Source: an uncultured Lachnospiraceae bacterium (lineage in GTDB: Bacteria; Bacillota; Clostridia; Lachnospirales; Lachnospiraceae). From it: 56,970 nt of DNA. A program made the translations under genes and the position numbers. This document shows, one piece after another, positions 1 through 56,970 of the stretch. The stretch lies in the NCBI GenBank assembly GCA_910578085.1, contig CAJTPM010000001.1, forward strand, positions 1-56,970. The letters run 5' to 3'. Every line of letters starts with the position of its first letter. Position 1 is the stretch's first letter. The notes beneath the pieces were generated by a model. That model saw nothing but the letters and a program-made list of their open reading frames with translations, was not told the DNA's origin and ran no database searches.

Positions 1-350
1 AAGAATGAGCTGGTAGCCGGCAGGAATATTTTCCATAGGGCATGACCCTGGTTAGGAGCTGAGCCGGCACCCTGGTTATGGACAGGCGGAACGAAGGAAG
101 TTAGGACCCCAGTAGAGATGCAGGGTGATCCTGGTAGACACGGGAGGTACGCTGCCATAGAAGGATGGGTATACATAAGGCCATGTAGAGCGAAAACAAA
201 GACGTTCTACTTCGTGTACCCTTCACCCTCTATTTTCGTACCAGATACAGAGAAATGTCCATCTCCTTGGCTCATTCATCTGAGATATGTAACTATAAAT
301 TCCTTGATTTTTTAAGGAAAATCACTTGACAATATAGGGAGGAACATACT

Positions 351-1193
351 ATGACATGGACAAGAAAAGAATGTAAAACCCGGGCAAAGGAAGCCCTGCA
401 TCGAAATTACTGGAAGATTGTACTGGTATCCTTTCTGGCGTTAATCATCTGCGGCGGTTCTCCCGGCACAGGCAACCGTGCCGTCGCTACCGCTTCCGGA
501 AGCAACGACATACAGATGGAAGAGGATTCCGGAAGTTATGAATCGGATACCGACGGATCGGACACGGAACTCACTGTTTCCACAGACAGCGAAGTGATCA
601 CACGGGAGTCCGTTCTGGTGCCTGAAAAAGTCCGGATGGTCAACATTACGGTCTTCATCCTGATCGCGATGTTCGCCATCGCTTTTCTCTATCTTCTGCA
701 GGCCCTTCTGGCCAACCCTTTCCGGGTGGGATTCGGCCGCTTTATGATAAAGAGTATCGATGACAAAGCGAACGTGCAGGAGATCGCTTACGGCTTTGAC
801 CATTCCTATAAAAATATCGTAAAGACCATGTTCCACTATGACCTGCGCGTCTTTCTATGGTCCTTACTGTTTATTATTCCCGGCTTTTACAAGGAATACC
901 AGTACCGCCTGGTTCCCTATATTCTGGCAGAGCAGCCGGATATGAACTATAAGGAAGCGCTGCAGAAAAGTGCAGTTCTGATGAACGGTCACAAATGGAA
1001 AGCCTTTGTGCTGGATTTATCCTTTATCCCGTGGCATATATTCGGTCTTATCACCTGCGGTATGGGAACAATATTTTATGTTACCCCTTACCACAGCTTG
1101 ACGCAGGCAGCGCTTTATCGTAAGCTGAGTGGGACGGATACTCCGAGACCGGAAGAGGCGGCATTACTGCTTTCCGACACTTTACAGGTCTGA
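351..1193 (+). CDS. DUF975-family integral membrane protein with acidic Ser/Asp/Thr-rich insert
   Basis: 280-aa ORF with a GGGAGG ribosome-binding site 8 nt upstream. N-terminus MTWTRKECKTRAKEALHRNYWKIVLVSFLALII and several hydrophobic segments are typical of DUF975. The acidic low-complexity insert is DSGSYESDTDGSDTELTVSTDSE. Confidence 0.65.
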   Translation: MTWTRKECKTRAKEALHRNYWKIVLVSFLALIICGGSPGTGNRAVATASGSNDIQMEEDSGSYESDTDGSDTELTVSTDSEVITRESVLVPEKVRMVNITVFILIAMFAIAFLYLLQALLANPFRVGFGRFMIKSIDDKANVQEIAYGFDHSYKNIVKTMFHYDLRVFLWSLLFIIPGFYKEYQYRLVPYILAEQPDMNYKEALQKSAVLMNGHKWKAFVLDLSFIPWHIFGLITCGMGTIFYVTPYHSLTQAALYRKLSGTDTPRPEEAALLLSDTLQV

Positions 1194-1313
1194 CGGACAG
1201 CAGGCTCGCCCACATACACCGCCGGTGTCAAACGGCAGCCGCATACTTCGCGGGCGGTCTTACGCTGATGGCTCTGCCGTGCAGACTCTTATCACAGAAA
1301 ATGGGGATATATT

Positions 1314-2015
1314 ATGGGATATCATATTTTAATAGCGGACGACGAAACCGAGATCAGAGAACTTCTGCGGCTTTATCTGGAAAAAGACGGCTATACCGTA
1401 TGGGAAGCAGCCGATGGTATGGAAGCTCTTGCTGTCCTGAAACAGGAAAAAATTGACCTTGCCATTCTGGATATCATGATGCCTTCTCCGGACGGCTGGC
1501 GCGTCCTGCAGAACATCCGCAAAAACAGCAATATTCCTGTAATCTTACTCTCCGCCAGATCCGGAGATTCGGATAAGATCCTGGGACTGGATCTGGGTGC
1601 AGACGACTACATCACAAAGCCCTTTGTCCCGTTAGAAGCCGTTGCAAGAGTGCATTCCAATCTCCGCCGCTTCTATGAACTGGGCGGCGGAAAAACAGGC
1701 GGCCGGAAAAGCGGCATGCTGGAGACAAAGACACTGCGCCTGGACTTGAAAAGCTGTCTGCTCTACTGTAACGAAGAAAAAATCGTACTGACTTCCGTGG
1801 AATTCCGGATCATGAAACTGTTTATGGAAAATCCGGGCAAAGTATTTACCAAACAGCAGCTCTTCGAACAGGGCTGGGAAGAATCCTACATGCTGTCCGA
1901 CAACAACGTGATGGTGTGTATCTCCAAACTGCGCGCCAAGCTGAACACAGGCGGCAGGGAATACATCCGCACGATACGCGGCCTCGGCTATCGTCTGGAA
2001 GATGAGGAAAACTGA
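1314..2015 (+). CDS. OmpR-family two-component response regulator
   Basis: Receiver motifs ILIADDE...LDIMMP...DDYITKPF and a C-terminal winged HTH (RTIRGLGYRL). Unusual Gly-rich linker insert GGGKTGGRKSGM. Confidence 0.85.
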   Translation: MGYHILIADDETEIRELLRLYLEKDGYTVWEAADGMEALAVLKQEKIDLAILDIMMPSPDGWRVLQNIRKNSNIPVILLSARSGDSDKILGLDLGADDYITKPFVPLEAVARVHSNLRRFYELGGGKTGGRKSGMLETKTLRLDLKSCLLYCNEEKIVLTSVEFRIMKLFMENPGKVFTKQQLFEQGWEESYMLSDNNVMVCISKLRAKLNTGGREYIRTIRGLGYRLEDEEN

Positions 2016-2018
2016 CTT

Positions 2019-3158
2019 ATGCAAAAAAGGAATCTGAAATGGTATTTCATCAAAAACTTTCTGGCTATCCTGTGCTTCATCTATATTGCACAGGGGCTGC
2101 TTGGTATTTTGTACCGCCAGCTGGTTCTTCCGTTTCTGACGGACCTTCTGGATATGCAGCAGATCACTGTTTCCGGCAGCGGCAGCTTTTTTCTTTTCTT
2201 TGTACAGCTTGCCCTTTTTTACCTGGCCTCTCTTCTGCCCGGCAGCGCCGGTGTCTACCTTCAGAGTCTGATTGCGGACCGGACGTCCGGCGGACTGCAG
2301 ATCGAGATATCCTCCCCCCTTTATCAGGGGTGGCAGGGACCGCTTCTCAATCTGGCATCCTTTATTTTTGTTCTGTTTTTGCTGGGATTAAGTCTTATTC
2401 CTTATCTGGCGGGGGCACTCTGGTATTACAGAATTGTGACAGAAAAACTCAATGAACTGCTGGAAGAAGAAAAAGAGCGCCAGCTTGACTTTGATCGAAA
2501 AAGAAGCCTTCTTCTGTCGGATATCGCCCACGATATCAAAACCCCCATCACCACGATCTGCGGTTACAGCAGGGCGCTGTCCGAGGGCGTCGCTCTGGCG
2601 GAAAAAAGAAAGCCTTATCTGGATGCCATCTACGAAAAGGCGCTGCGGATCGATGAATTGATCACGCTATTGTTTGAATATGTAAAACTGGACAGCGAGG
2701 GCTATGCCCTGCACAAAAAAGCCGGGGATCTGGCGGAACTTCTGCGGGAGACCGTAGCCGCTTTTTACACCGATTTTGAGGAAAAACGGATCGCCCTCAC
2801 CATAGACATCCCGGAGACGCCCGTCCCCTTTGAGATGGATTCCCTGCAGATGCGGCGCGCGGTCACTAATCTGCTCACCAACGCGCTGCGCTACGGAAAA
2901 GAAAGCGGAAATGTGCTCGTGCGTCTGAAAAACCATACGATCACCGTCGCTGATGACGGCCTGCCCATCGATCCCGATTTCGCGAAGCGCATCTTTGAGC
3001 CCTTCTCCAGAGAAGATCAGACGCGCGCCACAAAGGAAGGAAACGGCCTGGGACTCAGCATCAGCGCAAAGATCGTGCAGATGCATGGGGGGGTTTTGTC
3101 TTTAAACAGTGCTTTCGGAGAGGGGTATACGAAAGCGTTTCAGATAAAGATGCAGTGA
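2019..3158 (+). CDS. Sensor histidine kinase (HisKA + HATPase_c)
   Basis: N-terminal TM segments. H-box SDIAHDIKTPITTI. N/G boxes LLTNALRYG and GNGLGLSI. Starts 4 nt after the RR stop, indicating an operon. Confidence 0.85.
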   Translation: MQKRNLKWYFIKNFLAILCFIYIAQGLLGILYRQLVLPFLTDLLDMQQITVSGSGSFFLFFVQLALFYLASLLPGSAGVYLQSLIADRTSGGLQIEISSPLYQGWQGPLLNLASFIFVLFLLGLSLIPYLAGALWYYRIVTEKLNELLEEEKERQLDFDRKRSLLLSDIAHDIKTPITTICGYSRALSEGVALAEKRKPYLDAIYEKALRIDELITLLFEYVKLDSEGYALHKKAGDLAELLRETVAAFYTDFEEKRIALTIDIPETPVPFEMDSLQMRRAVTNLLTNALRYGKESGNVLVRLKNHTITVADDGLPIDPDFAKRIFEPFSREDQTRATKEGNGLGLSISAKIVQMHGGVLSLNSAFGEGYTKAFQIKMQ

Positions 3159-3331
3159 CTTAAAATTTTCATCAATACGGCAGCTTTTTTTGTCAGGTAA
3201 TTTATTCAGCAAGAACTGCTGTCTGGCTAAGCTATTGTCACTGTGCTGTCGTAATTCACTTTTTTCTTGCATATCTATGAAAAATGGAGTTTAATATTAG
3301 TGACATTACTTATAATAAGAAAGGACACATT

Positions 3332-4342
3332 ATGAACAAGACTACCATACCGGAAAACTATCAATCCACCTTAAATCTTCACGATACACAGGTAGCGATC
3401 AAACTTGTTAAAGACTGCTTTCAAAATCTTTTAACCGAAAGGCTTCACCTGCAGAGGGTGTCAGCCCCCCTGTTTGTCACGCCGGAATCCGGTCTGAACG
3501 ATAACTTAAACGGTGTAGAACGCCCCGTCGATTTCACAGTAAAAGAACAGAACGAGAGAAAAGCCGAGGTGGTGCAGTCTCTCGCCAAGTGGAAACGTTA
3601 TGCGCTGAAAAAATACGGCTTTCATTACGGGGAAGGTCTCTACACGGATATGAATGCTATCCGCCGGGATGAGTACACTGACAATATCCACTCCATCTTT
3701 GTGGACCAGTGGGACTGGGAGCGGATCATTGCACAGGATGAGCGCAACCTGGACACCCTGAAAACTGTGGTGCGAGACGTTTACCGCGTGCTCTGCAAGA
3801 CAGAAAAATATATGGCGATCCAGTACGACTACATCACCGAGATTCTGCCAAAGGATATTTTCTTTATTACGACCCAGGAGCTGGAGGATTTGTATCCCGA
3901 TGCCACGCCTAAGCAGCGTGAATACAATATCACAAAGGAAAAAGGCGCTGTCTGCCTGATGCAGATCGGCGATAAACTGGCCTCCGGGGAACGCCACGAC
4001 GGCAGAGCGCCGGACTATGACGACTGGGCATTAAATGCCGACATTATCGTTTACTACCCGGTTTTGGACATCGCCTTAGAGTTATCCTCCATGGGCATCC
4101 GGGTAGATGAGAATTCCCTGAAAGAGCAGTTGAAAAAGGCCGGCTGCGAGGACCGCGCCGAACTCCCCTTCCAGAAAGCCATTCTGGAAAAAGAACTTCC
4201 TTATACCATAGGCGGCGGTATCGGCCAGTCCAGGATCTCTATGTTTTTCCTGCGCAAAGCCCATATCGGGGAAGTGCAGAGTTCCATCTGGCCTGAGGAG
4301 ACGGTGAGGCTGATGGAAGAACGTGAGATAAAGCTTTTATAA
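3332..4342 (+). CDS. asnA: Aspartate--ammonia ligase
   Basis: Class II aaRS-like AsnA signature (MNKTTIPENYQSTLNLHDTQVAIKLVKDCF...SAPLFV...GGGIGQSR). ATG at 3332 preferred over upstream ORF start because AAAGGA ribosome-binding site precedes it. Confidence 0.8.
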   Translation: MNKTTIPENYQSTLNLHDTQVAIKLVKDCFQNLLTERLHLQRVSAPLFVTPESGLNDNLNGVERPVDFTVKEQNERKAEVVQSLAKWKRYALKKYGFHYGEGLYTDMNAIRRDEYTDNIHSIFVDQWDWERIIAQDERNLDTLKTVVRDVYRVLCKTEKYMAIQYDYITEILPKDIFFITTQELEDLYPDATPKQREYNITKEKGAVCLMQIGDKLASGERHDGRAPDYDDWALNADIIVYYPVLDIALELSSMGIRVDENSLKEQLKKAGCEDRAELPFQKAILEKELPYTIGGGIGQSRISMFFLRKAHIGEVQSSIWPEETVRLMEEREIKLL

Positions 4343-4373
4343 CATATTAAATATTATTGTAATCTCCCAGCGC

Positions 4374-4447
4374 ACACGGGCAGTGGAATAACCTTCTCCA
4401 CTGCCCGTGTATTGGAAAACCGGGCTTTTCGATTCCCCGGTTTTTAT
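4374..4447 (+). terminator. Two tandem rho-independent terminator hairpins after asnA
   Basis: First hairpin is a 14-bp stem acacgggcagtgga/tccactgcccgtgt at 4374-4410. Second is aaccggg-loop-cccggtt followed by TTTTT at 4418-4447. Confidence 0.7.
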
Positions 4448-4631
4448 AAACCAGACCGCAGTCAAGCAGCCATTACAGTGCCAGTTCAAACTCTTTTGCT
4501 CTGGCCCCTCCCGCAACATACCATAAATAAACTTCCTGTTTTCTTTAGCCAGCTGCATCGGAATGGAATCCCAAACCATCTGAATACGCGGCACTCTAAT
4601 AATCATTGCTGTCAAGAAGAGCAACCACTAA

Positions 4632-4739
4632 CAGGGAATCAGCGGCAACCTGAACCAGATAGCAAAGCGAATGAATGCCACAGGAAACGTTTTTAAAGCC
4701 GATGTAGAGGAAGTGAAAAAGCTGATGAAACAGGTGTGA
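4632..4739 (+). pseudogene. Remnant of MobC-like relaxosome/mobilisation protein gene
   Basis: Short frame translates to QGISGNLNQIAKRMNATGNVFKADVEEVKKLMKQV. The NLNQIA+(R/K)xN...EEV pattern matches the MobC family hallmark. No start codon and an upstream stop, so it is a truncated fragment. Confidence 0.5.
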
Positions 4740-4890
4740 GATACACAATTAGCCATGCTGAAAAAACAGCCCTCCTTGAAACAGTAAATTGTTTCTAAAT
4801 TCCTGCCGAAACTAAAACAGCAACAGCCCAATTTCTCCCGCAAACAGGGCAACGTATCTATTCCGTTTTTTCATAATATTTCATCGCATT

Positions 4891-7128
4891 TTACATCATT
4901 GTATCATCCCGCAAAACCTCAGCTAAGTCGATTTTACGTATATTACGCCAACCAAGATAATACGCAAATGCCACACTCCCCCAGATAGCCAGCATAAAAA
5001 TCATAATCGGAATGAGCGGCGCTTCGGCAAGAAATGTCCCCACTTCAACATAGCTTAGCTTCAGCATATACCCCACTGTAATAACCGCAAACGGAAGGGT
5101 GATTAAAATCGGACGCCCTGCAATGGTAAGCGCCTCCACGCAGAACATTTTTTTGATTTCACCCTGTGTCATTCCAACAGACATATACCTTGCAAATTCC
5201 CTTTTTCTCTGACGGACAAAGCCAAGCGTATTGGAAAACACATTTCCAATGCCAATCACCGCAAGCAGGACACAGAAACCACCAAAGATTGTCATCATTC
5301 CCTGTATCTGTTTATCGTTCGCTTCCGCTTCCTGAATACGGTTCTCACTTTCTGTCTTATAGTTTCCCGCAATAAGGCTGTCTACCTGCCCCTGTAAAGC
5401 ATCCAATTCCCCTGCTGTCACATTTTCCCTGCCAAGCATACAGATATAGGCATCCTCCTCGCTGCCTCCAATCTGCCCCTTGATCTCTTTCCACAAAGAT
5501 ACGGGAATAAAATGCACCAGTTCATAATAATCAAGCGTCGCGTACTCCTCTCTTAAAACAGGCACTTTCTCCGTATAGGACAAAACCGGGATCTCCACGG
5601 AAACATCTGTTAAGTTTCCGTTGTCATTCTCTTCCTTGCCGGATTGTCTTAAAATACTTACTGCATTTTCCCCTTTCACATAGGGCATATATCGTGGATG
5701 CCTGAAATCCGGATTTGTAACATCACGTATCTGATTCCATATAACTGCCCCATTAAGCTGCGGTGCGATGCCAATCTGTTCACAGTACGCTAAAAAACTC
5801 GCATCATCCAGTATGACAATGGGAACATTTACAAGCCATCCCCCATCCGTCTTCCTCACATAACTATCCCCGGCTACAGCAAAACCGCCGAAGGACTTCA
5901 TTTCTTCGCTTATTTCATCCTCTGCAATGATTCTTTTTGCCATTGCTTTCTGATATACAATGACACTTCTTATTCCGGAAATCTCCTGCAATTTTTGTGC
6001 CTCACCAAAAGAATCCACATCCGTATCCTTTACTGTAACCATAATGTCCCAAACACTCTGATAACGTTCAAAATAAGTTTCCCTTGTACTGATTCCTGAA
6101 AGTGCAAAAAAGGACTGCATAATAGTAAAGGCAAGAAAAGAGAATATCAGACTGAGCGATGCTGTCCGTAAGGCTCTTTTCTGTGCTTTCAATGCTCCAC
6201 CTGCCAATTCTCCTTCCAATCCAAAAAGGCAGGTAAGCAGCGGAGATTTTTTCTTACGCTTTAACTGTAATTCATCTGTATTTTTAATGGCTTCCAGCGG
6301 CGTCAGCCTGCTTAATTTTCTGGCCGGCATCCATGCGGAAATCCATATGGTCGCCACCGTCAAAAGAAGTGCCGCCACTAAGACTAACGGATGATAGCCA
6401 AAGACTGATTCATGCCTGCCCGGCACATCACTCCCCAGCAAATCATTCGCCATATGTATCAGTCCCATACTGATTAGAATGCCGAGCAGATTCCCAATTA
6501 AGATCGGCAGAATACATAATGCAGCCGCTTCCTGCAAAAGACATGAGCGTATCTGTTTGGGCGTGGCTCCAATGCTGGAAAAAATACCAAACTGATGGAT
6601 TCTGGCATTCATAGACACTGCAAAAGAATTATGTATTACTATAATCAATGAAAAAGAGGCAACTCCGACTATCAGAATAAACATCGGAAAAACCAGTCTC
6701 GGCGCAGTGTCCTGCGAATCACGTATCATATACATCGCCAGAAGTTCATAGTTATAAATAACCTTTTCTGCTGAAACTCCCAAAGTTTCAGCAATCCGTA
6801 ACGTATTGTCAAGGACAGACCCCATGCTGTCAAAATAAATATCTATCACGGTTTCCGGAATCTGCGCTCCCTTTTCATTTACAACTACATCTTTTACATG
6901 AGCAAAATTCTTTATAGATTCAATATCTTCCTGGGTAAATTCCCCGACAATTCTGCTCTGCCAGCCGCCTTCTTCCAGTTCAATTCTTTCAATTTCGTAC
7001 TTCCATGCGTTATAAAATGACCCTAGGAGCAGTGATAACAGCAGAGCTGATATAAATGCCGCTATCATAACAGACATGCCAGATGAACGGTTATTTTTAA
7101 TATAGCCTGATGAATAATCTTTCCACAT
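4891..7128 (-). CDS. FtsX-family ABC transporter permease (BceB/MacB-like)
   Basis: 745 aa with multiple TM helices at both ends and a large central hydrophilic domain. Immediately downstream of the ATPase gene. Confidence 0.8.
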   Translation of the reverse strand: MWKDYSSGYIKNNRSSGMSVMIAAFISALLLSLLLGSFYNAWKYEIERIELEEGGWQSRIVGEFTQEDIESIKNFAHVKDVVVNEKGAQIPETVIDIYFDSMGSVLDNTLRIAETLGVSAEKVIYNYELLAMYMIRDSQDTAPRLVFPMFILIVGVASFSLIIVIHNSFAVSMNARIHQFGIFSSIGATPKQIRSCLLQEAAALCILPILIGNLLGILISMGLIHMANDLLGSDVPGRHESVFGYHPLVLVAALLLTVATIWISAWMPARKLSRLTPLEAIKNTDELQLKRKKKSPLLTCLFGLEGELAGGALKAQKRALRTASLSLIFSFLAFTIMQSFFALSGISTRETYFERYQSVWDIMVTVKDTDVDSFGEAQKLQEISGIRSVIVYQKAMAKRIIAEDEISEEMKSFGGFAVAGDSYVRKTDGGWLVNVPIVILDDASFLAYCEQIGIAPQLNGAVIWNQIRDVTNPDFRHPRYMPYVKGENAVSILRQSGKEENDNGNLTDVSVEIPVLSYTEKVPVLREEYATLDYYELVHFIPVSLWKEIKGQIGGSEEDAYICMLGRENVTAGELDALQGQVDSLIAGNYKTESENRIQEAEANDKQIQGMMTIFGGFCVLLAVIGIGNVFSNTLGFVRQRKREFARYMSVGMTQGEIKKMFCVEALTIAGRPILITLPFAVITVGYMLKLSYVEVGTFLAEAPLIPIMIFMLAIWGSVAFAYYLGWRNIRKIDLAEVLRDDTMM

Positions 7129-7134
7129 AGCTCA

Positions 7135-7815
7135 TTACCTCCGCTTCTCATCGCTTATAATATGCCCGTCCTCTATGGTTATGATACGGTCTGCTTCTAA
7201 AGCCACCTTCTCATCATGGGTAATCAGCACAATCGTCTGTTCCAGATTACGATTCGATAATTTCAGCATATCAATAATTTCTTTGGAATTTTTCTGATCC
7301 AGATTTCCAGTCAGCTCATCCGCCAAAAGCAGAGCCGGGCGGTAAATCAATGAACGCGCTATGGCAACCCTTTGCTGCTGCCCGCCTGATAACTGGTTTG
7401 GCAGAGCTTCAAGCCGTTCATCAATTCCAAGCGAACGGACGATCTTTTCAAAATACTCTTTATTTGGTTTCTTCTTATCAAGGGCAAGCGGCATAAGAAT
7501 ATTTTTTTGCACGGTAAGTGTCGGAATCAGATTATAGAACTGATACACCAAACCCACTTTTCTTCTGCGGAAAATCGCTGCCTGTGTCTGATTCAGTTTT
7601 GACAAATCCGTTCCGTCTATTGTAACTTTTCCGCTTGTAGGTTTATCCACGCTTCCCAGAATATGTAACAATGTGGATTTACCCGAACCGGACGCTCCGA
7701 TAACCGCCACAAATTCTCCCTTGCCTACCGTCAGATCAATTCCATCCAGTGCAGTCACCTGATTATTGCCGGAGCCATACATTTTGCAGACTCCCTCGCA
7801 TGTTAAGATATTCAT
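7135..7815 (-). CDS. ABC transporter ATP-binding protein (BceA/MacB-type)
   Basis: Walker A GASGSGKST, Q-loop, signature LSGGQQQRVAIARSL, Walker B LLLADE. Confidence 0.9.
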   Translation of the reverse strand: MNILTCEGVCKMYGSGNNQVTALDGIDLTVGKGEFVAVIGASGSGKSTLLHILGSVDKPTSGKVTIDGTDLSKLNQTQAAIFRRRKVGLVYQFYNLIPTLTVQKNILMPLALDKKKPNKEYFEKIVRSLGIDERLEALPNQLSGGQQQRVAIARSLIYRPALLLADELTGNLDQKNSKEIIDMLKLSNRNLEQTIVLITHDEKVALEADRIITIEDGHIISDEKRR

Positions 7816-7872
7816 TTTTGTTTCCTCCTTTGGATGTTTTGAATTTCTACACTTGCAGCAAAGCTGCCCGTC

Positions 7873-7914
7873 AGCTTGTAAACTTTGTTCCTGCAGGCAA
7901 ACTGTTTACAAGCT
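7873..7914. promoter_or_regulatory. 42-bp imperfect palindrome upstream of the ABC operon (candidate RR operator or terminator)
   Basis: agcttgtaaac...cctgcagg...gtttacaagct, with 11-bp perfect arms. Lies between the HK stop and the ATPase start. Confidence 0.5.
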
Positions 7915-7931
7915 ATATTGTACCAAATGAA

Positions 7932-7949
7932 AGTTACAACTTAGTAACT
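7932..7949. promoter_or_regulatory. Box agTTACAAcTTAGTAACt, repeated upstream of the RR gene at 9914-9934
   Basis: Near-identical 16-18-mer with GTTAC/GTAAC half-sites occurs 5' of both operons of the module. Candidate autoregulatory RR binding site. Confidence 0.5.
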
Positions 7950-7984
7950 GCAACAGAATTGATATTAAATTTATTGCTTTGATT

Positions 7985-9202
7985 TTATTGTTTATAAAAC
8001 CGGATTTCAAAACATGCACCGCCATCGGGCAGATTTTTAGCCCTTATTGTCCCATTTTGATGTTCTATAATCTCTTTTGACAATGCTAAGCCTATCCCAA
8101 TGCCGCTTCCACGGATATTACCGCAAGAATCTGTATTCTTTCCGCGATAAAACCGTTTAAAAAGATGCGGAATATCTTCTTTGGCAAATCCGTCCCCTTC
8201 ATCCCAGATAAATATTTCTGTATATAGCGGATTCTGCCCATAAGAGCAATGGACTGCTCCACCCGCATTATGCTCCATACAGTTTTTCATTACATTTATA
8301 ACTGCTTCCATAGTCCAGTTTAAATCTGCTGTCACTGCCATCTCCCCTGATTCCGGAATATCAATAAAAGTGCCGGAATCTGCAAATAATTCCTGCAAAT
8401 TGTCTGCCGCAAGGACAAGCAAAGTAAAAACATCCACATCTTCTTTTTGAAACATCAATGCGCCTGCATCAAGACGGGATAAAACAAGCAGGGATTCTTC
8501 TAAATGAATCAGTCTGTTTAACTGTTTCTTTATCTGTTCCATCCTGTCTTTTTCATATTCTTTTTTCATCGGCATTTCAGATAATGTCTGCAATGATAAA
8601 GAAATGGCGGTAATAGGAGTTTTTATCTGATGTGCAATATTGGATAGATTCTCGGCAAAATCATTTTTGGCCTGTACCGCCGCATCCTTTGTCTGATAAA
8701 GAAATGTCACAGTCTTATATATTTCATCTTCCAGCTTGGAAAAAAGATCTTCTCCTGAAACAGAGAGGACAACCGCTTTTCCCATATTAACCTGCTCCAG
8801 ATAATCTGACAGCTCCTCTATTCGTTTTGCTTCTGTTTTGTTACGGAATGCATAAGTAACCACAAAGAGAACGACTCCTGCTAAAAACCCTGTTACTGCA
8901 AATATAATATCATATGTAACAGAAGAATCAGAAAAATCAGATATATCATATCCCAAAACGGACAATACATCCCCCACTGCCACACCATCGGCATTTCCAC
9001 CTGTATATTCTTTCAATGCAGCAGAAACGATATGCTTCATTTCCGGCTCTTGTTCCAGCACTTCGCCACAGATCACATTTACCAAATCAAATTGAAGCCT
9101 GCCGTAATGGCAGGAAAGCAGCATTGCCGTAACAGCAGAAGAAATCAGGCTGACAGCTGCCACAAATCCAAAGAGAACCACTAAATTTTTTCGCCCGCTC
9201 AT
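7985..9202 (-). CDS. Sensor histidine kinase
   Basis: Two TM segments flanking a ~60-aa extracytoplasmic loop. H-box IAHQIKTPITAISL. HATPase motifs NVMKNCMEH and GSGIGIGLALS. Confidence 0.85.
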   Translation of the reverse strand: MSGRKNLVVLFGFVAAVSLISSAVTAMLLSCHYGRLQFDLVNVICGEVLEQEPEMKHIVSAALKEYTGGNADGVAVGDVLSVLGYDISDFSDSSVTYDIIFAVTGFLAGVVLFVVTYAFRNKTEAKRIEELSDYLEQVNMGKAVVLSVSGEDLFSKLEDEIYKTVTFLYQTKDAAVQAKNDFAENLSNIAHQIKTPITAISLSLQTLSEMPMKKEYEKDRMEQIKKQLNRLIHLEESLLVLSRLDAGALMFQKEDVDVFTLLVLAADNLQELFADSGTFIDIPESGEMAVTADLNWTMEAVINVMKNCMEHNAGGAVHCSYGQNPLYTEIFIWDEGDGFAKEDIPHLFKRFYRGKNTDSCGNIRGSGIGIGLALSKEIIEHQNGTIRAKNLPDGGACFEIRFYKQ

Positions 9203-9870
9203 ATGGTATCCTCCATACGGTATCCCACACTTCTAATTGTTTTCAGACAGGACGGTTGGTGCAGTTTGTCCCGCAGCCGTTTCATAGTAACTGTCAATGT
9301 ATGATCATTCACGTAGTTTCCATTTACATCCCATACCTGTTCTAAGATTTTTTCCCTGGTAACAGTCTTTCCTTTATTCTGCAGGAGATACAAAAGCAGC
9401 CCATACTCTGATACGCTTAAATCTATTTCTTCCGTGCCACAAGTAACTGTCCTGCGGTTTAAATCTATCCTGATCCCATCACAGGACAGGTACTGCACCG
9501 CCACATTGCCCGTTCTCCGAAGTACCGCCTGAATCCTTGAATACAATACGCTTAATTCAAAAGGCTTTACTACATAATCATCCGCACCATTTTGAAAACC
9601 TGAAACAATATCCTGGGAATCATCCCGGACCGTAAGGAAAATAATCGGCAGTTCCTTCCATCTGCCGCGTATCCATTGACAAAGACTATCCCCACGGCCA
9701 TCCGGCATATTCCAATCCAACAAAATAATCGTTGGCACATGAATTTCCAAAGCTCGTCTGACCTCTGAAATCGTATGATATATCACTACCTTAAAGTTTT
9801 TCTGTTCCAGATATTTTTTTACAACATCTGCAATATGAGCGTCATCCTCAGCATAAAACAATTCGACCAT
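9199..9870 (-). CDS. OmpR-family response regulator
   Basis: Receiver (ILLDWNMPDG...DDYVVKPF) plus winged-helix output domain (IRSVGYRM). Overlaps the HK start by 4 nt. Confidence 0.9.
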   Translation of the reverse strand: MVELFYAEDDAHIADVVKKYLEQKNFKVVIYHTISEVRRALEIHVPTIILLDWNMPDGRGDSLCQWIRGRWKELPIIFLTVRDDSQDIVSGFQNGADDYVVKPFELSVLYSRIQAVLRRTGNVAVQYLSCDGIRIDLNRRTVTCGTEEIDLSVSEYGLLLYLLQNKGKTVTREKILEQVWDVNGNYVNDHTLTVTMKRLRDKLHQPSCLKTIRSVGYRMEDTI

Positions 9871-9913
9871 TTTGGGTAACCACCTGTTTTTTATTTTTAT
9901 TATACCAGAAAAA

Positions 9914-9934
9914 CATTACAATTTAGTTACTCAC
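9914..9934. promoter_or_regulatory. Second copy of the TTACAAtTTAGTtAC box, 45-65 bp upstream of the RR start
   Basis: cattacaatttagttactcac matches the box at 7932-7949. Confidence 0.45.
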
Positions 9935-10171
9935 TCCCCATACAATAAAAGCTCTTTTACCGCATCATGGAATCCCGTTCCATTCTTTATGCTTTTATAT
10001 CCCGGAAAACTAATCCAATTTGTCAGAAAGGCTCTGCATTACATAAGTTGTGGATGCCTACAGCCGCATAGATAATGATTCACGTTACAAAATGCTGCCA
10101 ATCACGATAAAGAGCTTAAACAACAGAGAATTTTCCATAGATACAGAAAATTACTTTTAGAGTTACAGAAA

Positions 10172-10205
10172 GTGAGCCACACTTTCATTTTGTGGTGTGG
10201 CTCAC
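10172..10205 (-). terminator. Hairpin downstream of deoB
   Basis: 11-bp perfect stem gtgagccacac/gtgtggctcac. The flanking U-tract is weak. Confidence 0.4.
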
Positions 10206-10321
10206 TATATTAAATGGGGGAAAATCCGTCCGACATTGTATTCCATCTCAAAAACATTTTTTATGCGCACTTTCGAGCAGCTATTACATTTATCATGCGC
10301 ACTTTCCAGCTACACGCCCCG

Positions 10322-11509
10322 CTATACCAGATAATGGAGCATCGATTCCCCGATCGCCTCCTTCGGCATCGGCACGCCAAAATTATCAGCAACCGTAGCG
10401 CCGATTACCGCAAAGGTACTCTGCTCCGGCAGTCTGCCGTTTCCTTTCATACACTTCGCATATGCAAGAAATGGTACTTTCTCCCTTGTGTGATCCGATC
10501 CCGTATAAGTCGGATCCGTGCCGTGGTCTGCGGAGATAACCACCAGATCATCCTCCCGCAGTTTTTCTAACAGGATTCCCAGTTTTTCATCAAACCGCTC
10601 TAACTCGTCCCGATACCCTTCCGGATTCCTTCTGTGTCCCCACTTGGCGTCGAAATCCACCAGATTTACAAAACACAATCCTGTAAAATCCTTGTCCGCC
10701 AGTTCAATGGTCTGCTCCATGCCATGCACCGAAGATTTGGACTTATGGGCCTCGGTAATGCCCTCCCCGTCAAAAATGTCCACGATCTTGCCCACGGAGA
10801 TCACATCATAGCCATGATCTTTCAGCGCATTCAACGCCGTATCATGAGGCGGTTTCAGCGCATAGTCGTGACGGTTGCTGGTGCGTTCAAACTCGCCCTT
10901 TTTCTTTCCGATATACGGTCTTGCAATGACGCGCCCCACCTTCCACTTTTCTTCCAGTGTCAGTTCTCTCGCGATCTCACAGCAACGGTACAGTTCTTTT
11001 AAATCAAAAGTCTCCTCCTGCCCGCAGATCTGCAGCACGGAATCCGCCGACGTATAGACGATCATATGCCCTGTGGCGATCTCCTCCTCGCCCAGCTCAT
11101 CGATGATCTCCGTACCGCTGGCGCTTCTGTTGCCGATCACCTTATGTCCGGTGCGCCGTTCCAGCTCGTCGATCAGCTCTTTCGGAAAACCGGTTTCCGT
11201 AAAGGTCTGGAATGGCGTCTTCGTCTCCACCCCCATCATCTCCCAGTGTCCGGTCATGGTGTCCTTTCCGTTGCTGGCCTCCCGAAGGATCGCCTGATAG
11301 CCGAGAGGATTTTCCAGCGCCGCCACCTGCTTTAAAGGCGTCAGGTTTGCGATCCCGAGCTTCTGCAGATTCGGAATCTCAAAATGATCCACAGCCTCCG
11401 AGATATGCCCCAGCGTATTGACGCCGATATCCCCAAACTTCGGACCATCCGGCATCTGTCCCACCCCCAGTGAATCGATCACAATTACAAAAATACGTTT
11501 ATAGTTCAT
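10322..11509 (-). CDS. deoB: Phosphopentomutase
   Basis: [22 protein letters not shown]...[15 protein letters not shown]...[17 protein letters not shown] (alkaline-phosphatase-like metal ligands). Start moved to the ATG at 11509, which has a GGAGGTAAC ribosome-binding site. Confidence 0.85.
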
Positions 11510-11591
11510 ACTGTTACCTCCATCTGATTGCATACTACCAAAATACCATATATCGGCACCTCTTTTCAAGTCTTCGGACGATTCTTTCCCG

Positions 11592-11754
11592 CAAAGTGAT
11601 AACAGTTCAGCCTTCGGCTTCACTGTCATGGAATCCGGCCCATTTAGAGTTTGCTTTCAGCAAAGGGCCGGATTCTTTAGCTGAAAATTTACGCATTCTT
11701 ACGGACTTTGCAGCAAGTGCAAAGTCCTGGGCTGAACTGTTACACAAAGTGATA
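11592..11754. mobile_element. MITE-like element with 13-bp terminal inverted repeats flanked by a 10-bp direct repeat
   Basis: Left end caaagtgata|acagttcagcc, right end ggctgaactgtta|cacaaagtgata. Two internal perfect hairpins: gaatccggccc/gggccggattc and ggactttgca/tgcaaagtcc. The terminal sequence GGCTGAACTGTTA is also found at the 3' end of the IS110 remnant at 51575-51589. Confidence 0.5.
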
Positions 11755-11849
11755 TCCGTTCCATCCTGCGGCAGTCGCACCAAGAAAAAGGACCGCCCCA
11801 CACTGTGAGACAGCCCCCTTTCTGTTCATTTTTCAGCTACGCCAGTCAC

Positions 11850-12053
11850 TTATTTCAGGTTCTGCTCGTAGTTCTTTACCATTCTCTTAACCATTTCGCC
11901 ACCGATGGAACCAGCTTCACGAGAAGTTAAGTCGCCGTTATATCCCTCTTTCAGGTTGATACCCATTTCAGATGCAACCTCAGTTTTGAAACGATCCATA
12001 GCAGCCTTTGCTTCAGGTACTGCCATAGTAGAAGAATTTTTGCTATTAGCCAT
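11850..12053 (-). CDS. Small acid-soluble spore protein, alpha/beta type
   Basis: 67 aa: MANSKNSSTMAVPEAKAAMDRFKTEVASEMGINLKEGYNGDLTSREAGSIGGEMVKRMV. Carries the canonical SASP motifs. AGGAGG-like ribosome-binding site. Confidence 0.8.
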   Translation of the reverse strand: MANSKNSSTMAVPEAKAAMDRFKTEVASEMGINLKEGYNGDLTSREAGSIGGEMVKRMVKNYEQNLK

Positions 12054-12178
12054 TTTTTCATACCTCCATATTTTTCATACTGTTTTTCAGTTTGCAGATA
12101 AGTCCTTGCGACTTATCCTGTAGTTATTATTGACCGCCTTCTGAAAAATATGTTGGTAATGAATGGTATTATCAGATC

Positions 12179-12589
12179 TTATTCCCTCTCCTTCTTTTCA
12201 CATAAATATTCGATCACATTTTTTCTTGTGATAATACCAATGAAGCATTTCTGCCCGTCGATCACTGGCACAAAATTCTGCTGCACAACTTTGGAGATCA
12301 GATCCTCCATTTTCGCCCCCACACTCACCGGTTGGTTATCCCGATGGCGCTTTATCTCCTTGATACGGATATCCTCGGCATTACGTATATTTAAATTGTG
12401 GCGGTTTTTGATGTCCCAGAGCAGATCGCCCTCGGTGATCGTCCCCTTGTAGGCGCCTGTTGTCCTGGAGATCATCGGAATCGACGCATACCTGTGCTTT
12501 TCCATCACTTCTAACACCTGTCTGAGGGAATCATCCTCATAGACATAAATACATTCCGCCTTAGGCTTTAAAAAAAACAAAATATTCAT
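12179..12589 (-). CDS. CBS-domain pair protein
   Basis: 136 aa with two CBS-like motifs (SLRQVLEVMEKHRYASIPMISRT...; ISKVVQQNFVPVIDGQ). Confidence 0.65.
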   Translation of the reverse strand: MNILFFLKPKAECIYVYEDDSLRQVLEVMEKHRYASIPMISRTTGAYKGTITEGDLLWDIKNRHNLNIRNAEDIRIKEIKRHRDNQPVSVGAKMEDLISKVVQQNFVPVIDGQKCFIGIITRKNVIEYLCEKKERE

Positions 12590-12698
12590 AATTTATTCTT
12601 ATCCTGTTCAAATTCTTTATTCTTCTTTCGTCATATTTACGGCCACAAATTTTATGCAAATAAAAATTCATCCTGCTGTCCGACCTTACCTCTGTATC

Positions 12699-13244
12699 TT
12701 AATATACGATCTTCTCCGCCATCGCTTTCGCCGCTTCTTTTCCCTGATACCGCTCTAAAATAGAAAGCGCAAACGGAATCGCCGCTCCCATGCCGCGGCC
12801 GGTCGTGATATTACCGGAGATAACGCTGGGCTCCGATAGCACCTCCGCTCCCTCCAGATGCTCCTCAAAGGAAGGGAAACAGCAGGCCTTCTTTCCCTTT
12901 AAATGGCCTCTGTGCCCTAAAATACTGGGCGCCGCGCAGATCGCGCTGACCGGTCTGTCCGCTTTTACGAACGCATCCACCTGTTCCATCAATGCCTCGC
13001 AGGCCTCCAGATTTTTTGTCCCCGGCATACCGCCCGGCAGCACGATCATCTCCACCTGGTCAAAATTTACTTCCGACAGCACCGCGTCCATCTTCACCGT
13101 AATCTGATGGGAGCCGGTGACTTCCCTCTCCTGTGTGATGGAAACCATCTTTACGGGAAGAGCCGCTCTCCTTAAAATATCCACCGCGGTGAGCGCTTCT
13201 ATCTCCTCGTAACCTTCCCCGAAAAATACGCAGATATCGTTCAT
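12699..13244 (-). CDS. DJ-1/PfpI family protein
   Basis: MNDICVFFGEGYEEIEALTAVDILRRAALPV...AICAAPSILG, with the nucleophile elbow Cys. Start chosen at the ATG with a GGAGGAGAG ribosome-binding site. Confidence 0.75.
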   Translation of the reverse strand: MNDICVFFGEGYEEIEALTAVDILRRAALPVKMVSITQEREVTGSHQITVKMDAVLSEVNFDQVEMIVLPGGMPGTKNLEACEALMEQVDAFVKADRPVSAICAAPSILGHRGHLKGKKACCFPSFEEHLEGAEVLSEPSVISGNITTGRGMGAAIPFALSILERYQGKEAAKAMAEKIVY

Positions 13245-13573
13245 TGCTCTCTCCTCCATTTTCCTTTCGCTTTTTCACAGACTGTTCTCACATACAGCCT
13301 ACGTCAGAAATTCTGTTTTCAAAAACATCTTTCTTCTGATTTTGTTTTGCCACATGACAACTATATATTCAGTGTACCATTTTCTTCGATTTTATCCAAT
13401 GGATTTGATGTGAAAATTTTGTAAATAATTTCTGACAGACAGCCATTGCAAAAAAACTCCTTTTTCTATATAGTAGAATGGTAAGTAACATATACCTGCG
13501 CCATTTGACAGACATAACGTTTATCACAGAAAATACATAGCATTTACCACATCAGTCAAAAAGGAGCTCCTCC

Positions 13574-14074
13574 ATGGAAATCGAACGCAAATTTTTATTA
13601 AGAAAGATACCGGAAAACCTGGACAGTTATCCTTACCATTTGATCGAGCAGGCCTATTTATGCGTAACACCTGTTATTCGAATCCGCAGACAGGACGACG
13701 AGTATTATTTGACTTACAAGGGAAGCGGTATGATGAGCCGAGAAGAATATAATCTGCCTTTGACAAAAGAGGCCTATGAACATCTGCTGCCAAAATCTGA
13801 CGGCAATGTCATATCTAAAAAAAGGTATCTGATTCCTTTGTCATCCGAAGAAATCAACCCGGAATGCCTGTCACTTTTGGGTGACACTGCTCTCATCATA
13901 GAACTGGATGAGTTTGCGCCCCCTTTTGCGCCGCTTCTTCTGGCGGAGATAGAATTTCCCACCGAGGAAGCTGCAAACGCCTTTCAGATGCCGGACTGGT
14001 TTTTGGAGGATGTGACTCAGGATGTCAGATACCATAATTCTTATATGTCAGCAATGCATCTTTCCCAGGCATAA
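13574..14074 (+). CDS. CYTH-domain (triphosphate tunnel metalloenzyme) protein
   Basis: N-terminal EIERKFLL motif (CYTH ExExK). 166 aa. Confidence 0.7.
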   Translation: MEIERKFLLRKIPENLDSYPYHLIEQAYLCVTPVIRIRRQDDEYYLTYKGSGMMSREEYNLPLTKEAYEHLLPKSDGNVISKKRYLIPLSSEEINPECLSLLGDTALIIELDEFAPPFAPLLLAEIEFPTEEAANAFQMPDWFLEDVTQDVRYHNSYMSAMHLSQA

Positions 14075-14487
14075 TGTATCACCTGTGAAAGACTTTTCTG
14101 AAATTGTCAGCTTTTTCAAACATATTTCCGAAAAAACTCCAACTTTTTTAACGGCTTTTCGCACCTGTCTATAACTTCTTCTGATATTAAAACAATAACT
14201 CTACGGCTCCTGTCAGCCCGGAGTCCGCCCCTAACTCTGTCTGATAAAACTGAACCTCAAATTCCGTAGTCTGGTAGCGTCTGAACTGCTCTTCCACTTT
14301 TTTGATCAGCTTATCCCCCATCGCCTACAGGCGGCTCTATCATTACCTGATGGAAAATCCTCTGCAATATTTTTTTCTTGCATCCAGCGTAAATGTAAAC
14401 CCGAACCCTCTCTGTCCCGTGGGAAGAAATATCCATTCTGTTTTAGACGGCAGGCCCGGGCTTACCTTTTGTCCACAGATAATCCTT

Positions 14488-15591
14488 TTACCGTCCCGTC
14501 CCCATCATCTTCCCCAGCTGTTCCACGATGCCGGCGCTGCCGTTCACGGAGATCTCGCCGACCTTTTCACAGATCCGCTCCAGATACTCCAGTTCTTTCA
14601 GCTTGTAGAGCGTCTGGTTCTCCTCCATGAGTTTCGCTGTATTGAGGAGCGATCTGGTGGAAGCCACCTCCTCCCTTCTGGAGATAACGTTTGCCTGCGC
14701 CGTCTTCTCCGCTACAAGGACTTTGTTCATGATCTCCCTGATCTCCCCGGGCAGTATGATATCCCTGATGCCGGCGGACACGAAATTCACGCAGAACATG
14801 TTCTCCCGTTCCTTAAGCGCCCCAAAGATCTCTTTGGAGATCCGGTCCTTCGCCTCCAGTATCTCATCCAGCTTGTAGTTACCCACAATCTCCCGGATGG
14901 CCAGCTGCACCGCAGGGTAAAGCTGGGCTTTCAGATCAGAGACCGTCTCCACAAACTCCACCGCATCCCGCACTTTGTACATGCATGCCACGTTCATCCG
15001 AATGCCGATCTTATCCTTTGTCAGGATCTCCTGTCCCAGGATATCTAACTCCTTCTGCTTCATATCGATGACGGTACAGGTCACGATGTGGTTGTAATTC
15101 CAGAACCGGTACACACCCTTAGAGAGCGGCTCCTGCATGACATTGTCGTAGTAGACAAGGCCCACCTCGCCCTCGCCCACCCGTACTTCCGTGTAGTACT
15201 TCATCGGAACCATGGAGAGCATCTGTTTCGTGACCTCTGCGCCGATCAGTGTCTCCTCCATGGAGACAATTTTCATCCCGTACTTGTCAAACACGTTCCA
15301 GAAAACATACTCTTTCCTCGTCGCAAAGGAAGTGAGCTTCCCGTTCATATAGATAAACCCCAGCGAACCGTCCGGTATTTCCATATGTACCGTGGCCTCC
15401 CGAAAGGCGGGATCTCTTTCCAGTATCTGGCAGGGCAGACCCAGATAGTTCATCTCGCCCGACATCTCCTCGATCTGCACCGTATAACCTGCTATCTGAG
15501 GAAAATGATAGGTCCCCGCCGTGATCATTTTCTGAAACACGCCGTTTTTTAATACAAATCCTGCCTGATTATCTCTGATGATATACTTCAT
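14488..15591 (-). CDS. SPFH/band-7 domain protein with N-terminal duplicated beta-rich domains
   Basis: C-terminal half (AVQLAIREIVGNYKLDEIL...EIMNKVLVAEKTAQANVISRREEVASTR...) is typical stomatin/flotillin-like SPFH. Confidence 0.7.
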   Translation of the reverse strand: MKYIIRDNQAGFVLKNGVFQKMITAGTYHFPQIAGYTVQIEEMSGEMNYLGLPCQILERDPAFREATVHMEIPDGSLGFIYMNGKLTSFATRKEYVFWNVFDKYGMKIVSMEETLIGAEVTKQMLSMVPMKYYTEVRVGEGEVGLVYYDNVMQEPLSKGVYRFWNYNHIVTCTVIDMKQKELDILGQEILTKDKIGIRMNVACMYKVRDAVEFVETVSDLKAQLYPAVQLAIREIVGNYKLDEILEAKDRISKEIFGALKERENMFCVNFVSAGIRDIILPGEIREIMNKVLVAEKTAQANVISRREEVASTRSLLNTAKLMEENQTLYKLKELEYLERICEKVGEISVNGSAGIVEQLGKMMGTGR

Positions 15592-16027
15592 CTTGACACC
15601 TCCCTGTATTAATGATCATTTTTCTTTGTTTTTTCTTCAATTACAATACTTTCTATCCCTCATTCATCCATCTTTTGCGGAAAACCGGTTGAGCAGGTTG
15701 TGGGGAGAAAGGACCGTTTGTCCTGATATTTTCTCCGATCCCGCAGATTTATGCTCCGCCTGGCATCTTCTGACTGACAGATCCTGTCAGCAGTATTTGC
15801 CGGACAGATTTCGTCACCCGAAACTGCCCTACAGCTTCTGCCCGGTACGTCTCACCGGACATTCTCTGCCCCGCAGTTTCTATCCGGATGCTGTAAACTG
15901 CCGGATCATCAAAAATATTCTCCACAGACCGCTGTTTCCCCTTCCATCCTGCGGTATCCCCGACCTTCTGGCAAAAGACGGACTGGCATCTGCTTTCGCT
16001 TATGCCTGAAATCGGGATAAAAGTATT

Positions 16028-16165
16028 TGATTTGCGCGGATTCGAACCGCAGACTTTACAGGTCTTGCCATTTTGTTGTGCGCTTTACCAACTAAGCTAC
16101 CGTTTACACGGGAGGGATTTGAACCCCCGAAAACACAAATCCTTCTTAACCCTACGTTAAGTCTG
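16028..16165 (-). ncRNA. Non-canonical tRNA-like RNA with two T-arm modules (candidate Y-RNA-like tRNA mimic, or degenerate tRNA genes)
   Basis: Minus-strand read contains a D-arm-like TAGCTTAGTTGGTAAAGCG, a hairpin agac-CTGTAAA-gtct, T-arm gcgg-TTCGAAT-ccgc, and a second T-arm ggggg-TTCAAAT-ccctc. Acceptor strands cannot be paired and there is no room for a variable loop, so neither copy is a canonical tRNA. Sits 170 nt downstream of rtcB. Confidence 0.4.
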
Positions 16166-16368
16166 GTGAAATATTTATGGCATACCGGACGGCACGCCGC
16201 CGGCACCGCCGGGCAGGAAGTACCTTCCAGATGCCCGCGCGTTATAAATTATTTCCTTCCTTTCATAGCACTGCCACGAATTACCGATGCAGTGCGAAAC
16301 CGTAACCGAATTGCCAGTCTGACTGAAAAATCAACCTCCTGTCTGCTGACAAATTCCTTTTTGGCATA

Positions 16369-17601
16369 CTAGCCCTTCACAACGCCCACAGTCTTTAATT
16401 TCCTCACAGGCGTAACCATATCCTGCTGCTGTTCCATCACCTGATCGATATCCTTGTAAGCGAACCGGCACTCCTCGGCCACATCGTTTTTCTTCCGTTT
16501 TCCCAGCACCACATCCTGCTCCTTCAGATCCACCATAACCTGCTCGATGCTGAACGCTTTCATGGCCCCCGATCTGGAATAGCTTCTGCCCGCCCCGTGG
16601 GAAGAAGTGCAGAAGGATTCTTTATTTCCCTTTCCCTCCACCACATAGCTGTAGGAACCCATGGCCCCGGGTATCACGGCCATCTCTCCTTCGCGTACTC
16701 TTGTGGCTCCTTTTCTGTGCACCCACACATTTTCATGATAGTGATTCTCCAACGATGCATAATTGTGATGGCAGTTGATCTCCTCTCCGAATTCCACGGT
16801 GTGATCCGTATGCTTCTCAATCAGCTCCTTTACCGTCGCGCAGGTCTTATGGAGCATTCGTTCTCTGTTCTCAAAGGCATAATCCAAAGCCAGGTTCATC
16901 CAGTTGATATACTGCTGCCCCTCCGCAGACTGCACAGGCAGGAAGGCCAGATGATACTCATCCTTCACTTCGCTGTACCATGTCTGATTGAGTTCTCTCG
17001 CTATCCCATGGAAGTGATCGCAGATCGCCTTCCCGAGATGGCGGCTTCCGGAATGGATCATGATACACAAAAATCCATCCTGATCCTCCTGCAGCTCAAT
17101 AAAATGATTGCCGCCCCCCAAACTCCCCACCTGAAAGTAACCGTCATCGATCAGGGGCAGAAGCTCCGGATTCTGTTCATATTTTTCCATCTCCTGTTTT
17201 GCCAGGTCAAGCACCGCGGATTCCTGCGGCGTCTTATACCGCTCCGTATTTAACGGAATGGACCGCATGATATTTCCGATAATGGCCTGGATTAACGTCC
17301 CGTTCCCGGTCTGGATCCCACGGATATCCTCCACCCGAATATTGGTCGGCACAAAATCCATACCGCAGCCGATGTCCACGCCCACCGCGTTGGGAATGAC
17401 CACATCCTTCGCCGCAATCACGCCGCCGATGGGCATCCCCTTCCCCGTGTGGGTATCCGGCATCAGGCACACCCATTTATGTAAAAACGGAAGCTGCGAC
17501 AGATGATATGCCTGTTCCAGACAGCTCTCCTCCAGCTGACTGATATCTTTCAACCATATTTTGATTGGTAATCTCGTTTTTTCATTACATATTACAAACA
17601 T
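16369..17601 (-). CDS. rtcB: RNA-splicing ligase RtcB (3'-phosphate/5'-OH RNA ligase)
   Basis: 410 aa with RtcB metal and GMP ligands (PDTHTGKGMPIGGV, GVDIGCGM, NHYHENVWVHRKGA, HGAGR). GAAGGAGG ribosome-binding site. Confidence 0.9.
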   Translation of the reverse strand: MFVICNEKTRLPIKIWLKDISQLEESCLEQAYHLSQLPFLHKWVCLMPDTHTGKGMPIGGVIAAKDVVIPNAVGVDIGCGMDFVPTNIRVEDIRGIQTGNGTLIQAIIGNIMRSIPLNTERYKTPQESAVLDLAKQEMEKYEQNPELLPLIDDGYFQVGSLGGGNHFIELQEDQDGFLCIMIHSGSRHLGKAICDHFHGIARELNQTWYSEVKDEYHLAFLPVQSAEGQQYINWMNLALDYAFENRERMLHKTCATVKELIEKHTDHTVEFGEEINCHHNYASLENHYHENVWVHRKGATRVREGEMAVIPGAMGSYSYVVEGKGNKESFCTSSHGAGRSYSRSGAMKAFSIEQVMVDLKEQDVVLGKRKKNDVAEECRFAYKDIDQVMEQQQDMVTPVRKLKTVGVVKG

Positions 17602-17659
17602 GTTCGCGCCTCCTTCTCTTCGTTTCTTCCGTCTTACGTTTCCTGCTTCTCTCGATCTG

Positions 17660-17705
17660 TGCCTATTATAGGAAACATTTTCCGGAGAATCATTTCAAAA
17701 AAGTT
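17660..17705 (-). promoter_or_regulatory. Candidate rtcB promoter: perfect -10 TATAAT with poor -35
   Basis: Minus-strand TATAAT at 17665-17670 with upstream tgattc. The weak -35 suggests activator dependence. Confidence 0.35.
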
Positions 17706-17803
17706 GCGAAGTGTAGTAAAATATAGATAATATTGAATACAAACGAAATTTTGCAAAACTGATATCGGCAATTTGCCATACATTACATTTAAGGGGAAAA
17801 ATC

Positions 17804-19117
17804 ATGTCCGATTTTCAGGAACTGATAAAAAGTTTTCCAAAAACAAGGGAATACGTCCGGGATTTTTTCGTCTACGGTTTTAAAACCAGAGAGGAATTCA
17901 GGGAAAAAAGCCCCCGCACCTACGACAACGAACGCAGGCGCCTGGAAAGCTGGCTCGGGGATTATGTACGGAAGGACTATGTCTCAAGGAGTTCCAACAT
18001 CTCTCAGGGAGTCAATATCTCCCAGGGAGTCAATATCTCCCAGGGAGTCAATATCTCCCAGGGAGTCAATATCTCCCTTGCTATAGACAGCAACCTTCTC
18101 GACACCAACCCGTTATTTCAGGTATGGAAGACGAAGAGTTTCACCGACAACGATATCGTGCTGCACTTTCTGATACTGGATCTGCTGTCAGACAGCAGAG
18201 AACTGACCGCCGAGGAGATCACGGAACATCTGCTCGATGAATACGAAGCGCTGTTCGATGTTCAGACCGTCAGGAGAAAATGCAATGCCTACGAGAAAGA
18301 GGGCCTGTTACAGAAAAAGAAAGTCGGAAAAACCATTGTCTTTTCTCTGAACCTCTCCCTGATCTCCTGGATAAGAGACCGGGAAAACATGGCGGACGCG
18401 CTTTCTTTTTATCAGATAGCGGAAAGTTTCGGCGTTGTTGGAAATTATCTGACCGAAAAACTGGATCACCGTAATCAAAGCTTCCGGGCAAAACACAGTT
18501 TCTGCGTACATACCCTGGAAGATGAGATCCTCCTGAAGCTTCTGGACGCCATGAACGGGAAGCAGGAAGTGCATCTGGAAATGAAAAGTTCCAGGCGCGG
18601 CACTGCAAATACTGCGGACTGTACGCCCCTGCAGATCTTCACCAGCACAAGAAGCGGCAGACGTTTTCTGTGCGGTTATGTCAAACACAGCAGGCGCTTT
18701 ACCTGTTATCGGCTGGACACGATCAGGACTGTCACACCCCTGCAGCGGTTGCCGAAATATGATGAACTGCTCTCCATACTTGACCGAAACAGAGAACATC
18801 TCTGGGGTGTATCTTTTCATGGCGGCAGCCGCCATCTGGAAAAACTGACTATGAAACTGCAGGTTTTCGCGCCTCGCGAACAGTATATCGTCAACCGCCT
18901 GAAACAGGAAGGCCGGCACGGCACGGTCACAAAACTGGAACAGAACGTCTATCAGTACGAGATTGAGGTCTTCGACTGCAACGAGATGCTGCCCTGGATC
19001 CGCACTTTTATCGGCAGGATCCTGTCGCTCACATGCACGGATAAGTCCGTGGAACAGCTCTTTTATCGGGATCTGCAGACCATGTACCGAATGTATCAGA
19101 TAGAGGAAACAAAATAG
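17804..19117 (+). CDS. WYL-domain transcriptional regulator (HTH-WYL-WCX-like), paralogue 1
   Basis: WYL-like core RRFLCGYVKHSRRFTCYRLDTIRTV (compare GRWYL.AY...FRLDRI). N-terminal HTH-like region. Contains the in-frame ISQGVN tandem repeat. Divergent from rtcB. Confidence 0.6.
   Translation: MSDFQELIKSFPKTREYVRDFFVYGFKTREEFREKSPRTYDNERRRLESWLGDYVRKDYVSRSSNISQGVNISQGVNISQGVNISQGVNISLAIDSNLLDTNPLFQVWKTKSFTDNDIVLHFLILDLLSDSRELTAEEITEHLLDEYEALFDVQTVRRKCNAYEKEGLLQKKKVGKTIVFSLNLSLISWIRDRENMADALSFYQIAESFGVVGNYLTEKLDHRNQSFRAKHSFCVHTLEDEILLKLLDAMNGKQEVHLEMKSSRRGTANTADCTPLQIFTSTRSGRRFLCGYVKHSRRFTCYRLDTIRTVTPLQRLPKYDELLSILDRNREHLWGVSFHGGSRHLEKLTMKLQVFAPREQYIVNRLKQEGRHGTVTKLEQNVYQYEIEVFDCNEMLPWIRTFIGRILSLTCTDKSVEQLFYRDLQTMYRMYQIEETK
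17995..18082 (+). repeat. 18-bp in-frame tandem repeat (~4.7 copies) encoding (N)ISQGV
   Basis: caa(c/t)atctc(t/c)cagggagt repeated head to tail. Three central copies are identical. Confidence 0.9.
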
Positions 19118-19137
19118 CATCATACAGGAGACATAAA

Positions 19138-20283
19138 ATGGAACTCTTCTCAGAAATATACAGCTGTTATTATCAGCTATTACGACATATCCTGTGCAGT
19201 CAGAATGCCCTGACCATGCAGGAGATCCGTGAACAGATCTCTCAGGAAGGCTTTGGAGAAAGTATGCTCTCCATCATCCCCAAACTGGAAGACGGCTCCT
19301 GGAATCTGTTCAAAAAGGATGGGGATCTGTACCGCTCAAAAATCTCCTCTGCCTTCACCGTCCCCCTGTCCGCACTTGAAAAGTCCTATCTCAAAGCGCT
19401 GCTTCTCGATCCCCGCATCGGCCTTTTTCTTGACAGGGAGCAGGTGGAATACCTGCAAAACGCACTGGCTGCGGTCTCCCCTCTCTGGAAACCGGAACAG
19501 TTTTACTGTTTCGACCGGTTTTCGGACGGCGATCCTTACGCCGATGAAAACTACCGCTCCTGTTTCCGCACCCTGCTGCAGGCACAGAAGCAGAACCGGT
19601 ATGTGGACATCGACTACACTTCCCCGAAGGGCAACCGCTTACACCACCACTATGTCCCCGCCCGTCTGGAATACTCGGTGAAAAATGATAAGTTCAGGCT
19701 CCTGGCTCTGCAGCCTGTTTCGTCTTCTTTCGCTCTGCGCTCCCGCGGCAAAAACCGGAATCTTGCACACTGGAAGACCGATGCTCCTTTGATGAATTGC
19801 GCCGCACTGCAGAGCACGCAGGAAAACTCAGTTGATTCCTGCCCGAAGAATAATCTTTCCCGGGCGGATGCAAGTACACTGCGCCATGCGCAGGAAACCA
19901 CGAATTTCAAACTGGAGATCCTCAACATATCCCGCATCCGCAGCGTCAGCCTGCTGGAAAAAAGACTCCCCGCCCCCGCGGATCTGAACGCCATCATCAG
20001 ACGCACCTACTACAGGGAGCCCCTGAAGCTGCGTATCGTCAACAGGCGCAACGCTCTCGAGCGCGCCATGCTGCACTTTGCAAACTATGAAAAAAACACT
20101 ACAAAAATAGATGAGGACACCTACGAATGCCTCATCTACTATAATCAGGGCATGGAGACCGAGTTGTTAATCGAAGTCATGTCCTTCGGCCCCATGCTCC
20201 AGGTGATCGGTAACGACAGATTTTTAAATCTGTTGAAAAACAGGCTGCACAGACAGTATGGTATCGCGCCGTCTGTTCAGTAA
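19138..20283 (+). CDS. WYL-like regulator paralogue 2 (PafC-like partner)
   Basis: 381 aa, 20 nt downstream of paralogue 1. Degenerate WYL-like segment HHHYVPARLEYSVKNDKFRLLALQ. C-terminal region resembles a WCX extension. Confidence 0.45.
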   Translation: MELFSEIYSCYYQLLRHILCSQNALTMQEIREQISQEGFGESMLSIIPKLEDGSWNLFKKDGDLYRSKISSAFTVPLSALEKSYLKALLLDPRIGLFLDREQVEYLQNALAAVSPLWKPEQFYCFDRFSDGDPYADENYRSCFRTLLQAQKQNRYVDIDYTSPKGNRLHHHYVPARLEYSVKNDKFRLLALQPVSSSFALRSRGKNRNLAHWKTDAPLMNCAALQSTQENSVDSCPKNNLSRADASTLRHAQETTNFKLEILNISRIRSVSLLEKRLPAPADLNAIIRRTYYREPLKLRIVNRRNALERAMLHFANYEKNTTKIDEDTYECLIYYNQGMETELLIEVMSFGPMLQVIGNDRFLNLLKNRLHRQYGIAPSVQ

Positions 20284-20660
20284 CCGTTTCTGGCAGATGC
20301 CCTGTTGCTGTCTGCCAAAAACATATTCATTCCTTTTCCTGATCTGCCCTTTTTTATGCAAACTGAATTGATTGGTCTGCTAATTCTTTTATCGTATCAA
20401 GGGATAATTCTGTATAATCGTCTATATCTTCCATAATTTTGCACATGGCCGCCACTCCTATCCCATCCTACCTAAAATGCCTTGCTTTTTAGCAAGTGCT
20501 TCATAATTCATATCATCGGGATCAGTGCATGAAAAATCATACATTAGCTTTCCAATTTCATCGTTGCCTCTATGAGTTTTATTTCATATCGTTTTTCTAT
20601 CTCTTCACATGTCTACCTGATTTGCACAGCACCCTGTACACGGACCTCTCCCCGGCAGGT

Positions 20661-21077
20661 TCAGCATTTAGCCTCCGAGAAGGCCGCCGCTTCCCTCACC
20701 CACCCCATCAGCTCATCGTCTATCTCATCGACTTCCGAAATGAGAACATGATACGTCCACCGCCCGGGATAAGGCTCCACCGCTGCATCTATGCGAGAAG
20801 ACTCCACCCGGTATCCCAGCCCGAAAGTCACAACGATATAGACCTCCGGCCTCTCTTTCGCCTTCCGCACCGGCAAAAAAGAGACGAACGCGAAATTGTG
20901 TCTCCCTGCAAAAGCGATCTGCGTCTTCTGCACTTTTACCTTCACGTTCTCCACCACGGCAAAAACTTTTTGTTCAAAGGTCTCATAAAGCGGTAGCGCT
21001 CCCGGCTTCCCGTCAAAAAAGTATAATATATTTTCGTTCATTTTCCGTACCTTTCGAATATGCCATTTATCTGTCAT
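20661..21077 (-). CDS. Hypothetical protein (DUF5655-like fold suspected)
   Basis: 138 aa, MTDKWHIRKVRKMNENILYFFDGKPGALPLYETFEQKV... Its ATG overlaps the stop of an upstream gene fragment (ATGA). Confidence 0.45.
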   Translation of the reverse strand: MTDKWHIRKVRKMNENILYFFDGKPGALPLYETFEQKVFAVVENVKVKVQKTQIAFAGRHNFAFVSFLPVRKAKERPEVYIVVTFGLGYRVESSRIDAAVEPYPGRWTYHVLISEVDEIDDELMGWVREAAAFSEAKC

Positions 21078-21278
21078 TCATAATATGTCCGCTCCAAAAA
21101 GTCGGCCACGACACGCTCCAGAGATAAAGGCACGCTCCACCTGCATCTTATACTCTCCTGCTTCATCTATCAGCAGAACGGCTATTTTGTCAAAGCGGAC
21201 TCTCTGCCCCGGATCATACAGCGGACATCCGAATCTTTCTGCAACGGACAACTTCTCTTCCTTAATAATTATACCTTG
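21078..21278 (-). pseudogene. Start-less fragment resembling a Walker-B/helicase (AAA_30 / RecD-like) domain
   Basis: Translates to ...LSVAERFGCPLYDPGQRVRFDKIAVLLIDEAGEY... with hhhhDEAs-like motif VLLIDEAG. Upstream stop, no start codon. Confidence 0.3.
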
Positions 21279-21368
21279 TTATATCTGATTCTGTAAACCG
21301 TTAAACGATAATTTGCCACCGCAGGCGCTTTGTATCTTCCTGTTCATAACTAATTTCTGCAGCAGCTT

Positions 21369-21932
21369 TCAAAACGGATTATCGCTGGCTCCATAGCCAA
21401 AATTGATCACAGTACTCTCTTTATAGTCCTCCCAAACCTCCAGATAATCCTCCTCCGAAACGGTCTCTTTGTTGCCCTCCACATCTGTCCGCTCACAGGA
21501 GGTATTCCCTTCCGTGTCAAAAACCTCCTCATACTGTGTGACTTTCCACCGCAGTTCTTTCCCGTCAAACGCATACGCGGTAACACCGTGTTCCGAAGCT
21601 GTGTAAATGCACTGCTCCCCATAGCTGACCGGCCAGGCCGTCCCCAGGCTTTCTATCCTCTCTAACGTATAAAATTCTCCGTCCACACTGTAATATACCT
21701 TACAGGAAAGAGCCGCATTATGTCCGTTACCATCATCATAAGTCATATCTGTCGTAAACAGGACATCATTTTTCTCACCGATATCCTGCAGGGAATACTG
21801 TTCCTCATCCCCTAACCCCGCAATAATCTCCCCATACAGATCTTCATTGCTCTCTTTTTCTGCGCTTCCGCATCCTGTAAACAGGCACAGAAACAGTGCC
21901 GTTATCAGATATCTGCCGCCATATTTTGTCAT
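21369..21932 (-). CDS. Putative lipoprotein
   Basis: MTKYGGRYLITALFLCLFTGCGS (lipobox LFTGC). The ORF-track start is a TTG. Internal ATG with GAAAGG ribosome-binding site chosen. Confidence 0.6.
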   Translation of the reverse strand: MTKYGGRYLITALFLCLFTGCGSAEKESNEDLYGEIIAGLGDEEQYSLQDIGEKNDVLFTTDMTYDDGNGHNAALSCKVYYSVDGEFYTLERIESLGTAWPVSYGEQCIYTASEHGVTAYAFDGKELRWKVTQYEEVFDTEGNTSCERTDVEGNKETVSEEDYLEVWEDYKESTVINFGYGASDNPF

Positions 21933-22096
21933 GCCATTTAACCTTTCAGGCAAAACTGCCCTATCCTTTCTGTTCTCCGTATTATTTCTGTCCCTCTTCC
22001 CGATTCTGTTTTATCTGTTTTTCCTCCTGTCCTTTCTGTTCTTTTTTACATTCTGCTTCGCCCATCGCTTCTAACCATTCGATATACCGGCCATAC

Positions 22097-22627
22097 TCAC
22101 CGCTTCCTGTTCTTCACCATATAGACCAGGCACAGAATAAGTCCCACCGCTCCTGCCAGAACCGCCGGGATTATCAATTTTGAATAATTCACAGGCAGAG
22201 CCTGATAGCCACCGGTCGCCATATACCTGTACAGCATATACTCCAGACTCAGTGTGGTTGTCTCCAGCATCTTCTCGAATCCCGCCAGAATGATACCGAT
22301 GGCCAGAAACAAAAACCCGCTGCAAAACAACAGATTCATCTTCCTGTTATGGGCATTGATCCGCATCAGATCTTCTAATGTGATCTGCGTACTTTTCAGT
22401 TCCTCACAATTTTTTTCTTCCACATGATTTTCCTCCTCCAACAATAATTCCTCCAGAGAAGTGTGAAATAAAACGGAAAGCCTGACCACACTCTCCACAT
22501 CCGGCATCCCGGTTCCGTTCTCCCACTTTGACAATGTCTGTCTGGAAATATTCAGCTTTTCCGCTAACTGCTCCTGCGTCATGCCGGACAGCCTTCTCAG
22601 TTGATAGATTTTCTTTCCCAATTCCAT
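22097..22627 (-). CDS. XRE-family HTH regulator with C-terminal transmembrane anchor
   Basis: MELGKKIYQLRRLSGMTQEQLAEKLNISRQTLSKWENG, plus two predicted TM helices at the C-terminus. Confidence 0.7.
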   Translation of the reverse strand: MELGKKIYQLRRLSGMTQEQLAEKLNISRQTLSKWENGTGMPDVESVVRLSVLFHTSLEELLLEEENHVEEKNCEELKSTQITLEDLMRINAHNRKMNLLFCSGFLFLAIGIILAGFEKMLETTTLSLEYMLYRYMATGGYQALPVNYSKLIIPAVLAGAVGLILCLVYMVKNRKR

Positions 22628-22796
22628 ATCGCACTCTCCTTCCGTGCCATTATTTTATCCGGATATTGATCTGAAAATAAAGCAATGAACGTTTACAATA
22701 CCGCTCTGTATTTTTACAGGGCTGCGTTCTGTACGCATATAACGTTCCTTAATACAAGTAAACCGGCATAATAATATAAAGAAAATGGTGTACAAC

Positions 22797-22830
22797 GGAA
22801 ATGACCACGTAAATATACGTGGTCATTTCC
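22797..22830. terminator. Perfect 15-bp palindrome hairpin between malQ and the XRE gene
   Basis: ggaaatgaccacgta-aatat-acgtggtcatttcc. Confidence 0.55.
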
Positions 22831-22996
22831 GGCACTTTACTTTAATTCTTTAACACATCAATACCTGTTATATTTTATTTTGAGAAATATTCAAAAAACA
22901 GTCTAAGAATCACTGCAGGATGTTTTCAAAATCCGTATCTCTTTTCCAGTCCATCAAACTCCTCATCTGCTGCACTGTATCTGCCGTCTGTAATGT

Positions 22997-24496
22997 TTAC
23001 TTCCTGTCATATAGCTTCGCGAGTCCGGCCATTTCCTCCGCCAGCTCCTCCGTCAACTCTCCAGGCAGAAGCCTCCACTTCCAGTTATTCCCCAGGGTGG
23101 AGGGCAGATTCATCCTGGCGCTGTTATCAAGCCCCAGATAGTCCTGGATCGGGATCACCGCCGTATCCGCCGTAGAGGAAAGCGCCGCCCTTATCATCGC
23201 CTGACGGATATCTCTTTTCCTTTTTACATTCAGATATCTCATGGTAAAAGAGACCGTCTTTCTCTTTGCATTCTTCAGCCAGCCCTCTATCGTATCATTA
23301 TCATGGGTTCCGGTGTATACCACCGCATTCCTCTCATAATTGTGAGGCAGATAGGCACTGTCAGAGCCCCCGTCAAAGGCAAACAACAGTACTTTCATCC
23401 CCGGATAACCGCTTTTTTTCACCAGCCGCAGCACGGAAGGCGTCAGATATCCCAGATCCTCCGCGATCACATTCATCTTTCCCAGTTTATTCTTCATCAC
23501 CTGGAAAATATCGTAGCCCGGCCCCTTTTCCCAGTGTCCGAACTGTGCGGTTGGATCCCCATAAGGGATAAAATAGTACTCATCGAATCCCCTGAAATGA
23601 TCGATCCGCAAAATATCATAGAGTTCATAACACCTGGCGATCCGCCTGATCCACCAGTCATATCCTGTCTCTTTGTGGTATTCCCAACGGTAAAGCGGAT
23701 TACCCCAGAGCTGTCCCGTAGCGGAAAACGCATCCGGCGGGCAGCCTGCCACACCCACAGGTTTTAAATCCTCATCTAACTGGAACAGTTCCGGCGATGC
23801 CCAGACATCCGCCGAATCATAGGCCACATAGATCGGAATGTCGCCGATAATCTGAATGCCCTTCTTCGCCGCATAGGCCCGCAGCGCCGACCACTGCTTT
23901 GAAAACAGATACTGCTGGAACCGGATAAAGCCGATCTCCTCCGCATATGTTTCCCGGTACTGCCGCAGGGCGTCAGGCTTTCTGAAACGGATATCCTCAT
24001 CCCATTCAATAAAACTCTTCCCGCCGAACGCACTCTTTACGGCCATATACAGTCCATAATCATCCAGCCAGTACGCGTTGTCCTCACAGAATTTCCGGAA
24101 TGCCGGGTCCTGTTCTATCCCGCTGTTCGCGCAGGCTTTCCGCAGAACGGTAAACCGGGTTTCATAAATTTTTCCGTAATCCACATATCTGTCTTTCATG
24201 CCTTCTGTTCCGGCCGGCGCCTCTGTCAGAAGATCTCCCTCACAGTCCTCCTGCGTGATCCACCCCGCTTCGATCAACTCCTCCAGATCAATAAAATAGG
24301 GATTGCCCGCATAGGTGGAAAAGGACTGGTAGGGGGAATCCCCATAGCCGGTAGGCCCCAGGGGCAGGATCTGCCACAGAGACTGCCCGGCTTTTTCCAG
24401 AAAATCCACAAACTCATAGCATTCTTTTGAAAATCCCCCGATCCCGTACTTCGACGGAATGCTTGTAATCGGTAACAATACGCCGCTTCTTCTCAT
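22997..24496 (-). CDS. malQ: 4-alpha-glucanotransferase (amylomaltase)
   Basis: GH77 motifs (RSGVLLPITSIPSKYGIGGF...RIDHFRGF...GDIPIYVAYDSADVW). The listed ORF starts at GTG overlapping glgP. ATG at 24496 with GAGGG ribosome-binding site preferred. Confidence 0.8.
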   Translation of the reverse strand: MRRSGVLLPITSIPSKYGIGGFSKECYEFVDFLEKAGQSLWQILPLGPTGYGDSPYQSFSTYAGNPYFIDLEELIEAGWITQEDCEGDLLTEAPAGTEGMKDRYVDYGKIYETRFTVLRKACANSGIEQDPAFRKFCEDNAYWLDDYGLYMAVKSAFGGKSFIEWDEDIRFRKPDALRQYRETYAEEIGFIRFQQYLFSKQWSALRAYAAKKGIQIIGDIPIYVAYDSADVWASPELFQLDEDLKPVGVAGCPPDAFSATGQLWGNPLYRWEYHKETGYDWWIRRIARCYELYDILRIDHFRGFDEYYFIPYGDPTAQFGHWEKGPGYDIFQVMKNKLGKMNVIAEDLGYLTPSVLRLVKKSGYPGMKVLLFAFDGGSDSAYLPHNYERNAVVYTGTHDNDTIEGWLKNAKRKTVSFTMRYLNVKRKRDIRQAMIRAALSSTADTAVIPIQDYLGLDNSARMNLPSTLGNNWKWRLLPGELTEELAEEMAGLAKLYDRK

Positions 24497-24561
24497 AACC
24501 GCCCTCATCTTTGCAGCTTCATTTACTGCGTTTTGCATTATATTATAAACTTTTGCAGTTG

Positions 24562-26895
24562 TCACATGGTTTTCGGCAGATGCCAGATATCTGCATTATA
24601 CTCCTCAATGGTCCTGTCGGAAGAGAAAAATCCCGCTTTTGCAATATTGTGCAGCATCATCTTTTTCCACTTTGTCCTGTTCTCATAGTCCGCAAAGGCC
24701 TGATCTTTCACCTTAATGTAATCCTCCAGATCGAGCAGCGTCATAAACCAGTCCTTGTTTAACAGTTCGTCGTGCAGTCTCTTTAAGTTCTCCTTATTCC
24801 CCACTGCCAGGGCCTGCTTACCGACAATAAAGTCCACCGCCTCTTTGATCACTTTACTGTTTTCATAGTATTCCTTCGATACATAGCCCGGTTTCCCCTT
24901 TTTCTTTTCCTCATAGTAACCGATGACCGTATCAGAATCTTGGCCGAAGATATAAATATTGTCGTCGCCCACCAGCTCATGGATCTCCACGTTGGCGCCG
25001 TCCGCTGTACCTAAAGTCACCGCACCGTTCAACATGAATTTCATGTTACCGGTACCGGATGCCTCCTTGGAAGCAAGAGATATCTGCTCGGAAATATCGC
25101 AGGCCGGAATGATCTTCTCTGCATAGCTGACATTGTAATTTTCCACCATCAGCACTGTCATGTACGGGCTGACATCTTTGTCATTATTTACGATCTCCTG
25201 CAGCACAAGAAGCAGATGGATGATATCTTTCGCGATCACATAAGCCGGCGCCGCTTTCGCACCGAAAATAAAGGTAAGCGGTCTCTCAGGCTTTTTGCCG
25301 CCCTTGATCTCCAGATACTTATGGATAATGTACAGCGCGTTCATCTGCTGTCTCTTGTATTCATGGAGCCTCTTGACCTGAATATCAAAAATAGAGTTCG
25401 GATCCAGATCTACCCCTTCCATCTCTTTCACATAAGCTGCCAGTTCCTGCTTTTTCGTCCGCTTGATCTCGGCAAGCTTATCAAGTACCGCCGCATCATC
25501 CTCAAAAGCCAACAGTTTTTCCAGCTCACCCGCATCTTTCCTGTAACCTTTGCCGATCAGGCCTGTGATATAAGCCGCCAGTTCCCTGTTGCTGGACAGA
25601 AGCCACCGTCTGAACGTAATGCCGTTTGTCTTATTATTAAACTTTTCCGGATAGATCTCATAAAAATCATGGAGTTCCGTATTTTTCAAAATCTCCGTAT
25701 GGATCGCCGCCACGCCGTTCACCGAAAAGCCATAGTGGATATCGATGTGTGCCATATGTACCCTGTTGTCCCTGTCGATGATCCAGATGCTCTCATTCTT
25801 CGGATATTTTTCCCGCACTTTTGCATCCAGTTCTTTTATGATCGGCACCAGTTTCGGCACCACCTTCTCCAGATAGGCAAGCGGCCATTTCTCCAGCGCT
25901 TCCGCCAGGATCGTGTGGTTTGTGTAGGCGCAGGTTCTGCTCACCACCTCGATGGCCTCATCCATGGTGAAGGCCTTATCCTCCACCAGGATCCGAATCA
26001 GTTCCGGGATCACCATGGTGGGATGGGTATCGTTGATCTGGATCACGCAGTAATCATAAAGCCTTCTCAGATCCTGCTTCTTTTCCTTCATCTCCTGCAA
26101 AATAAGCTGGGCGCCGTTGCTGACCATAAAGTACTGCTGGTAGATCCTCAGCAGATTCCCTGCCTCATCAGAGTCATCGGGATACAGAAACAACGTCAGG
26201 TTCTTTTCGATCTCTTCCTTGTCAAAACTGATACCATCTTTCACAATGCTCTCATCCACAGACTCAATATCAAACAGATGCAGCTTATTGACGCCACTGT
26301 CATATCCCACTACGTCAATGTCATAAAGCCTTGACTTCACTGTCATGTCCCCAAAAGACACATCAAAGGTCGTGTCAGTCTTCTTTAACCAGCTGTCTTT
26401 TTCAATCCACCCGTTGGGCTCCGCCTCCTGGAGTTTATCCCTGAATACCTGCTTAAACAGCCCAAAATGATAATTCAGGCCAATGCCGTCACCGGACAGT
26501 CCCAGTGTCGCAATGGAATCTAAAAAACATGCCGCCAGACGTCCCAGACCGCCATTCCCAAGGGAAGGCTCCGGCTCCACTTCCTCAATTTTTGACAGCT
26601 CTTTGCCGTACTTTTTCAGAATCTTTTCCAGATCCTCATAGATCCCCAGATTGATCAGGTTATTGGACAGGAGCTTCCCGATCAGGAATTCCGCAGAAAT
26701 ATAGTAAAGCTTCTTCTCCCCGGTGATTTCTTCCGTGACCTCTGTCATCTCTTTTGTCAGTTCCAGGACGGCATAATAAACTTCCTCATCCGTACAGTCT
26801 GCAATGCCTTTCCCATATCTCTTCTCCGCTAACATTGCAAGCTGCGTTTCCATGTTCAGCTGTAACACTTTTCTTGGCATCTGTAATTCTGTCAT
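24562..26895 (-). CDS. glgP: Alpha-glucan (glycogen/maltodextrin) phosphorylase
   Basis: 777 aa. GT35 signature [15 protein letters not shown] carrying the PLP lysine. Confidence 0.9.
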
Positions 26896-27038
26896 AGTGA
26901 TCCTCCTGATTCTATTTTGTTTTTAATTTGCAGATCTTATCTAACCATATAAATGTCTGCTGCATTGTGTTCTCAACATCCGAATATTATCCTGATTCTG
27001 CCGCTACCCTGTCCGGGCGTCCGTCCACCTTAATCCCT

Positions 27039-28028
27039 TCACGCAATAATATCCAGATACTTCATCCTCACGATCGTATGGGGCAGGACTACTTCCCTGC
27101 CTTCCCCACCCCGCAGAAGATATTGCAGCTCTTCCACTGCCGCAGCGGAAACCCCCGCAAAGTTCTGCTGCACCGTGTTCATCTGCTTTCCGGCATAGCC
27201 CATAAGCACTAACCCGTCAAACCCGCAGACCGGCCGGAAGATATCCATCTCGATCAAAGCCCGCATAGCCCCGATGGCCATCAGATCGGAACCGCAGACG
27301 ATCACATCCTTACTCTTTGCGTACTGGAAAGTCAGATTCCTGGCCTTCAGTTCACTGAAATCTCCGTAGCGGACAAACAATTTGCAGGAGAGCTCCTTTG
27401 CCAGTTCCTCGATCCCGACAAGCCGCTGTGCTCCCGGGTAGGAATTCTTTTTTCCTGCGATATACAGGATCTTTTTCGATTTGTTCTCCAGTATCGTCTT
27501 CCTCGCCACATCGATCTGGGCCTGCCTGTGATCAATCCCGATGCAGGAAACCGTCCCCGCCCGGTAGGACGCATCCACCAGCACTACCTTGAAGGCACCT
27601 TTTTCCACTACCTCCCAGATCACCCTGTCATTGGGAGATATCCCATAGACAATGATACCTTCTATGCTCTGGGCCTTAAAATACCGGATGACCTCTGCCA
27701 CCGTTTTTCCCTTCAGCATGGAAAAGAATACGGTGATCAGATCCAGTTTCTTCTCCTGTGCTTTCTGGATAGCCCCCGCCATATACTGCATGTCGATCTC
27801 GTCGATCGCCTTGGTCTGGGTATTCAGGTTCATCAGCAGCGCGATCCTTCCTGCCTGCTTGGAAGAGAGAGCTGCCGCGATGGAGTTCGGCACAAACTCC
27901 AGTTCCTTCGCCGCCGCTTCCACCTTCCTCTTAGTCGCCTCGCTGACGCCCGGATATCCGTTCAGTACCTTTGATACCGTGGAGATCGCCACACCCGCCT
28001 GTTTTGCCACATCTTTGATCGAAACCAT
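27039..28028 (-). CDS. LacI-family transcriptional regulator (likely maltodextrin operon repressor)
   Basis: N-terminal HTH MVSIKDVAKQAGVAISTVSKVLNG plus a periplasmic-binding-protein-like core. Confidence 0.85.
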   Translation of the reverse strand: MVSIKDVAKQAGVAISTVSKVLNGYPGVSEATKRKVEAAAKELEFVPNSIAAALSSKQAGRIALLMNLNTQTKAIDEIDMQYMAGAIQKAQEKKLDLITVFFSMLKGKTVAEVIRYFKAQSIEGIIVYGISPNDRVIWEVVEKGAFKVVLVDASYRAGTVSCIGIDHRQAQIDVARKTILENKSKKILYIAGKKNSYPGAQRLVGIEELAKELSCKLFVRYGDFSELKARNLTFQYAKSKDVIVCGSDLMAIGAMRALIEMDIFRPVCGFDGLVLMGYAGKQMNTVQQNFAGVSAAAVEELQYLLRGGEGREVVLPHTIVRMKYLDIIA

Positions 28029-28166
28029 TTCTGCTCCTGTTTTTATTATTTAGAAAACGTTTTCCACTGCTACTATAATACAATAAGGCGGCAGTGTCAA
28101 GAATTTTTTTAATTTTTATAAAAGCTGTCTCTGACGGCTTTATCAAAGTTCAAAGACGCATCTCTA

Positions 28167-28511
28167 TCACGGTATCTCAATGATGAATTGTTCATCATAC
28201 TTATCGTTCAAGTCATCGTAGGTCATTCTGATTTTATCCTCCGAAAGCCATTCCACCCCGAAAAACACTGTCTCCATAAAACCTCCCCCCGGGTAAGTCC
28301 AAAGGTACTTTTTCCAGAACCGCTCCTTTTTGTAGACATATGGCCGACATACATGATCATATTCCACGATGATGGTATTTGTGCCCTGGGGGGAAGTATA
28401 GACCTCACGATATGACACCAATAAAGCGTCACAGCAGCCCCGTAGCAGGGTAACTACCAGGAAAAGCGCCGCCAGTACGGCAATATATTTGATCCACTTA
28501 CCCTTCATCAT
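28167..28511 (-). CDS. Hypothetical membrane-anchored small protein
   Basis: 114 aa with an N-terminal signal anchor (KYIAVLAALFLVVTLL). Confidence 0.45.
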   Translation of the reverse strand: MMKGKWIKYIAVLAALFLVVTLLRGCCDALLVSYREVYTSPQGTNTIIVEYDHVCRPYVYKKERFWKKYLWTYPGGGFMETVFFGVEWLSEDKIRMTYDDLNDKYDEQFIIEIP

Positions 28512-28645
28512 TTTCCTCCCCGGCTTTCTCCTTAATCACAGACAAATTTTAACATGTTCCCCTGCATTATTCAACGGATTTACACAGTCTGGTCATTATT
28601 CCACACGCTCCTGCTTCAATACAATTAAAGCCCCTCTCCCTCACT

Positions 28646-30007
28646 TCACCTCCTCCTGCAGTCCGTCTGGGCCGGGCCGTCGATCAGATGCCCCTCTTTA
28701 TCAAACCGGGAGCCGTGGCAGGGGCAGTCATAAGTTCCCTCTTCCGGATTCCATTCCAGCCTGCATCCCATATGGGGACAGTTCGGGCCGATCTCCCTAT
28801 CCCCAGCGGGCAGAAGATGCTTCATAAGCCCCTTCACCGTGTGAGCGCCATGCACCGCAAGTTCTTTCGCCGCCTGGGCTGTGAACCGTCTTCCGGGTGA
28901 AAAAATATCCACCTCGGGGCAATCCCGTCCGTCAATCAGCGCCGTCAGGATCCGCGCACTGACCATGGCCGTAGTTATTCCCCATTTTCCAAACCCTGTG
29001 GCCACATACCAGTCCGGCTTTGCCCTGGAAAACCGTCCAATATAGGGCAGCCCGTCTAACGTCATACAGTCCTGGGCTGACCAGCGAAGCACTTCATGGC
29101 ATCCGGGATAAAGCTCTTTTGCTTTTCTGCGCAGCATCTCATATCTGCACCCTCCGCCCGGTCTGTCCTTCTGATTCGTCCCGGTCCGATGGCTGCCCCC
29201 GCCAAGTAACAGCATATTCCCGCAGGAGCGGAAAGAAAGCCCCTCCCGGTCGATGCCCAGATACATGCCCTCCGGTCTCTCTACGTTTTCCAATGCCACT
29301 ACATAACTTCTCTCCTGATACATTCTGGCAAAATAATAACCCGGCACATTGACAAAAGGATAGTGGGCCGCAAACACAATATGCTCCGCCGTCACACATC
29401 CTCTGTCCGTCTCCACTCTGTGATCTTCCACCCGCAGCACTTTTGTCTGCTCGTACACCTCCACCTCCTCCGCCAGCCGCGCCAGGAATTTCAACGGATG
29501 GAATCTCGCCTGCCCTTCAAACCTTGTCACCCCTGCCACCGGAAAAGGGAGCTCACAATCTGTCCTGAAAGAAGCTTTTATGCCAAGAGACTTCGCCGCC
29601 TCCGCTTCCCTTTTCAGAACCTCCGTCTCCCTTTCGGAGTACAGGCAGGCCGGACATCTGACAAAATCGCAGTCGATCGCCTTTTCCCCGATCAGCCTTT
29701 CGTATTCTCTAATGGCTTCCTCATTCACGCGGGCGTAATGCTCCGCCATAGATCGCCCGAATGTGCGGATCAGATAGTCGTACACCAGATTGTGCTGGGA
29801 TGTGATCTTCGCCGTGGTATTTTTCGTCTGACCGCTGCAGATCCTGTCCGCCTCCAAGACGAGCGCCCGGATTCCCGCCTGTTCTAGGTAATATGCCGTT
29901 AAAATCCCCGCGAGTCCTGCTCCAATCACGACAACAGGCGCCTCCCTGTCTCCGGAAAGCGCCTCCCTTTTTCTGATTTCCATATGTTTCATCCAGACAG
30001 ATTCCAT
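28646..30007 (-). CDS. FAD-dependent oxidoreductase fused to a C-terminal Rieske [2Fe-2S] domain
   Basis: Dinucleotide-binding motif VVVIGAGLAGILTAYYL. C-terminal CPHMGC...CPCHGS Rieske ligands. Start placed at the ATG with GGAGGAGG ribosome-binding site (MESVWMKHME...). Confidence 0.75.
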   Translation of the reverse strand: MESVWMKHMEIRKREALSGDREAPVVVIGAGLAGILTAYYLEQAGIRALVLEADRICSGQTKNTTAKITSQHNLVYDYLIRTFGRSMAEHYARVNEEAIREYERLIGEKAIDCDFVRCPACLYSERETEVLKREAEAAKSLGIKASFRTDCELPFPVAGVTRFEGQARFHPLKFLARLAEEVEVYEQTKVLRVEDHRVETDRGCVTAEHIVFAAHYPFVNVPGYYFARMYQERSYVVALENVERPEGMYLGIDREGLSFRSCGNMLLLGGGSHRTGTNQKDRPGGGCRYEMLRRKAKELYPGCHEVLRWSAQDCMTLDGLPYIGRFSRAKPDWYVATGFGKWGITTAMVSARILTALIDGRDCPEVDIFSPGRRFTAQAAKELAVHGAHTVKGLMKHLLPAGDREIGPNCPHMGCRLEWNPEEGTYDCPCHGSRFDKEGHLIDGPAQTDCRRR

Positions 30008-30499
30008 CTTATGCCTCCTCCATGTCTCATCCCTGCCTGACAGTACCTGGTCAGAGATGAAGTTACTCAAACATAAGGACAGCCCACATAGTGTATCATC
30101 CTTATATTGGATAGCATATACTGAAATCCGGCTATTATACGGTTTCCGGGAAACTGCCGATGACATCCCGGATCCCTTTACCGGTATTTTCTACATTTTT
30201 CCTGCCTGCGCTCTGTATTTATCCGTTCATCTGCATTGCTTTGTTGTTTTCCCTCATACAGGACTCCGTTCACCAGATCCGCAAAAATCTCCGGATCTTC
30301 CAGATAATCGTTCTCATAGACATCTTCTCTACCCATGTCCGTCTCCTCCCTCATTCTCTTTTTCCATATAAGGGAGTCTTTTATTTTCACGAATGTGACC
30401 GGATAAATCAGAAATCCAAGAAGTTCCCAGATATGTGACTATATACTACCAAAAATAGTTATGCTTTTCAACAGTTTTTCTATAAACCTATAACCGCCC

Positions 30500-30883
30500 T
30501 TATTCACTCGTTGGTGCTGTATAGTTGCTCTGCACAGCAGCAGGAATTTCATCATATTGCACCTCTTTCCATTCAAGAACACCTCGGATCGGCATTACCG
30601 TTAAACGGATAAACGCTCCCTCTTTCAATTCCTTTGATGTTCCGAATGTAATGTCTTTTCCTTTTCCATTCTCATCGTAAGAAAATAAAGTGTATGAGTA
30701 ATCCATACTTCCGCTAAAGTTAATTACACCGCCTTTTGATTCGGTCTGTTCTATTTTACTGTTATCAATCTGTGAATAATAGTATGTGCTGCCGGTTCCC
30801 GAAAGGAACCACATACAAAAACCAATAAAACCTACAATAAGTATTACAACTGCGACAATCCCGATAGTCAGTTTTCTCTTCAT
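30500..30883 (-). CDS. YxeA-family (DUF1093) small secreted/membrane protein
   Basis: MKRKLTIGIVAVVILIV...YYYSQID... Last gene of the lantibiotic-immunity-type operon. GGAGG ribosome-binding site. Confidence 0.6.
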   Translation of the reverse strand: MKRKLTIGIVAVVILIVGFIGFCMWFLSGTGSTYYYSQIDNSKIEQTESKGGVINFSGSMDYSYTLFSYDENGKGKDITFGTSKELKEGAFIRLTVMPIRGVLEWKEVQYDEIPAAVQSNYTAPTSE

Positions 30884-30898
30884 TCCGATATCCTCCAC

Positions 30899-31711
30899 TT
30901 ACCAACCTTTTTTTGTTGTTTTTTTATGCTTTTTTGCTGCCTTAACTGATACGTTTCCTTTTGCCGTGAATACAAAAACAGCAGTAATCATCAATACTAC
31001 AATCATACTGAGCAGGCAGAGGAACACGTTCCAATGCACAGCCGCATCATAGCTTCGGTAACTGATCAGGCCTAAACTCGCAGTAACCGGATAAACATTT
31101 GCTAATGTTATATTTCCAGAGGCAAACATACCACCATAGCCATAAACAAAAGCAATAATTGTTCCAACCATGTGTCCGTTCGGGATGCGGGTGGCGAATG
31201 CAATCACAGGCATAACCGCAATATACAAAAACAGACAGTTGAGAATAATCTGGATAAATGTTTGCAATATGGATGCTACAGACATTCCAGGAAATCCCAT
31301 TATCAAATTGGCAATTACCGTAAATGCGGCACTTACCAGCCCAAAAAACAAAGACAGCAATGTACATACAAGCAGCTTTCCCCACAACAGACTGCTATAA
31401 GGAATGGGAATCGTCATAATACTTTTCAGCGTATCATCTTTCCCTTCCCTTGCTATGATATATCCGGCAATGAGGGCAATGCACATGGGGAAAATCGTTG
31501 TGGCATTATTTTTGATCACCTGTTCTGTAAAAAAGGCAAATGTCCAGACTGTTCCGTCCTTTGCTGTTGTGGAAAAAATCGTCAATACAACGGAAAGCAA
31601 CATCAGGAAAACACCCGCCCATATCATATGATACCGCTTTAACTTCCATATTTCGGTCTTAACCATGCGAACCATATCATTCATCCCCTCTCTTTTTATA
31701 CATATAATCAA
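30899..31711 (-). CDS. ABC-2 type permease (lantibiotic immunity MutG/SpaG-like)
   Basis: Six predicted TM helices. Overlaps the upstream permease gene. Confidence 0.7.
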   Translation of the reverse strand: MIICIKREGMNDMVRMVKTEIWKLKRYHMIWAGVFLMLLSVVLTIFSTTAKDGTVWTFAFFTEQVIKNNATTIFPMCIALIAGYIIAREGKDDTLKSIMTIPIPYSSLLWGKLLVCTLLSLFFGLVSAAFTVIANLIMGFPGMSVASILQTFIQIILNCLFLYIAVMPVIAFATRIPNGHMVGTIIAFVYGYGGMFASGNITLANVYPVTASLGLISYRSYDAAVHWNVFLCLLSMIVVLMITAVFVFTAKGNVSVKAAKKHKKTTKKGW

Positions 31712-32474
31712 TCACGATGACAGAAAGCAAAGCGATAACGGCTAAAATAATGATTGTCTGAAATGTAGTTGGAACCAAATATTCCAACACTCCCACACCA
31801 TTCATAGCGCCATGCGCAGTTAAATCCCCTCCAGCCCACAGGGTTGTAAGCGGGATTGGCATCAGCCAGCACATCAACTTGGGCAGTGCGCCAAAAGATG
31901 ATTCAGCCGTCATACTAAAAACACTGTAAAAAACACATAGCAAAACAGAAAATACATAGTTCTTGCTAAAGAATACCACGAGGACAATTAACGGCAGCGT
32001 CCCGGCTGTAATAAAAATCCCCATTTCCAGTGCAAAAAATAATTTGTAAGCAATGTTATCTACTTCCGCCACCAGTCCGCCGCACAGGATTGATATAAAA
32101 GCTGATGTCAGGCTAAAAAGAATCCCAAAAAAGAACAGGACAATAATCTTTGCCAAAATCATCTGTGTGCTGGTTATAGGAATGGTGCGCAGGCTTTTAA
32201 AGGTATCGTTATCCCGTTCCATAAAAAAGAGCATGGCTGCAATCACCCCGATCATACACGGCAAAAGCAATTCTATTCCAAATGCCATGACCGACTGATA
32301 ATAATCATTGAAAATCGCTATTTTGCTGTCATATTGTCCTGCCGTCTGCGGCATTGTCATCAAGTAAGTCAGCGGTATGGGAAATAAAAATGCAGAAAGA
32401 ATGACTAGCCATATAAATTTTTTGCGTTTTAATTTTGCAAATTCGCAAATAACCAGTTTAAGCAATCCCCTCAC
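31677..32474 (-). CDS. ABC-2 type permease (MutE/SpaE-like)
   Basis: Six TM helices. Overlaps the ATPase gene by 17 nt. Confidence 0.7.
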   Translation of the reverse strand: MRGLLKLVICEFAKLKRKKFIWLVILSAFLFPIPLTYLMTMPQTAGQYDSKIAIFNDYYQSVMAFGIELLLPCMIGVIAAMLFFMERDNDTFKSLRTIPITSTQMILAKIIVLFFFGILFSLTSAFISILCGGLVAEVDNIAYKLFFALEMGIFITAGTLPLIVLVVFFSKNYVFSVLLCVFYSVFSMTAESSFGALPKLMCWLMPIPLTTLWAGGDLTAHGAMNGVGVLEYLVPTTFQTIIILAVIALLSVIVIDYMYKKRGDE

Positions 32475-33381
32475 CCCCTGTTACACGTTTAAAGTAATCT
32501 TCAAGGCTTTCTTCGCAAGTATGGGCTTCCGATACTTCTAAGCCATTTTCCACAAAAGCAGTAACAATTCTTCCTATTGGTAAATCAAGATTATGCACCT
32601 GTATATTGTGGTCGTCCTGTATGGTAAACCGGCTCTCATGGAAGATACGTTCTAAAATTCTTGCCGCCTGTGCCGTATCAGAAACAATAAACCGAATATG
32701 TTTGCTGCTCTTTGCTTCCAGTTCTGCAAGACTTTCTTCTTCCAGCAGTGTACCATGGTCGATAATGCCTATATCGTCTGCCAAAAGTGCAATCTCGGAA
32801 AGGATATGGCTGGAAATCAATATTGTTTTTCCACGCTCATTGCAGAGAGCACGGATAAAGGAACGGACTTCTGCAATTCCAATCGGGTCAAGACCGTTGA
32901 TCGGTTCGTCCAAAATCAAAAGCTCCGGGTCGTGCATAATGGCAAGGGCAATCGCCAGCCGCTGCTTCATACCAAGTGAATATTGGGAAAACAGCTTTTT
33001 ATCTTTGTAAGGCAGACCAACTAAATCAAGTGCGTTTTTAATTGCGCCTCGGTTCGGCACTCCCCGCAGAGTAGCAAAAATGCGCAGATTTTCGGTGGCT
33101 GTGAGATTAGGATAGAAGCCGGGAGATTCAATCAGACTGCCAATACGGGGCAACAGCCTTTTTTCATTTGCCTGTAAGGGCTTCCCCCAAATCGTCACTT
33201 CCCCGGAAGTCGGCTGTGTAAGTCCAAGCAGCATCTTCATGGTCGTTGTCTTTCCGGCTCCATTTCTGCCAAGTAGACCATAGATACGCCCTTTTTGAAC
33301 ATGAATGTTCAGATTGGCAACACTTTTTTGTATTCCGTATTGCTTTGTAAGATTTTTCGTTTCAATTACATATTTGCTCAT
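32458..33381 (-). CDS. ABC transporter ATP-binding protein (lantibiotic-protection MutF/SpaF-like)
   Basis: Walker A GRNGAGKTT, signature LSLGMKQRLAIA, Walker B LILDEP. AAGGAGG ribosome-binding site. Confidence 0.9.
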   Translation of the reverse strand: MSKYVIETKNLTKQYGIQKSVANLNIHVQKGRIYGLLGRNGAGKTTTMKMLLGLTQPTSGEVTIWGKPLQANEKRLLPRIGSLIESPGFYPNLTATENLRIFATLRGVPNRGAIKNALDLVGLPYKDKKLFSQYSLGMKQRLAIALAIMHDPELLILDEPINGLDPIGIAEVRSFIRALCNERGKTILISSHILSEIALLADDIGIIDHGTLLEEESLAELEAKSSKHIRFIVSDTAQAARILERIFHESRFTIQDDHNIQVHNLDLPIGRIVTAFVENGLEVSEAHTCEESLEDYFKRVTGGEGIA

Positions 33382-33420
33382 TGCGAAACCTCCTTTTCAT
33401 ATCTGCCATTCTACCACGCC

Positions 33421-33464
33421 AACCTTGCATTAACCTTGCACCAATCTTGCATTAACCTTGCAAT
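33421..33464 (-). promoter_or_regulatory. Four tandem 11-bp direct repeats (AAYCTTGCAYY) abutting the -35 of the ABC operon promoter
   Basis: aaccttgcatt aaccttgcacc aatcttgcatt aaccttgcaat, ~40-85 bp upstream of the ATPase start. Minus-strand TAGAAT -10 just downstream. Confidence 0.6.
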
Positions 33465-33469
33465 TTGGA

Positions 33470-33517
33470 AAAGGCAGATTTTTACAAATAATTACTCCCG
33501 CCGTAAGGGGGCGGGAG
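33470..33517 (-). terminator. Rho-independent terminator after the HK gene
   Basis: Hairpin ctcccgcc/ggcgggag, then a U-rich tract on the minus strand. Confidence 0.6.
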
Positions 33518-33521
33518 CTGA

Positions 33522-34445
33522 TTAGTCTATCAAAGGAAAAAACAGGGTGAAAATTGTTCCTTTCCCCGGTGTGCTGTCTGCCGTTATTGTTCCGTTTAAT
33601 TTTTCAACAAGCTCATGTACGATAGACAGACCAAGACCGCTGCCTTTTTCAGACCGCCCCTTATCGCATTTATACAGCCGATCAAAAATATGCTTTAAAT
33701 CCTCCTTATCAATCCCTATTCCATTATCAGACAGGAGAATTTTTATATTCCTGTTCTGTTCCGATAAAACTATTTCAATTTTATCTGCATGGCTATGGGA
33801 GATTACATTTTGTATCAGGTTGTTTAATATCCGCATATATCCGTCCGGGTCAATCTGCACCCGGAAAGGCTGTTCTGGAATGTCAATCGTGAAATCTACT
33901 TGTACATCTTCAAATATCGGTATCCAGTCAATTAGTATATTGCGCGTCAGCTCTGTTAAATCAATCTCCGCTATGTTCATGGAAAATTCATTAGAACCTA
34001 ACTTAAACCAATCAAAAAGCACGTCTATATATTCTTTCAAGTCATGCGCTTTCCGGCGGGCAGTTTCTATATAGTCGTCACGTTCTTTTCCGTTTACAAT
34101 CCCTTTGTGTGCAGCGTCCAAATACCCAATCAGTGTGGTAAGCGGTGTCCTTACATCATGGGAAAGGCTCGTCATAAGCTGCCTGTTTGTTTCGTCCGTC
34201 TGGTGACAGGCAGAAAGCCTTTTTTCATAAGACAGGATAATATCGTTGATTGCATAAGCAAGGGGGGCAATAAGCTCATGTGTTTCTGCTAAAATACGCC
34301 TGTTTCCATTCCCATTTTTTATATCTTCCAAAGCATCAGATATTTCCGAAATCTCCTTTTTTACACGCCGGACGGTCCGCACAGAACTGCAAACAGATAA
34401 AAGGACAATCACTATTTCAATCACAATGACAGCTTCTGTATACAA
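33522..34445 (-). CDS. Sensor histidine kinase (single TM, intramembrane-sensing type)
   Basis: H-box LSHDVRTPLTTLIGY. HATPase motifs LNNLIQNVISHS and GSGLGLSIVHELV. Confidence 0.85.
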   Translation of the reverse strand: MYTEAVIVIEIVIVLLSVCSSVRTVRRVKKEISEISDALEDIKNGNGNRRILAETHELIAPLAYAINDIILSYEKRLSACHQTDETNRQLMTSLSHDVRTPLTTLIGYLDAAHKGIVNGKERDDYIETARRKAHDLKEYIDVLFDWFKLGSNEFSMNIAEIDLTELTRNILIDWIPIFEDVQVDFTIDIPEQPFRVQIDPDGYMRILNNLIQNVISHSHADKIEIVLSEQNRNIKILLSDNGIGIDKEDLKHIFDRLYKCDKGRSEKGSGLGLSIVHELVEKLNGTITADSTPGKGTIFTLFFPLID

Positions 34446-34448
34446 CGG

Positions 34449-35141
34449 TCATACCTCCTTACTGAAACGATAGCCAATCCCTTTTACTGTCTGGATATAT
34501 TTAGGGCTTCCGGGATTTTCTTCTATTTTTTTCCGTAAACGGCTAATGATTGCCATAATATTACTATCATCATACACATATTCCTCGCCCCATACTTTTT
34601 CATATATTTGCTGTTTTGTCAGTATTTTCCCTTGATTTTTAGCAAGGAACAGAAGAAGATCAAATTCTTTCGGGGGAAGTTCATATTCTCCATTTATTGT
34701 GACAATGGAACGGCTATTAAAATCAATCGTCAACCCGTCAAACTCAAATTTCTGTGTCTGTCCGTCTTTTGGGTTGAAACGGGTATAGCGTCTAATCAAT
34801 GAAACAATACGGGCAATCAGCTCGTCCATATCAAAAGGTTTTGTTAAATAATCATCGGCTCCTGCCCGCAAACCACGCACTTTTGAAGCACTGTCATTTT
34901 TTGATGTGAACATTAAAATAGGCAGACTGCTTTCCTGTCTAATCTGTTCTAATGTTTCAAAGCCATCGAAACCGGGCATCATTACGTCCAGTATGACAAG
35001 CTGGTATTCCTTTTCTTTTAGTTGCAGCAAGCCGGATTTCCCAGAATAGCAACAGTCAGCTTCTATACACTCTTGTAAAATACTTTGCTTGATTAGTGCG
35101 CAAAGCTCTCTATCATCATCAATAATTAAAACTTTATTCAT
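34449..35141 (-). CDS. OmpR-family response regulator
   Basis: MNKVLIIDDDREL...LDVMMPGFDG...DDYLTKPF...VKGIGYRF. Confidence 0.9.
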   Translation of the reverse strand: MNKVLIIDDDRELCALIKQSILQECIEADCCYSGKSGLLQLKEKEYQLVILDVMMPGFDGFETLEQIRQESSLPILMFTSKNDSASKVRGLRAGADDYLTKPFDMDELIARIVSLIRRYTRFNPKDGQTQKFEFDGLTIDFNSRSIVTINGEYELPPKEFDLLLFLAKNQGKILTKQQIYEKVWGEEYVYDDSNIMAIISRLRKKIEENPGSPKYIQTVKGIGYRFSKEV

Positions 35142-35325
35142 GTTTTTTGTTCCCTTCTGCTTTCAACCGGGCATCTGTTGGTTTTTCTGCGTCTTTTGGT
35201 ATCAGCCATAGCCGACTAAATTTTGCTACACCCGGTATGCGGTTTTCCTCACATAGCTTTTGCACCCGTCTTTCTGAAATGCCCCATTTCTTCGCCGCTT
35301 CCGGGGCAGAAATAAACTCTAACAT
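35134..35325 (-). CDS. Small excisionase/MerR-like HTH (HTH_17-type) DNA-binding protein
   Basis: MLEFISAPEAAKKWGISERRVQKLCEENRIPGVAKFSRLWLIPKDAEKP. Overlaps the RR start by 8 nt. Homologous to the N-terminus of the methyltransferase at 51952. Confidence 0.6.
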   Translation of the reverse strand: MLEFISAPEAAKKWGISERRVQKLCEENRIPGVAKFSRLWLIPKDAEKPTDARLKAEGNKKHE

Positions 35326-35746
35326 TTTCGGTCTCCCTCGCTTTCCTAAGTTCTATCACTATAATTATATACGGTTAGCCGAATAAATTCAAGAAATTAA
35401 ATAATGCTTGGCATTTTAATCGTCTTGTACGGTGTTGCAGGTAGTGAGGGAACTATCAAGAGAGTTTGGGATATTTCCCAACAAGCAAATCTGTCCGGCA
35501 AGCCGCAGACGGGCAGATTTACGGAAAAGGGTACTGTTTTCCCGTCAAAGGGAGAGTGGTTAGGGGAACGGAAAGGAAGGAAAGGGATAGGAAAAGGTGT
35601 TTTGTATATCTGTATTTCTTTTCTCTTTACTTAGTAAATTAGTATTTAATATATCTTTATTTAATTGCATTGGATTTTCCAATATCGGGCAAACTCGGTT
35701 GAGATTCTTTTGGAAAATAGGCATAGCTTCAGCACTCCTTTTGCTG

Positions 35747-35872
35747 TAGGTATGTTACGCAATAGAACGCCATTTTGCCGAGGGTAGCTATAAATCCTTA
35801 TCTCCGGCATAAACACGCCCGCAAAGCCGCTTGTAGCAAGGCTCTTTTTGTTTCTATTGCGTAACATAAGGC
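35747..35872. repeat. 17-bp perfect inverted repeat pair spanning a ~90-nt structured insert
   Basis: tatgttacgcaatagaa ... ttctattgcgtaacata. Followed by a second inverted repeat cggcgtt/aacgccg. Lies in an ~840-bp gene-free region. Confidence 0.5.
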
Positions 35873-36167
35873 TATAAAAACCGGCGTTCCCGTTCTCCCT
35901 GTTATGGGATAGAGAAACGCCGTGTCTGTGTCATATTCAATTTTCTTTTATTCGTTCAATGCTGTACTGATATTAGAGCTTGCAGAATTCCGGGCGGCAT
36001 ATCAAGGCTCTTTCCCTTAAAAGTAGTAAATTGGTACTAAATTCAGCTTGAAATCCTGCTTGTCTGCCTGTAAATCAAGGCTTTTTTGAGATAATCAACC
36101 ATTTTATAGAAATAGTGTACCTTTCACGGCGGCCGATCCGTCCTACTGTCTGGGAAGATGTATCGGC

Positions 36168-37733
<1,566 letters not shown>

Positions 37734-38070
37734 TTATCAGCCTTTCACACCGCCCGCCGTCATGCCTTCAATAAAGTAAGACTGAAAACATATAAACAGG
37801 AGCAGCACGGGAACGATAGCAAAACAGGAACCTGCTATCAATAATTTTTATACCTCCCATTGATCTTTTTTTTCCAAAATTCTGCAGTATTTCGGAATCA
37901 GTTTCTACACATGTATTGTGTACTTTCTCAATCAGCGCTGTTTCTTGAATTAATCTATAAGCTAATTCTATTATAACTTCTCCCTGTCTTTCTTTCAACT
38001 GCAAACTACTTTCCCATGAATATTTCGTTACATTACACAAAAATCCCCTGTTTCATTTATGCAAACCTTA

Positions 38071-38100
38071 ATATCAATTAAGTTTTAACTTAATTGATAT
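38071..38100. promoter_or_regulatory. 30-bp near-perfect palindrome (candidate operator) in the divergent abfA/ArsR-like intergenic region
   Basis: atatcaattaagtt-tt-aacttaattgatat. Confidence 0.55.
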
Positions 38101-38259
38101 ATTTGTTTCCATCTCCGAAAGCAGGGAAACAGCTAACTTCATCAGCAGCGGTTCATCCTGTATTATTTTTTCAATTTATATACAAAACCGCCTTTTTATG
38201 TTATAATTCCCATACTCTTTATGGAACGATTTCAGCAATAACAGGGTAGGAGAACAGAC

Positions 38260-39240
38260 ATGCAGGTATGGATTTGCGAAGAAAATATTCCTTTTTTTGA
38301 GGCGCTTTCGAGTCCTGTGCGAATCAAGATTATAGAATATCTTGCGGAAGGCGATGCAAATATTAAAGAACTGGCCGAGGCGGTAGGCGTCACCAGCGCC
38401 ATGGTCACTTCCCATATCCATAAACTGGAACAGGTCGGTCTTGTCACCTCCACCCGCTCCAAAAAAGAGGGAAAAGTATGCTCTCTTGTCAATCAGTGGT
38501 ATGCCCTGCGTCTCCCCACCGCCAATTTTCACCAGATCCAGAACTATGAGCTGAATATCGGCGTCGGCAAATATGCAAGGATTTCCGCAACACCGACCTG
38601 CGGGCTGGCAGATTCCGAAAAACTGATCCACAGTTGTGATGATCCCAAATGTTTTTATGATCCGGACCGTTTCGACGCCCAGCTTCTCTGGTTTACAAAC
38701 GGCTATGTGGAATATGAAGTGCCCAATTATGTTCCCGAAAACTTCAATATTGTGGATATTGAAATTTCTGCGGAATTATCATCGGAATATCCCAACACCA
38801 AAGACAACTGGGAATCTGATATCAATCTCTATTTAAACGGCGAAATGCTCTGTTCCTGGGTATCTCCCGGGGATTACGGAAACCGCAGAGGAAAGTACAC
38901 CCCCAGCTGGTGGCTCAGCAATCAGTACGGTCTTTTAAAGCGCTATGAGATCAACCGCCAGGGCGTCTATCTCGACAAGGAACAGCAATCCGAAAAGACG
39001 TTAGACGACTTCCACACAGAGCGAAGCGTATGGACAATACGTTTTGAAGTGTCGGATGAAAAGCGCAGGCCCGGGGGGCTGACCATTTTCGGAGAAAAAT
39101 TTGGAGATTTCGCCAGAGCCATTCAGGTAAAGGTCAATTATGAACGGTCTTCCGTATCGGCATCGGAAAAGAAAGACAGCCTGTTTGAAAATCAACCGGC
39201 TTACCGCTGGGGAAAAAAATACGCTGAAAATCAGAGATAA
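38260..39240 (+). CDS. ArsR-family HTH regulator fused to a ~230-aa C-terminal domain of unknown function
   Basis: N-terminus FEALSSPVRIKIIEYLAEGDANIKELAEAVGVTSAMVTSHIHKLEQVGLV is a classic ArsR wHTH. Rest unrecognised. Confidence 0.6.
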   Translation: MQVWICEENIPFFEALSSPVRIKIIEYLAEGDANIKELAEAVGVTSAMVTSHIHKLEQVGLVTSTRSKKEGKVCSLVNQWYALRLPTANFHQIQNYELNIGVGKYARISATPTCGLADSEKLIHSCDDPKCFYDPDRFDAQLLWFTNGYVEYEVPNYVPENFNIVDIEISAELSSEYPNTKDNWESDINLYLNGEMLCSWVSPGDYGNRRGKYTPSWWLSNQYGLLKRYEINRQGVYLDKEQQSEKTLDDFHTERSVWTIRFEVSDEKRRPGGLTIFGEKFGDFARAIQVKVNYERSSVSASEKKDSLFENQPAYRWGKKYAENQR

Positions 39241-39345
39241 TCGCTGTAAGCTTTGAGATGGCTGCTCACAGCTTTCGGGAAGACCGGATGGACTGATCCG
39301 GAATCGAAGGGGATCAGTCCATCCGGATAAAAGTTATTACCGGAA

Positions 39346-41034
39346 TCAGACAGTCATCAGCACAAACGCCTCATAAGGCCCCAGCACAGTCTCCGCCTCG
39401 TCATATCTGCTTTCCGCTTCGCCGCCTCTCTCTACCCTGTTGGCAATCAGACAGTCTGCCCCCACAAACGCCTCCGGTATACTAAAGGGCACCTCGCTGT
39501 CGGTAAAATTACACACCACAAGCAGTTTCTTTTCCTCCAGCGTTCTCGTATAGACAAACAACTCTTCACTGTCCGCAAGCAGCAGTTCATAGTTTCCGTA
39601 CACGATGACCGGATGTTCTTTCCGCAGCGCGATCAGCTTTCTGTAGTAATGGAAGACAGACTCCGGATCTTCCGTCTCCGTCTTCGCATTGATTTCTTTA
39701 TAATTCAGGTTCACCGCAATCCAGGGTTTTCCCGTCGTAAATCCCGCCTCATTCGTATCATCCCACTGCATCGGCGTCCTAGCGTTATCGCGGCTGCGGC
39801 TGACAATGCAGGGCCAGAACTCCTCATGAGAGACCAGACCGCTCTCGCACCACTCCTCATAGGCGTGGATGCTCTCGATATCCCGGAATTCGTCGGGGGA
39901 GCTAAACGGATAATTGGTCATCCCCAGCTCCTCGCCCTGATAAATATAGGGCGTTCCCTGCATCATATGCAGGCAGGTTGCTAGCATCTTCGCGGAAAGC
40001 TCTCTGTACTGCGGACGGTCGTCCCCGAAGCGGGAAACGGCTCTGGGCTGGTCGTGATTGTCCCAGAACAGACTGTTCCAGGCTTTACCGTACAGCTCCG
40101 TCTGCCAGTGCGACATGATTTTTTTAAGCTCTGTGAGCGGCATCCTCTCATCCGTCCACTTTCCGTATTTTCCCGGATCGCTTACATGTTCAAACTGGAA
40201 CACCATATTCAGTTCCCCGGTATCCTCGCCGGCGTACTGCTTCGCCAGTTCCGTGGTAACGCCCGCCGTCTCTCCCACGGTCATGATATCATATTTGGAC
40301 AGCACCTCCCGGTTCATCTCCTGCAGATATCTGTGGACATTGGGCCCGTGTACGCAGTATGGATCAAAGCTCCCATAGAGACCGTTTATCTCACCGTCCG
40401 GCATTTCTTTCGTCTTGGAGATCATGCTGATGACGTCCATGCGGAACCCGTCGATCCCTTTCTCACACCACCAGGTCATCATATCGAAAACTTCCCTGCG
40501 CACCTTCTCGTTATCCCAGTTTAAATCAGGCTGCTTTTTGGAAAACAGGTGCAGATAATACATCCCTGTCTCCTGATCGTACTCCCATGCCGGACCGCCG
40601 AAGCAGGAACCCCAGTTGTTGGGCGGCGTATTCTCCCCCTTCCCTTCCCGCCAGATATAGTAGTCGCGATACTTATTCTCTTTCGACTTTCTGCTCTCCA
40701 CAAACCATCTGTGTTCGTCGGAAGTATGGTTCACCACCAGATCCATCACAATCCGGATCCCCCGCTCATGCGCCGCTGACAGCAGTTCGTCAAAGTCCTC
40801 CATGGTTCCAAACTCTTCCATGATCTCCTGATAATCGCTGATATCATAGCCATTGTCGTCGTTGGGAGATTTGTACACCGGCGACATCCATACCACGTCG
40901 ATCCCCAAATATTTTAAATAGTCAAGTCTGCTTGTGATCCCTTTTAAATCGCCAATCCCGTCCCCGTTGCTGTCCATAAAGCTTCGGGGGTAAATCTGAT
41001 AAATAACCGCCTCTTTCCACCATGCTCTGTTCAT
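39346..41034 (-). CDS. GH13 alpha-glucosidase (oligo-1,6-glucosidase/trehalose-6-phosphate hydrolase-like)
   Basis: AVIYQIYPRSFMDSNGDGIGDLKGI...GFRMDVI...GETAG...NHDQPR. Start moved to MNRAWW, which has an AAGAGGAAAGGA ribosome-binding site. Confidence 0.85.
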   Translation of the reverse strand: MNRAWWKEAVIYQIYPRSFMDSNGDGIGDLKGITSRLDYLKYLGIDVVWMSPVYKSPNDDNGYDISDYQEIMEEFGTMEDFDELLSAAHERGIRIVMDLVVNHTSDEHRWFVESRKSKENKYRDYYIWREGKGENTPPNNWGSCFGGPAWEYDQETGMYYLHLFSKKQPDLNWDNEKVRREVFDMMTWWCEKGIDGFRMDVISMISKTKEMPDGEINGLYGSFDPYCVHGPNVHRYLQEMNREVLSKYDIMTVGETAGVTTELAKQYAGEDTGELNMVFQFEHVSDPGKYGKWTDERMPLTELKKIMSHWQTELYGKAWNSLFWDNHDQPRAVSRFGDDRPQYRELSAKMLATCLHMMQGTPYIYQGEELGMTNYPFSSPDEFRDIESIHAYEEWCESGLVSHEEFWPCIVSRSRDNARTPMQWDDTNEAGFTTGKPWIAVNLNYKEINAKTETEDPESVFHYYRKLIALRKEHPVIVYGNYELLLADSEELFVYTRTLEEKKLLVVCNFTDSEVPFSIPEAFVGADCLIANRVERGGEAESRYDEAETVLGPYEAFVLMTV

Positions 41035-41146
41035 ATTTATATCTTCCTTTCCTCTTTTATTTTTCTCATAGCAACGATGACGCTTCGGCCTGACTTCAGC
41101 CAGCCCGGACAGATATATCCCCAACGCCATCGTTCATCCATCCCTG

Positions 41147-42811
41147 TCACATCTCCAGGATCACCACCTGATACCCCTGCATCCGAATCGTAAGATCCTG
41201 TATGTCCGCATCCGGGTAATTGTTTAACAGCACCCTTTTGCAGGCGGCAGGCAGCGCCACCTCCTGCTCTTCTCTCTGGAAATTTCCCATCACCAGCAGC
41301 GTCTTTTCCCCTCTCCGGTAGTACGCCATCAGATTGCGCTGCTCCTTCAGGTACGGTTCCAGCGCACCGTAGACCACAGTCTCTCTGTATGCCGGATCCT
41401 TGCGGAGTGCGATCAGCTTCTTATAAAAGTGAAAGACGGAATCGGGATCCTTCTGTTCTGCCGCGGCATTGATAGTGCTGTAGTTCGGATTGACGCGCAG
41501 CCAGGGCGTCCCTGTCGTAAAGCCCGCATGGGCTGCATCCGACCACTGCATGGGGGTGCGGGCGTTGTCCCGGCTGTAGCGGGCAATGACTTTCAGTGCT
41601 TCCTCAGCTGTCAGGCCTGCCTCCAGCGCAACCTGATACTCATCTAGCGAGGAGATATCGTCCACTTCCTCAATCGAAGAAAACGGCACATTTTCCATTC
41701 CCAGCTCCTGGCCCTGATAGATAAAAGGAATCCCGCGCAGCATAAAATATAACGCCGCCAGCATTTTTTTGCTCTCCTCGCAGCAGTCCCCCTGCGGGAT
41801 ATAGTAGGAGACGCCCCGGGGTTCGTCATGGTTTTCTATAATATTTGACAAAAGGCCGTTCTCTCCGACTCTCTCCTGTGCTTCAAAACAACAGTTTTTA
41901 TAGTCCTCCGGCGTAATGACGCCTGCATCATACCAGCCTTTTCCACTCTTGCCAAAGATCGTCTCGCTAAAATCAAACATACTGGAAAAATAGCCCTTCT
42001 CTCCAATAAAATCGGGCAGTTCCTCCTGTCTTTCCAAAAAGACCTCGCCCACAGAAAACGCATCGTATTTTTGGAACGTGCGATCCCGCATCTCCCCCAG
42101 AAATTCTCCGATACCTTCCGCCTCCGCCAGCATCTCCCTGACACTGCAGAGTCCGTCCTCCCTGTCCGGCGCATAATCATGGAAGGGAAATGCCTTTTTG
42201 ATATTCATGATCGCATCGATCCGGAATCCCGCCAGTCCCTTTTTCAGCCACCAGTTGATGTTCTTGTACACTTCCTCGCGAAGTTCTGGATTTTCCCAGT
42301 TGAGATCCGGCTGCTTTTTATGAAATACGTGCAGGTACTGCCTGTCTGTGCCCGGCAGGTCTTCCCACACGGAACCGCCGAAGTAGGAGCGCCAGTTGGT
42401 GGGAAGCTTCCCCTCCTCCTTGCGCCGCAGATAAAAGAAATTGCCGTATTTTCCGTCCGGATCCTCGCAGGCTTTTTGAAACCACTCGTGTTCATCGGAA
42501 CAGTGATTCACCACCAGATCCATCAGGATATACATATCCCGCTTTTTCGCCTCCGCGATCAGCCGATCCATGTCCTCCATCGTGCCGAAACGCGGATCGA
42601 TCCCGTAATAATCCGAAATATCATAACCCTGATCCGCAAGCGGCGATGGATAACAGGGGGATAGCCAGACAATATCCACGCCCAGATCCTTCAGGTAATC
42701 CAGTCTGCTGATGATGCCGGGGATGTCTCCGATACCGTCCCCGTTTGAGTCGCAAAAGCTTTTGGGGTAAATCTGATATGCCACTTTATCATGCCACCAT
42801 TTCTTTTCCAT
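41147..42811 (-). CDS. GH13 alpha-glucosidase paralogue
   Basis: MEKKWWHDKVAYQIYPKSFCDSNGDGIGDIPGI...GFRIDAI...NHDEPR. Confidence 0.85.
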   Translation of the reverse strand: MEKKWWHDKVAYQIYPKSFCDSNGDGIGDIPGIISRLDYLKDLGVDIVWLSPCYPSPLADQGYDISDYYGIDPRFGTMEDMDRLIAEAKKRDMYILMDLVVNHCSDEHEWFQKACEDPDGKYGNFFYLRRKEEGKLPTNWRSYFGGSVWEDLPGTDRQYLHVFHKKQPDLNWENPELREEVYKNINWWLKKGLAGFRIDAIMNIKKAFPFHDYAPDREDGLCSVREMLAEAEGIGEFLGEMRDRTFQKYDAFSVGEVFLERQEELPDFIGEKGYFSSMFDFSETIFGKSGKGWYDAGVITPEDYKNCCFEAQERVGENGLLSNIIENHDEPRGVSYYIPQGDCCEESKKMLAALYFMLRGIPFIYQGQELGMENVPFSSIEEVDDISSLDEYQVALEAGLTAEEALKVIARYSRDNARTPMQWSDAAHAGFTTGTPWLRVNPNYSTINAAAEQKDPDSVFHFYKKLIALRKDPAYRETVVYGALEPYLKEQRNLMAYYRRGEKTLLVMGNFQREEQEVALPAACKRVLLNNYPDADIQDLTIRMQGYQVVILEM

Positions 42812-43001
42812 GACAGTTTCTCCTCGTTTTTATTTGGGAATTTGTAATTGTTTTGTTATCCTGTCAGATGAAATCAAATGTCCGCCGGATGACACTTTGT
42901 CGCCTTCCGCTTTGATGTTCTGCTGATATGATATATTTTAATGACTGGCGCAAGATATGTCCTACAGTTATTTGATCAAAAACTACGTTATTTTGACTTA
43001 A

Positions 43002-43922
43002 TCACCTTTTCACTATGCGGTATTGCAGAGGCGTTGTGCCGGTACGGCGGCGAAATTCGCGCAGAAAATTTCCCAGATTGTTAAAGCCGCACTCCAGACA
43101 GATATCCATGACAGATAGATCCGTCTCCTCTAAAAGGCGGCACGCCTGTTTGATACGATATTCATTGACATAGGCCATGGGGGTACTGCCGATCACCTTT
43201 TTGAAAAAGCGGCAGAAATACTGCTCATTCCGGTTGATCAGCCCGGCCAGATCAGATATGCAGATTTTTTCCCGGTAGTTCTCTCTGATATAGGTTAACA
43301 CGGTCTTGATATCTTCCACCCGCCTGTCACTGGTTTTCCCGCAGGATGTGAAAAGTGCATGGGCAGACAAGACCGCCAGAATGCGCAAAAGCGCCGACTT
43401 GATATAAAGCTGGTTTGTCAGGTCTTCCGTGACGGCGCCGTCAATAAAGAGCGACTCTTCCTGCAGAGCATGGCCAAAGGAATGCATCACTTCCGAAAAA
43501 GCGCTCCGGATCGGGGCAAATGCAGGATGCCCCGGCAAAATACAGCGCGGAAAAATCACGTCCCCTTTCCGTATGGGGCCGATCAGCTGTATCTGTGTGG
43601 CGTCGCAGGCGTCAAAGCTTAAAATATGGGGGGAGAACACGACCGCATCCTCGATACAGGTATCGGCGGACTCCGCAATGATACTGTGCAGTTCGCCGGG
43701 ATTGATAAAACAGAGGCACTCGGTACGCACTGCAAACTGCTCCATATTGATTTCCAGCCGGAAATCGCCGCCGGAAAAATACAGGATCTCCACCTCGTCG
43801 TGCCAGTGGTGTTTGACTACCGTCCCCTTTCCGGCAAAACGGGTGCGGTAGATGGCACAGGGAAAAGATTTTGTGCCGTGCAGGCGGACTTCCTTTAAAG
43901 TAGGAGACAGTGAATCTGGCAT
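43002..43922 (-). CDS. AraC-family transcriptional regulator (cupin + HTH)
   Basis: C-terminal twin HTH (ISDLAGLINRNEQYFCRFFKK...TPLQYRIVKR). Start at MPDSL with GGAGG ribosome-binding site. Confidence 0.8.
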   Translation of the reverse strand: MPDSLSPTLKEVRLHGTKSFPCAIYRTRFAGKGTVVKHHWHDEVEILYFSGGDFRLEINMEQFAVRTECLCFINPGELHSIIAESADTCIEDAVVFSPHILSFDACDATQIQLIGPIRKGDVIFPRCILPGHPAFAPIRSAFSEVMHSFGHALQEESLFIDGAVTEDLTNQLYIKSALLRILAVLSAHALFTSCGKTSDRRVEDIKTVLTYIRENYREKICISDLAGLINRNEQYFCRFFKKVIGSTPMAYVNEYRIKQACRLLEETDLSVMDICLECGFNNLGNFLREFRRRTGTTPLQYRIVKR

Positions 43923-44575
43923 ATCGCATTTCCTCCACAATGATTCCGCAGTACAGCACTCAAAGGTGCGGACAGGCATATTACAGCATTGCCCTTCTCA
44001 TCCACAACAATGACCCTACTTTGTAATATACGTACACTATAACGTTAAATGACAGCAAACGCAAGTCATTTTGTATAGTCAATTTAGACAATGTTTTGTA
44101 ACCATTTTTATGCTTTTCTGCCAAACAAAGGCGGTTCTGTCTATTTTTATAATTTTTCTCTCAGTTTAATAATCTCCTGTATCATCTCCATCTTTCCACA
44201 ATCAACCATCAAATTAAAATATTTCCCCGCTGATCCTGAAACTTTAATTAAAAAAAAGTCTCCCTGACCGATATCAAAACTTTTTACTACGATTCCCATT
44301 CCCGATCCTCATTCCTCTCTTTTATACACCGATATCGTAAAAATACCATAACACCTGCTGATATAAATCTTATCCTGTCAAACTATGGCAATATCAAGAT
44401 TATATAATAATTCTCTATAGTTTTCTATCCCGAATAGCGCACTAAGATACCTGCTTTCTATCTTCCTGAAATCGAGTTTCCTGAAAAGTACCAGGATATC
44501 CGGGGAAAAATGAAGATGATCCATCCTGACTAAAAAAAGTTTTTCAGTTATGGAAATTTATCTGACAAAGATAAA

Positions 44576-44620
44576 GGCATCTGATGATCGTTACAGTCGC
44601 CAGATGCCTCTTTTCGTTTT
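44576..44620. terminator. Hairpin terminator downstream of the aldo/keto reductase gene
   Basis: aggcatctg/cagatgcct 9-bp stem with T-rich flanks on both strands. Confidence 0.5.
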
Positions 44621-44665
44621 CCGCATCATATCCTGCTTTTTTGTGGCCGCCAGAATCGTAACCGT

Positions 44666-45694
44666 TTAACAGATAACTGAACCGTTACCCAGAATCTCCT
44701 GATAGTCCTCATAATTCTTCTGCAGAAGCGTCGGCGTATCCAACCCGTAAGGACATTTCGATTTACACTTCCCACAGTGCAGGCACTTTTCAATCAGCTT
44801 CATTTTTTCCTGCCACTCGGGTGTCAGCCAGGCTTCCGAGGGCGCCCTGCGAAGCATCAGGCTCATGCGGGCGCTGTTGTTGATCTCGATTCCCACCGGA
44901 CAGGGCATACAGTACCCGCAGCCGCGGCAGAACTCGCCCAGTAACTCCGCTCTGTCCTTCTCAATCAGAGCCTTTATCTCCTCCGTCATCACCGGCGGAT
45001 TCTCTATGTAGGACAAAAACTCGTCCAGTTCCTTCTCCCGCTGCACACCCCAGATCGGCAGCACATTATCAAACTGTGCAAGATAAGCATAAGCCGCCGC
45101 AGAGTTCGTAATCAGACCGCCGGAGAGCGCTTTCATCGCAATAAAGCCCATGTCAGCTTTTTTACATGCTTCCACCAGTTCCAGGTCCTTCTCGGTGGCC
45201 AGATAACAGAAGGGAAACTGCAGTGTCTCGTACAGGCCGCTCTCTATGGCTTCCTTTGCAATATTCAGTCTGTGGTTGGTGATACCAATATGCCGCACCA
45301 TACCCTTTTCCTTCGCCTCCAGCATGGCTTCATAAAGCCCGCTGCCATCCCCTGGTTTCGGACAGAAGGCCGGATTATGGAACTGGTACAGATCGATATA
45401 GTCCGTCTGGAGATTACGCAGGGAAACTTCGATATCCTTCCAGAACCCTTCCGCATTCACCGCGCCGGTTTTTGTGGCGATGACCACCCGATCTCTCATA
45501 CCCGCAAAGGCCTCGCCCACTTTTTCCTCGCTGTCCGTATAAAATCTGGCAGTGTCAAAGAATGTGACACCCCTGTCATAAGCCTTCCGTAAAAGTTTTA
45601 CCGCTTCCTCTTTGCTGATGCGCTGGATCGGCAGCGCGCCAAACGCGTTTTTCTCCACACAGAAACCTGTTTTTCCCAATGTTACTTTTGACAT
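44666..45694 (-). CDS. Aldo/keto reductase with C-terminal Cys-rich (4Fe-4S-type) extension
   Basis: AKR core (GKTGFCVEKNAFGALPIQR...DLYQFHNP) plus CRGCGYCMPCP...CLHCGKCKSKCP. Start at MSKV with GGAGGAAAAA ribosome-binding site. Confidence 0.8.
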   Translation of the reverse strand: MSKVTLGKTGFCVEKNAFGALPIQRISKEEAVKLLRKAYDRGVTFFDTARFYTDSEEKVGEAFAGMRDRVVIATKTGAVNAEGFWKDIEVSLRNLQTDYIDLYQFHNPAFCPKPGDGSGLYEAMLEAKEKGMVRHIGITNHRLNIAKEAIESGLYETLQFPFCYLATEKDLELVEACKKADMGFIAMKALSGGLITNSAAAYAYLAQFDNVLPIWGVQREKELDEFLSYIENPPVMTEEIKALIEKDRAELLGEFCRGCGYCMPCPVGIEINNSARMSLMLRRAPSEAWLTPEWQEKMKLIEKCLHCGKCKSKCPYGLDTPTLLQKNYEDYQEILGNGSVIC

Positions 45695-46097
45695 TTTTTC
45701 CTCCATTCCGAAGCGTTTTACGCTGAGGACGCGAGCAGAATTTCAGATTCTGCTCTGCGATCAATGGAATTTGTGACGCTTCGGCACAAATTCCTGGTTG
45801 ATAAAATCAGCTATCAAGCTGATTTTTCAACCTTAACTCCTCTCTCCGCAATCTGTATCCTGTCCGCGGTACAAGCCTGCTCACAGACTTCGCCAGGGCC
45901 TGCTGAAATGCCGGCCTGTCATTCCGCAACCTGTCAAATCCATCTGCAGACAGTCGATCTGGCCTCTTTCTTTGCAATATCACTCATTGCTTTCGTGAAT
46001 ATCATATCACATATTTGTTGACGTAACCACCTGTACATGATAAAACATAACCAAAAAACCGCAGCATATCACAGCAACAGAAAGGATACGTCACACC

Positions 46098-46843
46098 ATG
46101 AATGAACAGCGCGTAAGGATCAGCGATATCGCAGAAGAATTGGGACTCAGCACCGCCACGGTCTCCAACGTGATCCACGGAAAAACGAAGAAGACTTCGG
46201 AAGAAACCATAAAGAGAGTACAGGCTCTGTTGGAAGAGCGCGGTTACATTCCCAGCATGGCGGGCATCCTGCTTGCGCAGAATTCCTCCAAAATTATCGG
46301 CGTTTTCATTAACGACCACGAAAAATACGAGGGACACACACTGGACGATGCCTTTATCGCCTCCTCCTTAAACTATCTGTCCACCGAAATCGAAAAGCAG
46401 GGACAGTTCATGATGGTCAAAAAAGCGAAAAAACCGGAGGAGATCATTCAGTTTGCCTCCATGTGGAATATGGACGGCCTGGTAGTGATCGGCTTCTGCA
46501 GCCAGGACTATACGTACCTGAGAAATCATATGCGGATCCCCTTTGTGGTCTACGACGGCTTCTGCGAAGAGCCGGAAAGATTTTTCATCAAATCAGCGCT
46601 GTCTTTGCCGTATCTGATTATTATGCCATCGATCTGATTCATTTTTTACAGGAAAACGGTCTTAGTGTGCCGGAAGATATCTCCGTCGCAGGATTTGACG
46701 ATATCCCGATGTGTGAGATGATCTCACCTACGTTAACCACCGTAAGGCAGGATGGCACTGCAAGGGCCGCCATGGCCATCACCAAACTACGGGAACTGAA
46801 AGGCTTCCGCTCCTCTTATCCCGACTGGTTAAAGCCTGGCTGA
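46098..46843 (+). pseudogene. LacI-family regulator gene disrupted by a frameshift at a T5 run (and probably an internal deletion)
   Basis: HTH MNEQRVRISDIAEELGLSTATVSNVIHG in frame 0 up to ~46580. Conserved C-terminal part (AVFAVSDYYAIDLIHFLQENGLSVPEDISVAGFDDIP) is in another frame after tttttc at 46581-46586. Combined length is ~250 aa versus ~330 expected. Confidence 0.65.
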
Positions 46844-48397
46844 ATGATGTCGCTTTGCACCTGTGAAGAAAAACAGTACCCGGAGATTATTATGAAACAG
46901 AATCACAGCTTTTTCAGAAATGTATGCAATCTGGCTATTCCCGTGGCCCTGCAGTCCATGCTGCAGTCCTCTTTTGGCATCGTGGATCAGATCATGATCG
47001 GGCAGCTAGGCAGCGTAAACATTGCCGGGGTGGGACTTGCGGTCAAATTCTCCGGCATCTTCTCCGTGGTTGTCGCCGCTTTGGGTGCTGTGGCCGGTAT
47101 CATGATTTCCCAGTATCTCGGTCAGCAAGACAGGATCGAAGTAAAGCGCAGTTTCTTCCTGAATCTGTATTTTGCTCTGGGCCTGGCTGCCCTGTTCACT
47201 GCATTGTGCCTCCTTTCTCCGGGATGGATCATGGGATTTTACACGACAGATCCCGCCACGCTTGCTGCCACCGCAGGCTATCTCCGGATCCTCTCCGGCA
47301 CCTTTTTCTCCATGGCCTGCGCGACCATGCTGTCCGCTTTGTTACGCTGTATGGAAAAGGCCTCTCTGCCGCTATATGCCAGCTTTCTTGCTGCTGCCGT
47401 CAACACTGCCCTGAACTATCTCCTGATTTTCGGCAGATTTGGTTTTCCCGCCATGGGAACTGCCGGCGCCGCCATCGCCACGGTGATCTCACAGTTTCTC
47501 AATCTGGCGCTGATGTTTTTTATGGCCATCAGGCTGTTTCACCTGTCCTCTCTCTCTGGGGCGTTTTCCTTCCGCAAAGTCCCTTTCAGCTGGAAACAAT
47601 ATGCCTCCATCCTGCTTCCAATACTGGTCTGTGAATTTTTCTGGAGTTTCGGTGAAAATGTCTACGCTGTGATCTACGGACGCCTTGGCACCGAAGCCAG
47701 CGCTGCCATGACGTTGACCGGTCCCATCTAGGGACTGATGATCGGCGCCCTCTGCGGTCTATCCCAGGCGGCTGCCGTCATCATCGGCAAAATGCTTGGA
47801 ACGGACGACAAAGACGGTGCCTATACGGCTGCAAAAAAGCTGATTCTCTACGGCTTTTCCGGCAGCTTTATCCTGTCCGCTGTGATCCTCCTGACGGGCA
47901 GATACTATGTGGAGATCTATCAGGTGGAAGATTCCGTAAAGATACTCACCAGAAATATTCTGACTGTCTATACGCTGATCGCTCCCTTTAAGATTCAGAA
48001 TATGATCCTCGGCGGAGGGATCCTGCGCAGTGGCGGAAAAACAAAATATGTGATGTTCATCGATCTGATCGGGACCTGGGTATTTGGCGTACCCCTGGGG
48101 CTTCTTGCTGCCTTTGTGCTAAAACTGCCTGTCCCTGCCGTATACTTTATTCTGTCCCTGGAGGAATGCGTACGGTTTGCCATATCCATGGTGATCTTTC
48201 GGAAAAAGGGGTGGATGACTGTGCTGCGTAAAATGCGGCATAGCAAGAGCGATTTACGGCATCCCTATAAAAACAATTGTCTATACATAGTTTCGCATTT
48301 GCAAGGGTTTCTTTTGCCAATCCTAATCTATATACCGATAATTCTCTGTTTTTATCCCGCATCAATAATAACCCCCTCATCTCTCACATTTCGATAA
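46844..48397 (+). pseudogene. MATE-family efflux transporter interrupted by an in-frame TAG at 47729-47731
   Basis: Same frame continues across the stop (…MTLTGPI*GLMIGALCGLS…), with 12 TM-type segments in total. The 3' ~250 nt are antisense to a HEPN remnant and lack MATE-like sequence. Confidence 0.6.
48147..48380 (-). pseudogene. HEPN-domain toxin-family gene, truncated (partner of the MNT gene)
   Basis: RLGLAKETLANAKLCIDNCFYRDAVNRSCYAAFYA matches the HEPN N-terminal helices, then loses similarity (…QSSTPFSERSPW…). Overlaps the MNT stop. Confidence 0.5.
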
Positions 48398-48690
48398 TAA
48401 GGCAGATTATCAACCCAATAGTTAAAGTGCCCCTCATTCTTCACCACCGGAGAGATATAAATACCATATTTTATCAGATAATCAAATGCCCGGTCTGACA
48501 CTTTTTCCGCAAGTATGCGGTTCTCCTCTTCCGGCACATCTACCAGTATCATCAAATCGATATCCGAATTGTCTGTAAAGTCACCACGCACATAAGAACC
48601 ATACATAACAATTTTACTTAAGTCTTTCCCTAATAACTGTTGTATATCCTTGGCATATTCATAAACAATCTCTTTAATTACAACCGGCAT
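48352..48690 (-). CDS. Minimal nucleotidyltransferase (MNT) of an MNT/HEPN pair
   Basis: MPVVIKEIVYEYAKDIQQLLGKDLSKIVMYGSYVRGDFTDNSDIDLMILV (GS...DxD nucleotidyltransferase motif). GGAGGTGG ribosome-binding site. Confidence 0.75.
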   Translation of the reverse strand: MPVVIKEIVYEYAKDIQQLLGKDLSKIVMYGSYVRGDFTDNSDIDLMILVDVPEEENRILAEKVSDRAFDYLIKYGIYISPVVKNEGHFNYWVDNLPYYRNVRDEGVIIDAG

Positions 48691-48746
48691 TTTCCACCTC
48701 CATTTCAGGCTAATAACCTTTAACTTAAATTCTCTCATATAAAAAA

Positions 48747-49631
48747 TCAGATCTCAATTTCCATCCCCGTATAAAACTGCTCCACGGCAGTATCCGCTCT
48801 GTCCGATCCGCCCGGGCAGACTCTTTCACTGGAAGTTTTCTCTCCCGCACCGACAGCTGAAATGCTGCGGTTCAGTTCCCGTTTCAACAGTTCCACCGCC
48901 CGCTCCCCGGTACAGTGCCCGGTATATACCTTTTCGATACCTGTCTGCCTGATTTTTTCCGCCAGAGCAAGCACTTCCTCATCGGAAGCCTTATACAGAT
49001 GCAGCCCTCCGATCAGCGCATATACGCGCTTACCTGGGAATGTCTGCTTTACCTCCTCTATAATATGATCCGCCCCGCCGTGACAGCAGCTGTTGCAGAT
49101 CACCAAGCCCTTTTCTGTCTCAAAAACAAGGCTCTGCTCATGGGAAAAGTCGTCCGGTATCCAGGCGCCATCCTGATAACGGTACATCCCCACCTTCTCC
49201 CCCAGCCTGTCAAGCCCCTTTGTCTTATGGGGTAACAGTGTCACACCGGGCAGTAGCTCGTAATCTTCTTTTATTCTGACAAATCTGTCATGATAAGCCG
49301 CAAGAAGTCCCTCTCTGATACCGATATACTTATCTTTTTTCCTGTCATAACAGTCTTCCCCGCAACAGCTTCGAATATAGCACTTCGCGTTTTTGTTCTC
49401 CCGAAAAAAGCGTTCCATTCCGTCCGCATGGTCATAGTGGGCATGGGAGAGCACCGCAAGCTCTATCTTCTCAATCGGGATCCCAAGCTGCCTTGCGTTG
49501 TCCGCAAAAATTCCCGTAGCACCCGCATCCAGCAGGAGCAGATGCCCCTCGTATTCTATCAGCAGGGATAGCCCCCACTCTGCTTGCAGGGTATCTTTTG
49601 TGTTATTATCTGTTAAAATTTCTATTTGCAT
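48747..49631 (-). CDS. MBL-fold metallo-hydrolase
   Basis: LSHAHYDHADG metal-binding motif. 294 aa. Confidence 0.8.
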   Translation of the reverse strand: MQIEILTDNNTKDTLQAEWGLSLLIEYEGHLLLLDAGATGIFADNARQLGIPIEKIELAVLSHAHYDHADGMERFFRENKNAKCYIRSCCGEDCYDRKKDKYIGIREGLLAAYHDRFVRIKEDYELLPGVTLLPHKTKGLDRLGEKVGMYRYQDGAWIPDDFSHEQSLVFETEKGLVICNSCCHGGADHIIEEVKQTFPGKRVYALIGGLHLYKASDEEVLALAEKIRQTGIEKVYTGHCTGERAVELLKRELNRSISAVGAGEKTSSERVCPGGSDRADTAVEQFYTGMEIEI

Positions 49632-50299
49632 TTACAGTTCCTCATAGTGGAAACTTCGCGATCCACCCGAAACGAAGGCTTCATCCTACTATCTATAGAT
49701 TTCAATATTGCCTGACAAAATATCCTCTCCATACGGCCTGATGTCTGCTTTACAGCTTCAACCGTAATTCCTGCCGTTCCGCACACTTTTCCGTTCCGTT
49801 AAAAAATACGACGAAATGAGGAGTAGGGATCTTTACCAATGTCCGTTTATGCATATCTTCCGATACGATCAGTTTCTCATACTCTGCAGAAATCTCTCCG
49901 TCTTCTGAAATCCCATGCAATTTAAATAATATTGAAATAAAAAGCACAGATTTCAATCGAAATAAGACGGGAATACTCCCAGAGAATACAGGTTATGCTG
50001 TAGAAATTCCAACAGAATATATGCTTTTGAAAATAGAGTAACAGTATATTTCGGATTTTGCAAGCAAAATTTGAGGCTAAACGGCCCTGCTGGTATCAGT
50101 TCAGTCTGCTGGCCTATCTTTCCTTATCTTCATTGTGACATGGGAAAGGAACCTTTGTCTCAAAAACGGATTATATCGAGAAGGCAATGGGGGCGGAGGG
50201 AAGTTTTATCAAATCCTGTCAGCTGATAGGGGCTGTTCCCGGTACGAAGATCATACTGCTGCAGAAATTCTGTCAGCCCTTTTTATTTATTTTTGCATA

Positions 50300-50575
50300 C
50301 TACCAGATAAACGGAAGGATCCTGTATCTCACTTTCTCCTCATACTCCATGTATCCGTCCAGCTCTTTTTCAAGCACCGCCTCCTCCTTTTCCGCCCTCT
50401 CCGCGGAGTCCTCTATCTCGCTGATGTTCCTGCCCACAAAGGTCCTGATCATCTCAAGTCCCCTCATATCCTTTTGGCCACAGCCTTTCTTTTCACTGAA
50501 TTCTTCTCTCAGTCTCGCAAGAACCACCGCGCTGTCGTCGCATCTTAAATGAATACCGGCATGTTTTGCCCCCAT
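50300..50575 (-). CDS. Hypothetical small acidic protein
   Basis: 91-aa ORF with no recognisable motifs. Coding status uncertain. Confidence 0.3.
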   Translation of the reverse strand: MGAKHAGIHLRCDDSAVVLARLREEFSEKKGCGQKDMRGLEMIRTFVGRNISEIEDSAERAEKEEAVLEKELDGYMEYEEKVRYRILPFIW

Positions 50576-50649
50576 ACTGATCTCTCCTCACAAATTTCCT
50601 TATGCGCCCCTGCGTATAAAACAGGCAGCTGACGCTTTATCGCTCTTTT

Positions 50650-51441
50650 CTACCTATACATTTCGGCATTCATAGTCTCCTCAATCCACTTCGCGATATA
50701 AGAAAATGTAATCTCCAGTTCTCCGTTATAGATTCCCAACGCCACCGGCTCGTTCAGGCCGTAGATAACAGGGCATATCTCGCTCTCAAAAAAATAGGCG
50801 ATCAGCTTCTGCTGATAAGCATCCAGAATCCAGTACTCGCGCACACCTGCCGCCATATATTTGGAAAGTTTTTTCGTATAGTCCTTCCTTCTGGTGGATG
50901 GAGAGATCACTTCCAGCACAAAGTCCGGCGCGCCGTACACGCCCCAGGTCTTCACTTTGTCGTTCTGACATAAGATCGCCACATCCGGCTGCACCATCGT
51001 CTTCTCATCACAGTCCAGCTGCGTATCGATGGGCGAGATCAGAGGGATACAGGAACCGTCACGCTCCATGACAAAATTGGCAATCTGGCGATAAACCTCT
51101 CCGGCAATCCGCTGGTGAAGCGGCGTGGGCGCTGCCATATCATAAAAATATCCGTCGATCAGCTCCACCCGCTGCTCCTCCGGCAGCGCGCGGTAGTCAT
51201 CGATCGTGTAGCTGCCCTGGGTGTGTCTCGAATTTACCTGATAGGCGGCGGACTCCTCGCATACCATCGGAGAGTCTCTGAACAGTCCCTCCAACGCCTG
51301 AATCGTATCGTAGCGTGGACTTACCGTCTCGCCTGAAAAGATCTTCTGGATGGTCCCCAGGGGCACCCCCGACAGCTCCGACATCAAAGCGTAAGAATAC
51401 CCCTTTTCCCTCTTTTTCTCCTTCATCTCCTGGATCGTCAT
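50650..51441 (-). CDS. XRE-HTH fused to Uma2-family (DUF820) PD-(D/E)xK-type endonuclease
   Basis: N-terminus YALMSELSGVPLGTIQKIFSGE (HTH). C-terminus LIDGYFYDMAAPTPLHQRIAGEVYRQI...PDVAIL...PDFVLEVISPST...EYWILD is the Uma2 signature. Confidence 0.7.
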   Translation of the reverse strand: MTIQEMKEKKREKGYSYALMSELSGVPLGTIQKIFSGETVSPRYDTIQALEGLFRDSPMVCEESAAYQVNSRHTQGSYTIDDYRALPEEQRVELIDGYFYDMAAPTPLHQRIAGEVYRQIANFVMERDGSCIPLISPIDTQLDCDEKTMVQPDVAILCQNDKVKTWGVYGAPDFVLEVISPSTRRKDYTKKLSKYMAAGVREYWILDAYQQKLIAYFFESEICPVIYGLNEPVALGIYNGELEITFSYIAKWIEETMNAEMYR

Positions 51442-51583
51442 ACGGATACCTCCCCTTCATGTGGCCGCCCGTTTTTTATGTGGTTATGATATAAAATATA
51501 CTTAATCCTTTATTACCAGTATATATGACGCCTTTCCATAAGTCAACCGAAATATATTATAATTTTAACCGTTTCGTAACAGT

Positions 51584-51814
51584 TCAGCCTTTTTTAGCCT
51601 GTTTGATGGCCTTAACCTTTTGCTTCTCAGCAAGGGCCTGCGGCATATCGATTTTGTATAAGCCGCCCGGATTCCATATCTCGCCTGTAGACAGCATCTG
51701 GTAAATGGCGGTGAGAATCATACAGGCAATCGCAATAATGGCTCTTTTCTTGCCACAACGTTTAACAAGTGCTTCGTATTTTTTCCTGTAGTAGGGAGAC
51801 TTGTCGGATTTCAC
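51584..51814 (-). pseudogene. C-terminal fragment of an IS110-family transposase
   Basis: …GKKRAIIAIACMILTAIYQMLSTGEIWNP… matches the IS110/IS116/IS902 C-terminal motif. Only 76 aa remain. The 3' flank ends in GGCTGAACTGTTA, shared with the element at 11592-11754. Confidence 0.5.
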
Positions 51815-51951
51815 GAAAGTTATTACAACTTCTCCTACCGTGCTTTATAGTATAGCTTCTTACAGGCAATTTTACAGCACAGCGTGGAAAGTTGAAACAC
51901 TTTCATCACTATTTGTGCCGTCAACTGAAAGGCGGCGGAATGGAGATTTTT

Positions 51952-54114
51952 ATGAAATTTCAATCAGTAAAAGAAACAGCAAAGCGTTTCCATATATCAG
52001 AGCGCCGGGTACAGAAACTCTGTGAGACCGGCAGAATTGACGGCGCCCGGATGGTCAGCAATGTCTGGTTGATACCGGACACTGCGACGAAACCGGCGGA
52101 CGAGCGCACTGTCATTGGTGACAAAGATTTACTCTCACTTTCTGATTTGTGCAGGGAACTATCCATTTCGACAGCTACCGGACGTAATTGGCTAAAACTT
52201 GGAAAACTGGCACCGTCTTCTGAAATAAAGAAAACGCCCTTTTTCAGCAGGGAATATGCCATTCAAATGAAAGCTGACATTGCGAATGGAAAAAACGCCG
52301 CCTTAAAAAGCCGTCGGAACAAAAAATACGTTTCCGGCAACACCCTTTACCGCTCCTATGTATCGGACACCTCCTCCAACCTGTCAGCGGTGCAGGCTGT
52401 TCTTGACTGCATAGAAGAAAAAAGCATCGAAATCACAGATGAGATACTGCATATGCTCATCGCCGAATGTGCGGTTCAGCTCATATTAAATAAAAACCAT
52501 GATAAAACATCTTCTGATTGTCTGTCGGGGTATCTTCATGGAACATTAAAAAGTAAATCCTTACCCCTGGTTGATGATCTGATCTCTCCCTATCCTCAGA
52601 TCGACAGAGTGGTTGGTCTGCATACAGACCTGTTAAACATAAAATATCAATATGAAGAGGGAGAAGATCTGTTGGGTCTTCTTTACATATCGTTGAAAAA
52701 TATCGGCAACAGAAAAGCTACTGGTTCCTACTACACGCCCACCGCCGTGGTGCAAAAATTGTGCCGCCGCCTTTTTTCCATAAATGAAGCTTCCGGAAAA
52801 GATGTACTTGATCCGTGCTGCGGGACAGGAAACTTTCTTCTTCAGCTCCCGCCGCAGATCGGGTTTGAACATGTCTACGGAAATGACAATGATCCCGTCA
52901 GCGTAAAAATTGCCAGAATCAATTTCTCGCTGAAATATGGTATTTCCGATCCGGCCGTCATCTATTCGCACATTACGGAGAGAGACTATCTTTCTTCCGA
53001 TCCTGCGCGGCAATTCGATTTTATCATCGGCAATCCGCCCTGGGGTTATGATTTTACCGCGCCACAAAAAACGCAGCTGAGAAGCAGATTTAAATCTGCC
53101 GCAGGCAACAGTATAGAATCTTATGACGTATTTGTGGAGCAGGCTTTGTCTGACTTAAAAGAGGGCGGAATACTTTCCTTTGTTTTGCCGGAAGCTATTT
53201 TAAATGTCAAGACCCATACGCCGATCCGCGGTATCATACTGGAACGCTGTGCCTTTCAGTACCTGGAATTTCTGGGAAATGCTTTTGATCAGGTACAGTG
53301 CCCCTGCATTATTTTACAGGCTGTCTGCACTGAAACCACATTTCGCAGTCAGGATATGCTGGTCTTTGACGGAACCCACGAATACTCCATTCAGTGCGAA
53401 CGCAAAGTAAATGCAGATTGTTTCAGCTTTTCCACGACAGACGAGGAATACCATATTTTGGAGAAAATGGACAACCTGCAGGGCAAACTCACTCTGCGCG
53501 GGAACGCTGACTTTGCGCTGGGAATTGCTACCGGTAACAATAAAGATTATATTTCTCAGACAAAAAGTAAAGAAAATGAAATGATCCTGAAAGGATCTGA
53601 TCTGCGGAAATTCAGATTTACCCCTTCTGAAAATTACATTGTATTCAACCCGGAATCCTTTCAACAGGTCGCACCCACCGAATATTACCGCGCTCCCGAA
53701 AAGCTGCTGTACCGCTTCATCTGCAAGCAGCTGGTTTTTGCATACGATAACAGACAGATATTGTCTTTAAACAGCTGTAATATCCTGATCCCGAAAATAC
53801 ATGATTTCAGTATAAAATATATTCTGGCTGTCTTAAATTCCAGAACCGTTCAGTTTTATTTTCGAAAACAGTTTAACTCCGTTAAGGTGCTGCGGGCCCA
53901 CCTTGAAAGGCTGCCCATAGCGTTTACGGATACAGATTCCCAGAATCAGGTTGTAAACATAGTCGACGGTATTCTCGAAACCTCTGATAAAACCACTGTT
54001 ACTGATCTGTACAATGAACTTGACAGGAAAATTGCCGATCTCTATGGATTGACTCCCGAGGAATATCGTATCGTCAAATCCACCATGGAGGATGAAAATT
54101 TATTTCTTTACTGA
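51952..54114 (+). CDS. N6-adenine DNA methyltransferase (gamma-class, NPPW) with N-terminal HTH_17 domain and C-terminal TRD
   Basis: Motif I DPCCGTGNFLL, motif IV IIGNPPWGY. N-terminus MKFQSVKETAKRFHISERRVQKLCETGRI...WLIP is homologous to the small HTH protein at 35134-35325. ATG at 51952 has a GGAG ribosome-binding site. Confidence 0.8.
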   Translation: MKFQSVKETAKRFHISERRVQKLCETGRIDGARMVSNVWLIPDTATKPADERTVIGDKDLLSLSDLCRELSISTATGRNWLKLGKLAPSSEIKKTPFFSREYAIQMKADIANGKNAALKSRRNKKYVSGNTLYRSYVSDTSSNLSAVQAVLDCIEEKSIEITDEILHMLIAECAVQLILNKNHDKTSSDCLSGYLHGTLKSKSLPLVDDLISPYPQIDRVVGLHTDLLNIKYQYEEGEDLLGLLYISLKNIGNRKATGSYYTPTAVVQKLCRRLFSINEASGKDVLDPCCGTGNFLLQLPPQIGFEHVYGNDNDPVSVKIARINFSLKYGISDPAVIYSHITERDYLSSDPARQFDFIIGNPPWGYDFTAPQKTQLRSRFKSAAGNSIESYDVFVEQALSDLKEGGILSFVLPEAILNVKTHTPIRGIILERCAFQYLEFLGNAFDQVQCPCIILQAVCTETTFRSQDMLVFDGTHEYSIQCERKVNADCFSFSTTDEEYHILEKMDNLQGKLTLRGNADFALGIATGNNKDYISQTKSKENEMILKGSDLRKFRFTPSENYIVFNPESFQQVAPTEYYRAPEKLLYRFICKQLVFAYDNRQILSLNSCNILIPKIHDFSIKYILAVLNSRTVQFYFRKQFNSVKVLRAHLERLPIAFTDTDSQNQVVNIVDGILETSDKTTVTDLYNELDRKIADLYGLTPEEYRIVKSTMEDENLFLY

Positions 54115-54899
54115 CATCGAAAGAATCCTGCGTCGCCTTTTTCCAGAACCTTTGTCAGAATATCCTTTTCTTCTACAGAGAAAGGCTTTAATTCATCTTC
54201 TGTCATAAAAACCTGTCCTTCAAATACCGGGATTCCGACTACGCCGGTATTCTCGTTCCTGTGCTGTGTTCCCAGTTTACCGGCCGCCTGCAATTCTTCA
54301 CTGCTCAATACCCAATAGAGCAAGGCATCTCTACAGACACCGATCCAGATAAACACATCACAGCAGGATGGCTTTAACTGCTGGTAGTGGTACTTGAAAT
54401 TCACCTTTTGTGCTTCCACATGGGTATAGGCCCGACTTGCAAGACTGCCCTTTGCTGCTTCACTGTTTGCTCTGCATGCTTTCACTTCCACACGAATCCC
54501 ATTTACCCATAAACCAAACTCTCCATCGAAACCCGGATACAGCACCGAAAGATTTCTCTTTGATGCTTTCAGGAACTGTGGAAACAGTTTTCTGATATGC
54601 TGTTCTCCCCATGTCTGTCCAAAAGTACGCGGAGCCATCTCAAACAATTCAAGATATTGATTTTCCTGTTGGTATCTTTCATAAAATTCATGGTTTAATC
54701 CAATATATTCCTCGTATGTGATCTCACCTATGGACAGCAGATAGGCCAATAAGTGAGCCTCTGTGCTGAAAGGAGCAATCGTCGGTTCCTGCTTGATAGC
54801 TTCTATGACCTCGTCGTCGCCACTTGAATTTTTAAGCAGATAATCCAACTTTTTTCTCAGTTCCTTCATAACTTTATCCTCCGCATAAACAAGCAACAC
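54108..54899 (-). CDS. Candidate restriction endonuclease (PD-(D/E)xK-like), convergent with the methyltransferase gene
   Basis: 263 aa. Putative catalytic segment YPGFDGEFGLWVNGIRVEVKACR (D...EVK). The stop overlaps the MTase stop by 7 nt. Confidence 0.4.
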   Translation of the reverse strand: MLLVYAEDKVMKELRKKLDYLLKNSSGDDEVIEAIKQEPTIAPFSTEAHLLAYLLSIGEITYEEYIGLNHEFYERYQQENQYLELFEMAPRTFGQTWGEQHIRKLFPQFLKASKRNLSVLYPGFDGEFGLWVNGIRVEVKACRANSEAAKGSLASRAYTHVEAQKVNFKYHYQQLKPSCCDVFIWIGVCRDALLYWVLSSEELQAAGKLGTQHRNENTGVVGIPVFEGQVFMTEDELKPFSVEEKDILTKVLEKGDAGFFRCQ

Positions 54900-54950
54900 C
54901 TTGAGAGGTTTCTCCCCCCAAGGTGTTTTTGTCCTGATTAAATACTGTTT

Positions 54951-56177
54951 TTATTTCCTCACCAGATGTCTCGGTGTACCGTTTACATACAGAGGCATCA
55001 GTTCTCCCATAATAAGCGGTCTTGCATACTTCTCATAATCTTCTGTCAGATCCGTGCCGTCCGCTGTGATCCACTCGTCAGGAACTTTTCTCTCCACATT
55101 GGCAATGGCGTGGATATCATAAGCGCTTGTGCCGCACTGATAAGGATCATCGCCGTTTCTGTCAAGGGTGATCATCATGCCGGTCTTACCCTCATTCGCA
55201 GCAACCACCGCATCGTGGCCTACCTGGAATGCCTCGTTGATATCTGTCAGGGAAGCAAGATGGGTAGCCGCTCTCTGCAGAGTAGAGAACTCGATTGCTC
55301 TTGTCTTAAGGCCTGTCTCTGCCGCGATCTTATCTGCTAACATCACTGCTGTGCCGGACATCTGCTTATGACCGAAAGCATCTACTGCTACCTCTTTACC
55401 CAATTCGCATACATATCTGCCGTCCGCAATATGAACGCCCTCGGAAACTGCGATCACAACAGAAGATTTCGTTGCTGCCAGATCTTTTACCTTTGCCATG
55501 AATGCATCCATGTCGAATACTTTCTCCGGCAGATAGATCGCATCCGGACCTTCGCAGTCGCTTCCGCGGGATAAAGCTGCTGCCGCTGTAAGCCAGCCTG
55601 CGTTACGTCCCATGATCTCCACGATACATACGGTAGGTTTCTTTGCGCCGAAGGAAGCGTTATCACGGATAATTTCCTTCATGGAAGTTGCAATATATTT
55701 CGCTGCAGAGCCATAGCCCGGGCAGTGATCTGTAATAGGAAGATCATTGTCGATGGTCTTCGGCACGCCTACGAATCTCTGGTTTTTGCCGTGTGCCGCC
55801 GCATAATCGGAAAGCATTTTCACAGTGTCCATAGAATCGTTGCCGCCACAGTAGAAAAGACATTCGATATCATGTTTCTCCATGATCTCAAAAACCTTCT
55901 CGTAAACATCCTCATGGCCCTCGATCTTCGGCATTTTAAACCGACAGGAGCCAAGGAACGCTGACGGTGTTCTCTTTAACAGTTCAATACCGGCTTCATC
56001 TGCAAGATACTCGTCCAGATCACAGATCCTGTCCTGCAAAAAGCCTTCAATACCATGAACCATACCGTATACCTTGTTCACACCAAGCTTCTTTGCTGCC
56101 GCATATACGCCTGCAACAGAAGAGTTAATTACCGCGGTAGGGCCGCCGGACTGTCCAACTACAACATTTCCCTTCAT
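54951..56177 (-). CDS. pfp: Pyrophosphate/ATP-dependent 6-phosphofructokinase
   Basis: MKGNVVVGQSGGPTAVINSSVAG...GGNDSM...PKTIDNDL...MGRNAGWL motifs. 408 aa, typical of the PPi-PFK clade. Confidence 0.85.
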   Translation of the reverse strand: MKGNVVVGQSGGPTAVINSSVAGVYAAAKKLGVNKVYGMVHGIEGFLQDRICDLDEYLADEAGIELLKRTPSAFLGSCRFKMPKIEGHEDVYEKVFEIMEKHDIECLFYCGGNDSMDTVKMLSDYAAAHGKNQRFVGVPKTIDNDLPITDHCPGYGSAAKYIATSMKEIIRDNASFGAKKPTVCIVEIMGRNAGWLTAAAALSRGSDCEGPDAIYLPEKVFDMDAFMAKVKDLAATKSSVVIAVSEGVHIADGRYVCELGKEVAVDAFGHKQMSGTAVMLADKIAAETGLKTRAIEFSTLQRAATHLASLTDINEAFQVGHDAVVAANEGKTGMMITLDRNGDDPYQCGTSAYDIHAIANVERKVPDEWITADGTDLTEDYEKYARPLIMGELMPLYVNGTPRHLVRK

Positions 56178-56273
56178 AACTGTTCTCCTTTTTTCTAAAA
56201 TTTATTTCATAAATTATAGTACAGAAGCCCTCATCCTGTAACTGTACAGGACCAGGACTCCCCATCACTACTT

Positions 56274-56810
56274 TTAAACAAGTTCCAGAACTACCTGCAT
56301 CGCCGCATCACCTTTACGGGGGCCGATTTTCACGATTCTTGTGTAACCACCCTTACGGTTTGCATACTTCGGTGCAACTTCCTCAAACATGAAATTACCC
56401 ATGTTGATCTCTTTTGTATTTTTCTTCTTTCCTGCCAGCGTGGTCGGTACTTCCGTCACAGGATACAGCACCTTCATCATCTGGCGCCTTGCATGCTGTC
56501 TGGAGGGCAGATCTTTTTTGATCTCCTTCTCCACCTCGTCAAATACGGTTACTTTCTTACCGTCCACAACCTCTTTGACTCTCTTGCCGTCCTTGTCCTT
56601 ACGGGCAACTTTTGCTTTTACTTTCACTGTCTCAAAATTGTCTTTCTCTCTTACCGCCAAAGTGATCACATGCTCTGCAATTTTACGAACTTCCTTCGCT
56701 CTTGCTTCTGTTGTAACGATCTTACCATGATACAGGAGATTCGTTACCTGATTTCTGAGCAGCGCTTTTCTCTGGCTGCTTGTTCTGCCAAGTTTTCTGT
56801 ATTTTGCCAT
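56274..56810 (-). CDS. rplQ: 50S ribosomal protein L17 (long form with internal Lys-rich insertion)
   Basis: [52 protein letters not shown]...[25 protein letters not shown]. 178 aa versus ~115-130 typical. Confidence 0.9.
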
Positions 56811-56970
56811 AACAGGCTCCTTTCATATAGAATGGATGATTCCGGCCATGCGCTTCGGGCTTACTCACCGGAATATGATCAGTTACCATTTATGAAAACA
56901 TCCCCGCGCGCTTTGGGCTTACCGGGAATGCTCACTTCGTTCCAATTTCATTACGTTCAGTTCGGGAACC

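Follow-up and report, generated by a model that had tools for sequence, protein, structure and literature searches.

A probable RNA-repair module of gut Clostridia comprising rtcB, a large tRNA-like RNA, a Band-7 gene and paired WYL regulators

Related RNA-repair systems and the composition of the locus

RNA-repair systems made up of RtcB, a Band-7 protein and a tRNA-like RNA were predicted by Burroughs and Aravind in 2016, as quoted in a later paper that describes RtcB beside Ro60/YrlA as well as beside Band-7 together with a tRNA-like RNA (10.1101/312249). WYL factors sensing cyclic-phosphate RNA are said, by the same laboratory, to regulate RNA-repair pathways (PMC9503650). A further relative is the Salmonella rsr-yrlBA-rtcBA operon, whose regulator RtcR senses tRNA fragments (PMC7790460).

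The DNA analyzed here (the window) is a stretch of 56,970 nt from an uncultured Lachnospiraceae bacterium (GCA_910578085.1 CAJTPM010000001.1:1-56970). It probably (about 70%) carries an RNA-repair module of gut Clostridia with five parts: rtcB, a large RNA, a Band-7 gene, two WYL genes and a box between the two units (Table 1). The cluster appears to belong to the Burroughs-Aravind systems, as these are relayed by the citing paper, and has in common with them an RtcB gene adjoining Band-7 and a tRNA-like non-coding RNA as well as, in Oscillospiraceae, RlaP; a preliminary description of this DNA had called the system uncharacterised, but systems of this kind had already been predicted (10.1101/312249). 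The RNA component seems to differ, since the b7a-tRNA is described in that source as strongly resembling an authentic tRNA, whereas the RNA studied here always adjoins Band-7 yet is not callable as a tRNA, its tRNA-like part being a YrlA-type permuted module within a multi-domain RNA of 430 to 610 nt. Relative to the general WYL proposal and to the 2016 prediction as cited, what is new is the RNA's size and architecture, along with the operator and the pairing of two regulators. The function of the cluster we infer from sequence. Like the Salmonella operon, the locus would join RtcB to a tRNA-mimicking RNA, an RNA-binding ring or scaffold protein and a ligand-sensing regulator; in contrast to it, Band-7 occupies the place of Ro60, RtcA is missing among the scanned ORFs, and two WYL factors with a sigma-70-type promoter replace the CARF protein RtcR and sigma-54.

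Table 1. Features of the locus, in window coordinates
Feature	Position	Strand	Basis
SPFH/Band-7 (slipin-type) protein, 367 aa	14488..15591	-	Pfam Band_7, 97 bits; strict RNA co-occurrence
Large structured non-coding RNA that occupies the spacer between rtcB and Band-7, 611 nt here, conserved core ~430 nt	~15645..16255	-	Conserved blocks, covariation, CM R1
3' rod-like domain, closing helix 16027-16014 / 15659-15645	15645..16027	-	RNAalifold and pair counts
T-arm 2 (GCGG UUCGAAU CCGC)	16036..16050	-	Rfam tRNA match, conservation, covariation
Anticodon-stem-loop-like hairpin, AGAC(CUGUAAA)GUCU	16051..16065	-	Stem covariation; loop statistics
YrlA-like tRNA-elbow module, four-way junction	16076..16138	-	Rfam YrlA positions 23-88; covariation
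Closing stem of the elbow module, UUGUG/CACAA	within 16076..16138	-	
D-arm of the elbow module	16082-16097	-	
Closed acceptor-like hairpin of the elbow module	16100-16111	-	
T-arm 1 of the elbow module	16112-16128	-	
P3 hairpin, CUUAAC...GUUAAG	16145..16161	-	6/6 pairs with compensatory changes
5' three-way junction: closing helix P0, hairpins P1 and P2, including near-invariant CUGCCCGGCGGUGCC	16168..16255	-	Covariation
rtcB, 3'-phosphate/5'-OH RNA ligase, 410 aa	16369..17601	-	Pfam RtcB, 363 bits; catalytic motifs in translation
rtcB -10 hexamer, TATAAT	17665..17670	-	Kept in 62 loci
Invariant asymmetric 23-bp box ATCATTTCAAAAAAGTTGCGAAG, predicted WYL-pair operator	17689..17711	.	Conserved in 62 loci
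WYL1, wHTH-WYL-WCX regulator, 437 aa, N-terminal extension of ~110 aa	17804..19117	+	Pfam WYL; fold match to DriD, PafBC
WYL2, second wHTH-WYL-WCX regulator, 381 aa, WYL domain split by an insert	19138..20283	+	Homologue Pfam matches; fold match

The preliminary description placed the locus at 16028-20283, a span that takes in rtcB and the WYL genes and leaves out the 3' two-thirds of the RNA together with the Band-7 gene, which it had overlooked. Its divergent arrangement of rtcB and two adjacent wHTH-WYL-WCX regulator genes is borne out by Pfam and fold matches. The gene-neighbourhood comparison that it had called for ties the WYL genes tightly to rtcB: of 80 species-level loci, 72 have WYL2 following WYL1, and 61 have a divergent rtcB within 700 nt. 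Loci of Lachnospiraceae have the order Band7-RNA-RtcB and, divergently, WYL1-WYL2, and those of Oscillospiraceae the order WYL-WYL-RNA-Band7-RtcB(-RlaP), with a 4-nt overlap between the WYL genes and a nucleotidyltransferase, RlaP, also present. The rtcB gene is intact; its product gives a full-length match to PF01139 (residues 30-410 on profile positions 1-426), and the translation contains DIGCG, HSGSR, CHHNY and HGAGR, which we take, from RtcB structures, to be the metal-binding Cys/His and GMP-accepting His motifs. The claimed absence of RtcR and sigma-54 also holds in domain and promoter scans of the window. No Sigma54_activat, TROVE or RtcA domain was detected among 29 window ORFs, including every ORF of at least 400 aa, no -24/-12 promoter was matched within 17602-17803, and the scanned sequence thus offers no CARF-AAA+ activator with a -24/-12 promoter of the RtcR/sigma-54 rtc operon type.

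A large structured RNA and its coupling to Band-7

The RNA that fills the spacer between rtcB and Band-7 is scored at 250.9 bits by the covariance model CM R1 and matches no family in Rfam 15. The tRNA-like element with two T-arms reported earlier downstream of rtcB is present, both T-arms being conserved in 61 loci, but it is a module of a structured RNA of about 600 nt, of which a small part had been noticed; the spacing given then, 170 nt, is replaced by 231 nt from the rtcB stop to the tRNA-like core and 114 nt to the structured RNA. Compensatory variation is heavy over about 130 base pairs of the RNA. In alignment A4 (MAFFT), 95.2% were paired, against 39-44% when slid, and 23 pairs were compensatory, against 5-12 when slid, a count reached in none of 500 shuffles. 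Alignment A6, which consists of divergent sequences and leans towards the structure because it was fitted to the model, gave compensatory changes at 57 of 66 pairs and in 502 cells (74-99 when slid); in the divergent set such changes were found at 11/11 pairs of P0 and 12/13 of P1. The 3' domain folded by RNAalifold comprises 63 pairs, with 86.6% paired (38-46% when slid) and compensatory change in 340 cells (86-144 when slid), and in one locus (L050) an indel in one strand of the closing helix is matched by one in the other. The frequent G-U pairs establish that the sense strand of the RNA is the rtcB strand. Individual parts vary: the 3' rod bears a lineage-specific insert of ~180 nt at one hairpin tip (about 15743-15923), the tip of the acceptor-like hairpin is expanded in three loci (L040, L056 and L077), and the elbow module is duplicated in another (L044).

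A tRNA gene with a cloverleaf and a 7-bp acceptor stem is rejected for this element. ARAGORN found 0 tRNAs, Rfam returned nothing for the element at gathering score, and in E-value mode the tRNA model (RF00005) reached 24.7 bits against a gathering score of 29 over 16100-16034, without the acceptor stem. The same silence of ARAGORN and Rfam would suit a degenerate tRNA gene or a fortuitous likeness without function, an idea of negligible probability that is refuted by the covariation of the helices, as compensatory base changes occur in every helix across >100 loci. The best Rfam match, in E-value mode, is YrlA (RF02553; 34.8 bits, gathering 69, E=1.2e-5, 16136-16075). Model positions 23-88, corresponding to the T/AS/D module, are aligned with covarying helices, and in both RNAs a four-way junction carries the T-arm, the closed acceptor-like hairpin and the D-arm in the same permuted order. 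This match, together with the report that YrlA is occasionally adjacent to Band-7 (10.1101/312249), would fit a true Y RNA whose partner Ro60/Rsr is encoded elsewhere in the genome. That origin is quite improbable: the score is half of the gathering threshold and the tRNA-like module alone is aligned, the Ro60-binding stem (model positions 1-22 and 89-114) being left out; no YrlA call passed the gathering score in any of 10 related loci; TROVE genes are absent from the scanned window ORFs and from four Pfam-annotated loci (L001 and L205-L207); and the strict coupling is with Band-7. In addition, the window RNA differs from YrlA in its extra 5' and 3' domains, its anticodon-like hairpin and its second T-arm.

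The anticodon-like loop has 7 nt in 43 of 58 cases and another length in 15, so this length is not strictly kept. Among the 43 seven-nucleotide loops, U33 is found in 41, G34 in 32, U35 in 33 and A37 in 40. The triplet U33-G34-U35 is a signature of Tyr, His, Asn and Asp tRNAs. Ornate RNAs such as OLE, GOLLD, ROOL and raiA are of the same size class as the window RNA and resemble it in their many covarying helices and narrow phyletic range, and OLE has a fixed protein-gene partner, OapA, as the window RNA has its own; the RNA described here matches none of these four in Rfam and, unlike them, contains a tRNA-like core and sits in a repair operon.

RNA and Band-7 gene occur together in 54 loci and are jointly missing from 12, with no locus carrying one alone, and the RNA is accompanied by Band-7 in 45/45 metagenome loci. 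The 12 loci lacking both retain rtcB and the WYL pair, so a ribonucleoprotein (RNP) of RNA and Band-7 would not be needed for RtcB itself. The Band-7 protein has no evident membrane segment. We tentatively propose, at less than even odds, that the RNA represents a new large-RNA class in obligate partnership with a soluble SPFH/Band-7 oligomer, that their RNP is a tRNA-mimicking platform for RtcB or a nuclease bait, and that its cleavage products are the ligand of a heterodimeric WYL activator. If true, the RNP would be a bacterial counterpart to Ro60-Y RNA or to vault particles and would expose a tRNA elbow along with a mimic of the anticodon loop, in which U33-G34-U35 is frequent.

The RNA invariably precedes Band-7 directly and on its strand, ending ~50 nt before the start codon, a position that would also be expected of a cis-acting leader that governs translation or stability of the Band-7 mRNA and forms no part of a trans-acting RNP; neither a promoter nor a terminator of its own was detected for the RNA, and no terminator-like site was found between rtcB and band7. 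We consider a leader rather unlikely, given a core of 430 to 610 nt with a tRNA-elbow mimic like that of Ro60-bound YrlA. Moreover, none of the conserved helices masks the ribosome-binding site, the linker to band7 being A-rich and variable, and an expression-platform-like alternative pairing was not found in the RNA, except for one local alternative for UAUCCC.

The paired WYL regulators and the 23-bp box

PafBC of actinobacteria and DriD of Caulobacter are wHTH-WYL-WCX activators triggered by ssDNA, and BrxR and CapW are described as repressors that leave DNA on ligand binding. WYL1 matches Pfam WYL at 23.2 bits (cutoff, 21.8), and its AF2 model matches DriD, PafBC, CapW and BrxR over the full length (Foldseek, E=9e-10). 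The window copy of WYL2, in which a low-complexity insert of ~55 aa interrupts the WYL domain, has no Pfam match of its own, while 11 of 21 close homologues do match Pfam WYL, so that the WYL domains expected earlier were recovered directly for WYL1 and through homologues for WYL2. The WYL2 model matches DriD and PafBC over the full length (Foldseek, E=1.6e-8), with BrxR and CapW also among the fold matches. Both models, of low overall pLDDT (59 and 55) with cores at 70-90, support a whole-chain architecture of winged helix, WYL and WCX. The two genes had been described as paralogous and PafB/PafC-like. Paralogy finds no backing in sequence comparison (BLASTP E=0.6; hhalign probability 0.2%); the likeness to PafB/PafC stands for the modelled three-domain fold and the pairing of adjacent genes and fails for sequence; in a PDB profile search, WYL1 gave E=0.83, and WYL2 matched nothing. 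A WYL1-WYL2 heteromer is plausible, with indirect hints in the adjacency of the genes (72 of 80 loci), their 4-nt overlap in Oscillospiraceae and the asymmetry of the operator. As in PafBC and DriD, the promoter has a good -10, and the predicted site falls in its -35 region; unlike them, the WYL pair has no detectable sequence similarity to these proteins, a different operator (the box is unrelated to RecA-NDp) and, as its predicted target, an RNA-repair operon in place of a DNA-damage regulon.

The box occurs once in the window. In the rtcB promoter it occupies the -35 region, and on the other side it closely precedes the -10 of WYL1; it overlaps both promoters and is retained where WYL1 identity falls to 35-50%. 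The rtcB promoter is as first described, with a perfect -10 and a poor -35: the -35 position (17688-17693), which overlaps the box, reads ATGATT with 3/6 matches, and the -10 has no TG extension. This combination typically marks promoters that depend on an activator and suggests such dependence for rtcB. The tight linkage of the WYL genes to rtcB and the persistence of an invariant box down to 35% WYL1 identity argue for an rtcB unit independent of RtcR and under WYL control, a prediction that is well founded at the sequence level.

The sign of this control is less certain, as the overlap of the box with both promoters fits a repressor as well as an activator. Within the same module, the WYL pair could repress from the box, blocking both divergent promoters until released by a ligand; BrxR and CapW among the fold matches and an inverted repeat in the rtcB spacer (GGAAAcatTTTCC) are compatible with such repression, which we nevertheless judge doubtful, since the activators DriD and PafBC come first among the fold matches and the promoter has the features of activator dependence given above. 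Under activation, WYL1 and WYL2 would form a heterodimer on the box, each protein contacting one half-site, and would make up for the poor -35 in the manner of PafBC and DriD. Once bound to a nucleic-acid damage signal, for which RNA fragments ending in a 2',3'-cyclic phosphate are the likeliest candidate and ssDNA the alternative, the pair would turn on rtcB, the RNA and band7 as a single transcript and would autoregulate. The RNA may then be excised from the transcript and join an oligomeric Band-7 scaffold; the resulting RNP could offer a tRNA-shaped surface that helps RtcB to find or hold broken tRNAs, as the Ro60-Y RNA would beside Salmonella RtcB, or could act as a bait for anticodon nucleases.

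The box also marks the system beyond this locus, with system genes present on 96 of 118 metagenome stretches bearing it. In loci without rtcB (L282 and others), the box lies ~55 nt from the 5' end of the RNA, and therefore the box promoter would drive the RNA directly.

The RtcB, WYL, and Band-7 genes

The rtcB ORF encodes a full-length RtcB (Pfam, 363 bits), and its translation shows the catalytic motifs DIGCG, HSGSR, CHHNY, and HGAGR. Two co-directional ORFs, WYL1 and WYL2, are divergent from rtcB. The preliminary description had read these as two adjacent WYL-type genes, which the fold matches of both regulators bear out, and had expected WYL domains by HMM search. That expectation held narrowly for WYL1 (23.2 bits versus a Pfam threshold of 21.8) but not for WYL2 itself, which has no Pfam or NCBIfam match, although the domain was detected in 11 of 21 close WYL2 homologues. 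NCBIfam offered no useful name for either protein. AlphaFold models of the two regulators have confident cores and low overall pLDDT. Profile searches against PDB sequences found nothing significant with either protein; only fold comparison succeeded, giving whole-chain matches to DriD, PafBC, CapW, and BrxR (WYL2, E = 1.6e-8; WYL1, E = 9e-10). Based on the homologue WYL matches and these modeled folds, both are wHTH-WYL-WCX regulators. Calling the pair paralogous was an assumption, since no similarity between WYL1 and WYL2 is detectable (BLASTP E = 0.6; hhalign probability, 0.2%).

Both regulator genes show local length variation. An 18-nt tandem repeat in WYL1 (17995-18077; 4.6 copies, 96% matches) encodes NISQGV repeats, a unit that is single copy in WYL1 homologues (413 aa versus 437 aa in the window). 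The alignment places a low-complexity insert of ~55 residues mid-domain in the window copy of WYL2; this lineage-specific insert (aa 196-254, window about 19723-19899) splits the WYL domain and is very variable in length among close homologues, reaching ~100 aa in the homologue P0141.

The next same-strand gene after rtcB encodes an SPFH/Band-7 protein (Pfam, 97 bits) with no obvious membrane segment. It had been overlooked in the preliminary description, whose rtcB, WYL, and tRNA-like parts stand. A scan of species-representative genomes found at least 259 species with a WYL1 relative; the locus is a sharply defined and widespread version of an RtcB system with RNA-protein companions in gut Clostridia. 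The best 80 of these at least 259 relatives, whose loci were analysed, are all from Lachnospiraceae (59 to 76% identity), and nearly all have Band-7, the RNA, and rtcB on one strand, with rtcB divergent from WYL1 and then WYL2. In 72 of the 80 loci WYL2 comes next after WYL1, and in 61 a divergent rtcB lies no more than 700 nt away. Cultured carriers include Sporofaciens musculi, Petralouisia muris, Roseburia sp. 1XD42-69, and Lachnospiraceae JLR.KK009. The order in Oscillospiraceae is two WYL genes with a 4-nt overlap, a gap of ~500 nt, Band-7, RtcB, and often an RlaP nucleotidyltransferase; one Oscillospiraceae locus is without the WYL pair.

Fold and distribution of the RNA

A tRNA-like element was correctly recognized downstream of rtcB, but it is part of a far larger RNA: alignment of 50 rtcB-Band-7 spacers shows conserved blocks almost throughout, separated by insertions of variable length. 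In the window, ARAGORN found no tRNA and Rfam gave no match at gathering thresholds. A permissive Rfam search gave sub-threshold matches to YrlA, a tRNA-mimicking Y RNA (positions 23-88, 34.8 bits, E = 1.2e-5, at 16136-16075), and to the tRNA family (24.7 bits, at 16100-16034), and Rfam 15 holds no family matching the RNA beyond these two. The order of the tRNA-like parts, read from both matches combined, includes the two T-arms that had been claimed. The 3′ half folds into an elongated, irregular rod of 63 predicted pairs. A lineage-specific insert at a hairpin tip in the 3′ domain accounts for ~180 nt (window about 15743-15923, minus strand) and is absent or much shorter in most relatives.

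Features of the locus (window positions).
Feature	Position	Strand	Remark
Band-7 gene	14488-15591	-	SPFH/Band-7
Structured RNA	~16255 to 15645	-	611 nt
Three-way junction P0/P1/P2	16168-16255	-	RNA 5′ half
Hairpin P3	16145-16161	-	RNA 5′ half
YrlA-like four-way junction			RNA 5′ half, after P3, before anticodon-like hairpin and T-arm 2
Closing stem UUGUG/CACAA		-	first in tRNA-like order
T-arm 1	16112-16128	-
Closed acceptor-like hairpin	16100-16111	-
D-arm	16082-16097	-
Hairpin with 7-nt anticodon-like loop	16051-16065	-
T-arm 2	16036-16050	-
Rod closing helix	16027-16014 with 15659-15645	-	AAUACUUUUAUCCC with GGGAUAGAAAGUAUU
rtcB	16369-17601	-
rtcB -10 TATAAT	17670-17665	-	perfect
The box (predicted operator)	17689-17711		23 bp
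WYL1	17804-19117	+
WYL2	19138-20283	+

The 66-pair structure of the 5′ half was scored on 38 sequences aligned independently with MAFFT, in which 95.2% of pairs are standard (39 to 44% with the partners slid) and two-sided changes occur in 23 pairs; sliding gave 5 to 12 such pairs and shuffling 10 ± 2, and none of 500 shuffles reached 23. Most helices were also recovered by RNAalifold on its own, with hardly any pairs broken. The rod is 86.6% paired versus 38 to 46% slid, with 340 cells of compensatory change versus 86 to 144 slid and 112 ± 11 shuffled; its closing helix displays A-U to G-C and C-G to U-A exchanges and, in L050, a one-base deletion matched in both strands. A model-fitted alignment of 45 metagenome loci gave compensatory change in 57 of the 66 pairs, 502 compensatory cells versus 74 to 99 slid, and support for every helix, a count biased towards the structure by the fitting, of which the MAFFT result is independent. 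Covariation in the aligned sequences thus establishes the fold of the RNA, and the numerous G-U pairs assign its sense strand to the rtcB strand.

Two other pairings were rejected. The local pairing UAUCCC/GGGGAUA (intergenic positions 409-414) gave way as closing helix to the distal partner (710-722), for which compensatory changes and a matched indel speak, and the helix UUUCAGGC/GCCUGAAG was dropped because L079 has a change that favours the competing GGCA/UGCC hairpin. A hairpin GCACUGC...GCAGUGC between the rtcB stop and the conserved RNA start (16269-16296, minus strand) has no U-run and lies in a region not conserved in other loci. In Roseburia sp. 1XD42-69, the module of T-arm, acceptor hairpin, and D-arm is tandemly duplicated (L044:6194-6483, minus strand).

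The anticodon-like hairpin has a 7-nt loop in 43 of 58 sequences and other lengths in 15. The 43 loops mostly carry U33 (41), G34 (32), U35 (33), and A37 (40), the "anticodons" are mostly GUA and GUC, and UGU occurs in 28. UGU at positions 33 to 35 marks queuosine-family tRNAs, is the element recognized by Tgt, and characterizes the target class of colicin E5. The loop signature is a lead rather than a finding, given that the sequences are mutually related and 15 loops differ in length. A tRNA mimic embedded in a repair-operon RNA would bear on the recognition or baiting of tRNA-directed toxins.

A covariance model of the 5′ half (R1; 233 positions) matches the window once (250.9 bits) and gives strong matches in 60 of the 80 genome loci. 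Where rtcB is present and at least 1.8 kb of sequence follows it, the RNA and Band-7 are both present in 54 loci, both absent in 12, and never found one without the other; in L055, a remnant of hairpin P2 still follows rtcB. All 45 metagenome loci with Band-7 (45 to 82% identical) have an R1 match upstream of it, and in all four Oscillospiraceae loci the best match (12 to 20 bits) is just upstream of Band-7 on its strand. The RNA thus appears to be strictly coupled to Band-7 across the loci compared.

RtcB can be found apart from the RNA and Band-7: in 12 genome loci rtcB and the WYL pair are retained and the RNA and Band-7 are absent, and L071 has the RNA and Band-7 with rtcB absent. In public gene calls, the Band-7 ORF is extended upstream by 130 to 270 codons over the RNA region (L206:7001-8491, L207:7001-8917), so the RNA is annotated as protein in databases. 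Weak R1 matches 3′ of Band-7 in L079 and L036, considered as second RNA copies, are ordinary tRNA gene arrays. Ordinary same-strand tRNA genes within 1 kb after Band-7 occur in 15 of 81 loci, compared with ~3 expected from overall tRNA density; they comprise Glu/Cys, Glu-Met-Asp-Val-Leu arrays, and Tyr/Ser, with cases in three clades (among them L036, L079, L041, L050, L054, L042, L035, L037, L230, L212, and L239) and none in the window.

The predicted operator and the proposed working of the locus

The rtcB promoter combines a perfect -10 with a poor -35 (ATGATT, 3 of 6 matches), in agreement with the preliminary description. Across 62 loci, the divergent spacer holds an invariant core ATTATA, a spacer of ~18 nt, ATCATTTCAAAAAAGTTGCGAAC, and then a TGnTATAaT-like element. 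The box, a predicted operator of the WYL pair, spans the rtcB -35 position and upstream and, on the other strand, lies immediately upstream of the WYL1 -10. It is single copy in the window and lacks dyad symmetry, as would suit a pair of unlike DNA-binding subunits. When metagenomes were scanned with a slightly degenerate box, at least 118 stretches were found; among the matches listed, 96 have RtcB, WYL1, WYL2, or Band-7 beside the box, many with WYL1 only 35 to 50% and RtcB 60 to 70% identical, and the remaining 22 resemble chance or truncated matches. RNA-Band-7 faces the box directly in several loci, with no rtcB between them and the RNA starting ~55 nt from the box, which argues that the predicted box promoter drives the RNA. 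Eight metagenome loci (L282, L289, L259, L235, L302, L272, L211, and L270) show this variant architecture, with no RtcB detectable in the stretch. The spacer between the rtcB -10 and the box holds the inverted repeat GGAAAcatTTTCC (17671-17683), which only some of the Lachnospiraceae loci conserve. Viral contigs contain the 15-mer CTGCCCGGCGGTGCC in at least 120 stretches; those listed are chance matches in GC-rich phage DNA, with no RNA or protein similarity to the locus.

To our knowledge, bacterial RtcB has no agreed physiological substrate, and what its RNA-protein companions (Ro60/Y RNA and Band-7/tRNA-like RNA) do is so far a matter of prediction. Structured RNAs this large are, as far as we know, rare, and every new class so far has revealed new biology. 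The locus offers directly testable handles in a 23-bp predicted operator, a candidate pair of sensor proteins, and an RNA constrained by ~130 covarying pairs. It is of real interest for the RNA-repair and structured-RNA fields, its function being proposed by analogy.

The system had been described as uncharacterised, but its kind was already predicted: in some bacteria the RtcB gene adjoins a Band-7 protein and a predicted "band-7-associated tRNA" (Burroughs and Aravind 2016, as related by Wang et al., 10.1101/312249). With RtcB beside Band-7 and a tRNA-like RNA, the present locus falls in that predicted class. YrlA occasionally adjoins Band-7 (10.1101/312249), and a literature search on YrlA in Lachnospiraceae found nothing relevant. 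Control of RNA repair by WYL proteins is likewise in the literature as a prediction, in which WYL factors sense cyclic-phosphate RNA (PMC9503650). Three features appear to be new: the RNA as a multi-domain structure of 430 to 610 nt with a YrlA-type module, absent from Rfam; its strict coupling to Band-7; and the conserved asymmetric predicted operator with a paired-WYL architecture common to divergent Clostridia.

The comparisons establish the component parts and their conserved linkage, how the RNA folds, and where the predicted operator lies. Most likely, by analogy, WYL1 and WYL2 would bind the box together as a heterodimer and, once they sense a product of nucleic-acid damage, activate rtcB-RNA-band7 and their own genes; the RNA would be released and bound by a Band-7 oligomer, and this RNP would assist RtcB on broken tRNAs or serve as bait. 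The analogies are the Ro60/YrlA/RtcB operon with its fragment-sensing regulator RtcR (PMC7790460), the published WYL proposal, and PafBC and DriD, which are ssDNA-triggered activators and the best fold matches of WYL1 and WYL2. The last of these speaks for activation; repression by the WYL pair is a live alternative. That the RNA, which lies upstream of Band-7 on its strand, is a purely cis-acting leader is less likely than the trans-acting RNP modeled on Ro60/YrlA.

Surroundings of the locus and other Band-7 loci

RtcR (Sigma54_activat), Ro60 (TROVE), and RtcA domains are absent from the 29 window ORFs scanned, including all ORFs of at least 400 aa, and the rtcB-WYL1 spacer has no sigma-54 -24/-12 match, as the preliminary description had noted for RtcR and sigma-54. 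The rest of the window is ordinary chromosome with starch/glycogen genes, two-component systems, and transporters. The neighbouring CYTH and DUF5655 genes were rejected as module members because they are not conserved in other loci; the CYTH-domain (triphosphate tunnel) gene (13574-14074, plus strand), convergent with Band-7, is beside the module in 0 of 80 related loci.

A tRNA-Pro in a Subdoligranulum locus was considered as the band-7-associated tRNA and rejected, being an ordinary tRNA that lies 2.8 kb upstream of Band-7; no tRNA is present in L205 to L207, which are Oscillospiraceae loci. The slipin, nucleotidyltransferase, and zeta-toxin-like kinase genes of E. coli, between yjbD and lysC in the WAT chromosome (L204:1501-5060), belong to a different Band-7 system with no RtcB, R1 match, or tRNA. 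They occur in about a quarter of E. coli genomes (1,425 of 5,426), and a 530-nt unannotated stretch lies upstream of the slipin gene. Elsewhere in the window (51892-54114, plus strand), there is a 740-aa N6-adenine methylase of the Eco57I/TaqI type that carries an HTH_17 domain at its N terminus and may represent a restriction-modification enzyme of type IIG.

Follow-up and report, generated by a model that had tools for sequence, protein, structure and literature searches.

The window analysed here is a stretch of 56,970 nucleotides from an uncultured Lachnospiraceae bacterium. Between rtcB and a gene for an SPFH/Band-7 protein ('slipin'), it contains an intergenic region in which an earlier note had recognised tRNA-like motifs. 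The protein genes of the neighbourhood are as follows.

14488..15591, minus strand: SPFH/Band-7 'slipin', directly downstream of the RNA (Pfam Band_7, 97 bits, residues 137-308)
16369..17601, minus strand: rtcB, RNA 3'-phosphate/5'-OH ligase, upstream of the RNA (Pfam RtcB, 363 bits)
17804-19117, plus strand: WYL-domain ORF, divergent from rtcB (Pfam WYL)
19138-20283, plus strand: uncharacterised ORF of 381 aa, conserved beside rtcB

An N-terminal membrane segment is not obvious in the slipin. The C-terminal half of the protein (residues 172-341) resembles stomatin and QmcA, whose deposited entries have 16-26 chains each. Its AlphaFold model (pLDDT 56, pTM 0.36) was too poor for a fold search or for a search for an RNA-binding surface. 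The WYL-domain and 381-aa ORFs adjoin rtcB in most loci, lie upstream of the RNA and slipin in loci L077-L079, and are likely to regulate the operon.

Conservation of the locus

The order rtcB-RNA-slipin, with the divergent WYL gene, was found in about 55 Lachnospiraceae loci. This synteny sustains the tie to rtcB proposed in the earlier note; as a neighbour, however, rtcB is not constant. The invariable neighbour is the slipin gene: the RNA always lies directly 5' of it, on the same strand, in both Firmicutes and Proteobacteria. Some genomes have the RNA and slipin without rtcB, the upstream gene being Tpt1/KptA, followed by a terminator. In loci L071-L076, a terminator and a -10-like box lie ahead of the RNA, indicating that RNA and slipin form one transcription unit. 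The 120 relatives listed in the protein homologue search all share at least 74% identity, and other phyla were reached by tblastn of plasmids. The RNA is kept 5' of slipin even in distant loci with a slipin identity of only 44-48%, which argues against a few recent transfers dominating the alignments. The RNA is recurrently linked to the RNA-repair genes RtcB, RlaP and Tpt1/KptA. Bacterial RtcB repair systems respond to damaged tRNAs.

In Proteobacteria, the RNA and slipin come, in this order, after a sigma-54 promoter. The order in B. cenocepacia is RtcR, sigma-54 promoter, RNA, slipin, RtcB, RlaP, with an odd tRNA called by ARAGORN immediately 5' of slipin; in Photobacterium, two tandem tRNA-like calls occupy the same position. 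The Burkholderia and Photobacterium elements have the canonical order and a 7-bp acceptor and are called by ARAGORN. A slipin leader was found in 1632 of 5426 complete E. coli genomes, with no RNA feature annotated under the match; megablast of the window region against E. coli genomes gave no match. A search of viral contigs for slipin returned a single truncated locus (34% identity).

A permuted tRNA mimic and two adjoining hairpins

The motifs reported in the earlier note lie where it had placed them on the minus strand. The D-arm TAGCTTAGTTGGTAAAGC, at 16099-16082, has a pattern seen once in the window against a chance expectation of 0.00. The two T-arms are accompanied by a hairpin with a 7-nt loop, which T-arm 2 adjoins without linker. 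The T-loop pattern GGTTCRAWTCC has two matches in the window, both of them in 16028-16165; by chance, 0.18 would be expected.

The absence of a canonical tRNA call, proposed as a check, was borne out: ARAGORN called a tRNA neither in the window nor, across 43 related loci, in the homologous intergenic region. Inspection of the sequence found no complement for a canonical acceptor 3' strand. Rfam gave no match in the window at gathering thresholds (GA). Of the models named for comparison in the note, YrlA and tRNA both score, each below its GA. YrlA is the best Rfam match (34.8 bits, GA 69, E 9.6e-6, 16136-16075), as the suggested YrlA-like tRNA mimicry had implied; in related loci this model gives 36.6 bits (L021) and 32.3 bits (L074), against the same GA of 69. 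The tRNA model (RF00005) reaches 24.7 bits against a GA of 29 and covers model positions 7-64 only, in an alignment whose 'anticodon stem' conflicts with the covarying AGAC/GTCT hairpin. The tmRNA model matches an 18-nt T-arm only.

Alignment of the region to YrlA, RNAalifold and pair counts all point to a YrlA-type, circularly permuted tRNA mimic at 16076..16138, followed by two hairpins. The predicted elements, all on the minus strand, are:

16138-16134 with 16080-16076: mimic 'anticodon' stem, 5 bp (TTGTG with CACAA), formed by the flanking strands
16133-16129: mimic variable loop, 5 nt
16128-16112: T-arm 1, GGGGG-TTCAAAT-CCCTC
16111-16100: mimic acceptor, 4 bp, closed by a GNRA-type GTAA loop
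16099-16098: mimic U8-A9
16097-16082: mimic D-arm, followed by R26 at 16081
16051..16065: anticodon-arm-like hairpin, AGAC-CTGTAAA-GTCT
16036..16050: T-arm 2, GCGG-TTCGAAT-CCGC

The mimic thus runs from anticodon stem through variable loop, T-arm 1, GNRA-closed acceptor, U8-A9 and D-arm to R26. The contention that there is neither acceptor pairing nor room for a variable loop holds in the canonical reading; in the permuted one it fails, the 4-bp capped helix and the 5-nt loop filling these places.

Covariation was assessed in alignment A1 (44 sequences from 44 species), whose core comprises the mimic and the next two hairpins (26 pairs, 1142 pair cells). Pairing is kept in 99% of the cells, against 27-55% in slid controls, and compensatory (double) changes occur at 14 of the 26 pairs, so that the covariation sought in homologous loci is present. 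RNAalifold run on A1 independently yields the permuted cloverleaf and the two downstream hairpins. The Levitt pair 15:48 covaries (G:C in 38 sequences, A:U in 5, U:U in 1); A14, G18, A21, T54, T55, C56 and A58 are invariant, and U8 is T in 41 of the 44. At the sequence level, this pattern is what would be expected of tRNA-type tertiary contacts: 15:48, U8:A14, and the GG of the D-loop with the TΨC of the T-loop. Together, the A1 pairings, the RNAalifold structure and the tertiary covariation argue that the D-arm belongs with the upstream T-arm 1 in a permuted cloverleaf rather than with the downstream hairpin and T-arm 2, and the parse into two separate modules made in the earlier note is abandoned. 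Single-sequence folding gave minimum free energies no better than those of shuffled sequences (z = -1.1 and -1.0), in structures that disagree with the covariation.

The stem of the anticodon-arm-like hairpin covaries in A1, with AU/GC exchange at two pairs. Its loop is usually of 7 nt and of the YU-NNN-AA format (range 5 to 10 nt), and the 'anticodon' triplet is not conserved. T-arm 2 is 100% paired in A1, with two compensatory pairs. Distant loci keep the mimic, with compensatory changes, and most of these loci are without T-arm 2; conversely, the mimic is absent from L028 and L045, both of which have T-arm 2. Thus, no single tRNA-like module is indispensable.

Extent and domains of the structured RNA

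The interval 16028-16165 encloses all of these motifs and makes up only about a fifth of the conserved element. Conservation detected by nhmmer forms one block at 16262-15935 and a second at 15740-15650. Judged from conservation and pairing, the structured RNA would extend from about 16255 to about 15645 on the minus strand, some 610 nt in the window and some 430 nt in compact relatives. Besides the tRNA-like modules, its predicted parts, all on the minus strand, are:

16168..16255: 5' domain D1, a three-way junction
16255-16245 with 16177-16168: D1 closing stem
16236-16211: D1 hairpin P2
16207-16179: D1 hairpin P3, whose internal loop carries the invariant GGCGGUGCC...GGUAUNCC
16145..16161: variable hairpin CTTAAC-GTAGG-GTTAAG
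16014..16027: 5' strand of a long-range helix closing the 3' domain, AATACTTTTATCCC
15929..16013: 3' domain interior, conserved in 52-60 loci
15720..15925: insert inside the 3' domain, poorly conserved and largely lineage-specific (nhmmer coverage falls to 17-23 loci)
15645..15659: 3' strand of the long-range helix, GGGATA-G-AAAGTATT, within the second conserved block (up to 39 loci)

Domain D1 rests on covariation in two alignments. In A4 (34 sequences), 96% of its cells are paired, against 34-52% in slid controls, with compensatory changes at 9 pairs; the model-fitted alignment A5 shows such changes at 23 of 29 pairs. Model R2 places D1 immediately 5' of the mimic in 10 of 15 distant loci (L066, L067, L069-L072, L074-L077). 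The same model gives no score on proteobacterial leaders, in which a D1-like motif was seen by eye only. A loose D1 pattern scan of viral contigs produced chance matches only, and none of the 80 loci scored matched R2. The variable hairpin that follows D1 is found in most near relatives, with a variable loop; some have other hairpins or inserts in its place.

The long-range helix (14 bp) was analysed in the spliced alignment A7 (33 sequences), where it is 89% paired against 44-57% in slid controls and shows compensatory changes at 8 of the 14 pairs. The structured RNA reaches approximately as far as the 3' strand of this helix, which leaves about 55 nt to the start codon of slipin; the conserved structure includes neither the A-rich linker nor slipin's Shine-Dalgarno sequence. 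A proximal closing of the 3' domain by TATCCC/GGGGATA was considered and dropped, because its pairs do not covary and the distant loci do not allow it to form; covariation is seen instead with the distal partner GGGATAAAAGTATT. The interior of the 3' domain holds the stem TTTCAGGC/GCCNGAAG, a variable hairpin, the invariant GGGGATACCGCAG and the purine-rich segment GGAAGGGGAAAC; its pairing is conserved, with little covariation. By eye, a GTCCTTYCTCC strand further downstream looks like the pairing partner of this purine-rich segment. Cognate and non-cognate duplexes differed in energy (-21.7 vs -19.4 kcal/mol) in a crude comparison, too noisy to be of use.

Intergenic ORFs were rejected as coding sequences. 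On both strands and in every frame they match relatives, but the matches are fragmentary, which points to conservation of the DNA rather than to coding; no conservation was found for a 58-aa ORF in the 15720..15925 insert.

Relation to known RNAs and possible role

YrlA's tRNA-like domain is a permuted tRNA, as seen in its crystal structure (PDB 6CU1; Wang et al. 2018, bioRxiv 10.1101/312249), and YrlA arises by processing of an operon transcript and serves as the stable RNA of an RNP (Hughes et al. 2020; bioRxiv 10.1101/312249). The mimic shares with YrlA (RF02553) an anticodon stem made from the flanks, a T-arm, a closed acceptor, a D-arm and the conserved elbow nucleotides, and both are encoded in an rtcB neighbourhood. 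The likeness to Y RNAs put forward in the earlier note therefore stands for the permuted tRNA domain, but not for the rest of the molecule. The basal Ro-binding helix that the 5' and 3' ends form in YrlA is unmatched here: only positions 23-88 of the 114 in the model align, at a score below GA (34.8 against 69), and the place of the end helix is taken by flanks that form independently closed domains. An rsr (Ro60/TROVE) gene, which neighbours YrlA, was not found among the window ORFs tested (the largest ones only), the neighbours being RtcB, Band_7 and WYL genes. The acceptor is of only 4 bp and GNRA-capped, the partner gene is that of slipin, and the mimic is flanked 5' by a three-way junction and 3' by an additional anticodon-like hairpin, T-arm 2 and a further large domain.

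Burroughs and Aravind (NAR 2016), as cited in bioRxiv 10.1101/312249, predicted a 'b7a-tRNA' beside Band-7 and RtcB genes and noted that YrlA occasionally adjoins Band-7; in the account given there, these predictions were unvalidated as of 2018, and b7a-tRNA is described as strongly resembling authentic tRNA. Going by that account, b7a-tRNA and the RNA studied here are alike in being tRNA-derived, non-decoding and adjacent to a Band-7/SPFH gene in an RtcB neighbourhood. They differ, in a comparison by description, in that b7a-tRNA is like an authentic tRNA, whereas the Lachnospiraceae form is permuted and never called by ARAGORN. In this respect, the Burkholderia and Photobacterium loci agree with the b7a-tRNA description. 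The Band-7-adjacent YrlA so reported is probably the Lachnospiraceae form.

With canonical tRNAs and the tRNA-like domain of tmRNA, the mimic shares the D-arm and T-arm consensus, U8, A14, G18, the T54-T55-C56 loop and the Levitt pair; it differs in having no 7-bp acceptor formed by the ends, no CCA and no anticodon arm. GOLLD, ROOL, OLE and raiA are large 'ornate' bacterial RNAs of several hundred nucleotides with multiple, strongly covarying domains, in which they resemble the present RNA. Their Rfam models gave no match at E <= 10 over 15700-16500, and the RNA described here differs from them in having a fixed protein-gene partner and recognisable tRNA-derived modules.

On balance, we consider it fairly probable that 16028-16165 is the central module of a large structured RNA lying between rtcB and slipin, that this RNA is the Clostridia form of the Band-7-associated tRNA-like RNA, and that it functions in an RNP. 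The RNA may serve as a cofactor or scaffold for RNA repair. It would be transcribed with rtcB and slipin, or from a promoter of its own where rtcB is absent, and would assemble with a slipin oligomer, probably through its non-tRNA domains, for example the invariant GGCGGUGCC...GGUAUACC junction. The resulting complex would display one or two tRNA-shaped elbows that might recruit RtcB or other tRNA-recognising enzymes or, alternatively, compete with real tRNAs for a tRNA-cleaving nuclease. Such an RNP would be analogous to a Y RNA tethering Ro60 to an effector. If real, it would represent a second Ro/Y-RNA-like system and the first RNA ligand of an SPFH-family protein.

Since 2016 the Band-7-associated RNA has stood as a purely computational prediction, with no entry in Rfam and no place in genome annotation. 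What is added here is a covariation-backed secondary structure of the gut-Clostridia form, several times the size of a tRNA, and the identification of the domains that are kept when the tRNA modules vary; cultured carriers of the RNA include Schaedlerella arabinosiphila DSM 106076, Sporofaciens musculi WCA-9-b2, Petralouisia muris and Burkholderia cenocepacia. A wider proposal is offered more tentatively: these RNAs of ~430-610 nt might form an undescribed multi-domain class, the obligate partner of cage-forming slipins without an obvious membrane segment in Firmicutes and Proteobacteria, with GGUGC(G)CC-hairpin-GGUAUACC as the protein-binding core and tRNA-derived modules that are interchangeable. 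The permuted mimic may have arisen from tandem tRNA-like units of the kind seen in Photobacterium and Burkholderia. In the wider proposal, the series from the tandem units of Photobacterium through the mini-unit plus capped tRNA of Burkholderia to the fused mimic of Lachnospiraceae could preserve, in living genomes, the steps by which YrlA-type Y RNAs originated from dimeric tRNAs, the origin proposed for YrlA by Wang et al. (bioRxiv 10.1101/312249).

The main rival to an RNP role, unlikely in our judgement yet deserving weight, is that the entire structure belongs to the slipin mRNA as a cis-acting 5' leader instead of acting as a free RNP component. Such a leader might respond to a signal, for instance tRNA that is damaged or uncharged, proteins that bind tRNA, or slipin itself in an autoregulatory loop, and regulate the translation of slipin or the stability of its transcript. 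The constant position directly upstream of slipin on the same strand across Firmicutes and Proteobacteria is as this would require, and so are the single RNA-slipin transcription unit of L071-L076 and the proteobacterial succession of sigma-54 promoter, RNA and slipin. Moreover, no terminator-like site was found between RNA and slipin on the minus strand (14000-18000 searched), and the covarying long-range helix stops shortly before the start codon. However, a non-exhaustive search found no alternative terminator/antiterminator pairing and no pairing that would sequester the ribosome binding site, which, like the A-rich linker, lies outside the conserved structure. A length of 430-610 nt with up to two tRNA-shaped modules also far exceeds known leaders, and the closest structural relative, YrlA, is a processed and stable RNP RNA.

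That the tRNA-shaped modules are decoys or inhibitors of tRNA-targeting nucleases (anticodon nucleases, colicin-like or phage-induced), sparing tRNAs while RtcB repairs, we regard as improbable. The decoy idea has been raised for YrlA's tRNA-like domain (Hughes et al. 2020), the second hairpin usually has an anticodon-loop format with a non-conserved 'anticodon', and restriction or conflict genes such as LlaJI/AAA_5 occur among the genomic neighbourhoods. But an anticodon loop is entirely missing from the permuted mimic, the second hairpin has a loop of variable length, and both the strict coupling to slipin and the conserved non-tRNA domains would be left unexplained.

Very little speaks for a precursor of a functional permuted or split tRNA, which RtcB would circularise or ligate and RNase P/Z would open, although this was mentioned for YrlA by Wang et al. 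(bioRxiv 10.1101/312249). In the mimic, the elements follow one another as in a permuted tRNA gene, and the neighbouring gene encodes an RNA ligase. Some algae have permuted tRNA genes. Here, however, the acceptor is a 4-bp helix with a GNRA cap; there is no CCA, no discriminator base and no anticodon loop beyond the 5-bp stem; other conserved domains occupy the flanks; and ARAGORN made no call in the 43 loci.

Finally, functionless decayed tRNA genes or remnants of tRNA-borne attachment sites, an option left by the earlier note and compatible with tRNA-derived sequence devoid of acceptor pairing and with the presence in L023, L057 and L058 of true tRNA-Glu and tRNA-Cys genes just downstream of slipin, are effectively refuted by covariation, since more than 55 species conserve the element with compensatory base changes and tertiary-pair covariation, in fixed synteny and embedded in further covarying domains.

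A permuted tRNA-like module on the minus strand

The tRNA-like motifs picked out in the earlier note are all present on the minus strand where it had placed them. They are listed here with one further stem predicted by RNAalifold.

Elements of the tRNA-like region
16138-16134 with 16080-16076, minus strand: 5-bp stem TTGTG/CACAA (RNAalifold, alignment A1)
16128-16112, minus strand: upstream T-arm (T-arm 1), GGGGG-TTCAAAT-CCCTC (sequence reading)
16099-16082, minus strand: D-arm including U8-A9, TAGCTTAGTTGGTAAAGC (sequence reading)
16065-16051, minus strand: hairpin AGAC-CTGTAAA-GTCT (sequence reading)
16050-16036, minus strand: T-arm 2, GCGG-TTCGAAT-CCGC, directly abutting the AGAC/GTCT hairpin

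Within the 57-kb window the T-loop pattern has two occurrences, both in this RNA (chance expectation 0.18), and the D-arm pattern has one (0 expected). ARAGORN called no tRNA in the whole window, in agreement with the earlier claim that no canonical tRNA is encoded here, and an Rfam scan at gathering thresholds (GA) matched nothing. A permissive local Rfam scan returned YrlA at 34.8 bits (GA 69; E 9.6e-6; 16136-16075, model positions 23-88 of 114), the tRNA model at 24.7 bits, under its GA of 29, and the tmRNA model with a match limited to an 18-nt T-arm.

RNAalifold, applied to 44 distinct sequences aligned over 16140-16030 (A1), produced exactly the fold previously drawn by eye. The 5-bp stem encloses, in order, a 5-nt variable loop, T-arm 1, a 4-bp stem with a GNRA tetraloop (CCGT-GTAA-ACGG), U8-A9, the D-arm and purine 26; a spacer, the AGAC/GTCT hairpin and T-arm 2 follow on the 3' side. 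Standard pairs fill 99.0% of the 1142 pair cells, against 27-55% in controls slid by 1-3 columns, and compensatory double changes affect 14 of the 26 pairs, spread over all six helices. Tertiary signatures of tRNA are also found: A14, G18, A21, T54, T55, C56 and A58 never vary, 41 of the 44 sequences carry T at position 8 (U8), and the Levitt pair 15:48 covaries (G:C in 38, A:U in 5). A tRNA cut open in its anticodon loop and sealed at its acceptor end would show this order of elements, which is exactly the one described for YrlA (Wang et al., bioRxiv 10.1101/312249). Since the permuted fold of D-arm and T-arm 1 keeps both covariation and tertiary signatures, the two modules of the earlier note must be re-cut so that the D-arm goes with the upstream T-arm. 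The canonical alternative suggested by the Rfam tRNA alignment, which joins the D-arm to the hairpin and T-arm 2, was rejected: its "anticodon stem" clashes with the covarying AGAC/GTCT hairpin and an acceptor partner is absent.

Extent and flanking domains of the RNA

With the protein of the adjacent SPFH/Band-7 (slipin) gene as probe, 80 loci were collected from species genomes, mostly of Lachnospiraceae. The conserved DNA proved much longer than the 138 nt originally reported: nhmmer delimited one block at 16262-15935 in 52-62 loci and a second at 15740-15650 in up to 39. Conservation of the spacer is at the nucleotide level and non-coding, because translations of its spurious ORFs match relatives on both strands in broken frames.

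Domains flanking the permuted module
16255-16168, minus strand: three-way junction D1, with closing stem and hairpins P2 and P3 (covariation, alignment A4)
16027-16014 with 15659-15645, minus strand: long-range 14-bp helix, AATACTTTTATCCC with GGGATA-G-AAAGTATT (covariation)

In A4, 96% of D1 cells are paired, with nine compensatory pairs; P3 has an internal loop formed by invariant GGCGGUGCC...GGUAUNCC. A covariance model built from D1 (R2) places the junction immediately 5' of the permuted module where slipin identity is only 44-48%, and in the alignment fitted with this model 23 of the 29 D1 pairs show compensatory changes. The strands of the long-range helix lie ~355 nt apart in the window; 33 sequences in a spliced alignment give 89% pairing for the helix (slid controls 44-57%) and eight compensatory pairs. 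Covariation in D1 and in this helix therefore sets the limits of the structured RNA at ~16255 and ~15645, which leaves ~55 nt between its 3' end and the start codon of slipin. A first model, in which proximal TATCCC/GGGGATA closed the 3' domain, was dropped as pairing without covariation.

Within the 3' domain, the purine-rich strand GGAAGGAGGAAC is, judged by eye, a candidate partner for the GTCCTTYCTCC strand downstream. The invariant GCGGU of the 5' junction (16209-16205) has a possible partner in an equally invariant ACCGC, a pairing beyond test by covariation because neither strand varies. The motif GG(G)AUA(CC) appears three times on the minus strand: as GGUAUGCC in the 5' junction (16184-16179), as the invariant GGGGAUACCGCAG in the 3' domain (15961-15949) and as GGGAUA in the long-range helix (15659-15654). 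The 3' domain also contains a poorly conserved insert of ~200 nt (15925-15720, minus strand), whose conservation is confined to the closest 17-23 loci and which is missing from compact relatives; a 58-aa GTG-initiated ORF within it is not conserved among relatives.

The RNA-slipin couple in Clostridia

Genes around the RNA
14488-15591, minus strand: SPFH/Band-7 (slipin) gene, on the other flank of the RNA from rtcB
16369-17601, minus strand: rtcB (Pfam RtcB, 363 bits)
17804-20283, plus strand: WYL-domain ORF (437 aa) and 381-aa ORF, a conserved pair divergent from rtcB

The Band-7 protein family is named "slipin" by NCBI. Residues 172-341 match stomatin and QmcA, deposited at 16-26 chains per entry, and no obvious N-terminal membrane segment was seen. 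The 381-aa ORF has no Pfam, NCBIfam or PDB match, and no TROVE (Ro60) domain was found in the subset of other window ORFs tested.

The earlier note had linked the RNA to rtcB and named lack of conservation beside that gene as the contrary finding; the order WYL divergent from rtcB, long spacer, slipin is kept in ~55 of the 80 loci. In distant Clostridia (L066-L076), covariance model R1 finds the permuted module just 5' of slipin at 30-51 bits, with compensatory change (for example AUGAU/AUCAU for UUGUG/CACAA); T-arm 2 is lost in most of these. The permuted module is missing from two loci, L028 (~3519-3690) and L045 (~3188-3350), in which D1, T-arm 2 with its anticodon-like hairpin, and the 3' domain are all kept; as both sequences come from MAG contigs, the absence may be an assembly artefact. 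Loci L025, L026 and L029 have no rtcB or a truncated one, L071-L076 have none within 4 kb, and the RNA and slipin persist in all of them. A terminator and a -10-like box precede the RNA in L071-L076; in L074, the only one of them examined with Pfam, Tpt1/KptA (RNA 2'-phosphotransferase) and the terminator lie before the RNA, with an SbcD-like gene downstream. Because rtcB and individual tRNA modules come and go, the RNA and slipin form the invariant couple in varying RNA-repair contexts. The RNA measures ~430-610 nt, is conserved, covaries in its main helices, carries a tRNA-shaped module and always lies 5' of slipin in RNA-repair neighbourhoods. We hold its structural identification with high confidence.

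L077-L079 carry the WYL and 381-aa ORF pair ahead of the RNA, slipin and a distant RtcB. Genuine tRNA-Glu(UUC) and tRNA-Cys(GCA) genes lie immediately 3' of slipin in L023 (5232-5386), L057 (5319-5606) and L058 (5212-5358); the window has none.

Proteobacterial counterparts and possible function

Searching a plasmid/chromid collection with tblastn brought up full-length homologues of slipin, 29-33% identical, from Burkholderia, Photobacterium and E. coli. In B. cenocepacia the order is RtcR, sigma-54 promoter, ~500-nt leader, slipin, RtcB, RlaP. Just 5' of slipin ARAGORN calls an odd "tRNA" of canonical order (7-bp acceptor, D-arm, GAAA-capped anticodon stem, T-arm), with a mini-unit of acceptor and T-arm ahead of it. 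Photobacterium has two tandem tRNA-like calls in the same position. In E. coli a sigma-54 promoter and a ~300-nt leader with one T-arm precede slipin and the RlaP nucleotidyltransferase gene; the leader occurs in 1632 of 5426 complete genomes. Many E. coli have this slipin locus between a DUF3811 gene and lysC, as at L081 (CP061233.1, 4660-6916), with no rtcB annotated within ~5 kb on either side of slipin; the annotation beneath the E. coli leader match contains no RNA feature. By eye, GGTGC(G)CC-hairpin-G(G)TATACC, resembling the D1 core, is present in the Burkholderia and Photobacterium leaders; R2 gave no score on this motif. The clostridial WYL and 381-aa ORF pair probably stands in for RtcR as regulator of the repair operon.

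The proteobacterial loci examined fit the Band-7-associated tRNA-like RNA (b7a-tRNA) predicted by Burroughs and Aravind (2016), as summarised by Wang et al. (bioRxiv 10.1101/312249); no mention of b7a-tRNA was found in the later literature searched. According to the same authors, YrlA occasionally adjoins a Band-7 protein, and nothing in this set of predictions had been validated at that time. The window RNA fits this "YrlA next to Band-7"; it has no match to the Ro-binding stem of YrlA, no rsr neighbour among the ORFs tested and a score under the YrlA gathering threshold. The element adds a new architecture to an RNA class that has been predicted but neither validated nor catalogued. The YrlA likeness and rtcB link proposed in the earlier note stood, and its module parse, protein partner and extent did not. 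YrlA has been proposed to derive from a dimeric tRNA (Wang et al., bioRxiv 10.1101/312249). The window RNA can be read as the T-arm of unit 1, the fused and capped acceptor strands of units 1 and 2 and the D-arm of unit 2, with an anticodon-like hairpin and T-arm left over from unit 2 behind them. From the three architectures, rather than from a phylogeny, we infer that a fused tandem pair would give this arrangement.

The RNA would share one transcript with rtcB and slipin; no terminator-like site was found on the minus strand over 14000-18000. By analogy with Ro60-Y RNA, it might assemble with a slipin oligomer into an RNP through its non-tRNA domains, the exposed tRNA elbows recruiting RtcB or other tRNA-recognising enzymes, or else competing for tRNA nucleases. 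We propose this cofactor role tentatively and rate it as less likely than not. An Anabaena trcR mutant shows joint derepression of rtcB and a slipin gene, which lends the mechanism weak, circumstantial support. The leading alternative, a serious one because the RNA is collinear with the slipin mRNA and because of where its 3' end falls, is that it acts purely in cis as the leader of that mRNA.

Elsewhere in the window, and unrelated to the RNA, N6_Mtase, Eco57I and TaqI_C domains occur together in a 740-aa ORF (51892-54114, plus strand), a make-up suggestive of a type IIG-like restriction-modification enzyme.
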